Part shown: in pieces, positions 1 to 34,077 of the stretch
Layout of the letters: each line of letters opens with the position of its first letter
Position numbering within the stretch: position 1 is the stretch's first letter
Assembly: GCA_036230365.1 (NCBI GenBank)
Contig: JAZAJI010000041.1
Coordinates: 1 to 34,077, forward strand
DNA length: 34,077 nucleotides
Direction: 5' to 3'
Source: Pseudomonadota bacterium
GTDB lineage: Bacteria; Pseudomonadota; Alphaproteobacteria; MED-G09
The notes under the pieces: generated by a model
Database searches by the model: none
Told to the model about the DNA's origin: nothing
What the model saw: the letters and a program-made list of their open reading frames with translations, nothing else
Translations under genes and position numbers: made by a program

Positions 1-118
1 CACCTAATCTTAAAGCCGCACTTAGAAGAGTTTCACCTGACTCAACAGTGAATTCCTCATCATAGCCTTCTATTGATGCTGTAAAGTTTTTTTTATTTTT
101 TCTAAAAAAATTAATCAT
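1..118 (-). CDS. N-terminus of a 2Fe-2S ferredoxin/reductase (XylA-like monooxygenase electron-transfer component), runs off the window edge
   Basis: Manually translated from ATG at 118: MINFFRKNKKNFTASIEGYDEEFTVESGETLLSAALRLG. The 'F.V..GETLL.AALR.G' stretch is the typical start of a plant-type 2Fe-2S domain. It lies 10 nt downstream of the XylM-like gene, as in xylMA/cymAaAb. The Cys motifs are outside the window. Confidence 0.75.
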   Translation of the reverse strand, partial: MINFFRKNKKNFTASIEGYDEEFTVESGETLLSAALRLG

Positions 119-128
119 TTTTTAATCT

Positions 129-1250
129 TTATGTAGTAATTAACTTTTCATCAAAATGTTTAGTATTTTGGTAATAATCTTTAGCGATATTTCTTTCAGC
201 TTCAGAGGCTTGATTTTTATCCCAATTATCTAAATATTTTTGTGTATAAGCACGAAATAAAGGTGGCACCAAGGTTAATAAGAAAAGAGTGAAATAACCT
301 ATTTGATAATTTGGTGCACCTACTTCATCGAGCTCCCAAAAATAAGTCTCACCTCTTACATGATGATCACCTTGTCTACCAATCTCTATAAAAAACCAAC
401 TTGTAAAAAGGTTATCATTATCCCAAGAATGCCTATGTTCTACAGGTTTCCCATCTTCTCGGATTAAACCATAATGACCCATAAAGTTTAAAGCTTCCAA
501 TAAAAAATTAGAAAGACTCCATACAACAATGATAGAAATTATGCCAATAATTCCACCTGACCATGTAAAAAGAATTATACTTGGTAAACTGTACAAATAA
601 CCAAGTAACCATTTGTTGTTTAACGAGAAAAAAGACTTATTTTGTTTTTTTAACTTTTCTTTCTCCAAGTCAAAAGAAAATTTTGATTGACCTACGTGAG
701 ATAACCAAGTGTGCCAATACACATTTCTTCCTCTTGGGGCAGTAGCAGGATCATTCTCATGACCTAACTCTAAATGGTGTTGATATACATGCGCATAAGT
801 AAAATGTGCAGCTCCACTTAAGGCCATAATTGCCCTAGATATAGAAAAACCCTCTTTTTTATTATGAGATAATTCGTGGCCATAAATAATTCCAAGGCCA
901 GCCCATAAACCTGTCGAGATTACTGAGCCGATTATTGAACTAATTAAAATTTCATTAGTAGTCGTAAAAAAATATAGATTATAAGCTAAAGCGAATTGTA
1001 GTGTTATGAAAATTGGAAGCATTAAATACATCACTAGATATTGAAAAATTTTAATGCCGTATGAATTACCGCTGTTATCAAAATCTGCTCTCAAATGAAT
1101 ATTTTTTGTTAAAGTATCTAAGATTATATTAAGCCCAAATAGAAATACTCCAGTCCAGGCATAAATATCACCTAAAAATAGTCCAATTATCGTCAAGACT
1201 GTCATCACAGGAACAATCAAATAACGGACATTTACATAAAATGTTTTCAT
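129..1250 (-). CDS. Membrane-bound non-heme di-iron monooxygenase, AlkB/XylM/CymAa family
   Basis: Several TM segments plus His boxes HELSH, HVYQHH, NFMGHYG (HYG motif) and a variant last box RQGDHH. The N-terminus (RYLIVPV...) and C-terminus (PPLF...WD) resemble XylM. ATG at 1250 follows GGAG (1257-1260); the ORF track starts at 1262. Confidence 0.88.
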   Translation of the reverse strand: MKTFYVNVRYLIVPVMTVLTIIGLFLGDIYAWTGVFLFGLNIILDTLTKNIHLRADFDNSGNSYGIKIFQYLVMYLMLPIFITLQFALAYNLYFFTTTNEILISSIIGSVISTGLWAGLGIIYGHELSHNKKEGFSISRAIMALSGAAHFTYAHVYQHHLELGHENDPATAPRGRNVYWHTWLSHVGQSKFSFDLEKEKLKKQNKSFFSLNNKWLLGYLYSLPSIILFTWSGGIIGIISIIVVWSLSNFLLEALNFMGHYGLIREDGKPVEHRHSWDNDNLFTSWFFIEIGRQGDHHVRGETYFWELDEVGAPNYQIGYFTLFLLTLVPPLFRAYTQKYLDNWDKNQASEAERNIAKDYYQNTKHFDEKLITT

Positions 1251-1290
1251 GGAAAACTCCATCTTTTTTAGTTAAATCCTGGGAAAATTT

Positions 1291-1341
1291 TCCGTTTTAG
1301 CACTTTTTTTTAAATCGCGGCAATAGGATCAAATCACGATT
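1291..1341 (-). ncRNA. SAM-II (SAM-alpha) riboswitch aptamer
   Basis: Minus strand reads AATCGT-GATTT-GATCCTA-TTGC-C-GCGATT-TAAAAAAAAGT-GCTAAAA-CGGA. It has P1 (AAUCGU/GCGAUU), the conserved GAUUU loop, UUGC/GCUAA pseudoknot helix P2b, UCC/GGA helix P2a and an A-rich L3. Element order and spacing match the SAM-II pseudoknot as I recall it. Confidence 0.88.
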
Positions 1342-1397
1342 AAATAAAGATTAATAATAATTATTAGTTTTGTAAAGATTATATTAAAATAATTTAT

Positions 1398-2231
1398 ATG
1401 GATATTTCGTTTGAATTTTTTCCTCCTAATTCTTCTGAGGCCGAGAAAAAACTCTGGTCATCAATTAAGTTATTGGAACCATTGAATCCTAAGTTTGTAT
1501 CAGTAACTTATGGAGCTGGAGGGTCAACAAGGGAAAGAACTCATGATTGTGTAAGTAAAATTTTAAAAGAAACATCTTTAATACCTGCAGCACACTTAAC
1601 TTGTGTTAGCGCAACAAAGGATCAAACAGAAGAAATTATTGAAGATTATAAATATGCAGGCGTTAAACATATTGTCGCCTTAAGAGGCGATATGCCGGAT
1701 ATGAAAAAATTTAAACCTCACCCTGAAGGTTATAAATCTTCTATAGATCTTATAACAAGACTTAAAAAAGATAACTTTGATATTACTGTCAGTGCTTATC
1801 CTGAGAAACATCCAGATGCTGAATCTTTGGATAGTGACATTGATTTTCTCAAGAGAAAAATAGATGCAGGGGCTTCTTCTGCTATTACTCAGTTTTGTTT
1901 TGAAATTGATTATCTCCTCAATTTTAGGGATAAACTGAAAAAGGCAAATATAAATATTCCAATCATTCCAGGTATTATTCCTACAACTAATTTTACTGGT
2001 ATTAAGAAAATGGCCAATAAATGCGGTGCTTCTATACCTATATGGTTAGAAAATGCATACGAAGGATTAGAAAATAATTTAGAAGAAAGAAAAAAAATTT
2101 CTGAAGAGATTGCAATAGATTTTTCGATGAATATTAAAAAAAATGGATTTGAATCCATACACTTTTATACCCTTAATCAATCAGAACTAGCACTTTCTGT
2201 TTGTAAAAAACTCAACATTGGGTATTTATAA
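1398..2231 (+). CDS. metF: 5,10-methylenetetrahydrofolate reductase
   Basis: SFEFFPP, VSVTYGAGGSTR, AHLTCV, ALRGD, AYPEKHP, AITQF and HFYTLN motifs; directly upstream of metH. Confidence 0.97.
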   Translation: MDISFEFFPPNSSEAEKKLWSSIKLLEPLNPKFVSVTYGAGGSTRERTHDCVSKILKETSLIPAAHLTCVSATKDQTEEIIEDYKYAGVKHIVALRGDMPDMKKFKPHPEGYKSSIDLITRLKKDNFDITVSAYPEKHPDAESLDSDIDFLKRKIDAGASSAITQFCFEIDYLLNFRDKLKKANINIPIIPGIIPTTNFTGIKKMANKCGASIPIWLENAYEGLENNLEERKKISEEIAIDFSMNIKKNGFESIHFYTLNQSELALSVCKKLNIGYL

Positions 2232-2234
2232 TTT

Positions 2235-5200
2235 ATGAAATGGAATCATAAAAAGAGAATTAAAGAATTACCTAATTTATTAAAAAAGAAAATATTAATT
2301 CTTGATGGTGCAATGGGTACAATGATTCAAGAAGAAAGTCTTTCTGAAGAAGACTTTAGAGGTAAAAGATTTATAGATCACCCTACAGATCTATATGGTA
2401 ATAATGATATTTTATCAATAACTAGACCAGACTTGATTGCTAATATTCATAATCAATTTTTAATGGCCGGTAGTAATATTATTGAAACAAACTCATTCTC
2501 ATCAACAAAGATTTCTCAAAGTGATTATGGTTTAGAAGATTTATCATACGAATTAAATTTTGAAAGCGCTAGGATTGCAAGAAGAGAGTGTGATTTATTT
2601 GAGAAAAAGTTTCCTGAAGAACCAAAATATGTTGCTGGTGCACTTGGCCCTACTAATAAAACAGCATCTTTGTCTCCAGATGTTTCCGATCCTGGAAAGA
2701 GAGATATTACATATGATGAATTATTTGAAAGTTACTATGAATCTACCAAAGGTTTATCAGAAGGTGGTTCCGATATAATTCTTATAGAAACTATATTTGA
2801 TACATTAAATGCGAAAGCCGCAATTCATGCAGTTAATAATTATTTTGAAGATTCAAATTCTAAATTACCAATTATAATCTCAGGAACTATTACTGATAAA
2901 TCAGGAAGAACCCTATCTGGACAAACAACAGAGGCTTTTTGGAACTCTATTAGGCACGCAAATCCAATTGCAGTTGGTCTAAATTGTGCTTTAGGCGGAA
3001 AAGAAATGGAACCATATGTTGCTGAATTCTCTAGAATAGCTGATACATATATTTGTATTTATCCTAATGCCGGTCTTCCTAATGAATTTGGTGATTATGA
3101 TGAATCGCCAAATGATATGTCAAAAGTCTTAGATAATTTTGCTAAAGAAGGATACTTAAATATTATTGGAGGATGTTGTGGAACAACTCCAGTTCACATA
3201 AATGAAATATCTAAAGCTGTTTCAAATCATAAACCAAGAAAAATTCCCAAAATTAAAAAGTTAATGCGTCTTTCTGGGTTAGAACCTCTTAATTTAACCA
3301 AGGAAATTCCATTCGTGAATATTGGAGAAAGAACAAATATTACTGGATCATTAAAATTTAAAAAATTAATTACAGAAGAAAAATACTCTTCTGCTTTAAA
3401 TGTTGCAAGAGAGCAAGTTAATAATGGAGCCCAAATTATTGATATTAATATGGATGAAGGAATGTTGGACTCAAAATCAATAATGAAACACTTTTTGAAA
3501 ATGGCTTCCACCGAACCAGATATTGCAAGAGTTCCCTTTATGATAGATAGCTCAAATTGGGATGTTATCGAAGAAGGTCTTAAACATATTCAAGGGAAAG
3601 CTGTTGTTAATTCTATATCCCTTAAAGAAGGTGAAGATGAATTTTTAAGGCAAGCAAATTTATGTAAAAAATATGGTGCTTCAGTAATAGTAATGGCTTT
3701 TGATGAAGAAGGACAAGCGGATACAGAGGATCGAAAATTTGCAATATGCAAAAGAGCATATAATTTATTGACAAAAAAAATTAATTTTTCTGCTGAAGAT
3801 ATAATATTTGATCCAAATATTTTTGCTGTAGCAACAGGAATTGAAGAGCATAATGAATATGGATTAGCCTTTATAAATGCCACTAAAAGGATAAAAAAAG
3901 AGCTAAAAGGTGCTCATGTTTCTGGTGGAGTTTCTAATTTCTCATTCTCCTTTAGAGGTAATGATCATATTAGAGAATCCATGCATTCAATTTTCTTATT
4001 CCACGCTATAAAAAATGGTCTTGATATGGGGATAGTTAATTCTGGGCAATTAACAATATATGAAGATATTGAAAAAAAACTTAAGAAGTGTATTGAAGAT
4101 GTTCTCTTTAATAAAAAAAATGATGCTACTGAAAGTCTAATTCAATTAGCAGAAAAATATAAAGACAAAAAAAATGAAATTATTAAAACAACTGAAGAAT
4201 GGAGGAAAGAAGAAGTTGCCGAACGCTTAAAGTACTCACTGGTAAAAGGGATAAGTGAATTTATATGTGAAGATACTGAAGAGGCTAGAATCAAATTAGG
4301 CAGTCCTATTTCTGTTATTGAAGGACCATTAATGGATGGAATGAATCATATAGGTGATTTATTTGGCTCAGGAAAAATGTTTCTTCCCCAAGTAGTAAAG
4401 TCAGCCAGAGTAATGAAAGAATCAGTAGCTTATCTAGAGCCATTTATGGAAGAAGAGAATAAAAAAAGTGAGATTAAAAAAGAGGTAGGAAAAGTTTTAT
4501 TAGCAACTGTTAAAGGAGATGTTCATGATATTGGAAAAAACATAGTGAGCGTTATATTGCAGTGCAATAATTACGAAGTTATTGATCTTGGTGTCATGGT
4601 TCCATGTAATGAAATTCTAGAAAAAGCAAAACAAGAAAAAGTAGATATAATTGGTTTATCTGGACTAATTACACCTAGCCTTGATGAGATGTGTTTTGTT
4701 GCAAAAGAAATGGAAAAAAATAATTTCGATATTCCGCTTCTTATAGGCGGTGCCACTACAAGCAAAGTACACACTGCAGTTAGAATATCTGAAAACTATT
4801 CTAAGGGACAAACTGTTTATGTTCCAAATGCAAGTAAAGCTGTCGGTGTAGCGAGCAATCTCTTATCAAATGATAAAAAATTAAGTTTTATTTCTGAAAC
4901 AAAAAAAGAATATGAAAGCATAAGAACTAAACATAATAGTAAAAATAAAAAATCAAGACACCTATCTTTGGACGACGCAAGAAAAAATAGGTTTAAACAT
5001 AATTATACCTCTTACAAACCTACTAGGCCGTCATTTCTTGGTACAAAGATATTTAAAAATTATAAAATTGAAGACTTACGGAATTATATAGATTGGACTC
5101 CCTTTTTTAGATCATGGGATCTACATGGTAATTATCCAAAGATATTTAAAGATAAAAAAGTTGGAGAATCTGCAAATTCACTTTTTTTAGATGCAAATAA

Positions 5201-5942
5201 TTTACTAGATAAAATTATTAAGGAAAACCTCTTGGAGGCAAGAGCGGTTATTGGTTTTTGGCCTGCAAACAGTAATGATGATGATATATTAGTTTTCAAA
5301 GATGATAAAAGAGATGAAACAGTTAGTGTTTTTCAAACTATCCGGCAACAAACTCTTCATTCAAAAGAAAGACCTAATTTTTCCTTATCAGATTTTATTG
5401 CCCCATATTCAAAAAACAATAATGTCGAAGATTATATAGGTGGTTTTGCATTAACTTGTGGAATTGGAGAGAGTGATTTATCAAATAAATTCAAAAATAA
5501 TGGTGACGATTATAATTCAATTATGACAAAGGCTATAGCAGATAGGTTGGTCGAGGCTTTTGCAGAAAAAATGCATGAACAAGTAAGAAAAGAATTCTGG
5601 GGATACTCGCCTAATGAAAACTTTACAAACGAACAGCTTATAAATGAATCATATATAGGTATAAGACCTGCGCATGGATATCCAGCTCAACCAGATCATA
5701 CTGAAAAAGAAAAATTATTTAAAATATTAGATGCTGAAGAAAACATAGGGATACATTTAACAGAAAGTTATGCTATGTCACCTGGAGCATCAATTTCAGG
5801 GTTATATTTTAGTCATCCAAAAAGTTCTTATTTTGGCGTAGGAAGAATAAATAAAGATCAAGTTGAGGATTATGCCAGAAGAAAATCTATATCATTATCA
5901 GAATGTGAAAAATGGCTACTGCCAATTTTGAATTACAAATGA
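2235..5942 (+). CDS. metH: Cobalamin-dependent methionine synthase
   Basis: 1235 aa with [16 protein letters not shown] (Zn/Hcy site), IGERTN pterin-binding domain, [13 protein letters not shown]12-binding motif and C-terminal [12 protein letters not shown] reactivation domain. Confidence 0.98.
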
Positions 5943-7033
5943 AAATTAGTTTCACCATAAAAATATTTCTTTTTACTTCTGTTCTTATTTTAAATTCATG
6001 CGGAACCCCTACAACAGTTATAAAAAGAGGGCAAATAGAAGAAATAGATAAAGAAAGAATAATTATGCAAGGAATTGCTCTAAATACTTATTATAAAAGA
6101 TTAGAGAGAATAAATAATTTAGCTTATCCTTTACTTTTAGAATCAATAGATTTTTGTAAAAATAATATAAAATATGACCTTGGAATAAAGACGATTTCTT
6201 TAAATCAAATAGATAAAAGGTTTCAAAATGCTGCTTCTGATAAACTTTTTATAACAGAAGAACAAAAAGTATTATTCGTAATCAAAGATTCGCCAGGATA
6301 TATCGCTGGAATACGATCAGGAGACATAATAAAAACTCTTTCTTCTAAATCATTTAAATGGGTTAATGATGATATCTTTCTTAATAATGAAAGGAAAAAT
6401 TATTCTAAAGAAAAGGTAGAAATAACAATTAAAAGAAAAAATTTAATAGATGCCAATAATACTAGTACAATTGATAAAATATTAACCTTTAATATTAAAC
6501 CTAATGCTATATGTGGTTATGGCGTATTTTTAGTACAAGATGACTCTTTAAATGCTTACGCAGATGGTAAAAACTTATATGTAACTCAAGGAATGTTAAG
6601 ATTTATCGATGAGGATAAAGAATTACAATTTATTCTAGCTCATGAATTAGCTCACAATACTGAAGGTCACATTAGTAAAAGAACTAATAATTCTATTTTA
6701 GGCACAATACTTGATATCGCAGCTGCAGGAGCAGGTATTGATACAAGAGGGAGTTTTGGCGCAATTGGAGCTCAAATGTACTCACAAGATTTCGAAAGAG
6801 AAGCAGATTATGTAGGTCTATATATTCTTGCAAAATCTAAAATTGAATCTACTAATATTGAAAATTTTTGGAGAAAACTTGCTGCGGAAAGCCCGGGATC
6901 AACCATTAATTACAATTCATCTCACCCAACATCTCCCGAAAGATGGGCAAATATAAAAGAAACACAAAAAGAAATTAGGTATAAAGAAGAAAATGGAATA
7001 GACCTTAAGCCTGAAAGAGTAAAAAATAACTAA
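5939..7033 (+). CDS. M48-family zinc metallopeptidase with PDZ-like domain, probable lipoprotein
   Basis: [17 protein letters not shown] and SHP motifs. The '[14 protein letters not shown]' segment is PDZ-like and there is a lipobox-like LNSC. Start ATG 5939 overlaps the metH stop (ATGA); the ORF track starts at 5912. Confidence 0.85.
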
Positions 7034-8188
7034 ATGATTAAGAATATAAATAATTGTCATAACACTGAAGATTTTAGGAATCTTGCAAAAAAAAGACTGC
7101 CTTATCCTATTTTTCATTATATCGATGGAGCTGCAGATGATGAAGTTACCTTAAGAAGGAATACTGAAGCATATGAAAGGGTTGATTTAGTTCCAAATGT
7201 TTTAAAAGGTGTAGAAGAAGTAGATATAACAACAGAGATTATGGGGAAGAAAATTAATTCTCCATTATTTTTTTCTCCAACCGCGCTTCAAAGGTTATTT
7301 CATCACGAAGGTGAAATAGCCGTAGCTAAAGCAGCAGAAAAAAATAATACTTTTTTTGGAATATCATCTTTAGCGACTGTTAGTATGGAAGAAATAGATA
7401 ATAAATTTTCTTGTCCAAAATTATTTCAAATGTATATCCATAAAGATAAAGGCCTTAATGATAGCATGATTGATAAATGTAAAACTTACAATTTTGATGC
7501 TATAGCAATCACCCTTGATACAATTGTTGGAGGAAATCGAGAAAGAGACCTAAAAACTGGTTTTACATCACCTCCAAAAATAGATTTAAAAAGTTTCTTA
7601 AGTTTTGCATCTCATCCAAATTGGACATTTAATTATTTATTTAGAAAAAAATTTGAATTACCTCAGTTGCAAGATTTTGTTAAAGAAGGAACAGGAATAA
7701 ATATCTCTATTGGAGATTATTTTACTACAATGCTTGATCAAAGCATTACGTGGGATGATATTGCCGACATAAAAAAGAAATGGGAAGGTCATCTATGCCT
7801 AAAGGGAATAATGTCTGTTGAAGATGCAAAAAAGGCTATTGATGTTGGCGCCACAACTATAATGGTTTCAAATCACGGAGGTAGACAATTAGATGGATCA
7901 AGATCTCCATTTGATCAACTTGAAGAAATTGTTGATGAAGTCGGTGATCAGGTAGATGTTATTTGTGACGGAGGTATAAGAAGAGGAACACATATATTAA
8001 AAGCTCTATCAGTAGGTGCAAAGGCTTGCTCTGGAGGAAGATTATATTTATATGCTCTTGCTTGTGGAGGTCACAAAGGAGTAGAAAGAGCTTACAATCT
8101 TATAGAAGAGGAAATAATCCGAGATATGAAATTAATGGGTTGTAACTCAATTAAGGAGCTTAATAGAAATAATTTACGTTACAGATAA
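7034..8188 (+). CDS. lldD: FMN-dependent alpha-hydroxy acid dehydrogenase (L-lactate dehydrogenase/glycolate oxidase family)
   Basis: YIDGAADDEVT, GNRERD, LKGI, SNHGGRQLD and DGGIRRG motifs. The substrate cannot be fixed from sequence. Confidence 0.85.
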   Translation: MIKNINNCHNTEDFRNLAKKRLPYPIFHYIDGAADDEVTLRRNTEAYERVDLVPNVLKGVEEVDITTEIMGKKINSPLFFSPTALQRLFHHEGEIAVAKAAEKNNTFFGISSLATVSMEEIDNKFSCPKLFQMYIHKDKGLNDSMIDKCKTYNFDAIAITLDTIVGGNRERDLKTGFTSPPKIDLKSFLSFASHPNWTFNYLFRKKFELPQLQDFVKEGTGINISIGDYFTTMLDQSITWDDIADIKKKWEGHLCLKGIMSVEDAKKAIDVGATTIMVSNHGGRQLDGSRSPFDQLEEIVDEVGDQVDVICDGGIRRGTHILKALSVGAKACSGGRLYLYALACGGHKGVERAYNLIEEEIIRDMKLMGCNSIKELNRNNLRYR

Positions 8189-8225
8189 TCTTTTTATTTT
8201 TAATAAAATAGTATAATAGGAATAC

Positions 8226-8609
8226 ATGAAGTTAATTATAAACATATTGTGTTATTTAGTTGGTTTAATCTGGCTAGCCGCAGGTCTATCTGGGATAATT
8301 GACCCCTTATACACATTTACTGAAAGCCCTTATGCAAGTCTTCACGTCCAAGTTACTGGTGATTTAGGTACAAGCGATATGAGAGCCTTTGGCGGTTTAT
8401 TAACTGCTTTAGGATTAGGAATTCTATATGCTACACAAAATTCTTCAGGAAAAAGAAGTTGGTTTTCAGCTTTTGCATTTTTAATGTTGGGTTTAGCTCT
8501 TGGAAGAACAATAAGTCTATATATGGAAGGGCCTGACCAAACATTAATAATTTTTGCAGTGGTAGAATATTCAATAGCCTTAATTCTTTTCTTAAAATCA
8601 AGATATTAA
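8226..8609 (+). CDS. Small 4-TM membrane protein (DUF4345-like)
   Basis: Four hydrophobic helices with 'SDMRAFGG' and 'LGRTISLYMEG' patterns; AGGA before the ATG. Confidence 0.7.
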   Translation: MKLIINILCYLVGLIWLAAGLSGIIDPLYTFTESPYASLHVQVTGDLGTSDMRAFGGLLTALGLGILYATQNSSGKRSWFSAFAFLMLGLALGRTISLYMEGPDQTLIIFAVVEYSIALILFLKSRY

Positions 8610-9406
8610 TATTTAAAAAAATTAATAATATCATCCCATGCTTGAGGAGACTCAAGAAAAAAAGCATGGCCCCCTTTATAAAATTTTTTCTCAGAATTAA
8701 TTATAAGATTATTTAAAATATCAATATTGTCCTTGGGGGCAATGCCATCAAAAAGACCTCCTGCTATAAAAGTTGAACATTTTATTTTTTTAAGATTCAT
8801 ACATGTATCGTGATTTTTTCTTGCCTCTAATTGTAATAGTTTTCCATTCTTTTTTTGTTGACCTGAACCTCTCATATAATTCTTAATCTGATTAACAGTA
8901 GACTCATATAACTCTGGATTAGCTTTTATAAATTCTCCATTTATTCTTGTATCAGATATTGAAACAAATTTTTTTGCGTATTCATTATCATCTGTAATAC
9001 TTTCAAGCTCATGTAGCGGATAAGAGTGATAATCCTTTCCTCCTGGTGATGTACATAAAAGTGCTAATTTTTTTACTTTATCTGGAAATTCAATAGCTAA
9101 GTGTTGCGCAACCATCCCACCAAAGCTTACTCCTATAACATTAGTTTCTTCCCAGCCTAATTCTTCTAAAAGACTGAAAGCATCATCAGCATAATCTTTC
9201 ATTGTATATGGTCCTTTAGGTATCTCACTTTGACCCAATCCTCTTTGATCGAATGCTAATAAACAAAAATTATCTTTTAAATTATTATCGAAAGCATTTG
9301 GTGAAAATCTTAGATCTCCTCCAGTCCCAGATATAAAGAGAAGATTATCTCCTTCTCCTTTCATTTCGTAATAAATTTTTATTCTATCGGTTTGAAGGTG
9401 TGGCAA
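8606..9406 (-). CDS. Alpha/beta-fold hydrolase (enol-lactone hydrolase-like)
   Basis: FDQRGLGQS, nucleophile elbow GVSFGG, Asp in GLFDGI and His in GGHAF. TTG start 3 nt after the Rieske gene stop. Confidence 0.88.
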   Translation of the reverse strand: MPHLQTDRIKIYYEMKGEGDNLLFISGTGGDLRFSPNAFDNNLKDNFCLLAFDQRGLGQSEIPKGPYTMKDYADDAFSLLEELGWEETNVIGVSFGGMVAQHLAIEFPDKVKKLALLCTSPGGKDYHSYPLHELESITDDNEYAKKFVSISDTRINGEFIKANPELYESTVNQIKNYMRGSGQQKKNGKLLQLEARKNHDTCMNLKKIKCSTFIAGGLFDGIAPKDNIDILNNLIINSEKKFYKGGHAFFLESPQAWDDIINFFKY

Positions 9407-9409
9407 AAA

Positions 9410-10678
9410 TTACTTCTCAATAAAAGGTGATAAAATATCTTCAGCAACAATTTCTTTTTTAATATTATCACGACCAACCCAATCATCTACAGTTTGATGA
9501 TAATAATAAATTCGTCTTTCTTGATAATTTAATGGCATTTTACTAAATACACCTGAATCATGAGATTTTTGCATGGGTTCAAGATTCTTGAAGTCTTCTT
9601 CCATAATAGAATGAAAAGAAGTTTCCTGATCTACCCAATATTGCGGTTTTTCCTTTCCATCCCATTTTGGGCCTAATTGCATATATTCAATTTCTGTTTC
9701 CCTTAAACTTTTTGGCCAGAACAAGATTGCAACATAGCCAGATGTGTCAGTGGGTGTAATGAAATTTGGAAATAAAGCATAAGCAACATTTGTTTCAGCA
9801 TGAATGCTATCACAGGTTTCAATATAAGGAACAAAATCTTGCCCTTCTGCGCCTAACATACCTCCATCGAGATTCATTCTTTTAGGAGTAACCATTCTTG
9901 AATGACCATTTTTTAATAACCCGGCAGCCATCCCATTACCATCAAGTAAAATATTAACGGTATCTTTATGAATGGTTGGTGAATGATAAACCTCCATAAA
10001 TGCATCTAAACAAGTCTTCCAGTTTGCTTTGACATCAGTACTGTGTTTCCAAATTGTAGCTAATTCTGATCCTCTAAAACATTCCATTTCTGAAGCTACT
10101 GGATTAATAAAATCAATTAAATCCATTGGCTTTTCTTCTGACAGGGAAACAAAAATCCATCCATCCCAAGTATCACAATGAACCTTTTTCAAACCTCTGC
10201 AAGAAAGATCAAGGTTTAAGAAATCTCTTTCATCAGGCACTCTTATAAGCGAACCATCTAAGTCGTATGCCCAACTGTGATATTGGCATTTTAATAATTT
10301 CGCATTTCCTTCTTTTTCCCTTACAACAGGTGCGCCTCTATGAGAACAAGTATTATAAAAAGCTTTTAAACTTTTATTTTTTTGCCTTACAACAACTATA
10401 TCTCTTTGAAGTTTATCAAATATCTTAAAATCGCCTGGATTCGGTATTTCGTCTTCTCTAAAAATCATTAACCATGACTTTAAGAAAATATTACTAAATT
10501 CTAATTCAAAAAATTCTTCGTCGGTATATCTCTTTCCTGACAAATCAGGTATTTGAGGAAAACCATCTGGATACGAATTTCTTTTATACTCAAATTCTAT
10601 ATTTTTCCTAATTTCTTTTATTTTATCAGGATGCATAAAACTATCCCCCATCACGAGCATATTACTAATCAATTTCAC
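9410..10678 (-). CDS. Rieske non-heme iron oxygenase alpha subunit
   Basis: Rieske CSH...CQYH motif, NWK, mononuclear Fe ligands YHSPTIH and ED. Exact start uncertain (GTG 10678 or a downstream ATG). Confidence 0.92.
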   Translation of the reverse strand: MKLISNMLVMGDSFMHPDKIKEIRKNIEFEYKRNSYPDGFPQIPDLSGKRYTDEEFFELEFSNIFLKSWLMIFREDEIPNPGDFKIFDKLQRDIVVVRQKNKSLKAFYNTCSHRGAPVVREKEGNAKLLKCQYHSWAYDLDGSLIRVPDERDFLNLDLSCRGLKKVHCDTWDGWIFVSLSEEKPMDLIDFINPVASEMECFRGSELATIWKHSTDVKANWKTCLDAFMEVYHSPTIHKDTVNILLDGNGMAAGLLKNGHSRMVTPKRMNLDGGMLGAEGQDFVPYIETCDSIHAETNVAYALFPNFITPTDTSGYVAILFWPKSLRETEIEYMQLGPKWDGKEKPQYWVDQETSFHSIMEEDFKNLEPMQKSHDSGVFSKMPLNYQERRIYYYHQTVDDWVGRDNIKKEIVAEDILSPFIEK

Positions 10679-10698
10679 ATTTTCAAGAATTAGTTAAT

Positions 10699-12126
10699 TT
10701 ATTCAGAAGAATCAAGGTATTGCAGTGTTTTTAAGTTATCCTTATGCTTATTCTTACTCATACTAACTTTTGATAATATAAATATAGCCAACGACCATAA
10801 AGAAATTGAGCAAATAACAAAACATAAACCTATTGTAAATAAAGTATTATCCAATATTTGGCCTGGTACAGCATTCTCTGGCCAATTTGCATAAGTTAAT
10901 ATTAATCCAACAATAAAAGCTCCAGAACCACTCATACATTTTGCTGCAAATGACCTAGCTGCAAAAAGGGTGCCCTCCATTCTTCTTCCAGTAGCTTTTT
11001 CAACTTCCTCCACTGTATCAAATACCATAGATGCAAGTGTCGTTCCTGCAATAATAGCGCAAGCAACAGCTATCCAATGGAATATAAGTACAAATCCTAA
11101 AACTGAAGGACTTCCATTAGCTGGCAATATATCTAAAAGGCGAAGAATAATTATTGTATTTTCAGCCATTATTGAACCAATAGAAAGGTAAATTACACTT
11201 TCTCTCTTACCAATCTTATCTGCCAAGAAGGGAGACGCTTTTAAGCCAACCATTGGAGTTAGAAAAAGAGTAAGGCCAATTGTTAAGATATTTAATGGCG
11301 AGAATTCCCAAAAAAAGCTGTATAGAAAGAGAGTAAAGTTCGTCGCTATACCTCCAGCAATTCCAGTCACTATCATTGCAAGAAAAAGAATCATATAATC
11401 ACGACTTATTGTCATTGTCTCATAAAGTTCAGAAAAAGTCTCTTTCAGGCTTAAATTTCTTGGCTCAGGAGAATATAGATTTGGGATTTCTTTATGTGTA
11501 CCAAGTGAAGTAACAAAGATAGAGAATACCATAATAATACTGCAAACTAATCCATAAGTTGCCCAAGTTTCAGGAATATATCGAGCATCTTGAGAACCTG
11601 TCCAGGACGCGTAAACGACAAATATCCATAAAGAATTCCACACTGAAAGACCTCCCCACCATCCAAACCAATAGCGGAATGATAACAATGAACTCCTTTC
11701 AACATAATCCTTGGAAAGTTCTGGACCAAGCGCTGCACTAGGTATTTCATATAATGTTATTGCTGTTCTTATAAAAATTCCTAAAAATAATAAATATAAG
11801 AAAAGTTCATTCTGATTCAGATTACTTGGTGGATCCCAAAGTAGAAAGAAAGAAAGTCCAACAGGAAATGCTGAAAAATACATGTAAGGATGTCTTCGAC
11901 CCCATCGTGATTGAGTGCGATCAGAAAAGTAACCAATTAACGGATCTGAAAATGCATCAAAAATCAGCATTATAAATATTGCTAAACCTGCCAAATCAGG
12001 TGAAAGACCAAAGACCTGCACATAAACAAACAATAAAAAATATGAAAAGGCATTATCTTTTATTCCATAAGCCATGGAACCAAACCCATAATAAAACTTA
12101 GTTAATAATGATACTTTTTCTGGCAG
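10699..12126 (-). CDS. GPH-family (MelB-like) MFS cation symporter
   Basis: DAFSDPLIGYFSDRTQSRWGRRHP and DYVERSSL motifs, about 12 TM. The frame is open upstream of ATG 12075 to a CTG at 12126 with AGGAG 7 nt upstream. Confidence 0.88.
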   Translation of the reverse strand: MPEKVSLLTKFYYGFGSMAYGIKDNAFSYFLLFVYVQVFGLSPDLAGLAIFIMLIFDAFSDPLIGYFSDRTQSRWGRRHPYMYFSAFPVGLSFFLLWDPPSNLNQNELFLYLLFLGIFIRTAITLYEIPSAALGPELSKDYVERSSLLSFRYWFGWWGGLSVWNSLWIFVVYASWTGSQDARYIPETWATYGLVCSIIMVFSIFVTSLGTHKEIPNLYSPEPRNLSLKETFSELYETMTISRDYMILFLAMIVTGIAGGIATNFTLFLYSFFWEFSPLNILTIGLTLFLTPMVGLKASPFLADKIGKRESVIYLSIGSIMAENTIIILRLLDILPANGSPSVLGFVLIFHWIAVACAIIAGTTLASMVFDTVEEVEKATGRRMEGTLFAARSFAAKCMSGSGAFIVGLILTYANWPENAVPGQILDNTLFTIGLCFVICSISLWSLAIFILSKVSMSKNKHKDNLKTLQYLDSSE

Positions 12127-12154
12127 ATCAAATCTCCTTATAGATATTTAAGAC

Positions 12155-12343
12155 TTATTCTTTAATTAATTGTAAAGCTGATGATTTTATTTCATCAGCT
12201 ATATCGATTGCTTGTTCGGGAGTAAAATCCATAGGAAGTTCAATAGATTCAGAAGATACAAAAATTCTTACCATTCCTTGATCCGTTGGACCAATCTGAA
12301 GGTCCGCAATTATATCACTTTGTTTGTTTATCCCTTTATTCAT
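12155..12343 (-). CDS. Small conserved hypothetical protein (DUF6324-like)
   Basis: 'LQIGPTDQGMVRIFV...IELPMDFTPE' matches my recollection of a small alphaproteobacterial family. It fills the gap between co-oriented genes. Confidence 0.7.
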   Translation of the reverse strand: MNKGINKQSDIIADLQIGPTDQGMVRIFVSSESIELPMDFTPEQAIDIADEIKSSALQLIKE

Positions 12344-12368
12344 AATTGGATCCTTAAATTAGCTAAAA

Positions 12369-13172
12369 TTAATTATTCTCAAGTGCAGCAACAGCTTCTG
12401 CGACAGATTCATCTATTTCATGACTTCTTGGATTTCTTCTAAGAGTTAGACCGCCGTTAACTTGAAGATTCTGACCAGATAAAAAGCACTCATCACTGCA
12501 TAAAAACACTGCAGCGGCAGCAACATCCTCTGAAGTGCCAATTCTACCTAATGGATAGCATTTTCTAAATGCCTCTTCTAAACCAGGAGCAGCCATTGCT
12601 TCAGCCGTCATAGGAGTTGCAGTTAAACCCGGAGAAATTGAGTTAGCTCGAATATTTCTTTCTCCAAATTCATTAGCAATTGTTCTAATTACATGGTCAA
12701 TCCCAGCTTTAGTTCCCATATATGCTGCATGATTATCTAACATAATAGTCGCTGTTGCAGATGATATTTGAATTATATTTCCGCCTTCTGACATTGCCGG
12801 TATACAAGCCTGAAAAAATTGATAAGGGCCTTTAAATTGTAAATTCATAATTTTAACCAAATCTTCTTCAGTGCTTTCTAAAAATGGAGATAAATAACCC
12901 CATCCAGTTGCCTGAATTCCAATATCTAGCTTTCCGTGTAAATCAGTAACTTTTGATATCATTGAATCAATATCTTCTTTTTTAGTAATATCACAAACAG
13001 CATAATCACCATTTATTTCTTCAGAAATTTCTTTTAACCCTTCTTCATTTCTTCCAGCAACAACAACTTTCGCTCCTTCTGAAGAAAATCGTCTTGCCAT
13101 AACTTGCCCCATATTATCTTTACCAGCTGCACCAAGTATTAAAGAAATTTTCCCTTCTAATTTTCCACTCAT
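12369..13172 (-). CDS. Short-chain dehydrogenase/reductase
   Basis: GAAGKDNMG Rossmann motif, catalytic YMGTK, NSISPG, PLGRIG; GGGG SD upstream. Confidence 0.92.
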   Translation of the reverse strand: MSGKLEGKISLILGAAGKDNMGQVMARRFSSEGAKVVVAGRNEEGLKEISEEINGDYAVCDITKKEDIDSMISKVTDLHGKLDIGIQATGWGYLSPFLESTEEDLVKIMNLQFKGPYQFFQACIPAMSEGGNIIQISSATATIMLDNHAAYMGTKAGIDHVIRTIANEFGERNIRANSISPGLTATPMTAEAMAAPGLEEAFRKCYPLGRIGTSEDVAAAAVFLCSDECFLSGQNLQVNGGLTLRRNPRSHEIDESVAEAVAALENN

Positions 13173-13209
13173 AATTTTCCCCTTTTGTTAAATATTTACC
13201 TAATTAACA

Positions 13210-14466
13210 TTATCTATTTTTTTCAGGAAGATGTAAGAAAAATACTACAATTCCTGCAATAACACATAAAACCACATTTATAGAAAAAGCCAAAGTATAA
13301 TTCCCATATGTATCATATAGAAAACCTGACAAAGGAGCTGCTATAATCTGCATAGGAACCATAAATGGAGTCATAAGACCTCTAGCCTTTCCAAAATTTG
13401 CACTCCCAAATGTTAATGCAAATGTTGAATTCATTAACGGCATTTGCCCACCCAAACCCACTCCAAGTAACATCACAGAAAATAGAAGAGAGAAAAGGCT
13501 TTGTGAAAATATAAGAGCCGCGATACCAAGACCATGACAAAATAAAGAAATCCAAATAGTTTTTCTGGCACCCAAATAATCTAACAAATTTCCAAAAATT
13601 ATTTTTCCTAGTGCTGCACAAAATGCTGCTACAGCATAAATTCTAGTTGCTTCTATAGGGCTATAACCTAAATCTTGAGAAAAAATTGGAATATGAGTAT
13701 ATACACCTAAATTAGCTGAAATTTGGAAAGTAAAAATTATTGTTAAGACCCAAAAAGAACTAACTGACATAATTTCTGTTAAACTTTTCTTCTTAGATTC
13801 AATTAATTCGACTTCGGCTTTGCGATCATTATCATTATCTGGAAATTGATTAATATCTGATGGTTTATCAACAATATATTTATATGAAAAAAAGGAACAC
13901 ATAAGTAATACAAAAATACCAAAGATTAAGTAAGTATTTCTCCAGCCATAACTTATAATTAATTCAATCGCGATCAACGGAATAATTACACCAGAAAAAG
14001 AAATGCCTATTGAAGCATAACCAAGAGCCGTTCCTATTTTTTTTTCAAACCAGTTTGAAATAAGTTTCGCAGTGCTTAAATTTCCGAAAATAACTATTCC
14101 TAAAGCTAAAAAAGTTCCATAAACCATAAGAAATTGAGTAAAATTTTGTACAAAAGATAATAAGATAAAACCTGAGCCAAATATTATTGCTCCAATAGAT
14201 AGGAGTTTCTTGATAGGAAATTTATCTAAAATAAATCCCATAATCGGAGAATAAATTCCTGCAGCCAAAATCATGACTGAGACGGTGCTTGAAACAAGAA
14301 ATCTACTGGCTTCAAATTCTTGTTGAATAAAACCAAAAAAAACAGCGTAAGCGTAAAAAGCTAAACCAACGGAAACAAAATCAACCAAGTTTGCATAGAC
14401 AACCATTCGCCATCCAAAAAAACTCCACCAGGTTGAAAACTTATCTTTATATAATTTTAAATTCAT
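13210..14466 (-). CDS. MFS transporter (OFA/monocarboxylate-like)
   Basis: 12 TM, motif A GFILDKFPIK and GNLLDYLGAR, 'NWFEKKIGTALG', 'GFLYDTYGNY'. Confidence 0.88.
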   Translation of the reverse strand: MNLKLYKDKFSTWWSFFGWRMVVYANLVDFVSVGLAFYAYAVFFGFIQQEFEASRFLVSSTVSVMILAAGIYSPIMGFILDKFPIKKLLSIGAIIFGSGFILLSFVQNFTQFLMVYGTFLALGIVIFGNLSTAKLISNWFEKKIGTALGYASIGISFSGVIIPLIAIELIISYGWRNTYLIFGIFVLLMCSFFSYKYIVDKPSDINQFPDNDNDRKAEVELIESKKKSLTEIMSVSSFWVLTIIFTFQISANLGVYTHIPIFSQDLGYSPIEATRIYAVAAFCAALGKIIFGNLLDYLGARKTIWISLFCHGLGIAALIFSQSLFSLLFSVMLLGVGLGGQMPLMNSTFALTFGSANFGKARGLMTPFMVPMQIIAAPLSGFLYDTYGNYTLAFSINVVLCVIAGIVVFFLHLPEKNR

Positions 14467-14547
14467 GAAAGGATAAAAGCTTAGTATTAATATTTAAGAA
14501 TAGAAAGATATATCATTATAAGAAAGCTTTTTTTAATTTGATTTATT

Positions 14548-15753
14548 TTAAAAATAATATCTTAAACTTATATAAGCAGTATTAGGATTAATACCATATT
14601 CAGAATTTAAAAGAATATCGTTTCCTACGTATCTTAATCTACTAGAACCAAAAAACTTATAATATCCTAGGTCCAAATATAGATTGTCAGTTAAGTGTCG
14701 TTCTATACTTAATGATGAAAATGCAGAATGGTCATCCTGATTATAAATAGCTTGAAAGCTTAAGGCGGTTACAGGCGAGATTTGTACATTTAGACCACTG
14801 GAAAAATATTTTTTTCCTAAAAGAAAAACACCATGCTCCTTATATGCATCCCTTTCATATTGTTTAAGATATTGATCAGGGGAAGATGATCCAATACCGT
14901 TATAATGATATTCAACCATAAAATAAATATTATCTGTAATAGCGTGATCTAAACCAATAGAGGCTCTTGTGTAATCGTCATCTCCAGTTACATTTGCAAT
15001 TTCCAACCAATATCCACTATCGCCTATTGCGCCTTGTATACCAGCCCCTAAAAGAAAGAGTGAATCTGTATCAACAAAGGTAATTTGAAAATCCTGTCCT
15101 TGAATACGACTTGAAATTCTAGCATAAGCAGCAGAATTTTTTCTTTCACCATCTTTTCCAAAAATAAGTCCTGTATCTAATTCTCCTAATGTACCAATTG
15201 GTTTTTGAAAACGTATAGCATCAATTCCAGGCCTAAACTCAGTATTTAATGTTCTTATATCAAATGGTAAAAACACATCTACTGGATTTATAAACCTTGA
15301 AGATCCTAGAGATATAGCCTGCCTACCAATAGTCAAATCCCCTGAATTAAGTTGAAATTGAATATTTAATCGATCAAGGTTCTGCCGAAGAGTATGTTTA
15401 TCCTTTTTCGAAATTTCACGATTTAAATCACTAAACCGATAAATACCATTCTCTGATTGATTTTCATTAGATAAACCCAATAAACCGTATGATGATAATT
15501 GTTCAGAACTATTAATTGAATCAACCTCATAATGAATTTCCCAAGCAGGGCCTGAATCAGTCGATTCAATTTGAAATCTTAAGGTAGACTGAAATAATTC
15601 CATTTTGGGTAACTCGATTGCCTCAATATTTTTTTTGTTTTGAGAAACCAAATAAGTTTTTAAATAACCTGAAAATTCGGCACTATATATATTGGGAGGT
15701 AAGAGAATTAATATTAATACCAATATAAATTTAGGCATTATTATTGCTTTCAT
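14548..15753 (-). CDS. Putative outer-membrane beta-barrel protein
   Basis: Signal peptide, 'LTIGRQAISLG...NPVD' porin-like motif, alternating beta strands and C-terminal aromatic (LRYYF). Last gene of the Lol-like operon. Confidence 0.72.
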   Translation of the reverse strand: MKAIIMPKFILVLILILLPPNIYSAEFSGYLKTYLVSQNKKNIEAIELPKMELFQSTLRFQIESTDSGPAWEIHYEVDSINSSEQLSSYGLLGLSNENQSENGIYRFSDLNREISKKDKHTLRQNLDRLNIQFQLNSGDLTIGRQAISLGSSRFINPVDVFLPFDIRTLNTEFRPGIDAIRFQKPIGTLGELDTGLIFGKDGERKNSAAYARISSRIQGQDFQITFVDTDSLFLLGAGIQGAIGDSGYWLEIANVTGDDDYTRASIGLDHAITDNIYFMVEYHYNGIGSSSPDQYLKQYERDAYKEHGVFLLGKKYFSSGLNVQISPVTALSFQAIYNQDDHSAFSSLSIERHLTDNLYLDLGYYKFFGSSRLRYVGNDILLNSEYGINPNTAYISLRYYF

Positions 15754-16426
15754 CTCGCTCTATGCTTCCATCTCGAAGATGTATTAATCTTTTTGCTCTT
15801 TTCATTATCATTTCATCATGAGTTGAAAATACAAAAGTTACTCCTTTTTCCTCATTCAAGCCTTTCATCATATCTAAGAGTGATGCCCCTGTTTTAGAAT
15901 CTAGATTTGCTGTAGGTTCATCAGCAAGAATAATTTCTGGCTCAGACGCCATAGCTCTTGCAACAGCTACTCTTTGTTGCTGCCCTCCTGATAATTCTGA
16001 AGGCCTTCTATTACCCAATCCTTCGAGGCCAACCAGCTGGAGCATTTCTTCAACTCTTTTATTTCGTTCAGCGTTAGATATACCTTGTAAAAGCATTATA
16101 TATTCTATGTTTTCAGCAGCAGAAAGAACTGGAATAAGATTATACGCTTGAAAAATAAATCCTATATGATCCCTTCTAAAATCTGACATCTTTCTTCCAG
16201 ACATAGAAGCTAAATTATTCCCAGCAAGCATAATTTGCCCTTCATCAGAGTTATCAAGCCCTCCTATTAAATTAAGTAAAGTAGATTTTCCAGATCCAGA
16301 AGGGCCAATGATAGCTGTAAACTCTCCATATTCAATATTTAAAGATAACTGATTTACAGCAATTACTTCTGCTACGCCCTTCCCATACTTACGAGTAAGA
16401 TTGTTTATTTCAATAACATTAGGCAT
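15731..16426 (-). CDS. ABC transporter ATPase, LolD/MacB-like
   Basis: Walker A GPSGSGKS, GFIFQAYNL, LSGGQQQRVAVARA, LADEPTANLD, STHD. Confidence 0.95.
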   Translation of the reverse strand: MPNVIEINNLTRKYGKGVAEVIAVNQLSLNIEYGEFTAIIGPSGSGKSTLLNLIGGLDNSDEGQIMLAGNNLASMSGRKMSDFRRDHIGFIFQAYNLIPVLSAAENIEYIMLLQGISNAERNKRVEEMLQLVGLEGLGNRRPSELSGGQQQRVAVARAMASEPEIILADEPTANLDSKTGASLLDMMKGLNEEKGVTFVFSTHDEMIMKRAKRLIHLRDGSIERDESNNNA

Positions 16427-16438
16427 ATAAATTATCTC

Positions 16439-17659
16439 CTATAAAGCCTTTTGAACAGCTTGCGCTGGCACAATGCGGGCAGCAAAAATTGCTGGGTAAA
16501 TTGCAGCTAATAAAGTTAATAAAACAACATAAAAAGGGAAATTAACAAATTGATCTAATGTTAGTATAACGGGTATGTTATCTGGAAAGGCAACTCCTGA
16601 AAATTCCATCACCCCTAAAGATAATCCATTTTCTTTAAGAAAAATCCCTAAAATGACAGTTATTATGATACCAAAAAAACAGCTTATTAAAGCAAGAAAC
16701 AACCCTTCAAGTAAAACCAAAGATGCAATTCCTGATGGACGCGTACCAATCGCCTTACTAACCGCAAGTTCGTAAGTTCTTTCATAAATTGACATAAATA
16801 TCGAATTAACAACACCTAAAGAGGCAAGTATAAAAAGAATTGCACCCATTATAAGTGTTGATAAACCTGTCATTTCAAGCATAGCCCCCAATCCAGGTTG
16901 TAAAGCTAACCAACCTTTTGCCTCTAAAGTATCTGACGGTAAGGTTTTATAAATGTCTAAATCTGGCGAATTGGCTAATTCCGGATTAGTAAATCTTATA
17001 GCTATCTGATGAACCCCTTCTCCAATATTAAACATTCTTTGTGCTGTAGAAAGATTTATAAAAGCAAAACCTTCATCTAACTCTTTAGGGCCAAATTGGA
17101 CAATTCCTGATACTCTAAATAACTCTTGAATCATTTGATTAGTATTTATTTCAGAGGATGTTATGACAATTCTATCTCCAATTCCTACTTCCAATTTTTC
17201 AGCAATAAGTCGCCCAAGTATAAGCTCCCTATCAGACCCGCTTAAATAATCACCTTCAATTACTGCTGATTGTAATCTGCTGGTATTTGATTCTTTTTCT
17301 GCATCAACTCCATAAAGCACAACTCCATCTGAGTTGTAGCTAGAACCAATCATTGATGGAACTATTACTCTTGATGCGTATGACTTTATCTCATTATCAG
17401 AATCTAAATTTGAAATAATGGATTTGGGATCTCTTATATATAATTCTGGATCATATTGATCTCTAAAGCCCGAATGATAAATTTGGGCCTCACCTTCTAT
17501 GGTTTCAGTAATTCCTTTAACCATTAATCCAGTCATTGAATTGATAATACTATCAACTAAAATTATAACAACTAATGAGCTTGCAATTAAAGTACAGGTC
17601 AATACCGACCTACGGATATTCCTAAATATATTTCTCCATGCCTGTCTAATCATTAACAT
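16439..17659 (-). CDS. FtsX/LolE-like ABC permease
   Basis: 'AWRNIFRNIRRSVLT' start, TM1, large periplasmic domain, then 3 TM with 'SIYERTYELAVSKAIG'. Confidence 0.9.
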   Translation of the reverse strand: MLMIRQAWRNIFRNIRRSVLTCTLIASSLVVIILVDSIINSMTGLMVKGITETIEGEAQIYHSGFRDQYDPELYIRDPKSIISNLDSDNEIKSYASRVIVPSMIGSSYNSDGVVLYGVDAEKESNTSRLQSAVIEGDYLSGSDRELILGRLIAEKLEVGIGDRIVITSSEINTNQMIQELFRVSGIVQFGPKELDEGFAFINLSTAQRMFNIGEGVHQIAIRFTNPELANSPDLDIYKTLPSDTLEAKGWLALQPGLGAMLEMTGLSTLIMGAILFILASLGVVNSIFMSIYERTYELAVSKAIGTRPSGIASLVLLEGLFLALISCFFGIIITVILGIFLKENGLSLGVMEFSGVAFPDNIPVILTLDQFVNFPFYVVLLTLLAAIYPAIFAARIVPAQAVQKAL

Positions 17660-18880
17660 TTAATTAAAATCCATTGCATTTTTAGGTGTCATTCTAGCTG
17701 CACGAAAACCTGGAGGAAGGCTTACTAAGAAAGAAGTTATAAAGACAATAATCATAGGTTTTAAGAATACATTTAATGAAAATTCTCCCCTCATATGCTG
17801 AAACATTACACCGCCCATATCAATAGGTTCAGAAAGTAAAAGCCCGGTATTGGCAAACCAGTAGATCATAGGAATAACTATAATAAGAGAAATGGAAATG
17901 CTTAAAAAGGTAAGAAAAATAGTTTCAAGATTTATGAGTAGTATTAATTTTGAAGGTCTACAACCTATTGCCCGAATTACACCAAATTCCTTGGTTCTTT
18001 CAAGCACTGACATTAAAATAGTATTTAATACCCCCACAAAAACAAGAAAGACAATTAATATAAGGGTATAATTATTTCCTTTCCTATCTGCCTGCATTGT
18101 TTGATAAAAAGTAGTCTCAATTCTCTGCCAAGGTGCAACATCTAAATTAGAAAGTGTTTCCTGTAGTTCGGCCGCAATTTCTAAATTTCTCTTTGGTTTA
18201 TTTACTAGCAGAGCATATTGATGAACTTCATCGGACAAGGATAAAAAACTTTGCGATGCAACTAAAGGTAAGTAAACGGTCATTTTATCGAAAGAATTTT
18301 CATTTCCAACAATTGAACTTACGATAAAAATATCGTTTGCAATTGAACCTTCTGCTCCTTGGCCAATTAAAATTAGTTCATCACCAATATTAATTTTTAA
18401 TGACTCAGCAATAGAAGAGCCAATCATAGCTTTGTAATAACCATCAGCATTTGGAGTACTATCAAAATAATCGCCAGTAAAAATTTTCTCTTTAATTCTA
18501 GTTACATCTGCTTCAAGATTTGGATCAATTCCAAGAACCTTTACAGGTGTAGACTTCTCTTTTCCATATGCAAGTGCCATGGATAGAACTCTTGGCGTAA
18601 AACTTATAATTTGGGATTCTTTATAAAATAACTCTTCTAATTCTTTTCTGTTATCTATAGTTAAATATGTCTTTGGTTTTTCTCTATAACTTTTACGATG
18701 TATTTGTATGTGCCCTACACTATCTTTTGTAAATATATCAATAACATTACCGTAACTGCCCTCAACTAGAGACACACTTAAAACAAATACAATATAACCG
18801 CCGCCAATTGATAATCCTGTAAGTATTGTTCTTCTGTATTGACGAAAAAGATTCCTAAAAGCCATACGCAGTATAAGCAT
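17660..18880 (-). CDS. FtsX/LolC-like ABC permease
   Basis: 'AFRNLFRQYRRTILT' and 'SVLERTKEFGVIRAIG'; same topology as its neighbour. Confidence 0.9.
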   Translation of the reverse strand: MLILRMAFRNLFRQYRRTILTGLSIGGGYIVFVLSVSLVEGSYGNVIDIFTKDSVGHIQIHRKSYREKPKTYLTIDNRKELEELFYKESQIISFTPRVLSMALAYGKEKSTPVKVLGIDPNLEADVTRIKEKIFTGDYFDSTPNADGYYKAMIGSSIAESLKINIGDELILIGQGAEGSIANDIFIVSSIVGNENSFDKMTVYLPLVASQSFLSLSDEVHQYALLVNKPKRNLEIAAELQETLSNLDVAPWQRIETTFYQTMQADRKGNNYTLILIVFLVFVGVLNTILMSVLERTKEFGVIRAIGCRPSKLILLINLETIFLTFLSISISLIIVIPMIYWFANTGLLLSEPIDMGGVMFQHMRGEFSLNVFLKPMIIVFITSFLVSLPPGFRAARMTPKNAMDFN

Positions 18881-19626
18881 TAAAATCTCCTTTTAAGATA
18901 TCTAAGAGTAAACATATCCTCAGAAATATCATCAGGATCAAACGATACTGAATCGTAAATTATTATAGTTTTATGACCAACTTTATTTAAAGGAACCATA
19001 ACAAGTTTTGATGGTAATAATTTTCCGTCAAAAATTTTAGATTCTATGAAATCCAACTGACGAATAGCAAGACCTTTTTCATCATAAAATATCTGTTTTG
19101 TAGGTAATAATGGGTTCTTCAATATATGATATTGAATTTTGCCCCAAACAGTAACAGTTGAAACCCTAGGAATTAGATTTATTATGTACTTATCATCTTT
19201 CTCTGATAATGAAAGATCATATTCTTCTGAAAGATTAGTTTGTTTTACAAGATCATCATTCGTAAAATCACTTCCCATCCAAGAACTCATCATCATGGAA
19301 GGCGGAACCTTAATAACACGATCAATTTTCGGAAGAAAGTTCCACATTTCTTTAAATCGCATCAAGGTTGCAATACCTTTGTCTTTTTTTGGTGATAAAA
19401 TTCTAAAATTTGCAAGATCATCACCTAGGGTTATACCTTCTAAAGAGAGTGATCTTTCATAGTCTTCTGTTTGTATTATCATTGTCATCTTTACCCTACT
19501 TGAATTTCCTTGGTAAAGCTTTTCAACTTCATCAATAATAGATTGCGCTGATTGAGATAATAAATTTATAGGCAATAAAATACTTAGACTTAATATTGTG
19601 TATAATAATTTTAAATCTAATGTCAT
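18880..19626 (-). CDS. LolA-like outer-membrane lipoprotein-sorting protein
   Basis: Signal peptide and 'SPKKDKG...MWNFLPKIDRVIKVPPSMMMSSWMGSDFTNDD' motif; TAATG coupling to the permease. Confidence 0.88.
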   Translation of the reverse strand: MTLDLKLLYTILSLSILLPINLLSQSAQSIIDEVEKLYQGNSSRVKMTMIIQTEDYERSLSLEGITLGDDLANFRILSPKKDKGIATLMRFKEMWNFLPKIDRVIKVPPSMMMSSWMGSDFTNDDLVKQTNLSEEYDLSLSEKDDKYIINLIPRVSTVTVWGKIQYHILKNPLLPTKQIFYDEKGLAIRQLDFIESKIFDGKLLPSKLVMVPLNKVGHKTIIIYDSVSFDPDDISEDMFTLRYLKRRF

Positions 19627-19750
19627 TTCTTTTCTTATTGCTAAGCTATATTAATATAACTTAATTCATTTCTTTTAATAATAATTTTTATTTATCTTAC
19701 AAAATATGCTCTAAATTATATCTATAAAAGTAAATACTTTGGGGAAGGTT

Positions 19751-20323
19751 ATGACAAAATTGAAAATTGATCCTCACGCTAGTTGGAAGCCGTTGAGGGA
19801 ACACGCAGAAACTTTATCAAATACAAGACAAAAACAACTTGTTAATGAAGTTGCTAATCATATGGAGGCAGAAATTAAAGGTCAGTTAGAACCATTAATG
19901 GCAACACTTACTGCTGAACCAGTTTACCATTTTTGGCGAGTAAGCGATGTAAATATGGTCCTTAATGGTTATGAAGAAGTATCAAATTTTTATAGCAATA
20001 TGTTTTTAACAGGTGGCGAACAATTTGAAGTGGTGGTTGAAAAAATAATTGCCGATGATCAAGGCGTTATAACAGAAGGACAGGTAAAACAGGTTTATTC
20101 TAAAGAAGCATTAAAAACGATGGGATTAACTTCTGAAAATTTTTCTGAATTAGAAGAACATGATTTATGGCTAACTAATACACAACTTATAACAGTTTGG
20201 CCTGCAGATTCAGATGCAAAATTAGTTGGTGAAGATATCTATTTTGGCGAAGACCCCATGAAAACCCTTACACCAATTAAAAGAGAAGAAATTCCAGATT
20301 ATCATAAATTAGCTAGCCCCTAG
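19751..20323 (+). CDS. Hypothetical protein, probable SnoaL/NTF2-like fold
   Basis: 'HMEAE...LMATL...PVYHF...GYEEVSNFY' and C-terminal 'KLVGEDIYF' patterns. ATG 19751 follows GGGGAAGG; the ORF track starts at TTG 19739. Confidence 0.65.
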   Translation: MTKLKIDPHASWKPLREHAETLSNTRQKQLVNEVANHMEAEIKGQLEPLMATLTAEPVYHFWRVSDVNMVLNGYEEVSNFYSNMFLTGGEQFEVVVEKIIADDQGVITEGQVKQVYSKEALKTMGLTSENFSELEEHDLWLTNTQLITVWPADSDAKLVGEDIYFGEDPMKTLTPIKREEIPDYHKLASP

Positions 20324-20341
20324 GGGAATCGAGCCCCTAGG
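20319..20341. terminator. GC-rich hairpin between convergent genes, probable terminator
   Basis: CCTAGGGG-AATCGAG-CCCCTAGG, overlapping the TAG stop of the + strand gene; U-tract is weak. Confidence 0.55.
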
Positions 20342-20372
20342 AACTTTCTAAAGAAATAAACTCTAGGTTTAA

Positions 20373-22664
20373 CTAAAATCTATAATTTAACCTCACACCA
20401 AAATTTCTTCCTGGTAAAGGAACTTCATTTTTTACAAAAGAAGAATGATTTCTTGCAACTTCATCAAGAAGATTTTTACCAAATAAGGATAAACTCACTT
20501 TATTTTGATTGTTAAGCTCAAAAGTCTTCCTTAAAGAAAAATCAAGCATTTCATAGGCTTCAGTCATTGTTTCACCTTCGCTAATATCATTTTGCTTTTC
20601 AACATCTTTATAAGTAAGTCTTGCTTCAAAATTTTCTTCTGAATAAGAAACAGTTAAGATATTTCTCGCAGGTACAATTCTTGGAATATTATTTCCGTTT
20701 TTAAATTCTCCTGTAACTGAGTCTCTACCTAAAGATAAAGTAAGATTTCCTCTATCAAAGGCAAAAGCTTGACTTATTTCAAACTCATAACCTTCAAGTT
20801 CGGCATCTTTTTGTAGATAATTTGCAAGGATAAGACCTCCATGATCCTCATGTTCTTCTTCATGTTCCTCATGCTCTTCTTCAGTTTCATCTTTTAGATA
20901 GATATAATTATCTACTTCATTAGTGAAGATATTTGCCCTAAAAGAGAAATTATTATTTCGATAAAAGACATTCAAATCAATATTGTTAGCAGTTTCAGAT
21001 TTAAGGTTTGTATTGCCAACCTCAAATCTACCTGTAGCAAGATGTGCGCCATTCATAAACAATTCTACTGCTGAAGGAGCCCTTTCAACTCTTGCAAGTC
21101 CAAGACTGATAGTTAAATTATCATTGATTTCTCTTGAAAAATTTAATGCAAAACTTGTTTTACTAAAATCTTTATTAAAGTAATCAATTTCCTCTTCATG
21201 TTCATCTTCATCGTGATGCTCATCTTCGTCGTGATGTTCATCTTCGTCGTGATGCCCTTCTTCATGATGAACAACTGACCCCTTTCGAGAAAAGTCATCG
21301 TATCTAATACCAAGATCAATATCAAATAAGCCAAATTCCTTACATATATAGTAACCTATAGACAGCTCTTCATTATCTGTTGGCCTCATAAATGCTTCAG
21401 CACCAAGAATGGAAATTTCTTCTTCAACATAGTGTATAGATAATTTTTGCTCTAAAACATCATTTGAAAAATCAAAAATTGCTCCATATTCTTTAGATTC
21501 ATTTTCAAAATTTGTAGGACCTTCTGCATGACCATGCTCATCATGTTCGTCTTCGTCATGATGTTCTTCTTCATCGTGGTGCCCTTCTTCTTCAGCATGC
21601 TGTTCAGTAAGAGAGTATTCAGAAGATCTGATAAAATAATTAATCTTTTTTACCCAAGAATTATTTACTATATACGCACCTTCAATATCAAAAATATCAG
21701 ATTCAGTGTTTGAAAAAATTCTTTCACCTTCATGCTCACCTTCATCATGATGCTCATCTTCGTCGTGATGTTCTTTTACTCCATGATCTTCATGACCTTC
21801 GTCATGAAAAGGTATGCCGTAAAGGCTTTCAGAGTTTTTATAAGAAATACCAAAATATCCCCATTCTCCGGCTTTTGATATACCAAATCTTTTCGAAGTT
21901 GACTCAAAATCAGAATTTGGAAGATAGCCAAGATTCTCTTCGTGTTCATCTTCATCATGATGAACTTCTTCTTCATGGTGCTCAGCTTCGTCATGATGCT
22001 CATCCTCTTCGTGATGCTCTTCTTCAGAATGTATTACTGCACCATTGGGGATATCAAAATTATCAAATTGAGAGTCTTTAAAAGCTAAGCTTAAGTTAAA
22101 ACCGCCTATATTATTTTGATATGAAAAGCTACCAGTCTCACCATCATTAACGGATTGAGATTCTAAACCGATGTTTAATTTCGTTTCTTTAATATCTTCC
22201 CGGGCAATTGTATTATCAATAATATTGATAATTCCACCAATAGTTCCATTGGAATAAAGAAGGGATGATGGTCCTCTAACTATTTCAATTTGCTGAATAT
22301 CATGTAAATCAACTTCATTAATATGATCAGCGCCCTTAACAGATACATCTCTTATAGATTTTCCATTATTCATTAACTTTACTCGACTGCCAGTCATTCC
22401 TCGAATGATAGGTTGGCCAACAGCTGAACCAAAGTCTGATGACTGTATTCCTAAGTAATTATCTAATGTCTCACCTATACTTTGTGTTGTTTCCAATACT
22501 AAATCTTCTCCACCTATAACTAGAAGAGGATCATCAAGATCACTTAAATTGAGATCAATATAAGATGAAGTTACTATAATCTCAGAAACATCTGAATCAT
22601 CTGCGTATGTTATGTTTATTGATAAAGCACCAAACACAAAAAGTGCTAATGAAAACTTTTTCAT
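20373..22664 (-). CDS. znuD: TonB-dependent receptor, ZnuD-like zinc uptake, with His/Asp/Glu-rich loops
   Basis: Signal peptide, TonB-box-like EIIVTS, plug 'SDFGSAVGQPIIRG...DVS...DH...IEIVRGPSSLLY', 'ELFMNGAHLATGRFEVG', 'RNHSSFVK...PLPGRNF', C-terminal F and five His-rich inserts. Confidence 0.85.
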   Translation of the reverse strand: MKKFSLALFVFGALSINITYADDSDVSEIIVTSSYIDLNLSDLDDPLLVIGGEDLVLETTQSIGETLDNYLGIQSSDFGSAVGQPIIRGMTGSRVKLMNNGKSIRDVSVKGADHINEVDLHDIQQIEIVRGPSSLLYSNGTIGGIINIIDNTIAREDIKETKLNIGLESQSVNDGETGSFSYQNNIGGFNLSLAFKDSQFDNFDIPNGAVIHSEEEHHEEDEHHDEAEHHEEEVHHDEDEHEENLGYLPNSDFESTSKRFGISKAGEWGYFGISYKNSESLYGIPFHDEGHEDHGVKEHHDEDEHHDEGEHEGERIFSNTESDIFDIEGAYIVNNSWVKKINYFIRSSEYSLTEQHAEEEGHHDEEEHHDEDEHDEHGHAEGPTNFENESKEYGAIFDFSNDVLEQKLSIHYVEEEISILGAEAFMRPTDNEELSIGYYICKEFGLFDIDLGIRYDDFSRKGSVVHHEEGHHDEDEHHDEDEHHDEDEHEEEIDYFNKDFSKTSFALNFSREINDNLTISLGLARVERAPSAVELFMNGAHLATGRFEVGNTNLKSETANNIDLNVFYRNNNFSFRANIFTNEVDNYIYLKDETEEEHEEHEEEHEDHGGLILANYLQKDAELEGYEFEISQAFAFDRGNLTLSLGRDSVTGEFKNGNNIPRIVPARNILTVSYSEENFEARLTYKDVEKQNDISEGETMTEAYEMLDFSLRKTFELNNQNKVSLSLFGKNLLDEVARNHSSFVKNEVPLPGRNFGVRLNYRF
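21196..21270 (-). repeat. Imperfect 18-bp tandem repeat encoding (HHDEDE)n
   Basis: Plus-strand units such as tcatcttcgtcgtgatg recur about 3 times. Similar arrays lie near 21525-21600, 21725-21808 and 21935-22030. Confidence 0.85.
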
Positions 22665-22669
22665 TTTAA

Positions 22670-22715
22670 CTCCTTAAAAAATTTAAAAAATGCTTAGAAT
22701 TTTAAATTTTAGGAG
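22670..22715 (-). promoter_or_regulatory. mRNA hairpin sequestering the receptor Shine-Dalgarno
   Basis: Minus strand: CTCCT-AAAATTTAAAA-ttctaagcatt-TTTTAAATTTT-tta-AGGAG-ttaaa-ATG. The anti-SD CUCCU (22711-22715) lies within the Pro-Pro codons of the upstream ORF and pairs with SD AGGAG (22670-22674). Confidence 0.78.
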
Positions 22716-22965
22716 GTGCTCGTGATGAAAAATTTTTGAAATCAAATGAATCGACATTTTCTGTTATTCCAAATGATAAATTTTTGAAGGGAACTAAATT
22801 TTGTGGACTAACATCAGATGTTATGGGCTTAATTAATTCATTGATACAAAATTCACATTCTACTTCACTTTCTAGATTACCGGAATCGTTGTGCTCTAAT
22901 GGATGTAAAGTTAGATTAACTGCTAAAAATAGCCCAAAAAGAAAGAATGCATACTTATTTTTCAT
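22702..22965 (-). CDS. Leader/arrest peptide, CruR/CutF (DUF2946)-like architecture: signal or TM segment, HxxxH, CxxC, C-terminal RAPP
   Basis: 87 aa MKNKYAFFLFGLFLAVNLTLHPLEH...ECEFC...FSSRAPPKI*. It ends 37 nt upstream of the TonB-dependent receptor start. The ORF track extends it to TTG 22983. Confidence 0.85.
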   Translation of the reverse strand: MKNKYAFFLFGLFLAVNLTLHPLEHNDSGNLESEVECEFCINELIKPITSDVSPQNLVPFKNLSFGITENVDSFDFKNFSSRAPPKI

Positions 22966-23013
22966 AACGCTATAAATAAACAAAATTGAATAAGTATCAA
23001 GAATATTAATGCG

Positions 23014-23739
23014 TTAATTTGTAGTTTTATATTTCCAAAAAGATACAGGCATACTTATTAAATAAATTATCCCCATAACATTTATTGCTATCCATAAGAA
23101 ATTAATCAGTGATAAATAAATAAAGAAAAACAGTAATGAGAAATATAAATAATTCTTTCTGCTTATCCTTATTTTAAACTGCTTTGAAGAAAATGTAGGT
23201 AAATTACTGACCAACAACAGACCAACAATAAAAATATAAACACTTAAAAAAATTTCATTTTTTTCGGCCCAATCAAAACCTAAAAAACTTTGAACAAGAG
23301 GTAAAATTAAAAGGCCGCAACCGGCTGGCGTTGGTACACCGCTAAAAAAATCTGAGTCATCTGAATTGCTATCTTTTTTAAGATTAAAAACAGCAAGTCT
23401 TATACATGAAAAAACAACAAACAGAAGCAATGCCAAGGAACCTATCAATTCATTTTTATTGACAAGACTCATATAAATGAGAATGCATGGAGCTACAGCA
23501 AATGATAGAAAATCTGATAAAGAGTCAAGTTCAGCGCCCAATTCCGATTCACTCTTAAGGATTCTCGAAAAAAAACCATCTAATGCATCACATGCAGATG
23601 CTAAAAGAAGGCAAATGACACTTATTTCAAAATTATAATCTAAGGAAAATCTAATTGAACTTAACCCAAAAGATAAGCCGGCTAGGGTAATAAAATTTGG
23701 TATTTGTGATTTAAAATCTATTCTTCTTATTTTTCTCAT
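23014..23739 (-). CDS. pssA: CDP-diacylglycerol--serine O-phosphatidyltransferase
   Basis: IPNFIT, CDP-alcohol phosphotransferase motif DALDG..SR.......GAELDSLSD, RLAVFN, FSGVPTPAG; follows psd. Confidence 0.93.
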   Translation of the reverse strand: MRKIRRIDFKSQIPNFITLAGLSFGLSSIRFSLDYNFEISVICLLLASACDALDGFFSRILKSESELGAELDSLSDFLSFAVAPCILIYMSLVNKNELIGSLALLLFVVFSCIRLAVFNLKKDSNSDDSDFFSGVPTPAGCGLLILPLVQSFLGFDWAEKNEIFLSVYIFIVGLLLVSNLPTFSSKQFKIRISRKNYLYFSLLFFFIYLSLINFLWIAINVMGIIYLISMPVSFWKYKTTN

Positions 23740-23742
23740 AAA

Positions 23743-24384
23743 TTACCTTTCCGCAATTATCGTTTTCCCAGAAAAAACAATATCATTCTGGTTTACTTTG
23801 ATTTGATAATTTAATGGCAAGTATATGTCTACCCTTGAACCAAAGCGTATAAGCCCAATCCTATCTCCTTTATTCATATTATCATTTTCTGAAATAAAAT
23901 TTACTATTCTTCTAGCTATTAATCCCGCAATTTGGACCACGATTATCTTTTCAACATCATTTTTAATGATTATTGAGTTTCTCTCATTATGCTCACTTGC
24001 TTTATTAAGGCTTGCATTGAAGAATTTTCCATTTTTATAAATGATTTTCTCTATACGGCCATTTATAGGGCTTCTATTTACATGCACATTAAAGACATTC
24101 ATGAAAATGCTTACCTTTTTCATTTTTTCATTAATATCAGTTTCTTTTGGGGGATATTCCTCCCCAATAAAACAAATTTTTCCATCTGCAGCACTTAAAA
24201 ACTGATCATCTTGAGACTCTAAAAATCTCTCTGGGTCACGAAAAAACCAAAGAGTAAAAAAAGCAAGAAGAGTAAATATAAAACATAAAATTTTAACAAT
24301 AAAAAAACTGAAAAATGAAATCAAAATAAAGGTACTAAAAAATTTCCAGCCTTCTCGATGTATTCCTAAGTATTTTTTATTCAT
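23743..24384 (-). CDS. psd: Phosphatidylserine decarboxylase proenzyme
   Basis: FFRDPER, SIFMNVFNVHVNRSP, QIAGLIARRI and cleavage site RFGSRVD. Confidence 0.95.
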   Translation of the reverse strand: MNKKYLGIHREGWKFFSTFILISFFSFFIVKILCFIFTLLAFFTLWFFRDPERFLESQDDQFLSAADGKICFIGEEYPPKETDINEKMKKVSIFMNVFNVHVNRSPINGRIEKIIYKNGKFFNASLNKASEHNERNSIIIKNDVEKIIVVQIAGLIARRIVNFISENDNMNKGDRIGLIRFGSRVDIYLPLNYQIKVNQNDIVFSGKTIIAER

Positions 24385-24511
24385 TGGCGAAATTTATATT
24401 TATTATATTCAATAGTAAATATTAATCATTACCATAATCAGGATTGTAGACCTGTTCATTTAGAAAGATAACTTTCTAATTTTCGGCTTATATGTTAAGA
24501 AATTTTTATGG

Positions 24512-24588
24512 GCAGCCGTAGCTCAGTCGGTTAGAGCGCCTGATTGTGGATCAGGAGGTCCCTAGTTCGAATCTAGGCGGCTGTACCA
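24512..24588 (+). tRNA. tRNA-His (GTG)
   Basis: GCAGCCG/CGGCTGT acceptor stem, D arm GCTC..GAGC, anticodon arm CCTGA-TTGTGGA-TCAGG, T arm CCTAG-TTCGAAT-CTAGG, discriminator A and encoded CCA. Confidence 0.97.
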
Positions 24589-25065
24589 GCTTAAAGCGTA
24601 AGATCTAAAGAAATAAAATAAACTTGCAAAAAGCACTGTACTTAGAAGAAGTCTTAAATCAAATGGAATTGCCGCAAGATAAGTTGATAGTAATGTCATT
24701 CCACTAAGACCTGTATACCATACTGAAAAATTAACTATTATGTGCCAAATTCCAACGCCAATTAGACCGCTAAAGATCATATTTTTAAAATCATAATGAG
24801 AAAAAAGTGTTGTGATTAGACTTGTTGTAACAATACATAAATAAACAATAGGCATAGATGAATAAAAACCTAAGAAGGGATCTGTAATTATTACAATTCC
24901 GACCGGCAATACTATTTGAAGAAATTTATTATTCGTCATAAATGGAAGAAATACAGCGCAAGCTAGAATAGGTGTGAAGTTTGCTGGAAGACCAATAAAC
25001 CTGGCAAGAATTAAACAGAGCAACAATAACCAAGAAGATTTAAGTGTTTCAATAAAGTAAGTCAT
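24562..25065 (-). CDS. Small membrane protein, DUF6580-like putative (vitamin) transporter
   Basis: About 6 TM with 'PANFTPI', 'ITDPFLGFY', 'IVNFSVW' and 'YLAAIPF' patterns; size and topology resemble ECF S-components. Confidence 0.7.
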   Translation of the reverse strand: MTYFIETLKSSWLLLLCLILARFIGLPANFTPILACAVFLPFMTNNKFLQIVLPVGIVIITDPFLGFYSSMPIVYLCIVTTSLITTLFSHYDFKNMIFSGLIGVGIWHIIVNFSVWYTGLSGMTLLSTYLAAIPFDLRLLLSTVLFASLFYFFRSYALSWYSRLDSN

Positions 25066-25127
25066 TTTTTCTCTTCAAATTAATAATTTCTTTTATACCA
25101 GTTCAATAATTTCTTCTAGTTTATAAA

Positions 25128-27278
25128 CTAATTTAAACCTCGATCTTCTAGTAGGGCTGCAATATCGGGATCGTCTCCTTTAAATTCACGATAAAGGTGC
25201 ATAGGATCTTCTGTTCCACCTTTTTCAAGAATATATTTTCGATATTTACTTGCTAAGTCCTGGTTAAAGACATCTCCACTTTCTTTGAAAGCCGCAAAAG
25301 CATCAGAATCCAATACTGCTGCCCAGATATAACTATAATATCCTGCTGAATAAGAATGTGTGAATATGTGCTGAAAATATGTTGTCCTGTAACGTGAAAT
25401 TATCTCATCAATCAATCCAATATTTTCTAAAGATTTTTTTTCAAAATCATTTGTATCTTGAAGATCTGTTGTTTTAAGAGTATGCCAGTCCATATCTAAA
25501 TAGGAAGCCGCTAAATATTCTGTATTAGCAAAACCTTGATTAAATTTACTTGCCTTTTGCATCTTGGAAATCAATTCATCACTAATGACTTCACCGGTTT
25601 CATAATGTTTAGCATATGATTTTAATAATTCTGGCTCGCTTGCCCAATGCTCTAATACTTGAGATGGAAATTCAACAAAATCCCTTGAAACAGCTGTACC
25701 AGATAAACTCTTATATTCCGTATTTGTTAACAATCCGTGTAAACCATGTCCAAACTCATGAAAAAGAGTTGTCACATGCTCAAAACTTAAAAGAGATGGT
25801 TTGCTTTTGGATGGTGGTGGAAAATTACAGACATTAACTATTACAGGCCTCTCTTTTCCATCAAAATTTGATTGGTCTTTAAAGGAGCTCATCCATGCTC
25901 CGCCCCTTTTACTTGAACGGGTATAATAATCTCCTATGTATATACCTATATGAGAACCATCCTTATCTTTAACTTCCCAAACTCTTGCGTCCGGATGATA
26001 AAGGTCAATATCAAATTTTTCTTCAAATGTTAGACCAAAAAGTTTATTAGCTGTTTTGAAAATCCCATCAATAGTATTATCAAGAGTGAAATAATTCTTA
26101 ATTTCTTCTTCATCAAGATCATATTTTTCTTTTCTCACTTTTTCTGAATAATGCCACCAATCCCAAGAAGCTATTTTAAAATTCTGCCCTTCTTCTTCGA
26201 CAAGATCTTGCATTTCTTTGAGTTCATTTTTTGCTCTATTTAAGGCTGGGGTCCATAGTTGATTAAGAAGCCCATAAACAGCTTCAGGCGTTTTTGCCAT
26301 TGTATTATCAAGCACATAATGAGCATGTGTATCAAATCCAAGAATGTTAGCTTTTTCAACTCTTAATGAAGCAATTTTTGAAGTGATATCTTTGTTATCA
26401 TACTCATTATTATTATCACCCCTCAATATATAACCGTTGTATAATTTTTCTCTAAGATCTCTTCGTGTTGAATAAGTAAGAAATGGATACATGCTACTTC
26501 TTTGGGGAGTAAATACAAACTTACCCCTATATTTATCATCTTCAGTTTTTTTAAATTTATTTTCTGCTTCTTGTTGGGCTAGATTTATAATGTCATCCGG
26601 TAATCCGGCAAGATCACCTTCTTCTAAAATAATTTCAAAATCATTAGTTTCTGCCAATAGGTTTTGTGAAAATTGAACTGAAAGCTTAGTAACTTCCTGA
26701 TTAATTTCTGCATATCTTTCTTTTTTAGAGCCTTCTAAAAGCGCACCGTTTCTAACAAATCTTTTATAAGATTCCTCAAGGATTTTTTTCTCTTCTTTTG
26801 ATAAATCTAGATTATCAATATCTTCCCACAGTATTTTTACTTTTTGAAAAATATCAGGATTTAAACTAATTGAATCAAAATGCTCATATAATTTTGGTGA
26901 AATTTCTTTTTCAATTTCTTGTATTTTAGGGTTGGTGGTTGAACCAGATAAATTAAAAAATACGGAGCTAACTTTACCTAAAAGAGAACCTGAACGCTCC
27001 ATAGCTATAATTACATTTTCAAAAGATGGTTTGTTACTATTTTCAATTATTGATTTAATTTCAGCATTATGTTCTTCCATACCTTTTATAAAAGCAGGCA
27101 TAAAGTGACTTTCGTTTATTTCTCCAAAAGGAGGAATTTCAAACTTAGTCGTGTAGTCTTTATAAAAAGGGTTTTCCATGGCTTCAATATTAGAGAATCC
27201 TGACATTAGAATATATAAAAAAATAATGAAATTTTTGCATTTAAATTTAGAAATTAGTTCTACTTGGAAATTTTTCAT
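25128..27278 (-). CDS. dcp: M3-family metallopeptidase (peptidyl-dipeptidase Dcp-like)
   Basis: KRGGAWMS, FHEFGHGLH, DFVEFPSQ, YSAGYYSYIWA. Start uncertain (first 30 codons). Confidence 0.92.
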   Translation of the reverse strand: MKNFQVELISKFKCKNFIIFLYILMSGFSNIEAMENPFYKDYTTKFEIPPFGEINESHFMPAFIKGMEEHNAEIKSIIENSNKPSFENVIIAMERSGSLLGKVSSVFFNLSGSTTNPKIQEIEKEISPKLYEHFDSISLNPDIFQKVKILWEDIDNLDLSKEEKKILEESYKRFVRNGALLEGSKKERYAEINQEVTKLSVQFSQNLLAETNDFEIILEEGDLAGLPDDIINLAQQEAENKFKKTEDDKYRGKFVFTPQRSSMYPFLTYSTRRDLREKLYNGYILRGDNNNEYDNKDITSKIASLRVEKANILGFDTHAHYVLDNTMAKTPEAVYGLLNQLWTPALNRAKNELKEMQDLVEEEGQNFKIASWDWWHYSEKVRKEKYDLDEEEIKNYFTLDNTIDGIFKTANKLFGLTFEEKFDIDLYHPDARVWEVKDKDGSHIGIYIGDYYTRSSKRGGAWMSSFKDQSNFDGKERPVIVNVCNFPPPSKSKPSLLSFEHVTTLFHEFGHGLHGLLTNTEYKSLSGTAVSRDFVEFPSQVLEHWASEPELLKSYAKHYETGEVISDELISKMQKASKFNQGFANTEYLAASYLDMDWHTLKTTDLQDTNDFEKKSLENIGLIDEIISRYRTTYFQHIFTHSYSAGYYSYIWAAVLDSDAFAAFKESGDVFNQDLASKYRKYILEKGGTEDPMHLYREFKGDDPDIAALLEDRGLN

Positions 27279-27681
27279 TTTTAATTAATCTATTAGATGA
27301 TGATCCTTTAGCTAAAATATTCCCGTCACCATCCATTAACATCCCTTCAATAAAAGCCATTGATTTTCCTAATTTAATTATTGAAGCAGATGTTGTCAAA
27401 ATTCCTGGGTGAGCAGGTTTAAAAAAGCTTACTTTTAATTCTAAAGTAAGGGGATTAACCGAAAAATTATTTGCCGCCATAGCAGCATGAGCCATAGTTG
27501 TATCTATCCAGCCAGTCACATATCCACCTTGAACTATATTTCCTGAATGACAATGTCTAGTTTCTGCTAAAAACTCAAATTCAGCTTCGGTTTCACTTAA
27601 TTTAATAATTTTTTGAAAACCCATGCCTTGAAATAATTCGGCATTCTTCATCTTTTCTGAGTATTCATCAATATTAATCAT
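27247..27681 (-). CDS. PaaI-family hot-dog thioesterase
   Basis: 'HSGNIVQGGYVTGWIDTTM' and 'TLELKVSFFKPA'. Confidence 0.88.
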   Translation of the reverse strand: MINIDEYSEKMKNAELFQGMGFQKIIKLSETEAEFEFLAETRHCHSGNIVQGGYVTGWIDTTMAHAAMAANNFSVNPLTLELKVSFFKPAHPGILTTSASIIKLGKSMAFIEGMLMDGDGNILAKGSSSNRLIKNEKFPSRTNF

Positions 27682-27684
27682 TTT

Positions 27685-29166
27685 TTAACCAAATTCTGAA
27701 TATGATGGCACCAACTGATCTTCTGGATTGTTACCAACCGCATACAATAACTCTTCTAATTGACTGACTATCACACTTCCTGATTCAGTTCCATGATAAG
27801 TTGAAGCTCCTATGTCAACAACTGAAGATTCTTTATTGCCTAGATGTGTATATTTAGTAAATCTAACTAATACGATATCTTCTTCCGGCCATACATATAT
27901 ATATTGACCGTCTAGACCTAGAGCTGAAAAGAAAGGATATTCTTCTGTTCTAATTAAACCTAATCCAGATCCTGAGATAGTTGATGTCCACCATTGATAA
28001 CCGTAAGATGCTAAGTTATCTAACTCGACTGTAGCTTTGTTTATCCAAGATTCTGAAACTATCTGCTGACCTTCCCATAAACCTTCCTGAGCTATCATAA
28101 GTCCAAATTTGGCAAATTCACGGGGGGTCATATCTAATCCAGCATAAGTTAATGTATTACCAGCTTTATCTGTCCACCATGTTTCATCAATATTTAGTTT
28201 ATCAAATAAACGGCTATCAGCATATTCTTGGAAAGACATACCAGTTGCATTTTCTATTATCCTTCCAAAAAGCATGGAGTCCTCATTAGAATAACTAAAC
28301 GATTCACCAGGCCCTCTTATAACTCCTCTTTCCAAAGAAAATGAGGTCATGTCAGCTTGAAAATAAACACCCAGTCCAGCATGATCCTCCATACCTGATC
28401 TCATACCAAGAAGATTTTCTAGAGTTATATTATCTTGTTCTTTTCCCTGCCATTCCGGTAAATATTTTGTAATAGGATCATTAACGGAATTGATAAATCC
28501 TTCATCTATTGCAATTCCAATTACTGTAGAAGCAAAGCTTTTTGCTACTGACCAACTTGTAGCTAGATCTTTGTTATTGTAACCATCTGTATAATATTCA
28601 GCGATGATTGTATTTCCTTTTATCAATATAGCCGCTTGGGTATTAAAAAAAGGTGTTTTTAGGTAATCCATAAGCTGATCAACTTCTTGAGAGTAAAACC
28701 CAACATCCTCAGGTTTTTTAATCAACCATTCAAAATTTTTTGAACTTGATAAGAATTCTTGATTAGTAACAATAAAATTGGAGTCTCCTGATATTGTACC
28801 ATTATCAGGCAGTTGTTCAATACCGAATGCTTTCGATAAATCCTTAAAAGATATTAATTTTCCTTTTTCACCAGTAGTAGAGTTGCCGCCTACTTCATAA
28901 GTATAATTTTCTGCACTATTAATAATTATGACTGAATTATTGTCTAAGGTTATTTGGAATGCGTTATTGGCAAATTTAGTTTTTTCAATTCCAAAACCTT
29001 CAACAAATTGAATAGTGTTTTCCCCTTTGGTATCAACAATATTGATAGTAACTTTTGAAGATAATCCTTTAGATAATATATAAATATCATCACCTTCTAA
29101 GCCCCTATAAATATCTGAACTACTAGGAACAATTAAATCATTACCTTTACTGTAATTAATAGCCAT
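27685..29166 (-). CDS. Beta-lactamase-related serine hydrolase with an extra ~140-aa N-terminal domain
   Basis: SWSVAKS (SxxK), LLGMRSG, FSYSN, YGYQWW, ALGLDGQ. Confidence 0.88.
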   Translation of the reverse strand: MAINYSKGNDLIVPSSSDIYRGLEGDDIYILSKGLSSKVTINIVDTKGENTIQFVEGFGIEKTKFANNAFQITLDNNSVIIINSAENYTYEVGGNSTTGEKGKLISFKDLSKAFGIEQLPDNGTISGDSNFIVTNQEFLSSSKNFEWLIKKPEDVGFYSQEVDQLMDYLKTPFFNTQAAILIKGNTIIAEYYTDGYNNKDLATSWSVAKSFASTVIGIAIDEGFINSVNDPITKYLPEWQGKEQDNITLENLLGMRSGMEDHAGLGVYFQADMTSFSLERGVIRGPGESFSYSNEDSMLFGRIIENATGMSFQEYADSRLFDKLNIDETWWTDKAGNTLTYAGLDMTPREFAKFGLMIAQEGLWEGQQIVSESWINKATVELDNLASYGYQWWTSTISGSGLGLIRTEEYPFFSALGLDGQYIYVWPEEDIVLVRFTKYTHLGNKESSVVDIGASTYHGTESGSVIVSQLEELLYAVGNNPEDQLVPSYSEFG

Positions 29167-29170
29167 TATG

Positions 29171-29776
29171 TTAAGGAACTATCCACTTGCCATCTAATTT
29201 ACCGTTATTATTTTTATAATTAGCCCTTAAATGACCAGCATGGTGTAAATATAAAATCTCTATAGAATTTATATCACACAAAATAGCAGAAAAATTGTCG
29301 AACCCATTAATTCCTTCTTCATCTTCATTTTGAAACTCGATATCATTTAGTGAAGCTATCTCATTACCTGGAGATTCAATAACTCTATAACACTCGCGAC
29401 TCATAGGATACATAGCATTCCAAATATCTAGTAAAACCTCTTCTGAATTAATTAATTTTGCTTTTGCATTAATTCTTATTTGTAATTTATCCGCTCTATC
29501 ATAACTGAGTAGATTTATATTATTGTTATTTAAAATATCAGAAATTTTTTTTGATCTTTTATCCGTATGAAATCTAACTATTAGATCTTCTTTTGAAAAA
29601 TCACGTATAACCACATTACGGGTATTAGGGTTATTATTTTCATCTACTGTTACAAGATTAAAAATATGTAAGTCATCATCTCTTCCATTAATAGCATTGA
29701 TAATTTTTGTTAAAGCGTAATCTAATGCAAGATCAAGATCATCATTCTCACGAATATTCTCAAATATTTCTGACAT
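29171..29776 (-). CDS. Pyridoxamine 5'-phosphate oxidase-like FMN-binding protein
   Basis: 'PNTRNVVIRD', 'FHTDKRSKK', 'LQIRI', C-terminal 'WIVP'; TAATG coupling to phnD. Confidence 0.85.
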   Translation of the reverse strand: MSEIFENIRENDDLDLALDYALTKIINAINGRDDDLHIFNLVTVDENNNPNTRNVVIRDFSKEDLIVRFHTDKRSKKISDILNNNNINLLSYDRADKLQIRINAKAKLINSEEVLLDIWNAMYPMSRECYRVIESPGNEIASLNDIEFQNEDEEGINGFDNFSAILCDINSIEILYLHHAGHLRANYKNNNGKLDGKWIVP

Positions 29777-30705
29777 TACCGTCTTCTTTGATTTCTAATA
29801 AATTTACGAATCTCGACAACATTTTCATAATTTTTATGACTCACCTTAATAAATCCTTGGCTTTCCCCAAAAGTAATTTCCTTAAAACACTTATTATCCT
29901 TTTCCTGTAAATCAAAATTATGTTTTGTTAATTCTTCTTTAAAGTCATCAGGAAGATCTTTTCTAACAACATGTGGTCCATTCATAATAAATCCAGATAA
30001 CCAAATTACTCTTAATCGACTCATATCCAATAAACCTTTTTTGATCATATTTCTAAAAACACCTCGAGTATATCCTTCCTTTACATCTCCTTGACCTGAT
30101 ACCCAAGTGGCACCCGCATCATATTGACCATTTAATACAGCAATTACTGCTTGCTCATGCCCTCCAGCAAAACCTGTTCTACTAAAAAATTCGGAAGGTT
30201 TAAGTCCCCTTTGATGTAATTCATAAGAAGGTACAAGATATCCTGATGTGGTATTTGGATCTGACCAAGCAATAGAATTTCCTTGCATATCTTCGAGAGA
30301 GTATATATCAGAATCACTTCTTACATACATCGCTGATTTATATCCCTCGGAACCATCTGATTCTTTTACTGTTAAAACTGGCTCAACCGCCTCTGGGTCA
30401 TCAATATACATTGCAGCATATGCAGAAGGACCAACACTCGCATAATCAATAGTTTTACCTAATAATCCATGAATTATTCCAGCAACATCGGATGCAGGAT
30501 AAAATTTAACTGGAATTTGTAGTTGATCTTCGAGATAAACTCTCCAACATTCGTAATTTTTTAGTCTGTCAGCTTCATTTTCACCTCCAGAAAGTCCAAT
30601 TTTTAATTCTTTCAACTCATTTCTCCACTCATTATTTGCAAATAAGGGAAAATTAAATTGAACGAGAAGAATAATTAAAAAAATAATTGAAAACCGAAAA
30701 ATCAT
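29776..30705 (-). CDS. phnD: Phosphonate/phosphate ABC substrate-binding protein
   Basis: Signal peptide, 'GGENEADRL', 'GPSAYA', 'DPNTTSGYLVP', 'FAGGHEQAV'. Confidence 0.88.
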   Translation of the reverse strand: MIFRFSIIFLIILLVQFNFPLFANNEWRNELKELKIGLSGGENEADRLKNYECWRVYLEDQLQIPVKFYPASDVAGIIHGLLGKTIDYASVGPSAYAAMYIDDPEAVEPVLTVKESDGSEGYKSAMYVRSDSDIYSLEDMQGNSIAWSDPNTTSGYLVPSYELHQRGLKPSEFFSRTGFAGGHEQAVIAVLNGQYDAGATWVSGQGDVKEGYTRGVFRNMIKKGLLDMSRLRVIWLSGFIMNGPHVVRKDLPDDFKEELTKHNFDLQEKDNKCFKEITFGESQGFIKVSHKNYENVVEIRKFIRNQRRR

Positions 30706-30747
30706 AAAAACTCCAAAAAAATCAATTCCTTAAACAGTAAGACAGTT

Positions 30748-30779
30748 AAGTTATCAACAGTACATATACTGTATAACTT
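30748..30779. promoter_or_regulatory. Imperfect inverted repeat in the divergent phnD/receptor promoter region
   Basis: AAGTTAT-ca-ACAGTA-cata-TACTGT-ATAACTT. Confidence 0.45.
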
Positions 30780-30843
30780 GTGTAACATACATTTTATAGC
30801 TAGACTTTATAAAATATTAATAAAAAAAAGGGGGGGGAAGATA

Positions 30844-33372
30844 ATGAAATTCCTAAATCACACAACTAAATTTATTTTCTTAATGTTAGTGCCAATATTT
30901 CTAATTACTTCAATTAATGCGCAGGATCAAAGTATTGAAGAAGTTATTGTCTATGGAAAAGCAATTAAAGAAAGTCAACAAGCATCAATTGAAGCCAAAA
31001 GATCGGCACCTAATTTAGCAGAGGTTATTTCGGCTGATGCAATAGGGAGATTTCCAGATGTGAATTTATCAGACTCATTAGGTCGATTGCCTGGAATATC
31101 AATTGAAAGGGATCAAGGACAAGCAAGATATGTTAGTTTCCGTGGAACTCCAAAACGTTATACAACAACTGCATTTAACGGCATAAGTATTCCTGGCGTT
31201 GAAAATGGCCGAATTCCTAGATTTGATTCTTACCCTACTGTGATTACATCTCAAGTAGTAGCTAATAAGGCTATTACCCCTGATATGCCTGGGGAATCAA
31301 TTTCCGGATTTATTAATATTAAAACATTTAAACCTTCAGATGTAGCTGGTTGGACTTTTGCAACTGAAATTGGAATAGGTGAACAAGATCAAGGTGGTGG
31401 TGATGTCACTAAAGAGAATTTAAGGGTATCTTATTCTGACGATAATTTTGGTTTTGTTGTTTATGGCTCTAATGGTGGGGTTGAACAAATCACCGATAAT
31501 CGTGAACCTACTTATGGCGGCACGAAAGGTGCTCAAACTCCTGATAGGATTGATTTTAGAAGCTATAAGGTTGAAAGAGAAAGTGAAGCCTTTGGTGGAA
31601 CATTTGAAAGATATCTCGAAAATGGAGGTAGAATTTTTCTAACCACATTAAATACAGAATTTACAGATAGTGAAGAAAGAAATGATTTCCGTGTATATGT
31701 TAAAAATGGCACCCCAACAACTGGTTCAGGTTTTACAGGTAGTGCAAGAAGACTTTTTAATGACGCTTTATATATAAATAAAACAGAAATGACTACATTA
31801 GGAATAGAGACGCCTGTAGGTGAGTGGGATATTAGTGCTCAAGTAAGTAAAATTGATACTACTTTTGATACCTATATGCCAATCGGTTACTTTATTGGCG
31901 GTGGTCAGTTAAAAAATCTTTCTTATGATATTTCTGATCCACAAAATCCTCTTGTTAGTTTTGATGGAACCTATCGTGATGTTGATTACAGCACTAAGCT
32001 TCTTGTAGATGCAGTTGGAGGGCTTTATACCGAAACTGATCAGTTTAAAATAGATATAAGTAGAGAAAATAATAGAGGTCAATTAAAGTTTGGATTTCAA
32101 TATGATGATAGAGAAGCTACCGGTGGTGGAGCAACTCTCGCTACAATCTCAGTTTCAGGAGGATATCCCGCCGATGTATGTAACCCGAAGGATTACAGGC
32201 TTGGAGATTTTGACACCCCAAGAGATAATCAAGTTGGAGCCTTCTATACTGATAACCCTGCATTGAATGAGTGTCTAAATACTGTTCGTGGTCCTCGTTC
32301 AGATTTCCCTGATGATGAAAAAATTAATATTGAGGAAACTTTAATGTCAGCCTATATCATGCAAACATTTGATATGGAATGGGGTAATATTATTGCTGGT
32401 CTTCGTATTGAAGATACAGAATACCAAACTGTAGGCTTTCGATTAGCTACTGTCAGTGGTGATCTCGGTTATGAAAATATAGCAGCAGGTGCTAAAGAAG
32501 AATTAAATGTAAAAAGGACTTATACAAATTATTTACCAAGTGTTCACTTAAATTATGATTTGGCTGAGGATAAAAAACTTCGTCTTTCCTATTCAACAGG
32601 TATTAGCCGTCCATCATATATTGAATCAAGGGCAGCAGCTTCAATTAATACTATAGCTTCAGCAATTACAGGAGGTAATCCTTTCCTTAAAGAAGAAGAG
32701 TCATGGGGAATAGATGCAGCTTTTGAATGGTATTATGCAGAAGCAAGTCTTTTTTCTATCACGGTATTTCATCGTGAGATTGATAATGTAATTTCCGAAT
32801 CAAATGAACAAGTTGATGGAAGTCTTTATTCTGATACAGCTGAGCCTGGTGAGTTATGGGATCTTTCTGCCTTTGGGAATGGTAAAGATGGTCAACTTCA
32901 AGGTATTGAATTATCTTTTGTTGGAAGATTAGATAATTATATTGATGGGTTTTTCTCCGGATTTGGGGCATCGTTGAATATTGGTATAATAGACTCAGAA
33001 TATACAACACCTGAAGGGAAAAAATTTAAACTACCCGGTCAATCTGATACAAATTATAATGCTTCAATCTTCTATGAAGATCATGGTTTATCTGCCAGAA
33101 TAACTTATCGCTACAGAAGTGAATGGTTGGATGAAACAGAAACAGGAGCAGTATTTGGTCTTTCTGGTGTTTATTGGGCACCTCAAATGCGTCTTGATGC
33201 ATCAATAAGGTATGATCTAGAAGAATTAACTGGACAAAAAGCATCAATCTTTGTTGATCTCAATAATATTTCTGATGAATCAGATCATCGTTACTCTGGT
33301 GAATCATGGAATACAAATCAAGTAGAGTCTTTTGGAAGAGCATTTACTGCAGGAATCCGCTACGCTTTTTAA
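30844..33372 (+). CDS. TonB-dependent receptor
   Basis: Signal peptide from ATG 30844, TonB box IEEVIVYG, plug 'ISADAIGRFPDVNLSDSLGRLPGISIERDQGQARYVSFRG', 'GNPFLK', C-terminal YAF. The ORF track starts at TTG 30778. Confidence 0.93.
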   Translation: MKFLNHTTKFIFLMLVPIFLITSINAQDQSIEEVIVYGKAIKESQQASIEAKRSAPNLAEVISADAIGRFPDVNLSDSLGRLPGISIERDQGQARYVSFRGTPKRYTTTAFNGISIPGVENGRIPRFDSYPTVITSQVVANKAITPDMPGESISGFINIKTFKPSDVAGWTFATEIGIGEQDQGGGDVTKENLRVSYSDDNFGFVVYGSNGGVEQITDNREPTYGGTKGAQTPDRIDFRSYKVERESEAFGGTFERYLENGGRIFLTTLNTEFTDSEERNDFRVYVKNGTPTTGSGFTGSARRLFNDALYINKTEMTTLGIETPVGEWDISAQVSKIDTTFDTYMPIGYFIGGGQLKNLSYDISDPQNPLVSFDGTYRDVDYSTKLLVDAVGGLYTETDQFKIDISRENNRGQLKFGFQYDDREATGGGATLATISVSGGYPADVCNPKDYRLGDFDTPRDNQVGAFYTDNPALNECLNTVRGPRSDFPDDEKINIEETLMSAYIMQTFDMEWGNIIAGLRIEDTEYQTVGFRLATVSGDLGYENIAAGAKEELNVKRTYTNYLPSVHLNYDLAEDKKLRLSYSTGISRPSYIESRAAASINTIASAITGGNPFLKEEESWGIDAAFEWYYAEASLFSITVFHREIDNVISESNEQVDGSLYSDTAEPGELWDLSAFGNGKDGQLQGIELSFVGRLDNYIDGFFSGFGASLNIGIIDSEYTTPEGKKFKLPGQSDTNYNASIFYEDHGLSARITYRYRSEWLDETETGAVFGLSGVYWAPQMRLDASIRYDLEELTGQKASIFVDLNNISDESDHRYSGESWNTNQVESFGRAFTAGIRYAF

Positions 33373-33391
33373 GAGTAGTTGATACTTAACC

Positions 33392-33423
33392 AAAACCCCT
33401 ATGAATTTATTTATAGGGGTTTT
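33392..33423 (+). terminator. Rho-independent terminator-like hairpin
   Basis: AAAACCCCTAT-gaatttattt-ATAGGGGTTTT followed by ACTTT, 19 nt after the receptor stop. Confidence 0.8.
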
Positions 33424-33445
33424 ACTTTAATAAAGGAATAATAAC

Positions 33446-34077
33446 ATGAAAATTCTTAAATATATTGTCGCTATTTTAATAATAGTTTCACTTTCCTTTT
33501 TCTGGTTTGGTGAAAAAGAAATTGCATCAATAGATCGGCCAATTCCAGCAAGCTTATCTGAAAATCTTAGAGAAGATTACAGAAAATTACCATTTAGTGG
33601 TGCGCATAACTTTAGAGATTTGGGCGGTTATAAAACCGAAGATGGCAGAACTGTCAAATGGGGGAAAGTTTATCGGTCAGATAATCTTCACTCCCTAACT
33701 GATGAGGATGTTAAGTATATGGAAAGACTTAATATCAAATCCGTAGTAGATTTTCGTTCCGATGAAGAAAGAGAGGATGAGCCAGATAGATTAACACCAA
33801 ATATGACTCAAGTATTATTACCTATTCTATTTCGACCAAAGGAAATAGATGATGGTACAACAAAGGATCTTGTAAAAGATTTAACTTTTGGAAATCTTGA
33901 TGCCACAAACTTACTATATGATTTTAATATAGCCATAGTTAAACAATTCACTGAAGAATATAAAACATTTTTCCGTCATATAGTTGATAATAATGCTGAA
34001 CCTTTAGTGCTTCATTGTACTGCTGGAAAAGATAGAGCAGGTTTTGCTAGTGCAATGGTATTATCCATACTTGGAGT
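33446..34077 (+). CDS. Exported protein-tyrosine-phosphatase-family enzyme (Y_phosphatase3/IphP-like), runs off the window edge
   Basis: Not in the ORF track. Manually translated from ATG 33446 (AAGGA upstream): MKILKYIVAILIIVSLSFFWF...NFRDLGGY...VYRSD...VVDFRS...LHCTAGKDRAG, which includes the CX5R loop. Confidence 0.9.
   Translation, partial: MKILKYIVAILIIVSLSFFWFGEKEIASIDRPIPASLSENLREDYRKLPFSGAHNFRDLGGYKTEDGRTVKWGKVYRSDNLHSLTDEDVKYMERLNIKSVVDFRSDEEREDEPDRLTPNMTQVLLPILFRPKEIDDGTTKDLVKDLTFGNLDATNLLYDFNIAIVKQFTEEYKTFFRHIVDNNAEPLVLHCTAGKDRAGFASAMVLSILG

What the first reader, a model, noticed from the sequence alone, without database searches (positions are those of the whole stretch)
1..1341. 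SAM-II riboswitch controls a XylM/AlkB-type monooxygenase operon: candidate new route for methionine, sulfur or methyl supply
Seen: a complete SAM-II pseudoknot (1291-1341) on the minus strand, 40 nt upstream of the di-iron monooxygenase and its XylA-like reductase, and pointing away from the adjacent metF-metH. Established: SAM-II riboswitches normally repress methionine/SAM supply genes such as metX, metK, metY and bhmT, whereas AlkB/XylM enzymes are catabolic methyl hydroxylases controlled by protein regulators. Inference: this enzyme is switched on by SAM starvation, so it is probably not a hydrocarbon catabolic enzyme. One candidate reaction is S-methyl hydroxylation of dimethyl sulfide or another methyl-thioether, giving a thiol (e.g. 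methanethiol) plus formaldehyde. Formaldehyde could enter methylene-THF -> MetF -> MetH, encoded next door. I know of no described SAM-regulated AlkB/XylM subfamily.
Basis: partly seen in the sequence, partly recalled or inferred. Interest (0 to 1): 0.92.

Follow-up and report, generated by a model that had tools for sequence, protein, structure and literature searches.

The report
SAM-switched AlkB-like monooxygenase operon
An RNA switch that senses the methionine-derived cofactor SAM really does sit in front of a membrane iron oxygenase in this marine bacterium and its relatives, and the enzyme is probably a way to obtain usable sulfur from a small methylated sulfur compound such as dimethyl sulfide, not an oil-degrading enzyme.

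Summary
Window 1341-1275 (- strand) is a SAM-II-type pseudoknot, 24 nt upstream of an AlkB-like di-iron monooxygenase gene. It scores 32.3 bits against Rfam SAM_alpha (cut-off 36), because a hairpin is inserted into the pseudoknot's 3' side.

The link to the gene is not chance. Every ortholog of at least about 60% identity that had upstream DNA carries a SAM riboswitch. There are three classes: the SAM-II variant, SAM-V, and SAM-I/IV plus SAM-V in tandem. These genes form one clade.

G000 has only two SAM_alpha hits: this one and the metY leader.

The "XylA-like reductase" is a 102-aa 2Fe-2S ferredoxin. A conserved ~70-aa membrane protein completes the system. The metF-metH neighbourhood is confined to the window's own subclade.

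The carrier genomes tested lack sulfite reductase and PAPS reductase.

The riboswitch-less sister clade co-occurs with methanethiol oxidase (13 of 14 genomes; 4.7-22 kb apart in 7 of 7 same-contig cases). It sits in a Methylophaga-labelled family whose first DMS-degrading enzyme is unknown.

Best reading: a SAM-repressed membrane monooxygenase that converts DMS, or a similar methyl thioether, to methanethiol plus formaldehyde for MetY. No substrate has been tested.

The parts
1275..1341 (-). SAM-II-type aptamer. P1 is 1341-1335 with 1319-1313. P2b is 1323-1320 with 1301-1297. The inserted hairpin P3 is 1293-1290 with 1285-1282. P2a is 1330-1325 with 1280-1275.
   Evidence: RF00521 32.3 bits, E 1.1e-5. 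One of only two RF00521 hits in the genome. 97.3% pairing and two compensatory P1 pairs in 21 leaders. Own model R1 finds 49 copies in 81 loci.
1360..1387 (-). Promoter-like site (TTAATA, 16 nt, AATAAT) that would start the transcript just 5' of the aptamer.
   Evidence: Consensus scan, 9 of 12 matches. Weak: 4 sites were found against 7.6 expected in shuffles.
1248..1260 (-). Shine-Dalgarno GGAG (1260-1257) and the likely start codon AUG (1250-1248). No intrinsic terminator lies in the leader.
   Evidence: Sequence. Database homologs are 373 aa, which fits this start. Terminator scan found 0.
129..1250 (-). AlkB-like membrane di-iron monooxygenase, 373 aa, with a third histidine box that reads QxxHH.
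   Evidence: PF00487 78 bits. AlkB structures 8sbb and 8f6t at E 3e-27 and 5e-26. AF2 model (pLDDT 65.6) matches only these two, TM 0.62-0.63. Q in 11 of 11 in-group rows against H in 9 of 9 outgroup rows.
1..118 (-). First 39 codons of a plant-type 2Fe-2S ferredoxin gene, cut by the contig end.
   Evidence: 39 of 39 identical to the N-terminus of the 102-aa Fer2 protein of G001. The window is the whole contig.
1398..5942 (+). Divergent neighbours metF (1398-2231) and metH (2235-5942). They are not part of the operon.
   Evidence: TIGR00676 316.7 bits and NF007024 2075 bits. metF adjacency in only 5 of 74 related loci.

Best explanation
The leader RNA (1341-1275, - strand) is a SAM-II riboswitch variant. 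When SAM is plentiful it shuts down an operon of three components: an AlkB-like membrane di-iron hydroxylase, a 2Fe-2S ferredoxin, and a ~70-aa two-helix membrane subunit. The last two lie beyond the contig end here but are seen whole in G001.

Proposed pathway when SAM is scarce, in an organism that apparently cannot reduce sulfate:
1. The enzyme is made.
2. It hydroxylates an S-methyl group of a small hydrophobic thioether, most likely dimethyl sulfide.
3. The hemithioacetal falls apart into methanethiol and formaldehyde.
4. MetY, which carries the only other SAM-II riboswitch in this genome, joins methanethiol to O-acetylhomoserine to give methionine.

Shown: the aptamer, its conservation, the operon content, the co-regulated set, and the lack of sulfate reduction.

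Inferred: OFF-switch logic, control at translation (no terminator; SD 15 nt after the pseudoknot), the substrate, the products, and the hand-over to MetY.
For: Riboswitch-gene link:
- 10 of 10 family loci.
- 18 of 24 genome loci and 31 of 34 metagenome loci with upstream DNA.
- Three classes are used. In the g3 loci the SAM-V 3' strand abuts the SD 5 nt before the AUG.
- All 39 riboswitch-bearing proteins form one clade (95/98) in a 56-row tree.

SAM regulon:
- G000 has two RF00521 hits, metY and this gene. G001, G012 and G013 show the same metY hit.
- In G001 and G012, SAM-I/IV precedes an OmpW-family porin. OmpW barrels are channels for small hydrophobic molecules (recalled).

Sulfur need:
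- NIR_SIR found in 0 of 5 carrier genomes. PAPS_reduct over cut-off in 0 of 5. Controls were 11 of 14 and 14 of 14.
- metY over cut-off in 4 of 5.

Link to methanethiol in the riboswitch-less sister clade (51-54% identical, same hydroxylase + Fer2 + small-subunit set):
- In 83 genomes of one family: hydroxylase in 14, methanethiol oxidase in 15, both in 13, neither in 67. Fisher 2.7e-12, but kin are not independent.
- In 7 of 7 genomes with both genes on one contig they lie 4.7-22 kb apart.
- In L049 the mto-SCO1/MauG-peroxiredoxin-persulfide dioxygenase cluster lies 4.6 kb from hydroxylase-globin-GST-Fer2/FNR reductase-small subunit-FadL.

Literature (PMC6548844, passages):
- M. thiooxydans has no dmoA or ddh, and its first DMS step is unknown.
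- DMS-induced transcripts include a 'fatty acid desaturase', an NAD(P)H flavin reductase and a FadL-type porin.
- NCBI calls the M. sulfidovorans member of this family 'fatty acid desaturase'.

Small subunit: complex prediction 0.89, against a best control of 0.00. That mark was reached by 58 of 80 solved complexes and 2 of 110 mismatched pairs. Runs agree in at least 86% of contacts and partner pLDDT is at least 86. My own 8-row alignments were used, so the counts hold only roughly.
Against: - No substrate, product or SAM binding was measured.
- The aptamer is below Rfam's curated cut-off in the window (32.3 against 36). Only 1 of the scanned copies (L041, 36.8) passes it.
- Covariation is thin. 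The core is nearly invariant and only 2 of 21 pairs change on both sides.
- The expression platform is unresolved. The leader's fold energy equals that of shuffles (z 0.06).
- PMC6548844 cites Boden 2010: no DMS monooxygenase activity was detected in DMS-grown M. thiooxydans extracts, and a methyltransferase was proposed. The authors read the induced desaturase as lipid repair.
- I could not show that MDMS009_226 belongs to this family. A same-family genome with two MTO copies has two PF00487 genes.
- The functional link rests on a clade only 51-54% identical to the window's protein.
- SAR86 genome G042 has no metY over cut-off.
- OmpW- and FadL-type porins also serve alkane uptake.
Confidence: 0.5

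Rival explanations
1. It is an ordinary alkane (hydrocarbon) hydroxylase, as automatic annotation says. The SAM riboswitch reflects some indirect link, or none.
For: - Best solved relatives are AlkB (E 3e-27; TM 0.62-0.63).
- JGI and KEGG-type labels read 'alkane 1-monooxygenase' / K00496.
- OmpW (AlkL-like, recalled) and FadL porins fit alkane import.
- A paper title implicates Methylophaga in hydrocarbon degradation (PMC3936186, search listing only).
- Ocean surveys count SAR86 alkB genes as alkane consumers (PMC13488336 and PMC10176705, passages).
Against: - Three SAM riboswitch classes were recruited to one clade.
- No NCBIfam AlkB model matches.
- The family sits on a branch of length 3.61, apart from other AlkB-like proteins and 41% identical or less to them.
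- The third box is QxxHH.
- No alcohol or aldehyde dehydrogenase lies in the operons read.
- Linkage is to methanethiol oxidase.
Confidence: 0.12
2. The chemistry is the same but the substrate differs. One option is methanethiol itself, giving sulfide plus formaldehyde. Others are another methylthio compound (methylthiopropionate, dimethyl disulfide), or a non-sulfur methyl compound whose formaldehyde feeds methylene-THF, MetF and MetH.
For: - SAM shortage can reflect lack of methyl groups as well as lack of sulfur.
- In the window's subclade the cassette abuts metF-metH.
- Carriers G042 and G043 have no methanethiol oxidase, so a methanethiol-cleaving role would not be redundant there.
- In Pelagibacter, SAM riboswitches also control the methyl-donor enzyme bhmT (PMC5069961, passages).
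Against: - In the Methylophaga-labelled family the enzyme co-occurs with methanethiol oxidase instead of replacing it (13 of 14).
- metF adjacency is seen in only 5 of 74 loci.
- Porin partners point to a hydrophobic, uncharged substrate.
Confidence: 0.2
3. It is a SAM-sparing enzyme: an O2-dependent di-iron desaturase or hydroxylase that replaces a SAM-consuming step (lipid or cofactor modification) when SAM is scarce. This would be like B12 riboswitches that control B12-independent isozymes.
For: - The FA_desaturase superfamily includes lipid desaturases and hydroxylases.
- QxxHH third boxes are known from front-end lipid desaturases (recalled).
- The authors of PMC6548844 read the DMS-induced desaturase as membrane repair.
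Against: - It does not explain the tie to methanethiol oxidase, the FadL/OmpW partners, or the dedicated ferredoxin/reductase.
- The closest folds are AlkB, not acyl-lipid desaturases.
Confidence: 0.1
4. The aptamer is a relic or a chance match and does not regulate the gene.
For: Sub-threshold Rfam score, no recognisable expression platform, and no transcription start mapped.
Against: Near-invariant conservation of the aptamer across alpha- and gammaproteobacterial carriers, and replacement by SAM-V or SAM-I/IV in sister subclades.
Confidence: 0.03

Closest known systems
SAM-II riboswitch (Rfam SAM_alpha RF00521; metA/metX/metY leaders of Alphaproteobacteria)
   Same: The P1 helix, the AUUU loop, the UUGC / GCUAAA P2b strands and the P2a pseudoknot are all present. 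The same genome uses a canonical copy, with a terminator, in front of metY.
   Different: A hairpin of variable length (12 nt here; about 37 nt in L041 by my count) is inserted between the 3' strands of P2b and P2a. This drops the score to 25-36.8 bits. There is no terminator. The controlled gene is an oxygenase, not a Met/SAM biosynthesis gene.
Tandem SAM-II / SAM-V leader of bhmT in 'Ca. Pelagibacter ubique'
   Same: Stacked SAM aptamers of different classes lie in front of one gene of a reduced-sulfur auxotroph (PMC5069961 and PMC2704228, passages). Here: SAM-I/IV + SAM-V (L007-L010), canonical + variant SAM-II (L034), and two variant copies (L037, L038, L108, L113).
   Different: Different class combinations and a different kind of gene. 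A SAM-I/IV + SAM-V pairing was not mentioned in the passages I read.
AlkB alkane 1-monooxygenase with rubredoxin AlkG (PDB 8F6T, 8SBB)
   Same: Same fold and His-rich di-iron site: HELxH, HxxxHH and HYG are conserved.
   Different: Identity is 21-23% in the structural alignment. The third box is QxxHH. The electron donor is a 2Fe-2S ferredoxin, not a rubredoxin. There is an extra ~70-aa membrane subunit. No NCBIfam AlkB model matches.
XylM/XylA xylene monooxygenase
   Same: An AlkB-type hydroxylase fed by a plant-type 2Fe-2S domain. In the riboswitch-less clade this domain is fused to an FNR reductase, as in XylA (the XylA architecture is recalled).
   Different: In the window's clade only the ferredoxin is encoded. 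No XylM sequence was available to compare, so this is a recalled resemblance and not a tested one.
DmoA, the FMNH2-dependent DMS monooxygenase of Hyphomicrobium
   Same: It is the only enzyme listed for DMS to methanethiol in the 2026 review PMC13360808 (passage). It catalyses the reaction proposed here.
   Different: It is a soluble flavin enzyme and unrelated in sequence (recalled). Methylophaga lacks it (PMC6548844). The resemblance would be in function only.

Membership tests
SAM-II riboswitch (RF00521 SAM_alpha) | Covariance-model score at or above the curated gathering score (36 bits) | tested here: not met
   32.3 bits in the window. 22.5-36.8 bits in the copies upstream of orthologs, and only L041 passes. 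The metY copies of the same genomes score 51.5-66.5.
SAM-II riboswitch (RF00521 SAM_alpha) | P1 helix supported by compensatory change | tested here: met
   7 pairs, 95.9% paired. Pairs 5-33 and 6-32 change on both sides (AU to UA, AU to GC) in 4 and 5 of 21 leaders.
SAM-II riboswitch (RF00521 SAM_alpha) | H-type pseudoknot (P2a, P2b) and conserved ligand-site nucleotides | tested here: met
   P2a 98.4% and P2b 100% paired. Slid controls give 23-54%. The AUUU, UUGC and GCUAAA blocks are invariant in 21 of 21. P2b never varies, so it neither supports nor refutes the pairing.
SAM-II riboswitch (RF00521 SAM_alpha) | Binds SAM and discriminates against SAH | not testable with these tools
   Needs in-line probing or ITC.
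AlkB alkane 1-monooxygenase | FA_desaturase-superfamily membrane fold closest to AlkB | tested here: met
   PF00487 78 bits. 8sbb and 8f6t at E 3e-27 and 5e-26. Foldseek TM 0.62-0.63, with no other hit at E <= 0.001. The model is only moderate (pLDDT 65.6).
AlkB alkane 1-monooxygenase | Full histidine set: HELxH, HxxxHH, HxxHH, HYG | tested here: not met
   The first His of the third box is Gln in 11 of 11 family members, against His in 9 of 9 other AlkB-like representatives. The other boxes are kept.
AlkB alkane 1-monooxygenase | Match to a curated AlkB model, and placement among AlkB sequences | tested here: not met
   0 NCBIfam families. The family is separated from 6 AlkB-like representatives by a branch of 3.61 (100/100). 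The nearest other full-length clusters are 41% identical or less.
AlkB alkane 1-monooxygenase | Rubredoxin partner and alkane substrate | tested here: not met
   The partner is a Fer2 ferredoxin or a Fer2-FNR protein. The substrate is not testable here.
XylM/XylA-type two-component monooxygenase | Hydroxylase followed by a Fer2-FNR fused reductase | tested here: not met
   In the window's clade the partner is a 100-112-aa ferredoxin alone. The fused form occurs only in the riboswitch-less clade.

The most novel reading that the evidence does not exclude
This family is the missing membrane-bound DMS monooxygenase of marine bacteria. [quoted passage not shown] In SAR86 and a streamlined alphaproteobacterial family it sits behind SAM riboswitches as a gated route that moves DMS sulfur, via methanethiol and MetY, straight into methionine. 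Together with a SAM-controlled OmpW porin, it would be an unrecognised biological sink for a climate-active gas. It would also mean that part of the 'alkB' signal in open-ocean surveys is not about hydrocarbons.
Probability: 0.4. Interest if true: 0.92.

Novelty: new variant of a known kind. Interest (0 to 1): 0.85.

Why it matters
- SAM riboswitches are taken to mark methionine and SAM supply genes. Here three classes of them mark an oxygenase system of unknown substrate, plus a porin. That makes the regulon a pointer to an undescribed sulfur or methyl acquisition route in abundant, uncultured ocean bacteria that cannot reduce sulfate.
- Only one enzyme (DmoA) is listed for DMS to methanethiol in a 2026 review (PMC13360808, passage). 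Known marine DMS degraders lack it (PMC6548844).
- A testable candidate for that step, with a ready genetic context in the Methylophaga-labelled family, addresses an open question in the marine sulfur cycle.
- There is a practical point too. Pipelines label this family alkane 1-monooxygenase / K00496, and ocean hydrocarbon-cycle surveys count SAR86 alkB genes (PMC13488336 and PMC10176705, passages). I did not show that those counted genes belong to this family.

Tried and rejected
**Tried, with little or no yield**
- Rfam at gathering thresholds missed the element.
- The minimum-free-energy fold of the leader is no better than shuffles (z 0.06). It gave no convincing SD-sequestering alternative, so I leave the expression platform open.
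- The promoter scan is uninformative in this AT-rich DNA: 4 sites found against 7.6 expected.
- RNA evidence. All four runs laid are stored as contigs, so no start, end or strand can be read.
  - One 1823-nt contig from an RNA library (X1, 96% alike) covers window 2-1318, from the ferredoxin gene through the hydroxylase into the aptamer.
  - A 254-nt contig (X3) bridges 1187-1440.
  - DNA carry-over cannot be excluded, so this shows presence only.
- The AlphaFold2 model from an 8-row alignment is only moderate (pLDDT 65.6; the catalytic loops are below 50). It supports the fold, not pocket size.
- The protein atlas knows the small subunit only as 'hypothetical protein' clusters.

**Rejected**
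- metF-metH adjacency as a general clue (5 of 74 loci).
- A XylA-type reductase in this clade.

**Considered and left open**
- The tRNA-Phe next to the cassette in alpha- and gammaproteobacterial carriers as an integration site. The tRNAs differ by lineage, so it was not a co-transferred tRNA.

**Literature searches for an earlier description**
- Searches found no description of a SAM-controlled AlkB-like gene or of an AlkB-type DMS monooxygenase. Searches returned 0 papers.
- The library lacks most subscription journals, and Poiata et al. 2009 was not held.
- Supplementary tables S4-S6 of PMC6548844 (fold changes, locus tags) are closed and bear directly on the MDMS009_226 question.
Full report
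**What is in the window**

The window is a complete 34,077-bp contig of a 1.06-Mb, 98-contig, 32% GC assembly that is 68% complete. On the minus strand lie, in order:
- a leader at 1350-1263;
- a 373-aa gene from AUG 1250 to stop 129;
- the first 39 codons of another gene, from 118 to the contig end.

Diverging on the plus strand are metF (1398-2231; TIGR00676, 316.7 bits) and metH (2235-5942; 2075 bits).

**The riboswitch**

Rfam at gathering thresholds reports nothing here. In E-value mode SAM_alpha (RF00521) matches 1276-1350 (-) at 32.3 bits against a cut-off of 36, with E 1.1e-5.

The shortfall has a structural cause. Aligning 21 leaders shows the canonical P1 helix, the AUUU loop, and the UUGC / GCUAAA strands. 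It also shows a hairpin (GGAA...UUCC) inserted before the 3' strand (CAGGAU) of the outer pseudoknot helix. That hairpin is 12 nt here, about 37 nt in the Kangiella-labelled L041 by my count, and variable elsewhere.

On that alignment 97.3% of cells pair, against 23-54% with slid partners. Two P1 pairs show compensatory change. The ligand-site helices never vary, so they say nothing either way.

In the whole assembly RF00521 hits only twice: the metY leader (51.5 bits, followed by a terminator) and this site.

**Is the link to the gene real?**

Yes.
- Own family. Among 24 genomes of the same family, 9 carry an ortholog (61-98% identity). With the window, all 10 loci have a SAM riboswitch immediately upstream.
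  - Six have the SAM-II variant (31.2-34.5 bits).
  - Four have SAM-I/IV (51.1-54.9 bits; cut-off 41.1) followed by a SAM-V-like element (25.7-40.6 bits, below its cut-off of 41). Its 3' strand abuts the SD 5 nt before the AUG.
- Named public genomes. 25 loci were found and 24 have upstream DNA. Of these, 18 have the variant. The carriers are labelled SAR86, MED-G09 alphaproteobacterium, Hyphomicrobiales, Halieaceae and Kangiella, among others. The six without it are 54% identical or less.
- Metagenomes. Of 40 loci I dropped six that lack the gene's 5' end (L093, L110, L116-L118, L120).
  - Of the other 34, 27 match my model R1.
  - Four more have SAM-V at 67-77 bits, where it precedes the small membrane ORF and then the hydroxylase.
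  - Three (54% identical or less) have nothing.
  - Some metagenome contigs duplicate MAG contigs, so the counts overlap.
- Second copies. L034, L037, L038, L108 and L113 carry a second SAM-II copy. In L034 it is of the canonical type, with a terminator.
- Phylogeny. In a 56-row maximum-likelihood tree all 39 riboswitch-bearing proteins form one clade (95/98), with subclades by riboswitch class.
- Transfer. The window's protein is sister to SAR86 proteins (100/99), not to those of its own family. The cassette has therefore moved between classes.

**The proteins**
- Hydroxylase.
  - It is a FA_desaturase-superfamily protein (78 bits). No NCBIfam model matches.
  - Its only solved relatives are AlkB structures (E 3e-27; model TM 0.62-0.63).
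  - It belongs to a tight family. The nearest full-length 50%-identity cluster is 54% identical, and the next are 41% or less. A branch of 3.61 separates the family from other AlkB-like proteins.
  - Its third box reads QxxHH in 11 of 11 members, against HxxHH in 9 of 9 others.
- Ferredoxin. The next gene is a stand-alone Fer2 ferredoxin.
- Small subunit.
  - A ~70-aa two-helix protein with invariant His, Asn, Tyr-Phe, Pro and Trp follows, or in the SAM-V loci precedes, in every clade.
  - A complex prediction places it on the hydroxylase: 0.89 against a best control of 0.00. That mark was reached by 58 of 80 solved complexes and 2 of 110 mismatched pairs. Contact agreement is at least 86% and partner pLDDT at least 86. 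My own alignments were used.
  - No such subunit appeared with AlkB in the solved structures found.
- Globin. A truncated globin is inserted in some clades.

**What it is likely for**

The carrier genomes tested (G000, G001, G012, G013, and SAR86 G042) gave:
- no sulfite reductase domain (0 of 5; controls 11 of 14);
- no PAPS reductase over cut-off (0 of 5; controls 14 of 14);
- metY in four of five.

The 2026 review PMC13360808 (passage) says SAR86 lacks sulfate assimilation.

In these alphaproteobacteria the SAM regulon found is metY, this operon, and an OmpW-family porin behind SAM-I/IV.

The riboswitch-less sister clade supplies the functional clue.
- In L049, from a Methylophaga-labelled MAG, two gene sets lie 4.6 kb apart:
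  - hydroxylase, globin, GST, Fer2-FNR reductase, small subunit and FadL-type porin;
  - methanethiol oxidase with SCO1/MauG, a peroxiredoxin, a persulfide dioxygenase-rhodanese and a sulfide:quinone-reductase-like gene.
- Across the 83 genomes of that family, 14 have the hydroxylase, 15 have the oxidase, 13 have both and 67 have neither.
- In all 7 genomes with both genes on one contig they lie 4.7-22 kb apart.
- These genomes are kin, so the Fisher value of 2.7e-12 overstates independence.

Krober and Schafer 2019 (PMC6548844, passages) report the following:
- M. thiooxydans lacks dmoA and ddh, and its first DMS enzyme is unknown.
- A 'fatty acid desaturase', an NAD(P)H flavin reductase and a FadL-like porin are highly induced on DMS.

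NCBI's name for the M. sulfidovorans member of this family is 'fatty acid desaturase'.

Methyl hydroxylation of DMS would give a hemithioacetal that splits into methanethiol and formaldehyde. This chemistry is inferred. MetY enzymes can condense methanethiol with O-acetylhomoserine (recalled; PMC5069961 places MeSH, metY and methionine in one scheme).

**What speaks against this reading**
- Nothing biochemical was tested.
- The paper also cites a failure to detect DMS monooxygenase activity in extracts. It prefers a methyltransferase, and it reads the desaturase as lipid repair.
- I could not confirm that the induced gene is a family member. A same-family genome with two oxidase copies has two PF00487 genes.
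- The inference crosses a gap of 51-54% identity.
- The expression platform is unresolved, and RNA contigs cannot show a start.
- Porins of these types also import alkanes.

**Verdict**

Regulation by SAM is very likely (about 0.9). DMS or a related thioether as substrate is the best single reading (about 0.5). The metF-metH link and the XylA-type reductase are not supported.

I found no earlier description in eight literature searches. The library has gaps, and supplements were closed.

Noticed in passing
L077 1501-1593(-) with gene 735-1397(-); L079 1501-1595(-) with gene 715-1392(-): In G001 and G012, a SAM-I/IV riboswitch (61.5 and 57.3 bits, over cut-off) precedes an OmpW-family outer-membrane porin. 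This is an unusual member of a SAM regulon and fits import of a small hydrophobic compound.
   Followed up: partly
L029 6324-6420(-), genes 6108-6323(-) and 4735-5904(-): In a SAR86 SAG, a strong SAM-I/IV riboswitch (74 bits) precedes a 71-aa ORF and a Rieske/Ring_hydroxyl_A oxygenase. They converge on the AlkB-like cassette. This is a second oxygenase under SAM control.
   Followed up: partly
L073 1501-1575(-), gene 1086-1481(-): SAR86 genome G042 has a second copy of the hairpin-bearing SAM-II variant. It sits in front of a 131-aa Gly/Ser-rich protein with an N-terminal hydrophobic segment and no Pfam family.
   Followed up: partly
L106 2034-2098(+), gene 2129-2581(+): A second SAM-V riboswitch (73 bits) lies downstream of the cassette and precedes a 150-aa QueF-like protein.
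   Followed up: no
L002 3217-3292; L026, L029, L037, L042 (tRNA-Phe); L024, L025 (tRNA-Ala): The cassette often ends next to a tRNA gene on the opposite strand. It is tRNA-Phe(GAA) in both alpha- and gammaproteobacterial carriers. The tRNA sequences differ by lineage. This suggests a shared insertion hot spot, not a co-transferred tRNA.
   Followed up: partly
L049 8270-11187(-): In the riboswitch-less clade, a CbbQ/NorQ-type AAA protein and a 697-aa VWA (NorD-like) protein lie divergently next to the hydroxylase. They are possibly a metal-insertion chaperone pair for the di-iron site.
   Followed up: no
window 9410-10678(-) and 8606-9406(-): A Rieske oxygenase whose best NCBIfam match is the glycine betaine monooxygenase subunit GbcA (127.5 bits, far below its 670 cut-off) lies next to an alpha/beta hydrolase. 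Rieske oxygenases also flank the cassette in L016 and L029.
   Followed up: no
window 14548-15753(-): A 401-aa ORF with no Pfam family sits directly upstream of ABC-ATPase and FtsX/MacB-type permease genes.
   Followed up: no

What the first reader, a model, noticed from the sequence alone, without database searches (positions are those of the whole stretch)
22662..22965. CxxC/RAPP arrest peptide plus SD-occluding hairpin: candidate zinc-sensing ribosome-stalling switch on a ZnuD-like receptor
Seen: an 87-aa uORF with a signal or TM segment, HPLEH, CEFC (22846-22857) and C-terminal RAPP (22711-22722). The CCT-CCT Pro codons supply CUCCU, which pairs with the receptor SD AGGAG, extended by an 11-bp AAAAUUUAAAA/UUUUAAAUUUU stem. 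Established: RAPP is a ribosome arrest motif (ApdA/ApdP, related to SecM RAGP), and Bordetella CruR and Rhodobacter CutF are CxxC leader peptides giving copper-dependent control of downstream genes. Inference: a ribosome stalled at RAPP melts the hairpin and allows receptor translation. Metal binding by the exported His/Cys site would release the stall and close the SD. This would be a zinc (or Ni/Co) version of the mechanism, apparently without a Zur box.
Basis: partly seen in the sequence, partly recalled or inferred. Interest (0 to 1): 0.86.

Follow-up and report, generated by a model that had tools for sequence, protein, structure and literature searches.

The report
Stalling leader peptide before metal receptor
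A tiny gene in front of a marine bacterium's metal-uptake receptor encodes a peptide that probably jams its own ribosome to switch the receptor on, a kind of switch already known for copper that here looks adapted to zinc.

Summary
Window 22702-22965 (-) encodes an 87-aa peptide with an N-terminal hydrophobic export segment, HPLEH, CEFC and a C-terminal SRAPPKI. It lies 37 nt upstream of a 763-aa TonB-dependent receptor whose nearest solved relative is the zinc receptor ZnuD. The Pro codons pair with the receptor's AGGAG.

It is not chance. About 100 sequence clusters share the design. The Cys-to-RAPP spacer keeps its length (mostly 41 residues) but not its sequence, and the RAPP codons vary synonymously. 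RAPP occurs nowhere else in this 1.06-Mb assembly. In all 21 distinct homologous junctions scored, the SD is predicted to pair with bases under or at the front edge of a ribosome stalled at RAPP.

The kind is already known. Bordetella CruR (DUF2946) is defined by CXXC plus C-terminal RAPP ahead of a TonB transporter. Rhodobacter CutF melts an SD-shielding stem-loop. RAPP/RGPP leaders before TonB receptors have been surveyed.

What is new is a short, Pfam-silent branch with a different ruler and a conserved His. It has zinc-type neighbours (ZnuD-like, ZrgA, Zur-like) in a streamlined marine clade where I found no Zur, ZnuA or ZIP. Stalling, the metal and its polarity are untested.

The parts
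22702..22965 (-). Leader ORF (uORF), 87 aa plus stop: MKNKY...SSRAPPKI*
   Evidence: Intact homologs in 14 of 25 genomes of the order. 103 cluster representatives at E<=1e-3.
22906..22953 (-). N-terminal hydrophobic export segment (residues about 5-20) after a Lys-rich start
   Evidence: 79 of 79 family members have a 12-aa window of mean Kyte-Doolittle >=1.8 starting within the first 25 residues, and a K/R in the first 12. This is a hydropathy heuristic only; no signal-peptide predictor was available.
22891..22905 (-). HPLEH; His25 is the conserved candidate metal ligand
   Evidence: His25 is invariant in 14 close sequences and >=90% conserved in 79. All 72 members with CxxC have at least 1 His in the 22 residues before CxxC plus the CxxC itself.
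22846..22857 (-). CEFC (Cys37, Cys40), candidate metal-binding pair
   Evidence: Invariant in A1. Present in 72 of 79 intact members; 7 lack the second Cys.
22723..22845 (-). 41-residue spacer ('ruler') between CxxC and RAPP; length conserved, sequence not
   Evidence: Gap distribution over the database relatives with both motifs: 40:11, 41:49, 42:5, 43:1, 44:13. Column entropy is about 3.0-3.5 bits across most of the spacer.
22711..22722 (-). RAPP arrest motif (CGA GCA CCT CCT). Predicted stall with Pro84 codon (22714-22716) in the P site and Pro85 codon (22711-22713) in the A site
   Evidence: R, P, P invariant and A nearly so. Synonymous codon variation at all four positions. P/A-site assignment is by analogy to the CruR toeprint (PMC12992588, passage).
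22711..22715 (-). Anti-SD CUCCU, supplied by the two Pro codons
   Evidence: MFE partner of AGGAG. A CUCC lies within -12..+9 nt of the P-site codon in 21 of 21 junctions.
22700..22710 (-). 5' arm of the A/U stem (Lys-Ile-stop codons plus 2 nt)
22678..22688 (-). 3' arm of the A/U stem
22670..22674 (-). Receptor Shine-Dalgarno AGGAG
   Evidence: Predicted pairing probability of GGAG is 0.96.
20373..22664 (-). ZnuD-like TonB-dependent receptor, 763 aa, with five His/Asp/Glu-rich inserts (residues 210-246, 291-315, 354-382, 464-495, 590-611)
   Evidence: Pfam Plug and barrel domains. NCBIfam ZnuD 228.4 bits, below the 950 cut-off. PDB ZnuD 4rdr E 1.8e-40, next best 7.6e-14. Inserts located.

Best explanation
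The 87-aa ORF is a regulatory leader peptide of the CruR/CutF type.

It is made with an N-terminal export segment, a His...Cys-x-x-Cys metal site, a spacer of fixed length and a C-terminal RAPP. On RAPP the ribosome arrests, with Pro84 in the P site and Pro85 in the A site.

The arrested ribosome sits on the CUCCU anti-SD and on the 5' arm of the A/U stem. The receptor's AGGAG is therefore free, and the ZnuD-like receptor is translated.

When the cognate metal is sufficient (zinc most likely; Co, Cd, Ni or Cu not excluded), it is bound by His25/Cys37/Cys40 of the nascent chain. At the moment of arrest these residues lie about 44-59 residues from the peptidyl-transferase centre, so they are just outside the tunnel or in the translocon. 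Binding releases the arrest, the ribosome terminates 2 codons later, the hairpin re-forms and receptor synthesis falls.

Shown: the anatomy, its conservation, and SD occlusion in silico. Inferred: the arrest itself, the metal, and the direction of the response.
For: (1) Selection acts on the peptide.
- In the 14 close sequences K2, H25, C37, C40, R82, P84, P85 and I87 are invariant.
- Among 79 intact members P84/P85 are invariant, and H25, C37, C40, R82 and A83 are >=90% conserved.
- RAPP codons vary synonymously: R CGA/AGA, A GCA/GCG/GCT, P1 CCT/CCA/CCC/CCG, P2 CCT/CCA.

(2) The spacer behaves as a ruler. The CxxC-to-R gap is 41 in 49 of 79 database relatives that carry both motifs, with a range of 40-44. 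Spacer entropy is about 3.0-3.5 bits.

(3) RAPP is unique in the assembly. The one variant clade uses RGPP, the other strong arrest core reported in PMC12992588.

(4) Linkage is constant. All 14 distinct loci in the organism's family precede the same receptor, with a 34-38 nt gap in the 13 of them where measured it.

(5) SD occlusion recurs.
- GGAG pairing probability is 0.91-1.00 in 21 of 21 distinct junctions.
- The MFE partner lies at -9..+20 nt of the P-site codon in 21 of 21.
- Three different pairing registers reach the same result: Pro codons, Ala-Pro codons GCUCC, and in L055/L057 the Tyr-Ser codons.
- The own-genome background of 218 GGAG-type starts has median 0.68 and 90th percentile 0.96.

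(6) There is precedent. CruR needs RAPP and CXXC, and copper relieves its arrest (PMC9426467). CruR arrest was shown in PURE with a toeprint (PMC12992588). [quoted passage not shown]

(7) Several lines lean towards zinc.
- The receptor's best solved relative is ZnuD.
- One His/Asp/Glu insert starts where ZnuD's loop-3 His/Asp/Glu cluster aligns.
- Distant members of the leader family precede a ZnuD-like receptor, a ZrgA zinc-uptake protein (Pfam 147.5 bits) and a Zur-like regulator (57.2 bits, below cut-off).
- No Zur-like paralog was found in 5 near-complete relatives.
Against: - No experiment exists: stalling, metal binding and regulation are all inferred.
- The hairpin is weak and made mostly of A-U pairs. 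The 67-nt MFE of -10.9 kcal/mol is matched by 25% of background starts, and the window's SD pairing of 0.96 by 10%.
- A cruder test, shuffling the upstream part and scoring AGGA, gave no signal for the window (52 of 100 shuffles at least as paired). In that model the SD also stayed paired (0.78) when the stalled footprint was masked.
- RNAalifold on the MAFFT alignment predicts no consensus structure.
- The 21 junctions are close kin, not independent.
- Pro-Pro codons in an AT-rich genome give CUCCU almost for free, so anti-SD pairing may be partly a by-product.
- 7 of 79 intact members lack the second Cys, and 2 have QAPP.
- The peptide does not match PF11162. Profile-profile comparison aligns only 9 columns at CxxC (probability 7.5-11.8%).
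- The receptor scores far below the ZnuD model's cut-off (228 vs 950). His/Asp/Glu loops would also bind Ni, Co, Cu or Cd.
- CutF shows the opposite polarity (metal induces stalling), so the direction cannot be read from sequence.
Confidence: 0.6

Rival explanations
1. Same arrest-peptide sensor, but the sensed metal is copper, as for CruR and CutF, or Co/Ni/Cd rather than zinc.
For: Every characterised CxxC/RAPP leader so far is copper-responsive. CxxC is a classic Cu(I) site. In the sister genus a Cys-rich MerC-family protein is fused into the operon, which suggests a thiophilic metal. The receptor is far below the ZnuD cut-off.
Against: The receptor is ZnuD-like. The copper-receptor model TIGR01778 scores only 49.6 bits against its 472.45 cut-off. 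No chain named OprC or CrtA is among the 20 PDB matches at E<=1e-5, though one distant match is named only 'TonB-dependent receptor'. None of the copper genes that accompany cruR (PepSY_TM, PCuAC, Sco, YcnI, CopC) was seen in the loci read. Distant members sit by ZrgA, Zur-like and ZnuD-like genes. The conserved His plus a frequent HxH/HH cluster gives a Cys2His-type site.
Confidence: 0.25
2. The arrest controls the receptor mainly through Rho, as in CruR. The stalled ribosome blocks Rho, and release lets Rho terminate in the untranslated receptor leader or 5' coding region. The hairpin would be secondary.
For: This is the demonstrated CruR mechanism. Rho is present in 4 of 5 near-complete relatives. 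An occluded SD would itself expose untranslated RNA to Rho.
Against: The gap is only 34-38 nt and A/U-rich, against 162 nt at 71.6% G+C for the locus in Bordetella. That leaves no room for a C-rich rut site between the genes. The conserved feature is SD pairing. Rho was not found in the own assembly, which is inconclusive at 68% completeness.
Confidence: 0.15
3. The peptide is a secretion monitor. RAPP arrest is released by the pulling force of Sec-dependent export, not by a metal, and ties receptor synthesis to export capacity.
For: RAPP arrest peptides were first found as monitors of Sec/YidC (PMC7897499, PMC10987492 and PMC10951233; search listing and abstract starts only). An export segment is present in 79 of 79 members.
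Against: The downstream gene is not a localisation factor. A His and a CxxC at a fixed distance from RAPP are conserved while the rest of the mature part is free to vary, which a pure pulling-force monitor does not need.
Confidence: 0.07
4. It is an ordinary small exported metal-binding protein (a chaperone or receptor partner). RAPP and the hairpin give only translational coupling, with no switch.
For: It is always co-located with the receptor. In the sister genus it lies mid-operon and overlaps the upstream MerC-like gene by ATGA. RNA-library contigs cover it.
Against: A folded protein would conserve sequence. Here only the length of a 41-residue stretch is kept. RAPP is otherwise absent from the proteome and is reported as counter-selected. 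CruR and CutF were not detectable as stable proteins.
Confidence: 0.07

Closest known systems
CruR (Bp2923) of Bordetella pertussis, DUF2946/PF11162, leader of cruR-crtA(bfrG)-bp2921
   Same: Small exported peptide. CXXC at a fixed distance from a C-terminal RAPP that lies 2-3 residues before the stop. Placed directly upstream of a TonB-dependent transporter. The promoter has no Fur-type site. The expected polarity is the same: the metal turns an uptake receptor off.
   Different: 87 aa against 145. The ruler is 41 residues (40-44) against 45-46. A conserved His is present and the semi-conserved 'ICT' Cys is absent. There is no PF11162 match. The gap is 37 nt with an SD hairpin, against 162 nt with Rho termination. 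The receptor is ZnuD-like, not CrtA-type. No PepSY_TM gene follows: the next gene downstream lies on the opposite strand.
CutF of Rhodobacter capsulatus (cutFOG)
   Same: Exported DUF2946-type leader whose arrest melts a stem-loop shielding the SD of the next gene. The anti-SD lies at or after the leader's 3' end.
   Different: CutF has CxxxC and a proline-rich tail rather than RAPP two residues from the end. It controls a multicopper oxidase (detoxification), and copper induces the stall. For an uptake receptor the opposite polarity is expected.
RAPP/RGPP arrest peptides (ApdA, ApdP; SecM RAGP) and the census of RAPP/RGPP small ORFs (EMBO J 2025, PMC12992588)
   Same: R-A/G-P-P near the C-terminus of a small secreted protein, with a co-directional downstream gene. 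'TonB-dependent receptor' is one of the enriched downstream classes in that census. An RGPP variant clade also exists here.
   Different: ApdA, ApdP and SecM monitor protein export. The census names no zinc link, and the words 'zinc', 'Shine-Dalgarno' and 'stem-loop' occur 0 times in its main text. Its supplementary tables could not be read and may list this family.
ZnuD, the zinc TonB-dependent receptor of Neisseria meningitidis (PDB 4rdr)
   Same: Best solved relative (E 1.8e-40). Plug and barrel align. A His/Asp/Glu-rich cluster lies where ZnuD's zinc-sensing loop 3 aligns.
   Different: Far below the NCBIfam ZnuD cut-off (228 vs 950 bits). It has five long HHDEDEHH-type inserts instead of one loop. 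As I recall, ZnuD is Zur-regulated; here no Zur was found.

Membership tests
DUF2946 / CruR family (PF11162) | Match to the Pfam HMM at or above the gathering score (23.7 bits) | tested here: not met
   The window peptide has no hit at E<=1. Of 6 homologs tested, 0 hit at E<=10. 4 of 79 members hit at E<=1, best 0.036, all sub-threshold, although it is the family hit by most members. PF11162 was not found in G000 or G012 by six-frame search.
DUF2946 / CruR family (PF11162) | Homology detectable by profile-profile comparison or through intermediates | tested here: inconclusive
   hhalign of A1/A3 against 17 canonical DUF2946 aligns 9 columns at CxxC only, probability 7.5% and 11.8%. Among 10 distant proteins found with the A3 profile, 1 passes the Pfam cut-off (L068, 24.3 bits), 1 is close (L062, 20.5 bits) and 2 are weak. 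Their gaps run 41-46, which bridges the two rulers.
DUF2946 / CruR family (PF11162) | Conserved CXXC motif | tested here: met
   CEFC at residues 37-40. Invariant in 14 sequences and present in 72 of 79.
DUF2946 / CruR family (PF11162) | C-terminal RAPP about 3 residues before the stop | tested here: met
   RAPP at 82-85 of 87. The tail is 2 residues in 58 of 79, range 1-6.
DUF2946 / CruR family (PF11162) | CXXC-to-RAPP spacing conserved to within 1-2 residues of 45 (paper) | tested here: not met
   41 here, and 40-44 in the family. My sample of 17 canonical members gave 46 in 12, 45 in 2, and one each of 44, 47 and 52. The spacing is conserved, but at a different value.
DUF2946 / CruR family (PF11162) | Export signal (signal peptide or N-in/C-out TM segment) | tested here: met
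   Hydropathy heuristic: 79 of 79. No dedicated predictor was run. In the window peptide no canonical small -1/-3 cleavage site was seen by eye.
DUF2946 / CruR family (PF11162) | Heads an operon with a TonB-dependent transporter or other metal gene | tested here: met
   All 14 distinct loci of the family precede the receptor. In the sister genus it is second, after a MerC-like gene.
DUF2946 / CruR family (PF11162) | Metal-dependent relief of arrest | not testable with these tools
   Needs reporter or in vitro translation assays.
RAPP-type ribosome arrest peptides | R-A/G-P-P core near the C-terminus of a small (<300 aa) secreted or TM protein with a co-directional downstream gene | tested here: met
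RAPP-type ribosome arrest peptides | Arrest with the two Pro codons in the P and A sites | not testable with these tools
   Shown for CruR by toeprint (PMC12992588). Here it is by analogy only.
CutF-type SD-shielding stem-loop | Stem-loop between leader and target that pairs the target's SD, overlapped by the stalled ribosome | tested here: met
   in silico only. The signal is moderate against background, and RNAalifold found no consensus.
CutF-type SD-shielding stem-loop | CxxxC motif and a downstream multicopper oxidase | tested here: not met
   CxxC here, and the target is a TonB-dependent receptor.
ZnuD (NCBIfam NF038289) | Score at or above the curated cut-off (950 bits) | tested here: not met
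   228.4 bits in 2 stretches. It is ZnuD-like, not a ZnuD equivalog.
ZnuD (NCBIfam NF038289) | His/Asp/Glu-rich extracellular loop 3 | tested here: inconclusive
   The insert at 291-315 begins where ZnuD 252-261 (AHSHEYDD) aligns. The paper places loop 3 at ZnuD 233-309. The numbering offset between the paper and the PDB chain was not checked, and no structure was predicted.

The most novel reading that the evidence does not exclude
This is the first zinc-responsive nascent-peptide sensor. A cis-acting Cys2His leader replaces the Zur repressor in streamlined marine PS1/OCS116-type alphaproteobacteria, which also seem to lack ZnuABC and ZIP. It reads zinc at the translocon or tunnel exit and sets translation of a His-rich 'fishing-net' receptor. 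A wider, Pfam-invisible family does the same job upstream of ZrgA, Zur-like and porin-like genes in other Pseudomonadota.
Probability: 0.35. Interest if true: 0.75.

Novelty: new variant of a known kind. Interest (0 to 1): 0.6.

Why it matters
Metal-sensing arrest peptides are a recent discovery, and only copper examples (CruR, CutF) have been tested.

If this branch senses zinc, the mechanism would extend to a second essential metal. It would also show how very small oceanic genomes regulate trace-metal uptake without a dedicated transcription factor.

The family gives a clean natural experiment on the 'ruler' idea, with 41 residues here against 45-46 between ligand site and arrest site.

It also marks about 100 sequence clusters that current Pfam-based surveys of DUF2946 cannot see.

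The practical value is modest. It improves annotation of marine metagenomes and offers a compact candidate metal-responsive translational switch.

Tried and rejected
- Pfam and NCBIfam on the peptide gave nothing usable. The only hit was TIGR04454 at E 0.013, 16 bits against a cut-off of 35, treated as noise.
- hhalign against canonical DUF2946 aligned only the CxxC.
- RNAalifold on a MAFFT alignment of 14 junctions gave no structure, so I did not build a covariance model or run the count of structure pairs.
- A shuffle test of SD pairing, scoring AGGA with 18 nt of receptor included, did not separate the window from shuffles (52 of 100). Masking the stalled footprint did not free the SD in that model. 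I replaced it with a native background of 218 GGAG starts.
- The promoter scan lists no site directly upstream of the leader's ATG. Its total equals the shuffle expectation (14 against 13.8). The four 'terminator-like' hits on the + strand lie inside the receptor's His-codon repeats.
- A Zur/Fur-box look-alike about 100 nt upstream (inside pssA) is not shared by other loci (by eye), so I dropped it.
- The own assembly is 68% complete, so the absence of ZnuA and Rho there says little. I repeated these searches in 5 relatives of 95-97% completeness.
- RNA runs: short contigs from RNA libraries of two studies cover the leader (22716-22933, 22722-22947, 22681-22879) and parts of the receptor at 90-99% identity. 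None bridges leader and receptor, contigs cannot show a start, and DNA carry-over is not excluded. Parts without cover mean nothing.
- I considered a RiPP or metallophore precursor reading and rejected it, because no modification enzyme genes are nearby.
- No structure prediction, complex prediction or protein-atlas search was run. The peptide is expected to be disordered, and the question did not turn on a fold.
- Supplementary tables of PMC9426467, PMC9973294 and PMC12992588 were not seen. They may list this family or its loci.

Full report
WHAT IS THERE

On the minus strand, an 87-aa ORF (22965..22702) lies 48 nt after a CDP-alcohol phosphatidyltransferase gene (23014-23739; Pfam). It lies 37 nt before a 763-aa TonB-dependent receptor (22664..20373).

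The peptide reads MKNKY, then a hydrophobic stretch, then HPLEH (21-25), CEFC (37-40), 41 residues, RAPP (82-85), K, I and stop.

CUCCU of the two Pro codons (22711-22715) pairs with the receptor's AGGAG (22670-22674). This is extended by an 11-bp A/U stem (22700-22710 with 22678-22688).

IS IT MORE THAN CHANCE?

The hairpin alone is not compelling:
- The 121-nt fold has z = -1.88, and 10 of 200 shuffles fold as well.
- The 67-nt MFE of -10.9 kcal/mol is matched by 25% of 218 native GGAG-type gene starts of the same genome.

The peptide is compelling:
- RAPP or RGPP occurs 0 times in ORFs of 100 aa or more in the 1.06-Mb assembly. This is the only ORF of 40 aa or more, in six frames, that ends in R[AG]PP.
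- A single-sequence search found 5 relatives.
- A profile of 14 sequences found 103 cluster representatives at E<=1e-3 among 1.84 billion proteins, nearly all about 90 aa.
- Of the 106 proteins held, 90 end in [RQ][AG]PP within 6 residues of the C-terminus. The 16 that do not look truncated, chimeric or adapter-contaminated.
- Among 79 intact members the two Pro are invariant. His25, Cys37, Cys40, Arg82 and Ala83 are at least 90% conserved.
- 79 of 79 have a basic N-terminus and a hydrophobic segment.
- The stretch between CxxC and RAPP is nearly free in sequence (about 3.0-3.5 bits per column) but fixed in length. Over the database relatives with both motifs the gaps are 41 in 49, 40 in 11, 42 in 5, 43 in 1 and 44 in 13.
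- The RAPP codons vary synonymously at all four positions between loci, so selection acts on the peptide and not only on the RNA.
- One clade in the same genus uses RGPP.

LINKAGE AND THE RNA ELEMENT

Record titles of related contigs name the OCS116 cluster, the PS1 clade and alpha proteobacterium MED-G09, all marine Alphaproteobacteria. In that order, 14 of 25 genomes carry the leader. All 14 distinct loci have the same receptor next, 34-38 nt downstream in the 13 where measured the gap.

With 29 metagenome loci added, 21 distinct junction sequences could be scored:
- In 21 of 21 the predicted pairing probability of the GGAG core is 0.91-1.00. The own-genome background has median 0.68 and 90th percentile 0.96.
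- In 21 of 21 the MFE partner lies between -9 and +20 nt of the first base of the P-site Pro codon.
- From memory, a bacterial ribosome covers about -12 to +16. So the partner, or most of its helix, lies under a ribosome arrested on RAPP.

Three pairing solutions occur:
- CUCCU from Pro-Pro.
- GCUCC from Ala-Pro, in the three cases (L003, L004, L006) where the first Pro codon is not CCU and the SD still pairs this way.
- A third register in L005, L008 and L109, where the Lys-Ile-stop codons and following bases pair with the SD and the start codon.

In L055 the first Pro codon is CCC and the Gly codon is GGA. There the Tyr-Ser codons upstream supply CUCC.

This fits a selected anti-SD, with caveats. 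The sequences are close kin, and about two thirds of possible partners would fall in that window by chance. A first, cruder test was negative, and RNAalifold found no consensus.

COMPARISON WITH WHAT IS KNOWN

I read passages, not whole papers.
- Roy et al. [quoted passage not shown] The genes usually head operons that often contain TonB-dependent transporters. CruR arrest on RAPP allows expression of the copper transporter. Copper sensed through CXXC relieves the arrest and Rho terminates in a 162-nt gap.
- Ozturk et al. 2023 and a 2025 preprint show that CutF arrest melts a stem-loop shielding the cutO SD.
- Fujiwara-group work (PMC12992588) shows that RAPP and RGPP are the strongest and most context-tolerant arrest cores. 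They are avoided in proteomes and enriched at the C-termini of small secreted proteins upstream of, among others, TonB-dependent receptors. CruR arrests in PURE with the two Pro codons in the P and A sites.

The kind of element is therefore known.

IS IT A MEMBER OF DUF2946?

By the HMM, no:
- The window peptide has no hit at E<=1.
- 0 of 6 homologs hit at E<=10.
- 4 of 79 reach E<=1, all sub-threshold, though DUF2946 is the family most often hit.
- Profile-profile comparison with 17 canonical members taken from 151 genomes of the class aligns only the CxxC.

The ruler also differs. It is 41 here, against 46 in 12 of my 17 canonical members.

There are intermediates, however. Searching 400 other genomes of the phylum with the family profile found 12 with a match. 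Their peptides have the same layout with gaps of 41-46. One passes the DUF2946 cut-off (24.3 bits), one is close (20.5) and two are weak, out of 10 scanned.

I read this as a divergent short branch of the same superfamily. Convergence on two tiny motifs cannot be excluded.

WHICH METAL?

Nothing here is decisive. The pointers towards zinc are these:
- The receptor's best solved relative by far is ZnuD (E 1.8e-40, next 7.6e-14). Its best NCBIfam model is ZnuD, although far under the cut-off (228 against 950). The copper-receptor model scores 49.6 bits.
- The receptor has five His/Asp/Glu-rich inserts and 44 His in total. One insert starts where ZnuD's His/Asp/Glu-rich loop 3 aligns.
- The distant leaders precede a ZnuD-like receptor (164.8 bits), a ZrgA zinc-uptake protein (Pfam 147.5 bits), a Zur-like regulator (57.2 bits, sub-cutoff), porin-like barrels and two other TonB receptors. 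None of the ten downstream proteins scanned matched a copper-handling family.
- Five relatives of 95-97% completeness have a Fur-like gene (5 of 5), an Irr-like gene (4 of 5) and no Zur-like paralog. They show no ZnuA (0 of 5) and no ZIP (0 of 5).
- The own assembly has one Fur-like gene.
- In the sister genus a MerC-family membrane protein with a Cys/His tail overlaps the leader's start by ATGA. This gives a possible outer-plus-inner-membrane uptake pair.

Against zinc: every tested relative senses copper. CxxC and MerC-type cysteines suit soft metals. His/acidic loops bind several divalent ions.

VERDICT

- Observation: confirmed.
- Interpretation: supported in its anatomy and by conservation; unproven in stalling, metal and polarity.

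I rate it a new variant of a known kind. It is a Pfam-invisible short branch with its own ruler and a His ligand, an SD-hairpin read-out on an uptake receptor, and a zinc-type context in a streamlined marine clade without a recognisable Zur.

In the searches I ran I found no paper that links a CruR-type leader to zinc. 'CruR' with 'zinc' gave 3 papers, none making that link. The four-term search had no relevant title or abstract start among the 12 of 116 papers listed. 'DUF2946' gave 16 papers. The Caulobacter Zur-regulon table lists two DUF2946 genes as altered in expression but makes no arrest-peptide claim.

Noticed in passing
L004-L008 (e.g. L006:1068-1478 +), sister genus: A 136-aa MerC-family membrane protein (PF03203, 82.1 bits) lies directly upstream. 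It has a CLIHC motif in its first helix and a C-terminal C-x-H-L-x-C-D-C-H tail. Its stop overlaps the leader's ATG (ATGA), giving a merC-like / leader / receptor operon. In the window's own genome the two MerC-like genes lie elsewhere (contigs C14 and C43).
   Followed up: partly
window 20832-22037 (-), receptor residues 210-246, 291-315, 354-382, 464-495, 590-611: Five long HHDEDEHH-type His/Asp/Glu inserts, with 44 His in 763 aa. This is far more than the single His-rich loop of ZnuD. The repeated His/Asp/Glu codons also create spurious ORFs and 'terminator-like' hits on the opposite strand.
   Followed up: partly
genomes G001, G006, G009, G012, G014 (95-97% complete relatives): No Zur-like Fur paralog was found, only Fur-like and Irr-like ones. 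No ZnuA-family binding protein and no ZIP transporter were found either. How this clade imports and regulates zinc across the inner membrane is open.
   Followed up: partly
window 22966-23013 (-); L010, L053-L057 upstream of the leader ATG: No Shine-Dalgarno precedes the leader's ATG. In the RGPP clade TTGACT, 17 nt, TACTTA/TATTTA sits 6-7 nt before the ATG. The window has TTGATA, 16 nt, TATTTA, then 7 nt. This geometry would give a leaderless or nearly leaderless mRNA. The consensus scanner does not call these sites, and no read-level RNA data were available.
   Followed up: no
L059-L071 (other families of the phylum): Distant leaders of the same layout precede a ZrgA gene (L067), a Zur-like gene (L066) and porin-like outer-membrane barrels (L062, L064, L068; weak Pfam porin hits). 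Two downstream proteins of about 410-450 aa have no family (L061, L065). This suggests a wider set of arrest-peptide-controlled metal genes.
   Followed up: partly
L010, L053-L057 (same genus as the window): One clade has RGPP(Q/A)I instead of RAPPKI and a much more His-rich pre-Cys region (LLHDHHEHHDH...). It lies downstream of a DsbA-like gene.
   Followed up: no
14 junctions of alignment A4 (receptor start codons): The receptor starts with TTG in 10 of 14 loci and with ATG in 4 of 14, the window included. Only 218 GGAG-type starts were found in the whole assembly, so a strong AGGAG at this gene is the minority case.
   Followed up: no
database proteins P0047, P0063, P0078, P0089: Some database 'relatives' are artefacts. 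Two join the leader's N-terminus to the receptor's C-terminal residues. Two end in what look like translated sequencing-adapter sequence.
   Followed up: no
window 18880-19626 (-) and 19739-20323 (+): A LolA-like lipoprotein-sorting protein gene (PF17131, 136.7 bits) and a weak SnoaL-like gene lie downstream of the receptor. The latter is on the opposite strand, so the leader-receptor pair is a two-gene unit here.
   Followed up: no
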